10,056 nt of DNA, from positions 1 to 10,056 of the forward strand of contig JBBRAE010000058.1 of the NCBI GenBank assembly GCA_038207085.1, read 5' to 3'. The notes beneath the pieces were generated by a model. The model was not told the DNA's origin, made no database searches, and saw nothing but the letters and a program-made list of their open reading frames with translations. Numbering within the stretch: the first letter of the stretch is position 1; each line of letters opens with the position of its first letter. The DNA is from Armatimonadota bacterium (GTDB lineage: Bacteria > Armatimonadota > UBA5829 > DTLH01). Positions 1 to 10,056 of the stretch are shown piece by piece. The position numbers and the translations under genes were made by a program.

Positions 1-163
1 CTTGCTCACGCCTTCGCCATTGCAATATATGTCTCAACAATGGCAACGGTGTGACTGATGGGTGAATGCCACCTGTCGCGCCGTTCAGACGATACCTTTG
101 CTGCACTCAAAATCGGAAACGAAACATTTTGCAAGAGGCTCAGCTAATAGCTAATAGCTATTC

Positions 164-532
164 TCAGTCTTCGTCGTCCTCAATCGGCTCAAGCGGGATA
201 GCTTCGCCGTGGGGGGTGATGCCGATTTTTCTCCCGCAGATGTCGCAGGGAATCTCGCGCTTGGTGATAAAGACCTCGTTCTTGCTCGCGCAGTAGGGGC
301 AGTAAATGCCGCGCATAGGCTCCTTGGAGAGCTGGATGACGCGGAGCATGCCGACAAAGAGCAGCACAGCGCCGACGATCAGCGCGGCGAAGCCAAGCAG
401 CATTATAATCGAAGAAACGAAGCCAACAAATATAAGAAGAATCCCACCGAGCGCAACGCTTCCCCAGGTCTTGAACCATTTGGAATTGCGCTTTTCGAGA
501 TCGCGGACCGTATCAAACTTCTGTTCAGACAA
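164..532 (-). CDS. Small membrane protein with two predicted TM helices and a C-terminal CxxC-x14-CxxC zinc ribbon (YgzB/UPF0295-like architecture)
   Basis: ORF track gives 164..568. The hydrophobic stretch WGSVALGGILLIFVGFVSSIIMLLGFAALIVGAVLLFVGML is followed by CPYC...CDIC and an acidic tail. In-frame TTG at 532 lies 12 nt after GGGAGG; ATG 568 is the alternative start. The family resemblance is from recall only. Confidence 0.75.
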   Translation of the reverse strand: MSEQKFDTVRDLEKRNSKWFKTWGSVALGGILLIFVGFVSSIIMLLGFAALIVGAVLLFVGMLRVIQLSKEPMRGIYCPYCASKNEVFITKREIPCDICGRKIGITPHGEAIPLEPIEDDED

Positions 533-587
533 AACTAAGCTAATCCTCCCGCCCGCAGCCGGGCGCATAATATAAGTTTACACACAA

Positions 588-616
588 ATGGTATTGTTTA
601 ACCGACAAGATGTCAA
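588..616 (-). promoter_or_regulatory. Putative sigma70-type promoter for the zinc-ribbon gene
   Basis: Minus strand reads TTGACA (616-611), a 17-nt spacer, then TACCAT (593-588). Confidence 0.6.
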
Positions 617-644
617 TGGGGAGGCGGATCGCCCAGACCGAAAG

Positions 645-673
645 TTGACATGGGTTCGCCGCCGTGATATGCT
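645..673 (+). promoter_or_regulatory. Putative sigma70-type promoter for pilT
   Basis: TTGACA (645-650), a 17-nt spacer, then TATGCT (668-673), with an extended -10 TG at 665-666. Confidence 0.65.
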
Positions 674-799
674 GCGATCAGATATGGTTCAGTTTGTCGT
701 TTTCATCCCTTGGCGCTGTTTGCGCCAGCTTTGAAACGGCGCATAGCGCCGTTGTACGGTTTTACAGAAATTGCCTGTCCCCACTGTTTGGAGGAATTA

Positions 800-2047
800 A
801 TGGAAGATAACCGGCAGATGATCGACATTTTTGAGCTCCTGGATAAGATGGTTGAAATGGACGGTTCAGACCTCCATCTGGTCACGGGAGACCCGCCTAC
901 AATACGCCACCACGGCCGTCTGAAGAAGATGGAAGGCTACCCCGAGCTCGACAACGACCACACGGAGTATATGATGAAGCAGATTGCTCCGGAACGCTCT
1001 CAGGCAGAGCTTGAAGAGCAGCGCGGCGCAGACTTCGGATTCTCATTCGGAAACAAAGCGCGATTCAGGGTGAGCCTCTTTTACCAGAAAGGCTCCATCG
1101 CGCTCAACCTCAGGCTTATCCCCTACAGACTGCTATCGTTTGAGCAGATCGGCCTCGGCGATCACATCAAAGATCTCTGCAATCTACCGCGAGGGCTGAT
1201 CCTGGTCACCGGACCAACCGGAAGCGGAAAGACCACCACCCTCGCGACGATGATAAACTATATCAACGAGACACGCGACGCCCACATCATCACCATCGAA
1301 GACCCTATCGAGTATTACCACAATCACAAGACCTCGGTTGTGAGCCAGAGGGAAGTCTTTGTAGACGTTCCGACGTTTGATATGGGGATCATCAAGGCGC
1401 TTCGGCAGGACCCGGACGTTATCCTCGTGGGTGAGATGCGCGACCTTGCAACGATCGCTGCGGCTGTTCGTGCGGCTGAAACGGGGCACCTTGTATTCTC
1501 GACTCTGCACACCACAGGCGCTGCAAGAACAGTCGACCGAATCGTCGACGTGTTCCCGTTCGACCAGCAGGACCAGATCCGCGCGCAACTTGCGGGGAAC
1601 CTGGTGGCGGTCATCTCACAGGCCCTGGTGCCAAAGATAGGTGGAGGTCGAGCGGCGGCGTTTGAGATTATGATCTGCGACGCCGCTATCCGTCACATGA
1701 TCCGCGACCGCAAGACCCACAGCATCACATCGGCCATCCAGACCGGCGTGCAGCACGGCATGAAGACCCTCGACGCGTCACTAGCCGAGCTCTACAAGAA
1801 TCATGCGATCGAAAGAGAAGACATGCTCCGCTTGGCAGAACGTCCCGACGAGATCCTGGAAAAACTCGGCGAGAGCGTCCCCGACAATCTCCGCCAAAGA
1901 CACGACCCCGGCCAGGGAGGCCAGCGGCCAGCTCCGGGGCCCTACGGTCAGCAACCGGGAAATCAACCGGGGCAGCCTGGGCAACCCGGACAACCCGGGC
2001 AGCAACGCCCCGGCGGGCCGAGCTTCGGGCAACAGAATAGACGATAA
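800..2047 (+). CDS. pilT: Type IV pilus retraction ATPase PilT (PilT/PilU family) with a Pro/Gly/Gln-rich C-terminal extension
   Basis: Contains GSDLHL, Walker A GPTGSGKTT, Asp box TIEDPIE, Walker B LRQDPDVILVGEMRD, His box TGHLVFSTLHT, the AIRNLIRE-like helix AIRHMIRD, and GMKTLD. Start moved from TTG 710 to ATG 800 because GGAGG lies at 790-794. Confidence 0.95.
   Translation: MEDNRQMIDIFELLDKMVEMDGSDLHLVTGDPPTIRHHGRLKKMEGYPELDNDHTEYMMKQIAPERSQAELEEQRGADFGFSFGNKARFRVSLFYQKGSIALNLRLIPYRLLSFEQIGLGDHIKDLCNLPRGLILVTGPTGSGKTTTLATMINYINETRDAHIITIEDPIEYYHNHKTSVVSQREVFVDVPTFDMGIIKALRQDPDVILVGEMRDLATIAAAVRAAETGHLVFSTLHTTGAARTVDRIVDVFPFDQQDQIRAQLAGNLVAVISQALVPKIGGGRAAAFEIMICDAAIRHMIRDRKTHSITSAIQTGVQHGMKTLDASLAELYKNHAIEREDMLRLAERPDEILEKLGESVPDNLRQRHDPGQGGQRPAPGPYGQQPGNQPGQPGQPGQPGQQRPGGPSFGQQNRR
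1952..1999 (+). repeat. In-frame (QPG)n 9-bp degenerate tandem repeat in the PilT tail
   Basis: caaccggga aat caaccgggg cagcctggg caacccgga caacccggg; the units differ only at synonymous positions. Confidence 0.85.
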
Positions 2048-2057
2048 GAGGTATAAA

Positions 2058-2088
2058 CGATTGCCGGGGAAGACTTCCCCGGCAATCG
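2058..2088. terminator. Strong hairpin between convergent genes; probable (bidirectional) terminator
   Basis: CGATTGCCGGGGAAG-A-CTTCCCCGGCAATCG is a perfect 15-bp inverted repeat between the pilT stop (2047) and the convergent ORF stop (2091). A short T-rich tail (TTTAT) follows on the minus strand. Confidence 0.75.
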
Positions 2089-2090
2089 GA

Positions 2091-2489
2091 TCACTTGATC
2101 TCCACAGTCACAGAGTTCGATGCAGGCACAGCTACGGACCCAGGATCGGCACGCGGGTTAATGAGCTGATCTTTGCCCTCTTCGCATATGCGAACTACGG
2201 GACTCACGCGGTAAACACCCGTAGGAATCCCCCCCGTCACCAAACGCACGCTGCCCTTCTTGCTGGTCCAAAAAGGATCATCGTCTCTTGGGGAAAAGCC
2301 GTCACCAACATTCTCGGCGAAGGTCTGGATGCAGAAGTCGGTCGGCAGCACTCTGCCTTTTGAGTCGTGGAGCAGAAGATCGACGAATATTTCGTTGTGT
2401 GAACTGATGGTCTTGTCGACCGAGGAGTTTACTCTCTTGACCTCGACCTCGTAGACGAACGATGTCTTGGTCGGAGCAATCGTGGCCAC
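2091..2489 (-). CDS. Hypothetical protein (beta-rich looking), possibly 5'-truncated
   Basis: 132-aa ORF ending beside the shared hairpin. GTG 2489 has no well-spaced SD, and the frame stays open upstream (LVTVRTDPKDIVDPDF) until a TAA at 2546-2544 inside repeat copy 1. Confidence 0.55.
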   Translation of the reverse strand: MATIAPTKTSFVYEVEVKRVNSSVDKTISSHNEIFVDLLLHDSKGRVLPTDFCIQTFAENVGDGFSPRDDDPFWTSKKGSVRLVTGGIPTGVYRVSPVVRICEEGKDQLINPRADPGSVAVPASNSVTVEIK

Positions 2490-2533
2490 AAAATCGGGGT
2501 CTACAATATCCTTTGGGTCTGTTCTTACAGTTA

Positions 2534-2614
2534 CTAGCCCGCTTTATTCGTGAAGCGAATAAAGCTTTCGCTAACAGAGCATTATTCACGCTACTCGTGA
2601 ATAATGCGGGCTAG
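2534..2614. mobile_element. MITE-like double-hairpin element, copy 1 (73-bp core 2538-2610 plus CTAG direct repeats)
   Basis: CTAG-CCCGCTTTATTCGTGAAGCGAATAAAGCTTTCGCTAACAGAGCATTATTCACGCTACTCGTGAATAATGCGGG-CTAG. The terminal IR CCCGCWTTATTC matches 11/12, and the core is identical to copy 3. Confidence 0.8.
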
Positions 2615-2727
2615 TGGTTCAATTGCCATGCATTACGCCATTCGGGATTCGGAAATCCCGTCTTAGCTTTGGGGTGGCGATTCGGAAATCGCCACCCAAC
2701 AATGGCTGATTTCATGCCAAGTGTTCG
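2615..2727. repeat. REP-like/structured element: two hairpins sharing the apex GATT-CGGA-AATC inside an imperfect outer inverted repeat
   Basis: Hairpins CGGGATT-cgga-AATCCCG (2643-2660) and GGGTGGCGATT-cgga-AATCGCCACCC (2672-2697). The outer IR 2623-2642 vs 2701-2720 matches 15/20. CTAG occurs at 2611-2614 and 2728-2731. Confidence 0.6.
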
Positions 2728-2742
2728 CTAGTCGATTATGAC

Positions 2743-3186
2743 TTACCTTCCGTGCCCCACTCCGGCGTGGCAGAATGTGCAGGGGCGGTCGGGGTCTTGG
2801 ACGACTGCTAGGTGGTTGACCAGGTTTTCGTGGCAGCCGAGACAGTTGTGGTTCAAGATGCGGCGGTTGCTTTCACGGATGCGGATCACGTCCGGGGGGC
2901 CGAAGGTGAAGGCGAACGAATGCCTGTAGCCGTTCACAGCCTTCGACATATATTTCCTGAGCAGGCTGTGAGGGACGTGACAGTCGTTGCAGGTCGCACT
3001 GCGGTGGCTTGACACCTGCCAGCTCCGGTAGTTATCTCGCATGACGTGACAGTTCACGCAGACCTCTGGGTCGTTCAGCATGTAGCTGTAACCCTTGGCG
3101 TACCAGAAGGTAAACAGGCACGAACCGAGAAACGCACCGATCACAATCGCCAATATGGGTCTTCCAACCTCTGCAAACTTCAGCAC
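2743..3186 (-). CDS. nrfH: Cytochrome c nitrite reductase small subunit NrfH (NapC/NirT-family tetraheme quinol dehydrogenase)
   Basis: N-terminal TM helix; four heme motifs CVNCHVM (CxxCHxM typical of NrfH), CNDCH, CLGCH and CTFCH; C-terminal VGH. Start set at GTG 3186 after GAGG, just downstream of the nrfA stop; the 3408 start would overlap nrfA. Confidence 0.93.
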   Translation of the reverse strand: MLKFAEVGRPILAIVIGAFLGSCLFTFWYAKGYSYMLNDPEVCVNCHVMRDNYRSWQVSSHRSATCNDCHVPHSLLRKYMSKAVNGYRHSFAFTFGPPDVIRIRESNRRILNHNCLGCHENLVNHLAVVQDPDRPCTFCHAGVGHGR

Positions 3187-3193
3187 TACAGCC

Positions 3194-4513
3194 TCACTGC
3201 GCTCCGGCACTCTGGCGGGCGACCAAAGCCTTGTAGGCCGCCAGCTCAGCCTGCCGGGCGAAGTCGATTGAATCCCCAAGCATCCGCGCGGCCTCACCAC
3301 CGCTGTGGAAGCCCATGCTGTTCTCTGAGCTGATGAAATCCCACCTGATCTGTGCCTTGCGGTGAAGTCTTCGGGCCGGTTCAAGCTCCGAGTCGGTCGC
3401 ACCGGCACTTCTTGCGAGCTTGACCCCGTCCATCGCGGCCATGATAGCCTTTTCCGAGCGCTGAAGGAGCGAATAGGTGCGGTCCTGAATCTGAATCACC
3501 CGGCTTCGCATTTCGTCCTCGGACTCTCTGTGACACGTGAGGCAGCTTCGCTCGGGTTTTGCGAGCGGAGTGTGAATCCAGTGGTCGGTGATCTTGATCG
3601 AGCCCTCTCGGACGTAGGGCATATGACAGTCCGGGCAACCGACCCCGGAGCGGGCATGGATGCCGGTGGACCAGAGTTCATACTCCGGATGTTGGATCTT
3701 GACCATCGGCGCGCCGGTCTCCCCATGCGTCCAGTCCGAGAACCCAATCTCGTCGTAATAAGCCTCGATATCGTCGACCCGAAGCCCCTTTGACCAGGGA
3801 TAAGTGAGCATCTTGTCGGACTTCTTCCAGTGATACTCGACGTGGCACTGGGCGCAGACGTAGGTGCGCATATCCTGGTGGGTGGCCTTAGAGACGTCGA
3901 TGCCGCGGGACTTCATTGCCCGGACAAACGACGGTCTGGTGACGCGGAGGGCCATCGTGCCAGCCTCGTGGCAGTCGGCACAGGAGATCGAAAACTTGAT
4001 GTTGTGCTTCTTCACAAGCTCTTTGACAGGGGTGTTGTAGAACTCACGCTCGCCGATGGTCTCGAAGAGCCCGGGGTTCTGGCTGCTTTTGCAGGTAAGG
4101 CACGGCCCGGGTTTCTTATCGCCAAGGCGCTTGGTCGCGAGCATATCCTCCACGGCGTGCAGATGCCCGCGCTCCTCACGATATTCGACCGAAAACGGGT
4201 ATCCAGCGAACATTCTGACAAGGCTGGGATACTTGTTCAGCCTGTTAAACGCCTCCGAGCCTCCGTATCGACCGTACTTGCTGTATTCCCTGAACTCGCT
4301 TGTGAGCAGGGTCTTCTGGTAGGCGTCATACTCGCGAGGGAAGTTCTTGCCCCAGACCGCCGGGTCTGGCTCGTTCTTTTTGATCTCAACGACCTGAGGA
4401 AAGACGAGTCTGGCTTCTTGTTTGCGTTCGAAGATGCTCACCAAGAGCAGAAGAACGGCGACCGTCAGCAGAATCGCCCCACCAAGGATGATGAAAAACC
4501 TGTATCGCGCCAC
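3194..4513 (-). CDS. nrfA: Ammonia-forming pentaheme cytochrome c nitrite reductase NrfA (c552)
   Basis: Lys-ligated active-site CLTCK plus CADCH, CAQCH, CPDCH and CLTCH. Also present are the catalytic Arg (EERGH), CAQCHVEY, KIQHPEYE and SENSMGFH, with an N-terminal hydrophobic anchor/signal. GTG 4513 lies 8 nt after AAGGAG. Confidence 0.97.
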   Translation of the reverse strand: MARYRFFIILGGAILLTVAVLLLLVSIFERKQEARLVFPQVVEIKKNEPDPAVWGKNFPREYDAYQKTLLTSEFREYSKYGRYGGSEAFNRLNKYPSLVRMFAGYPFSVEYREERGHLHAVEDMLATKRLGDKKPGPCLTCKSSQNPGLFETIGEREFYNTPVKELVKKHNIKFSISCADCHEAGTMALRVTRPSFVRAMKSRGIDVSKATHQDMRTYVCAQCHVEYHWKKSDKMLTYPWSKGLRVDDIEAYYDEIGFSDWTHGETGAPMVKIQHPEYELWSTGIHARSGVGCPDCHMPYVREGSIKITDHWIHTPLAKPERSCLTCHRESEDEMRSRVIQIQDRTYSLLQRSEKAIMAAMDGVKLARSAGATDSELEPARRLHRKAQIRWDFISSENSMGFHSGGEAARMLGDSIDFARQAELAAYKALVARQSAGAQ

Positions 4514-4549
4514 CAATGATACTCCTTTGTAATACTGTATATCTGAACG

Positions 4550-4577
4550 ATTATACCAGTTTATCAAGCAAACTCAA
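4550..4577 (-). promoter_or_regulatory. Putative sigma70-type promoter of nrfAH
   Basis: Minus strand reads TTGAGT (4577-4572), a 16-nt spacer, then TATAAT (4555-4550) preceded by TGG (extended -10), in an AT-rich stretch. Confidence 0.65.
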
Positions 4578-4657
4578 ATGGTTGAGGTAAGAAAGCAAGA
4601 AGATGATACAGGGGAACCCGCACCGCACTACATCGTTGAATCGAACAAGCGGCAGGT

Positions 4658-4738
4658 CTAGCCCGCTTTATTCGTGAAGCGAATAAAGCTCTCGCTAGCA
4701 AAGCATTATTCACGCTCCTCGTGAATAATGCAGGCTAG
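4658..4738. mobile_element. MITE-like double-hairpin element, copy 2 (core 4662-4734 plus CTAG direct repeats)
   Basis: Same element with 5 substitutions: 3 in the inter-hairpin spacer, 1 in the loop of hairpin 2, and 1 in the terminal GGG (now AGG). Both hairpin stems are intact. Confidence 0.8.
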
Positions 4739-4789
4739 TCGCCTGCCGGATATAGTAACCACAACGCTAGTCACGCCCAGGAAGACGAT

Positions 4790-5137
4790 CTACGCGCGCT
4801 TAGCATCACAGTCTTTGTCGATATCAATAAATGCGCCGAAGCCGACGGTTTCCAGCACGTATTCGGTGTGGGTCCCACGTGTGATCATCAGGCGCAGGCG
4901 CTGGTTGCGGTCGAACATCGCGCGTCCGCATCTGGCGACCGACTGCAAAATGGCTGAATCTATAAAAACCGCTCGACAAAGATCGATGGTCACAGGCAGA
5001 CCGGCGGCGATTGCAGACTCAACTGCGGCGTCGAACTGCGTGGCGACTCGAAGGTCAAGCTCTCCTGACCCGGTCACCACAACTTCGGTGTCCTGCACGG
5101 TAACATCAATGCTTGGACACTCGGTTACTACACTCAT
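4790..5137 (-). CDS. STAS-domain protein / anti-sigma factor antagonist (SpoIIAA/RsbV-like)
   Basis: Contains VVVTGSGELDL, TIDLCRAVFIDSA (conserved phosphorylatable Ser position) and VLETVGF. ATG 5137 lies 7 nt after AGGAG, giving 115 aa. Confidence 0.85.
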   Translation of the reverse strand: MSVVTECPSIDVTVQDTEVVVTGSGELDLRVATQFDAAVESAIAAGLPVTIDLCRAVFIDSAILQSVARCGRAMFDRNQRLRLMITRGTHTEYVLETVGFGAFIDIDKDCDAKRA

Positions 5138-5334
5138 GCCTTGTCTCCTATGCCAACTTTCAGGCCGCAGGTCGGTCTCCGGCACTGGAACTTCATCCCA
5201 CGTCAGCAGACGCACGAACAGCCCAAAATCGGCCGGGGATGCATCGTGCAGCGGCAGAGCAAAAGCTCATCAGCTGCCGCACGAATGCTGTACCCAGTTA
5301 AAGCATGATGCTAAACATCAGTAATGCAGAGCTA

Positions 5335-5415
5335 TTAGCCCGCTTTATTCGTGAAGCGAATAAAGCTTTCGCTAACAGAGCATTATTCACGCTACTCGTG
5401 AATAATGCGGGTTAG
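5335..5415. mobile_element. MITE-like double-hairpin element, copy 3 (core 5339-5411 plus TTAG direct repeats)
   Basis: The core is identical to copy 1 but is flanked by TTAG on both sides. The right TTAG contains the cheB stop codon (TAA at 5414-5412). Confidence 0.82.
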
Positions 5416-6461
5416 GCGGCCATGTCCTTTGAAGTGAACTGAGACATGACTGCCGCCGGGATCGACTGCAACGACACCGACTCGTCGACAGCACCTAGCT
5501 TCACTGCTTCCTTGGGCATCCCGTAGACTACGCAGGACTGCTCGTCCTGGGCGATGGTGTGAGCGCCGCTTTCTCTCATCGCCAAGAGGCCCTTTGCCCC
5601 GTCAGCGCCCATCCCGGTCAACAGCACACCGACCGCGTTTGCTCCGGCTGAGCGGGCGACGGACTGGAACAGCACGTCGACACTCGGACGCTGGAAATGC
5701 ACCGGCGGGCCGTCCTTCAGGTGAACCACGTAACGCGCGCCACTCAGGGCGAGCACCATGTGCTGGTTCCCCGGTGCAAGAAGCGCGACCCCCGGGACCA
5801 CATCGTCGTTATCGTGGGCCTCGCGGACTTCCATCTGACACGACTTGTTCAGCCGATCGGCGAAGCTCTGGGTGAAGTGCTCCGGCATGTGCTGGACAAT
5901 CACCGTGCCGGGCGACGTGGCGGGAAAACATCTCAGGACCGATTCGATGGCGGTCGTCCCTCCGGTGGATGCGCCGATTGCGATCACGCGGTGGGTCGTG
6001 TTCAATCGCATCCTGGTCGCAGGCTCCGGGTTGGACTGCACCAATGCGGATGCACCAGTGCATACACTGAGCTTTGCCGAGGCAGCGGCTCGTATCGCCC
6101 TGACAAGGCGACGATGAACGTCCGGCGCGGTGTACGCCGAACCAGGCTTGCTGATGACCTCAACCGCCCCAAGCTCAAGCGCCCTTAAGGCAGCCTTGCT
6201 GTTCTCAGGAGTAAGCGAACTTACCATGACCACAGGGATCGGGTTGTGCTTCATCAGCTTGGCAAGAAATGACAGACCGTCCATCCGCGGCATCTCCACG
6301 TCTAGCGTGATGACGTCGGGCTGCAACCGCGCGATCTTGTCTCGCGCGACGTATGGGTCAACGGCGCTTCCAACAACTTCTATATCGTCGTATTTGGACA
6401 ACTCATCGGTTAGATATTTTCTGACGATGGCAGAGTCGTCTACGATTAGTACGCGTATCAA
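5412..6461 (-). CDS. cheB: Chemotaxis response regulator protein-glutamate methylesterase CheB
   Basis: Receiver domain (VLIVDDS, DVITLDVEMPRMDG, ISKP) plus methylesterase motifs GASTGG, VQHMP, RPSVD and LTGMGADG. Start is probably TTG 6461, 8 nt after AGGAGGAG (ORF track gives 6500). Confidence 0.97.
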   Translation of the reverse strand: MIRVLIVDDSAIVRKYLTDELSKYDDIEVVGSAVDPYVARDKIARLQPDVITLDVEMPRMDGLSFLAKLMKHNPIPVVMVSSLTPENSKAALRALELGAVEVISKPGSAYTAPDVHRRLVRAIRAAASAKLSVCTGASALVQSNPEPATRMRLNTTHRVIAIGASTGGTTAIESVLRCFPATSPGTVIVQHMPEHFTQSFADRLNKSCQMEVREAHDNDDVVPGVALLAPGNQHMVLALSGARYVVHLKDGPPVHFQRPSVDVLFQSVARSAGANAVGVLLTGMGADGAKGLLAMRESGAHTIAQDEQSCVVYGMPKEAVKLGAVDESVSLQSIPAAVMSQFTSKDMAA

Positions 6462-6533
6462 ATGGCCCACTCCTCCTGTGTAAATGGCATCTCTCACCAT
6501 TTACGGCCCCGTCTATGGCGAAGATATTGCGGG

Positions 6534-6980
6534 TTAGTTTATGTACAGCATCAAGTCAGCCCGGCCATCGGCAAGCGGCAGAGTGACGTGCGCCGCAGGG
6601 CTGCCCGAGGCGTCGGCCCATACCGATGCGCCGTTCGATGCTTTTGGAGCATCTATATTGAATATGTCGGTCTTGTTGGTGATCTTCGGCAGGACGTTTC
6701 CGCAGATGATGTTTGCCATCTCGCCAAGAGCATCGAGCTGCTCTTCGTCCGTTGGTATCTCGCTCTGGCCAAGCATGTTCGCCGCGATCTCGGTCAGGAC
6801 ACATCCGTACACGGAAATGACCATCCGCCCGCTGATAGGCCCTTTGAACTCGACAAATGCCGATGCCTCGGGCTCAACTTCAAGGGTCGCATCAAGCATC
6901 TCCGGCGTCAGGAACGTGAACGCGAGGTCCTCAAAAGTCAGGGCCGCTGTCTGATATAGTTCCATCTCCACTGTGCTCAT
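6534..6980 (-). CDS. cheX: CheX/CheC-family CheY-P phosphatase
   Basis: 148 aa with FVEFKGPISG and a single ExxN motif (DALGEMANIICGN), lying directly after cheY. Confidence 0.8.
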   Translation of the reverse strand: MSTVEMELYQTAALTFEDLAFTFLTPEMLDATLEVEPEASAFVEFKGPISGRMVISVYGCVLTEIAANMLGQSEIPTDEEQLDALGEMANIICGNVLPKITNKTDIFNIDAPKASNGASVWADASGSPAAHVTLPLADGRADLMLYIN

Positions 6981-7359
6981 TTTCCGTAACTCCAGTCATT
7001 TTTGTGATGGTCTCCCGCAGTATCTCGGGGGTAAAGGGTTTGTGAACAAACCCAGTGCCTTGCCGCCGCAGCGAGTCTATGCGGGTTTCGCTGCTTTCTG
7101 TCGAGACGACGATGATCGGCAAGTCGGTCGTCTCAGGCATTGCCCTCACCTTCTTGATCATCTCCTCACCGTTCATAACAGGCATGTTGATGTCGACCAG
7201 GGCCAGGTCTATCCAGTTGCGGTCGAGCACATCAAGCCCTTCCACTCCATTAGATGCCTGGTGTACCTCAGAAAGCGGCAGGCCGCAAAGCGTCAGTGTC
7301 TTTATGATCATCGATCGCATCACTGAGCTGTCGTCTACCACCAAAACATTCAATGCCAT
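6931..7359 (-). CDS. cheY: Single-domain response regulator CheY
   Basis: Contains VLVVDDS, the phosphoacceptor LALVDINMPVMNG, VVST and KPF. GAGGAGG precedes ATGATG, so the start is 7359 or 7362. Confidence 0.9.
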   Translation of the reverse strand: MALNVLVVDDSSVMRSMIIKTLTLCGLPLSEVHQASNGVEGLDVLDRNWIDLALVDINMPVMNGEEMIKKVRAMPETTDLPIIVVSTESSETRIDSLRRQGTGFVHKPFTPEILRETITKMTGVTENEHSGDGTISDSGPDF

Positions 7360-7395
7360 CATAGCCTCCTCGGACTACCTCTGCCCTCTTACTTG

Positions 7396-7878
7396 CTACA
7401 GGCGTTTGTCTACGCCTTTTGTGCTGATCACTACCTCGCCGGTCCCGACATCCACAGCGAGGCCTCGCGGCTCACTGCCGCCAACGTCGTGGCTCTTGAG
7501 CAAAACACCGTTTTTCCAGAGTATACTGCGAAGCGCAACGAAGTTTCTCTTGCCGATCTGAAAATAGTCGTCTCCCTCACCGCAGTGAACTGCCGCGCCG
7601 CCCGCGACTTTGACCACGATACGCCCCTTGACCGCTCCGGCGGCATACGCTTCTCGAAAGAGCTTCGGAACCCCGCTATCTACAAACATGCAGGGATTGG
7701 CTTTTGCCTTCTCAGCATCGATTGACGACTGCGGAAGCATAACGTGAAGCATCCCGGCTACGCAGGCCACTGGGTCATGAATCACGATTCCAAGGCAGCT
7801 GCCAAGCGCATGCGTGATGATAGTATCATCAGGGGCGCTGCACACCTTCATGTCGGCCACTCCCACAATATGCTTCAT
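7396..7878 (-). CDS. cheD: Chemoreceptor glutamine deamidase CheD
   Basis: Contains THALGSCLG (catalytic Cys), GMLHVMLP, KVAGGA, IGKRN and DVGG. Overlaps cheR by ATGA. Confidence 0.95.
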   Translation of the reverse strand: MKHIVGVADMKVCSAPDDTIITHALGSCLGIVIHDPVACVAGMLHVMLPQSSIDAEKAKANPCMFVDSGVPKLFREAYAAGAVKGRIVVKVAGGAAVHCGEGDDYFQIGKRNFVALRSILWKNGVLLKSHDVGGSEPRGLAVDVGTGEVVISTKGVDKRL

Positions 7879-8711
7879 TCGCCCTGCCTCACATATACGG
7901 CTGGCCGCACGTATTTGAACTGGTGAGCGGTTGCGGTAAGGCTCTCGGAATGCCCGACGAACAGATGGCCTCCGGGCTCAAGCAGATCGTAGTATCTGTT
8001 GACGAGCGTCTGCTGGGTCGGTTTGTCGAAATAGATCATGACGTTTCGACAGAATATTGCGTTGAACGGCCCCTTCATGGGCCACGATTCCATCAGGTTG
8101 AGACGTGCGAACCGGATCATCTGCTTGATGTTCGTCCGAGCCATCGCCAGCTCTGCCGAGTCCGACCGGGCAACCTCGAAGTATTTGGCCGCGAGGTGCT
8201 TTGGCACGTCGGCGAGATTATCCTGGGTGTAGACTCCATTCTTCGCCTTCTCAAGCACCTGCGAAGATATATCAGTCGCAAGAATACGAACGTCCCTGCG
8301 GTCGATATCGGGAATCTCCTCACGCAGCACCATCGCAAGAGTGTAAGGCTCCTCACCGGACGAACAACCCGCACACCAGAAACGCAGGCTGCCGCCACGT
8401 CCCACCAGACCAGGAAGAACGCTCTCCCTCAAGTAGTCGAAATGCTGCGATTCCCGAAAAAAGCTCGTCTTGTTGGTCGTTAACGAGTCCACCATCACAA
8501 GCATCTCAGAGCCGCCGCGTTCAGACTCGACATACCTGATATACTCATCAAAACTGACAATACCAAGCGTGCGCAGACGTTTGGCAAGGCGAGCCTTTAC
8601 AAGCTCTTCCTTGCCAAAATGCAGATTGACGCCGCTTGTGGTGTACATCAATCTGCTTATATGGTCAAACTGCTTCTTGCTCAGTTCGAGCGTCAGTAAT
8701 TCTCCGCTCAT
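7875..8711 (-). CDS. cheR: Chemotaxis protein-glutamate O-methyltransferase CheR
   Basis: Contains LTTNKTSFFRE, WCAGCSSGEEPY, ATDIS, IFCRNVMIYF and GHSESL. SD GAGGGG lies upstream. Confidence 0.97.
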   Translation of the reverse strand: MSGELLTLELSKKQFDHISRLMYTTSGVNLHFGKEELVKARLAKRLRTLGIVSFDEYIRYVESERGGSEMLVMVDSLTTNKTSFFRESQHFDYLRESVLPGLVGRGGSLRFWCAGCSSGEEPYTLAMVLREEIPDIDRRDVRILATDISSQVLEKAKNGVYTQDNLADVPKHLAAKYFEVARSDSAELAMARTNIKQMIRFARLNLMESWPMKGPFNAIFCRNVMIYFDKPTQQTLVNRYYDLLEPGGHLFVGHSESLTATAHQFKYVRPAVYVRQGE

Positions 8712-8753
8712 AGCATCTAACCCCTCTCGCGCACTGCGCGAAGGCCTGTTGTC

Positions 8754-8787
8754 GGGCCGCTTCGAAAGGGAGTCTCCGAAGCGGCCC
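8754..8787. other. Intercistronic GC-rich hairpin between mcp and cheR
   Basis: GGGCCGCTTCG-N12-CGAAGCGGCCC, an 11-bp perfect stem with no U-tract on the coding (-) strand. Confidence 0.65.
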
Positions 8788-8801
8788 TGGTTATGGTAGA
8801 C

Positions 8802-10055
8802 TTAGAACTCCTGCAGAGTTCCTGCCTCGTCATCGTCGAACGGTATCAGGCGTTTTGCATCGCTTTTGGATGACCCGTTGCCGTTCTTCTTACCTACTCC
8901 AACAGCTGCCCTTTCGGCCCTCACGCGCTTTGCAGGCGTGGGGATTCTGGGCTGAGCGAACGGCGCAGCCGAATAGGCTCCTGTCCCGGCGCCGCTCAGC
9001 TGGAAGGTCCCGACCATAGACCTCATCTCTTCAGCCTGGCTCGAAAGCTCCTGCGCGGCGCTTGCCGACTGCTCAGAGTTCGCGGCGTTGGACTGAGTGA
9101 CCTGGTCCATCTGGCCAACGGCGGTGTTGATCTGCTCGATGCCCTGCGTCTGTTGATCGGACGCAGCCGCGATCTCCGCCATCACTTCACTTACCTTGTT
9201 GACCTGCTCGTTGATATCATCGAGGTTTCTAAGGACCTCGCTGTTGATCGCAACGCCGTCTTCGGCATTGACCACCGAGCCCTCGATCAGGTTCGCGGTG
9301 TTCTTGGCGGCTTCGGCGCTTCTCATCGCGAGGTTTCGGACCTCTTCCGCGACGACTGCGAAGCCCTTGCCCGCATCCCCTGCCCTGGCGGCTTCAACTG
9401 CTGCGTTAAGGGCAAGAAGGTTGGTCTGGAAGGCGATCTCATCGATCGTCTTGATGATCTTGGCGGTCTCATCGCTTGATGCCTTGATCTTGTCGATCGC
9501 AGACGACAGCCTTCTCATGCTCTCGACGCCGCGATCCGCCGACTGCCTTGCGCCCTCGGTCATACTTCGGGCTTCCTTGGCGTTACCGGCGTTCTGTTTG
9601 GTCATAGAGGCCATCTCCTGCAGACTGCTGGAGACCTCTTCAAGTGAGCTTGCCTGCTCGGAAGCTCCCTGAGCAAGCGCCTGACTGCCGGAGCTGATCT
9701 GGTTCGCCGCTGAAGCTACCTGCTCTGCGCCGACCGAGACCTGCTGCAGACTGTCATCGAGGTTATCGACCGCCTTGTTCAGGACTTCCTTGAGTCTCGC
9801 GTGATCTCCACGGTATTCGCCGGTCATGCGCGCTGTCATGTCCTTTGCAGCTATACTTTCGAGAACATCGGCGGCGATGTTGATAGGCCCGATGACCGCG
9901 TCCAGGGTATTGTTGACTCCCTGAACGATCTTGCGGAAGTCACCTTCGTGCTGGGAAGCGTCCGCACGAGTCGAAAGCTGGCCAGCAACGGCTGCCTCGG
10001 CCAACATGCCGGCGTCTGATATGACCCTGCGAACAGCGTCAACGCTTTCGTTGAC
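8802..10055 (-). CDS. Methyl-accepting chemotaxis protein, 5'-partial (HAMP-like repeats, signalling domain, C-terminal pentapeptide-like tail)
   Basis: Hairpin tip [41 protein letters not shown]-like [19 protein letters not shown] and [13 protein letters not shown]; tail [14 protein letters not shown]. The frame stays open beyond ATG 10007 to the window edge ([17 protein letters not shown]). Confidence 0.96.
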
Positions 10056-10056
10056 C

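Follow-up and report, generated by a model that had tools for sequence, protein, structure and literature searches.

The IS1380 family of insertion sequences, which includes ISEcp1, is a bacterial relative of piggyBac, and its chemistry has been little studied. The movement of piggyBac itself involves hairpin-intermediate chemistry and precise excision. Published IS1380-family tables give inverted repeats of 13–21 bp and direct repeats of 4–5 bp (PMC4133298, PMC3281130). Their eukaryotic counterpart, piggyBac (PMC5718144), has CCC ends and makes a specific 4-bp duplication of the TTAA type, occasionally TTAG or CTAA (PMC10813416). The size of bacterial MITEs is given as 70–300 bp (PMC3733652), or as about 30–300 bp (PMC4133298).

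The 73-bp repeat described here occurs three times in the window, the whole 10,056-nt stretch of DNA that was analysed, and as 132 full copies in the source genome. It is very probably a non-coding MITE that mostly lies between two 4-base NTAG copies, has IS1380-like ends, and is likely moved in trans by an IS1380 DDE transposase. With the IS1380 ISs (IS1247, ISPme1, ISPa33, ISPsp9 and ISEcp1; NF033539, PF13701) it shares terminal repeats of ~16 bp and a 4-bp duplication, and with the IS1380 clade found in relatives of the source genome it shares ends matching at up to 16/16 bases and the targets CTAG, TTAG and CTAA. Unlike these ISs, however, it is 73 bp and not ~1.6–1.7 kb long, has no transposase, and has each end doubled into a strong hairpin. 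The bacterial MITEs (Correia/NEMIS, RUP, ERIC, Nezha, TIME, MITEPye1) are likewise small, non-coding, multicopy and mostly intergenic, with IS-like terminal repeats, a target duplication and stable hairpins; the present element differs in its tie to IS1380, in its place near the small end of the size range, and in having two local hairpins instead of one long stem, with its own target site mid-element. The CCC ends and the specific 4-bp duplication recall piggyBac, although the element is bacterial, non-autonomous and directed to NTAG.

No IS1380 MITE was found described in the literature searched. The element belongs to an ordinary class of selfish DNA, of which it is a new and very small representative; since MITEs are already familiar, no change to the textbooks is called for. 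It gives a well-sampled view of target choice in the IS1380 family (132 sites, oriented NTAG) and of minimal ends. Together with the intact cognate transposases of two relatives (L049, L051), this natural 73-bp substrate makes binding or transposition assays straightforward.

Three Copies within the Window

The original prediction of three 73-bp copies in one orientation was correct, and the features are as follows.

2534..2537, CTAG on the left of copy 1 (target-site duplication)
2538..2610, plus strand, MITE copy 1, 73 bp; genome total of 12 identical copies
2541..2565, hairpin A, 10-bp stem and 5-nt loop
2571..2574, central CTAA, an internal target site; CTAG in another subfamily
2579..2607, hairpin B, 12-bp stem and 5-nt loop
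2611..2614, CTAG on the right of copy 1 (duplication)
4658..4661, CTAG on the left of copy 2 (duplication)
4662..4734, plus strand, MITE copy 2; second subfamily, 13 identical genomic copies; neighbouring genes nrfA and one with a STAS domain, on either side
4735..4738, CTAG on the right of copy 2 (duplication)
5335..5338, TTAG on the left of copy 3 (duplication)
5339..5411, plus strand, MITE copy 3, same sequence as copy 1
5412..5415, TTAG on the right of copy 3 (duplication)

Direct comparison agreed with the prediction that copies 1 and 3 are identical and that copy 2 carries five substitutions, which fall at positions 30, 37, 40, 56 and 71. Terminal inverted repeats are present, with arms at 2533-2549 and 2599-2615 that are 94% complementary. 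The ends had been given as CCCGC...GCGGG, but the right end of copy 2 is GCAGG. As had been claimed, there is no transposase gene within the window.

Two of the boundaries coincide with other features. The right duplication of copy 1 also serves as the flank to the left of another, unrelated repeat starting at 2615, and the TAA stop codon of cheB, on the minus strand, falls within the right duplication of copy 3 and is left intact. The minus strand of copy 3 also resembles the core motifs of integron attC sites; this identity was rejected by inspection, as it covers just 48 bp, the flanking bases of other copies change with the target, and the neighbours are chemotaxis genes.

Target-Site Duplication and Target Choice

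The per-copy covariation of the flanks, predicted from three copies, holds across the genome. Left and right flanking 4-mers agree exactly at 109 of the 132 loci, compared with a mean of 47.9 and a maximum of 68 in 100,000 shuffles, and within one mismatch at 130. These counts refer to loci, to which 220 both-strand rows, with many loci counted on both strands, were reduced. The 4-mer was also said to be a direct and not an inverted repeat; where the left flank is non-palindromic (n = 95), 78 loci have direct repeats and none has an inverted one. Only repeats of 4 bp are seen, direct repeats of 2, 3 or 5–8 bp being absent from the element boundaries in all 220 rows. Since the 12 identical cores of the copy 1 type are flanked by TTAG (8), CTAG (3) or ATAG (1), the 4-mer does not travel along with the element.

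The strict YTAG target of the original prediction was too narrow: most targets are indeed YTAG, but the preference is for an oriented NTAG, and sometimes CTAN is used. The two ends of the element are likely to be non-equivalent, because 70 of the 78 asymmetric targets lie the same way round relative to it.

Empty sites were sought as equivalents within the source genome, by removing the element in silico from all 132 loci. Matches spanning the junction were obtained for 20 of them, and four were retained as evidence; the remainder, discarded, were weak matches, runs of heptamers, matches of a locus to itself, or copies arranged in tandem or nested. At C37:2648, removal of 77 bp restores the C-terminus of a ParE-family protein (PF05016) as it is in 4/4 close homologues, while removal of 73 or 81 bp fails to do so; the element thus alters a toxin-antitoxin gene. 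The other three loci, once freed of the element, give gap-free matches to uninterrupted paralogues of a repeat: 95% over 60 nt at C11:45934, 91% over 66 at C5:87799 and 89% over 65 at C15:45800. Because it is the removal of 77 bp, that is the element plus one 4-mer, that restores a gene and three repeats, the flanking 4-mer is a true target-site duplication. Flank covariation and these in-genome empty sites together bear out the claim that the repeat is a MITE.

The same data bear on a reading of the element as a REP/REPIN-type sequence, in which a pair of REP hairpins in inverted order, both bearing a tetranucleotide foot, is spread by a RAYT (a Y1 HUH transposase) with no target duplication. 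The likeness is considerable, since REP/REPIN/BIME sequences also have paired 25–30-bp inverted hairpins and high intergenic copy number, and here there are more than 100 mostly intergenic copies and some half-elements; Y1 transposases occur in the source genome and in 5/5 relatives searched. An inherited foot, however, predicts inverted 4-mers, which the 0/95 count and the differing flanks of identical cores contradict: the tetramer is a direct, site-specific duplication, and the insertion size is exactly 73+4. Nor does the element lie beside RAYT genes in the source genome, where 0/2 Y1 loci carry it, both being flanked by other palindromes; in the relatives only one of 15 Y1 loci has a nearby copy, and that one is collapsed. 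For the source genome this reading is largely refuted, and we consider it highly improbable overall.

One lineage does resemble it more closely. In a related 72-bp family in G008 the flanks covary (21/33, shuffle mean 8.9), as expected of a MITE, whereas those of G039 do not (7/39, shuffle mean 6.4). A target-like flank is found on the right in 30 and on the left in 17 of the 39 copies in G039, so that CTAG is kept on one flank only, much like a REP foot. As one CTAG is kept and the duplication pattern is lost, host selection or a different way of spreading may have taken over in this lineage.

Probable Link to the IS1380 Family

The family assignment had been left tentative between IS1380 and IS5. 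The analysis decides for IS1380 and against IS5: the ends and the 4-mers are shared with IS1380 elements in relatives, and the IS5-type domains searched for are absent from the assembly. The outer arm of hairpin A with the terminal CCC matches the right ends of IS1380 elements in the relatives G002 and G007 at 15/16 bases, and hairpin B, when read inwards from the right, agrees with the L050 right end at 16/16; with L051 included, the agreement is 15–16 of 16 bases throughout. Twenty ends adjoining IS1380 transposase genes match the MITE end at 12–16 of 16 bases, scores that are biased upward because the ends were located with a MITE-derived pattern. Nineteen of the twenty abut CTAG, TTAG or CTAA and one abuts TTAA. 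Both MITE ends resemble right-hand IS1380 ends most. Full-length ISs with such ends, for which a search had been proposed, exist in the relatives: L051, 1,669 bp long, encodes an intact transposase (NF033539, 357 bits, cut-off 180) and lies between CTAG and CTAG, and the L049 transposase, a protein of 453 aa with 81% identity to the fragment in the source genome, scores 365 bits against the same cut-off.

The source genome itself has IS1380 remnants. The left end of one lies directly after CTAG, although this native left end matches the MITE at only 12/16 bases, and a 174-aa fragment scores 140 bits, below the NF033539 cut-off. There is no intact IS1380 transposase in the source assembly of 83 contigs: the copy on C75 is frameshifted and truncated by the contig end, and that on C55 is a fragment. 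A read contig crosses the C75 frameshift with no gap and at about single-copy depth. Since the genome's own copy is frameshifted, the mover is one that we infer. PF13701 has no match in G005, G006, G008 or G039, though all four carry the MITE family.

Could another CTAG-targeting DDE family, of the IS5 or IS701 type, be the mover, with the likeness to IS1380 coincidental or historical? Elements of the IS5 group typically target YTAG, no IS1380 gene in the assembly is intact, and contig C48 encodes an intact 468-aa IS4/IS701-like transposase, below all cut-offs. That PF01609 element has its own, different terminal repeats, however, with no MITE-like end adjoining. PF13546, PF13586 and PF02371 (IS5/IS701/IS110 domains) have no matches in the source assembly, and with the MITE ends matching IS1380 at 15–16 of 16 bases we regard this alternative as very unlikely.

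With an IS1380 mover, the transposase would act in trans by binding the ~16-bp outer arms and cutting at the terminal CCC, and the cut ends would be joined to a 4-nt staggered break in NTAG. The movement would probably be a piggyBac-like cut-and-paste, with the mover at present presumably broken or unassembled. Recent activity, as originally proposed, is only partly borne out: 41 of 128 copies have an identical twin, but the assembly lacks an intact IS1380 transposase. Among the contigs of two runs (X1 and X2), none joins the two flanks of any of the three window copies directly; as contigs lose rare variants and X1 may be the source sample, this observation weighs neither for nor against.

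No same-genus relative of the source genome was present among the 40 genomes searched. A metagenome scan returned two matches, which are diverged members of the family and share no colinear flank with the source genome, and an exact 17-mer search of a viral collection gave three matches, all chance, the element being absent there. One copy in G005 (L002) stands between two genes that in contig C19 of the source genome are direct neighbours and lack the element, but the gap is too diverged for a single target to be read.

Genomic Distribution and Hairpins

The 132 full-length loci lie in 3.35 Mb and amount to ~10 kb of the source genome. The copies are mostly intergenic, likely as a result of selection against insertions within genes. 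They often land on stop codons, with 32/132 situated at one against 15.6% expected (p = 0.006), a modest excess. There is no bias to convergent gaps (21/108, compared with 254/1,322), and none with respect to gene direction, 35 having the same sense and 30 the opposite one. These context counts are approximate, as they rely on a crude ORF caller with ORFs of at least 120 codons.

Both hairpins are strong, with folding z of -5.8 to -8.5 and 0/200 shuffles equally good in each of the six folds. Over 40 nt, the MITE ends fold at -9.5 and -12.4 kcal/mol, whereas 20 autonomous IS1380 ends range from -0.1 to -5.0. Pairing is kept across the element class in 93% of cells, compared with 28–40% in slid controls, and 7 of the 25 stem pairs show two-sided (compensatory) changes with the layout retained. 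Such conservation, together with the stop-codon excess, would suit a structured RNA or terminator family kept by host selection for an effect on transcripts. The Rfam covariance models, however, have no match at the copies (the sole match in the window, with E values up to 1 allowed, is to MIR399 by chance, at 2054-2092), and the copies are not listed as terminators. The absence of gene-context bias, the insertions that interrupt a gene and other repeats, and the duplications, which it leaves without explanation, further make this account extremely improbable; a secondary RNA effect may exist at some sites.

Under the MITE reading, template switching at the palindrome most likely gave rise to the inner hairpin arms and keeps them matched, loop A being reversed in 21/128 copies; they may also provide additional transposase-binding sites. 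A possible, though rather doubtful, extension gives the double hairpin a function in the transposon instead of treating it as a by-product. The inner inverted copies would then serve as extra sites for the IS1380 transposase, or would form a cruciform or single-strand three-way junction, in either case helping two ends only 73 bp apart to meet, with a shift of mode perhaps in G039. A length of 73 bp is below the persistence length of DNA. If this were true, ultra-short substrates of a bacterial relative of piggyBac, one with oriented targeting of NTAG, would have a distinct architecture of their own.

The central CTAA/CTAG is itself used as a target, other copies having inserted there at C13:15380 and C1:54078. 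Half-elements and collapsed forms of 26–35 bp are also found in the genome. Independent mobility of these forms was considered and set aside: most of them stop either at the CTAG/CTAA in the middle or at a short repeat within the element, with flanks that are a mixture of direct, inverted and unmatched, and for this reason we provisionally read them as deletion products.

The MITE and its copies in the window

The 73-bp double-hairpin repeat is a real, abundant and very small MITE of the IS1380 family. In the window it is present as three cores, each with two hairpins, A and B, whose stems are 10 and 12 bp long.

MITE cores in the window, with the 4-mers on either side
2538-2610: copy 1, 73 bp, flanks CTAG/CTAG
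4662-4734: copy 2, 73 bp, flanks CTAG/CTAG
5339-5411: copy 3, 73 bp, flanks TTAG/TTAG

Copies 1 and 3 are identical in sequence and copy 2 has five substitutions; the cores, these relations and the flanks of each copy are all as originally predicted. All six strand folds of the cores are more stable than 200/200 shuffles (z -5.8 to -8.5), and the check for a known RNA gave no Rfam match at the three copies. The window is part of contig C58 in an assembly (G000) of 3.35 Mb and 57% GC. It carries pilT, a hypothetical gene, nrfH, nrfA, a STAS-domain gene and cheB, and after them further genes that look chemotaxis-type in translation. None of them encodes a transposase, in keeping with the prediction. 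A perfect 15-bp inverted repeat at 2058-2088, separating the convergent pilT and hypothetical genes, is probably a bidirectional terminator.

Genome-wide copies and the target-site duplication

Scanning both strands of G000 gave 220 rows, which merge into 132 full-length loci; the core is 73 bp long in 128 of these. The left and right 4-mers are identical at 109/132 loci and differ by at most one mismatch at 130/132, whereas 100,000 shuffles averaged 47.9 identical pairs and never gave more than 68; the predicted co-variation of the flanks thus extends across the genome. The repeat is direct rather than inverted, as had been proposed: where the left 4-mer is non-palindromic (n = 95), the right side carries the direct repeat in 78 cases and the inverted one in 0. 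Direct repeats of 2, 3 or 5-8 bp were found at the element boundaries in 0/220 rows.

The 109 duplications by sequence
TTAG: 62
CTAG: 31
ATAG: 6
CTAA: 6
GTAG: 2
CTAT: 2

Asymmetric target sites lie in one orientation relative to the element in 70 cases versus 8 in the other (p = 2e-13). Together with the spectrum of duplications, this makes the target NTAG, oriented relative to the element. The YTAG specificity first suggested covers TTAG and CTAG but is too narrow, since ATAG and GTAG are also used, along with CTAA and CTAT. Twelve cores identical to copy 1 are flanked by TTAG (8), CTAG (3) or ATAG (1), so the insertion site, not the parent copy, supplies the 4-mer. CTAG itself is under-represented in G000, at 0.44 of the Markov expectation, yet two MITE families there use it as a main target. 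Runs of short tandem heptamers (CTAATAG/TTAGCTA type), seen at window 142-160 and near many copies, are a source of TTAG targets, and several MITE copies are located in them.

To obtain equivalents of empty sites, the element and one 4-mer were deleted in silico at all 132 loci and the results matched within G000. Junction-spanning matches were obtained for 20/132 loci in this same genome. With self-hits, copies in tandem or nested, runs of heptamers and weak matches left aside, three loci aligned clearly and without gaps to intact members of other repeat families (C11:45934, C5:87799 and C15:45800, as contig:position); the emptied allele of the first matches at 95% over 60 nt, and its unfilled paralogues carry a single TTAA. 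The copy at C37:2648 (G000:C37:2425-2724, L139) disrupts a toxin gene of the ParE family (PF05016, E 8e-10) that lies downstream of an apparently intact ribbon-helix-helix antitoxin gene. Deleting 77 bp restores the C-terminus seen in 4/4 close homologues from other genomes; deleting 73 or 81 bp does not. In this locus the last 14 codons of the toxin are replaced by about 25 element-derived codons, the stop being the TAG of the right duplication. Since removing the element and one 4-mer restores both the gene and the repeats, the 4-mer is a target-site duplication of the kind left by a DDE staggered cut. At C13:15380 and C1:54078 one copy is nested inside another, at its central CTAA/CTAG.

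Identical members number 13, 12 and 8 in three subfamilies, 41/128 copies have an identical twin, and 101/128 differ from some other copy by at most two substitutions, a pattern that suggests fairly recent bursts. To this extent the suggested recent activity stands; against it, the IS1380 copy on contig C75 of G000 is broken.

The candidate transposase

IS1380 (PF13701) sequence is present in G000 on contigs C75 and C55, and in 9/41 genomes with G000 counted. The C75 copy begins after CTAG and its end agrees with the MITE at 12/16 bases. It is frameshifted and extends past the contig edge; a read contig crosses the frameshift gap-free at a depth of 13.3 versus 11.9 in the flank, which shows the copy to be broken. 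An intact copy may lie outside the assembly.

Searching with the C75 fragment added 11 loci. Twenty ends beside IS1380 transposase genes match one MITE end (its outer ~16 bases) at 12-16/16 bases, scores that are inflated by the MITE-derived pattern used to find them; their positions up- and downstream of the genes are as expected, and 19/20 adjoin CTAG, TTAG or CTAA. The best are the right end of L050 (16/16 with end B) and the right ends in G002 and G007 (15/16 with end A). A complete element of 1,669 bp, L051, encodes an intact IS1380 transposase (NF033539, 357 bits) and lies between CTAG and CTAG; L054 is bounded likewise. Immediately upstream of the IS, around 700-1663 of L050, is an IS1380-type end that has one CTAG in common with it. 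Behind this end comes an ordinary methyltransferase-like gene, and the arrangement may represent a cassette transported between two IS1380 ends.

The original prediction wavered between IS1380 and IS5; the ends favor the former, and PF13546, PF13586 and PF02371 have no match in G000. Counting against a simple IS1380 link, PF13701 gave no match in G005, G006, G008 and G039, all of which carry the family. Other candidate movers in G000 are unlikely: the C48 IS4-like element has different ends, and both Y1 transposases are flanked by other palindromes. The C48 element (G000:C48:15060-16747, L016) has terminal repeats of its own and encodes an intact, IS4/IS701-like transposase of 468 aa that scores under the cut-off of all NCBIfam transposase models; it may represent an unclassified IS group.

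Most likely, an IS1380 transposase made elsewhere would bind both ~16-bp ends and excise the 73-mer, which would then be joined to a 4-nt staggered cut in NTAG. The duplication, target and ends are observed; we infer which enzyme acted, and deduce the cut-and-paste chemistry from piggyBac, a counterpart of IS1380 (PMC5718144) with ends in CCC and a 4-bp duplication of TTAA type (PMC10813416). The MITE differs from it in using NTAG. Neither the present 73-bp family nor any IS1380-derived MITE was found described in the open-access literature, which is weak evidence of novelty, and no paper there joined IS1380 with CTAG.

Relatives and the double hairpin

The element was matched in 10/41 genomes, G000 counted. 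Versions of 72 bp abound in G008 and G039; they retain hairpin B, and their second hairpin is different. Across 12 hand-picked representatives, 93% of stem cells are paired (28-40% in slid controls), with two-sided changes in 7/25 pairs; as the structure was drawn from the same, related sequences, this speaks for conservation, not function. The first 40 nt of 20 autonomous IS1380 ends fold weakly (-0.1 to -5.0 kcal/mol) versus -9.5 and -12.4 for the MITE ends, so the strong hairpins are the MITE's own feature. Loop A is reversed in 21/128 copies and loop B in about 10, probably a mark of strand switching at palindromes, which could keep the arms matched without selection. The left end of L055 runs on into sequence that agrees by eye at 23/26 bases with a variant of hairpin B, in its loop and inner arm, a hint that the hairpin may have grown out of a near-palindromic IS end.

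Among rows from the best 30 loci of each search, left and right flanks agree in 21/33 for G008 (0/20,000 shuffles as high), where they covary, and in 7/39 for G039 (shuffle mean 6.4; two rows mis-registered), where they do not. In G039 a target-like flank is seen on the right in 30 and on the left in 17 of 39 rows, and copies are more diverged; age accounts for part of this asymmetry. L089-L118 of G039 form an older double-hairpin family, with CTAG on the right in 26/39 while the left flank and first base drift; its two subfamilies are often in tandem with one common CTAG, and the duplication signal is lost.

Placement relative to genes

By crude gene calls, 13/132 copies overlap an ORF by >20 bp, and 32/132 have a stop codon inside a duplication, versus 15.6% of intergenic YTAG/CTAA sites (p = 0.006); the right duplication of copy 3 contains the cheB stop codon. 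Such hairpins could be read as selected terminators. The same calls, however, show no bias to convergent gaps (21/108 copies vs 254/1,322) or to gene direction (35 vs 30), and a terminator scan did not list the copies, which argues against that role.

Derivatives and other repeat families

Half and collapsed derivatives of the element number in the dozens. Those of 26-35 bp (G000:C2:80239, C3:78010, C7:65453, C8:37031, C52:10222 and C12:43352) keep both ends intact and form just one hairpin, often a perfect one, and their flanks are direct in some and inverted in others. A second repeat family adjoins copy 1 at window 2615-2727, with CTAG in common. Its full-length members measure about 114 bp, have 11-bp terminal repeats that begin with TGGGT, and lie between covarying flanks (CTAG/CTAG or CTAC/CTAC); many copies in the family are right-truncated (49 BLAST rows). 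Since its two inner hairpins resemble the palindromes flanking a Y1 transposase gene of G008 (L127), it may represent a REP-like pair taken up within another MITE. In G007 (L018-L022), a non-coding element of roughly 200 bp, with the same IS1380-type ends and CTAG flanks and without terminal hairpins, is a separate, more conventional IS1380-type MITE.
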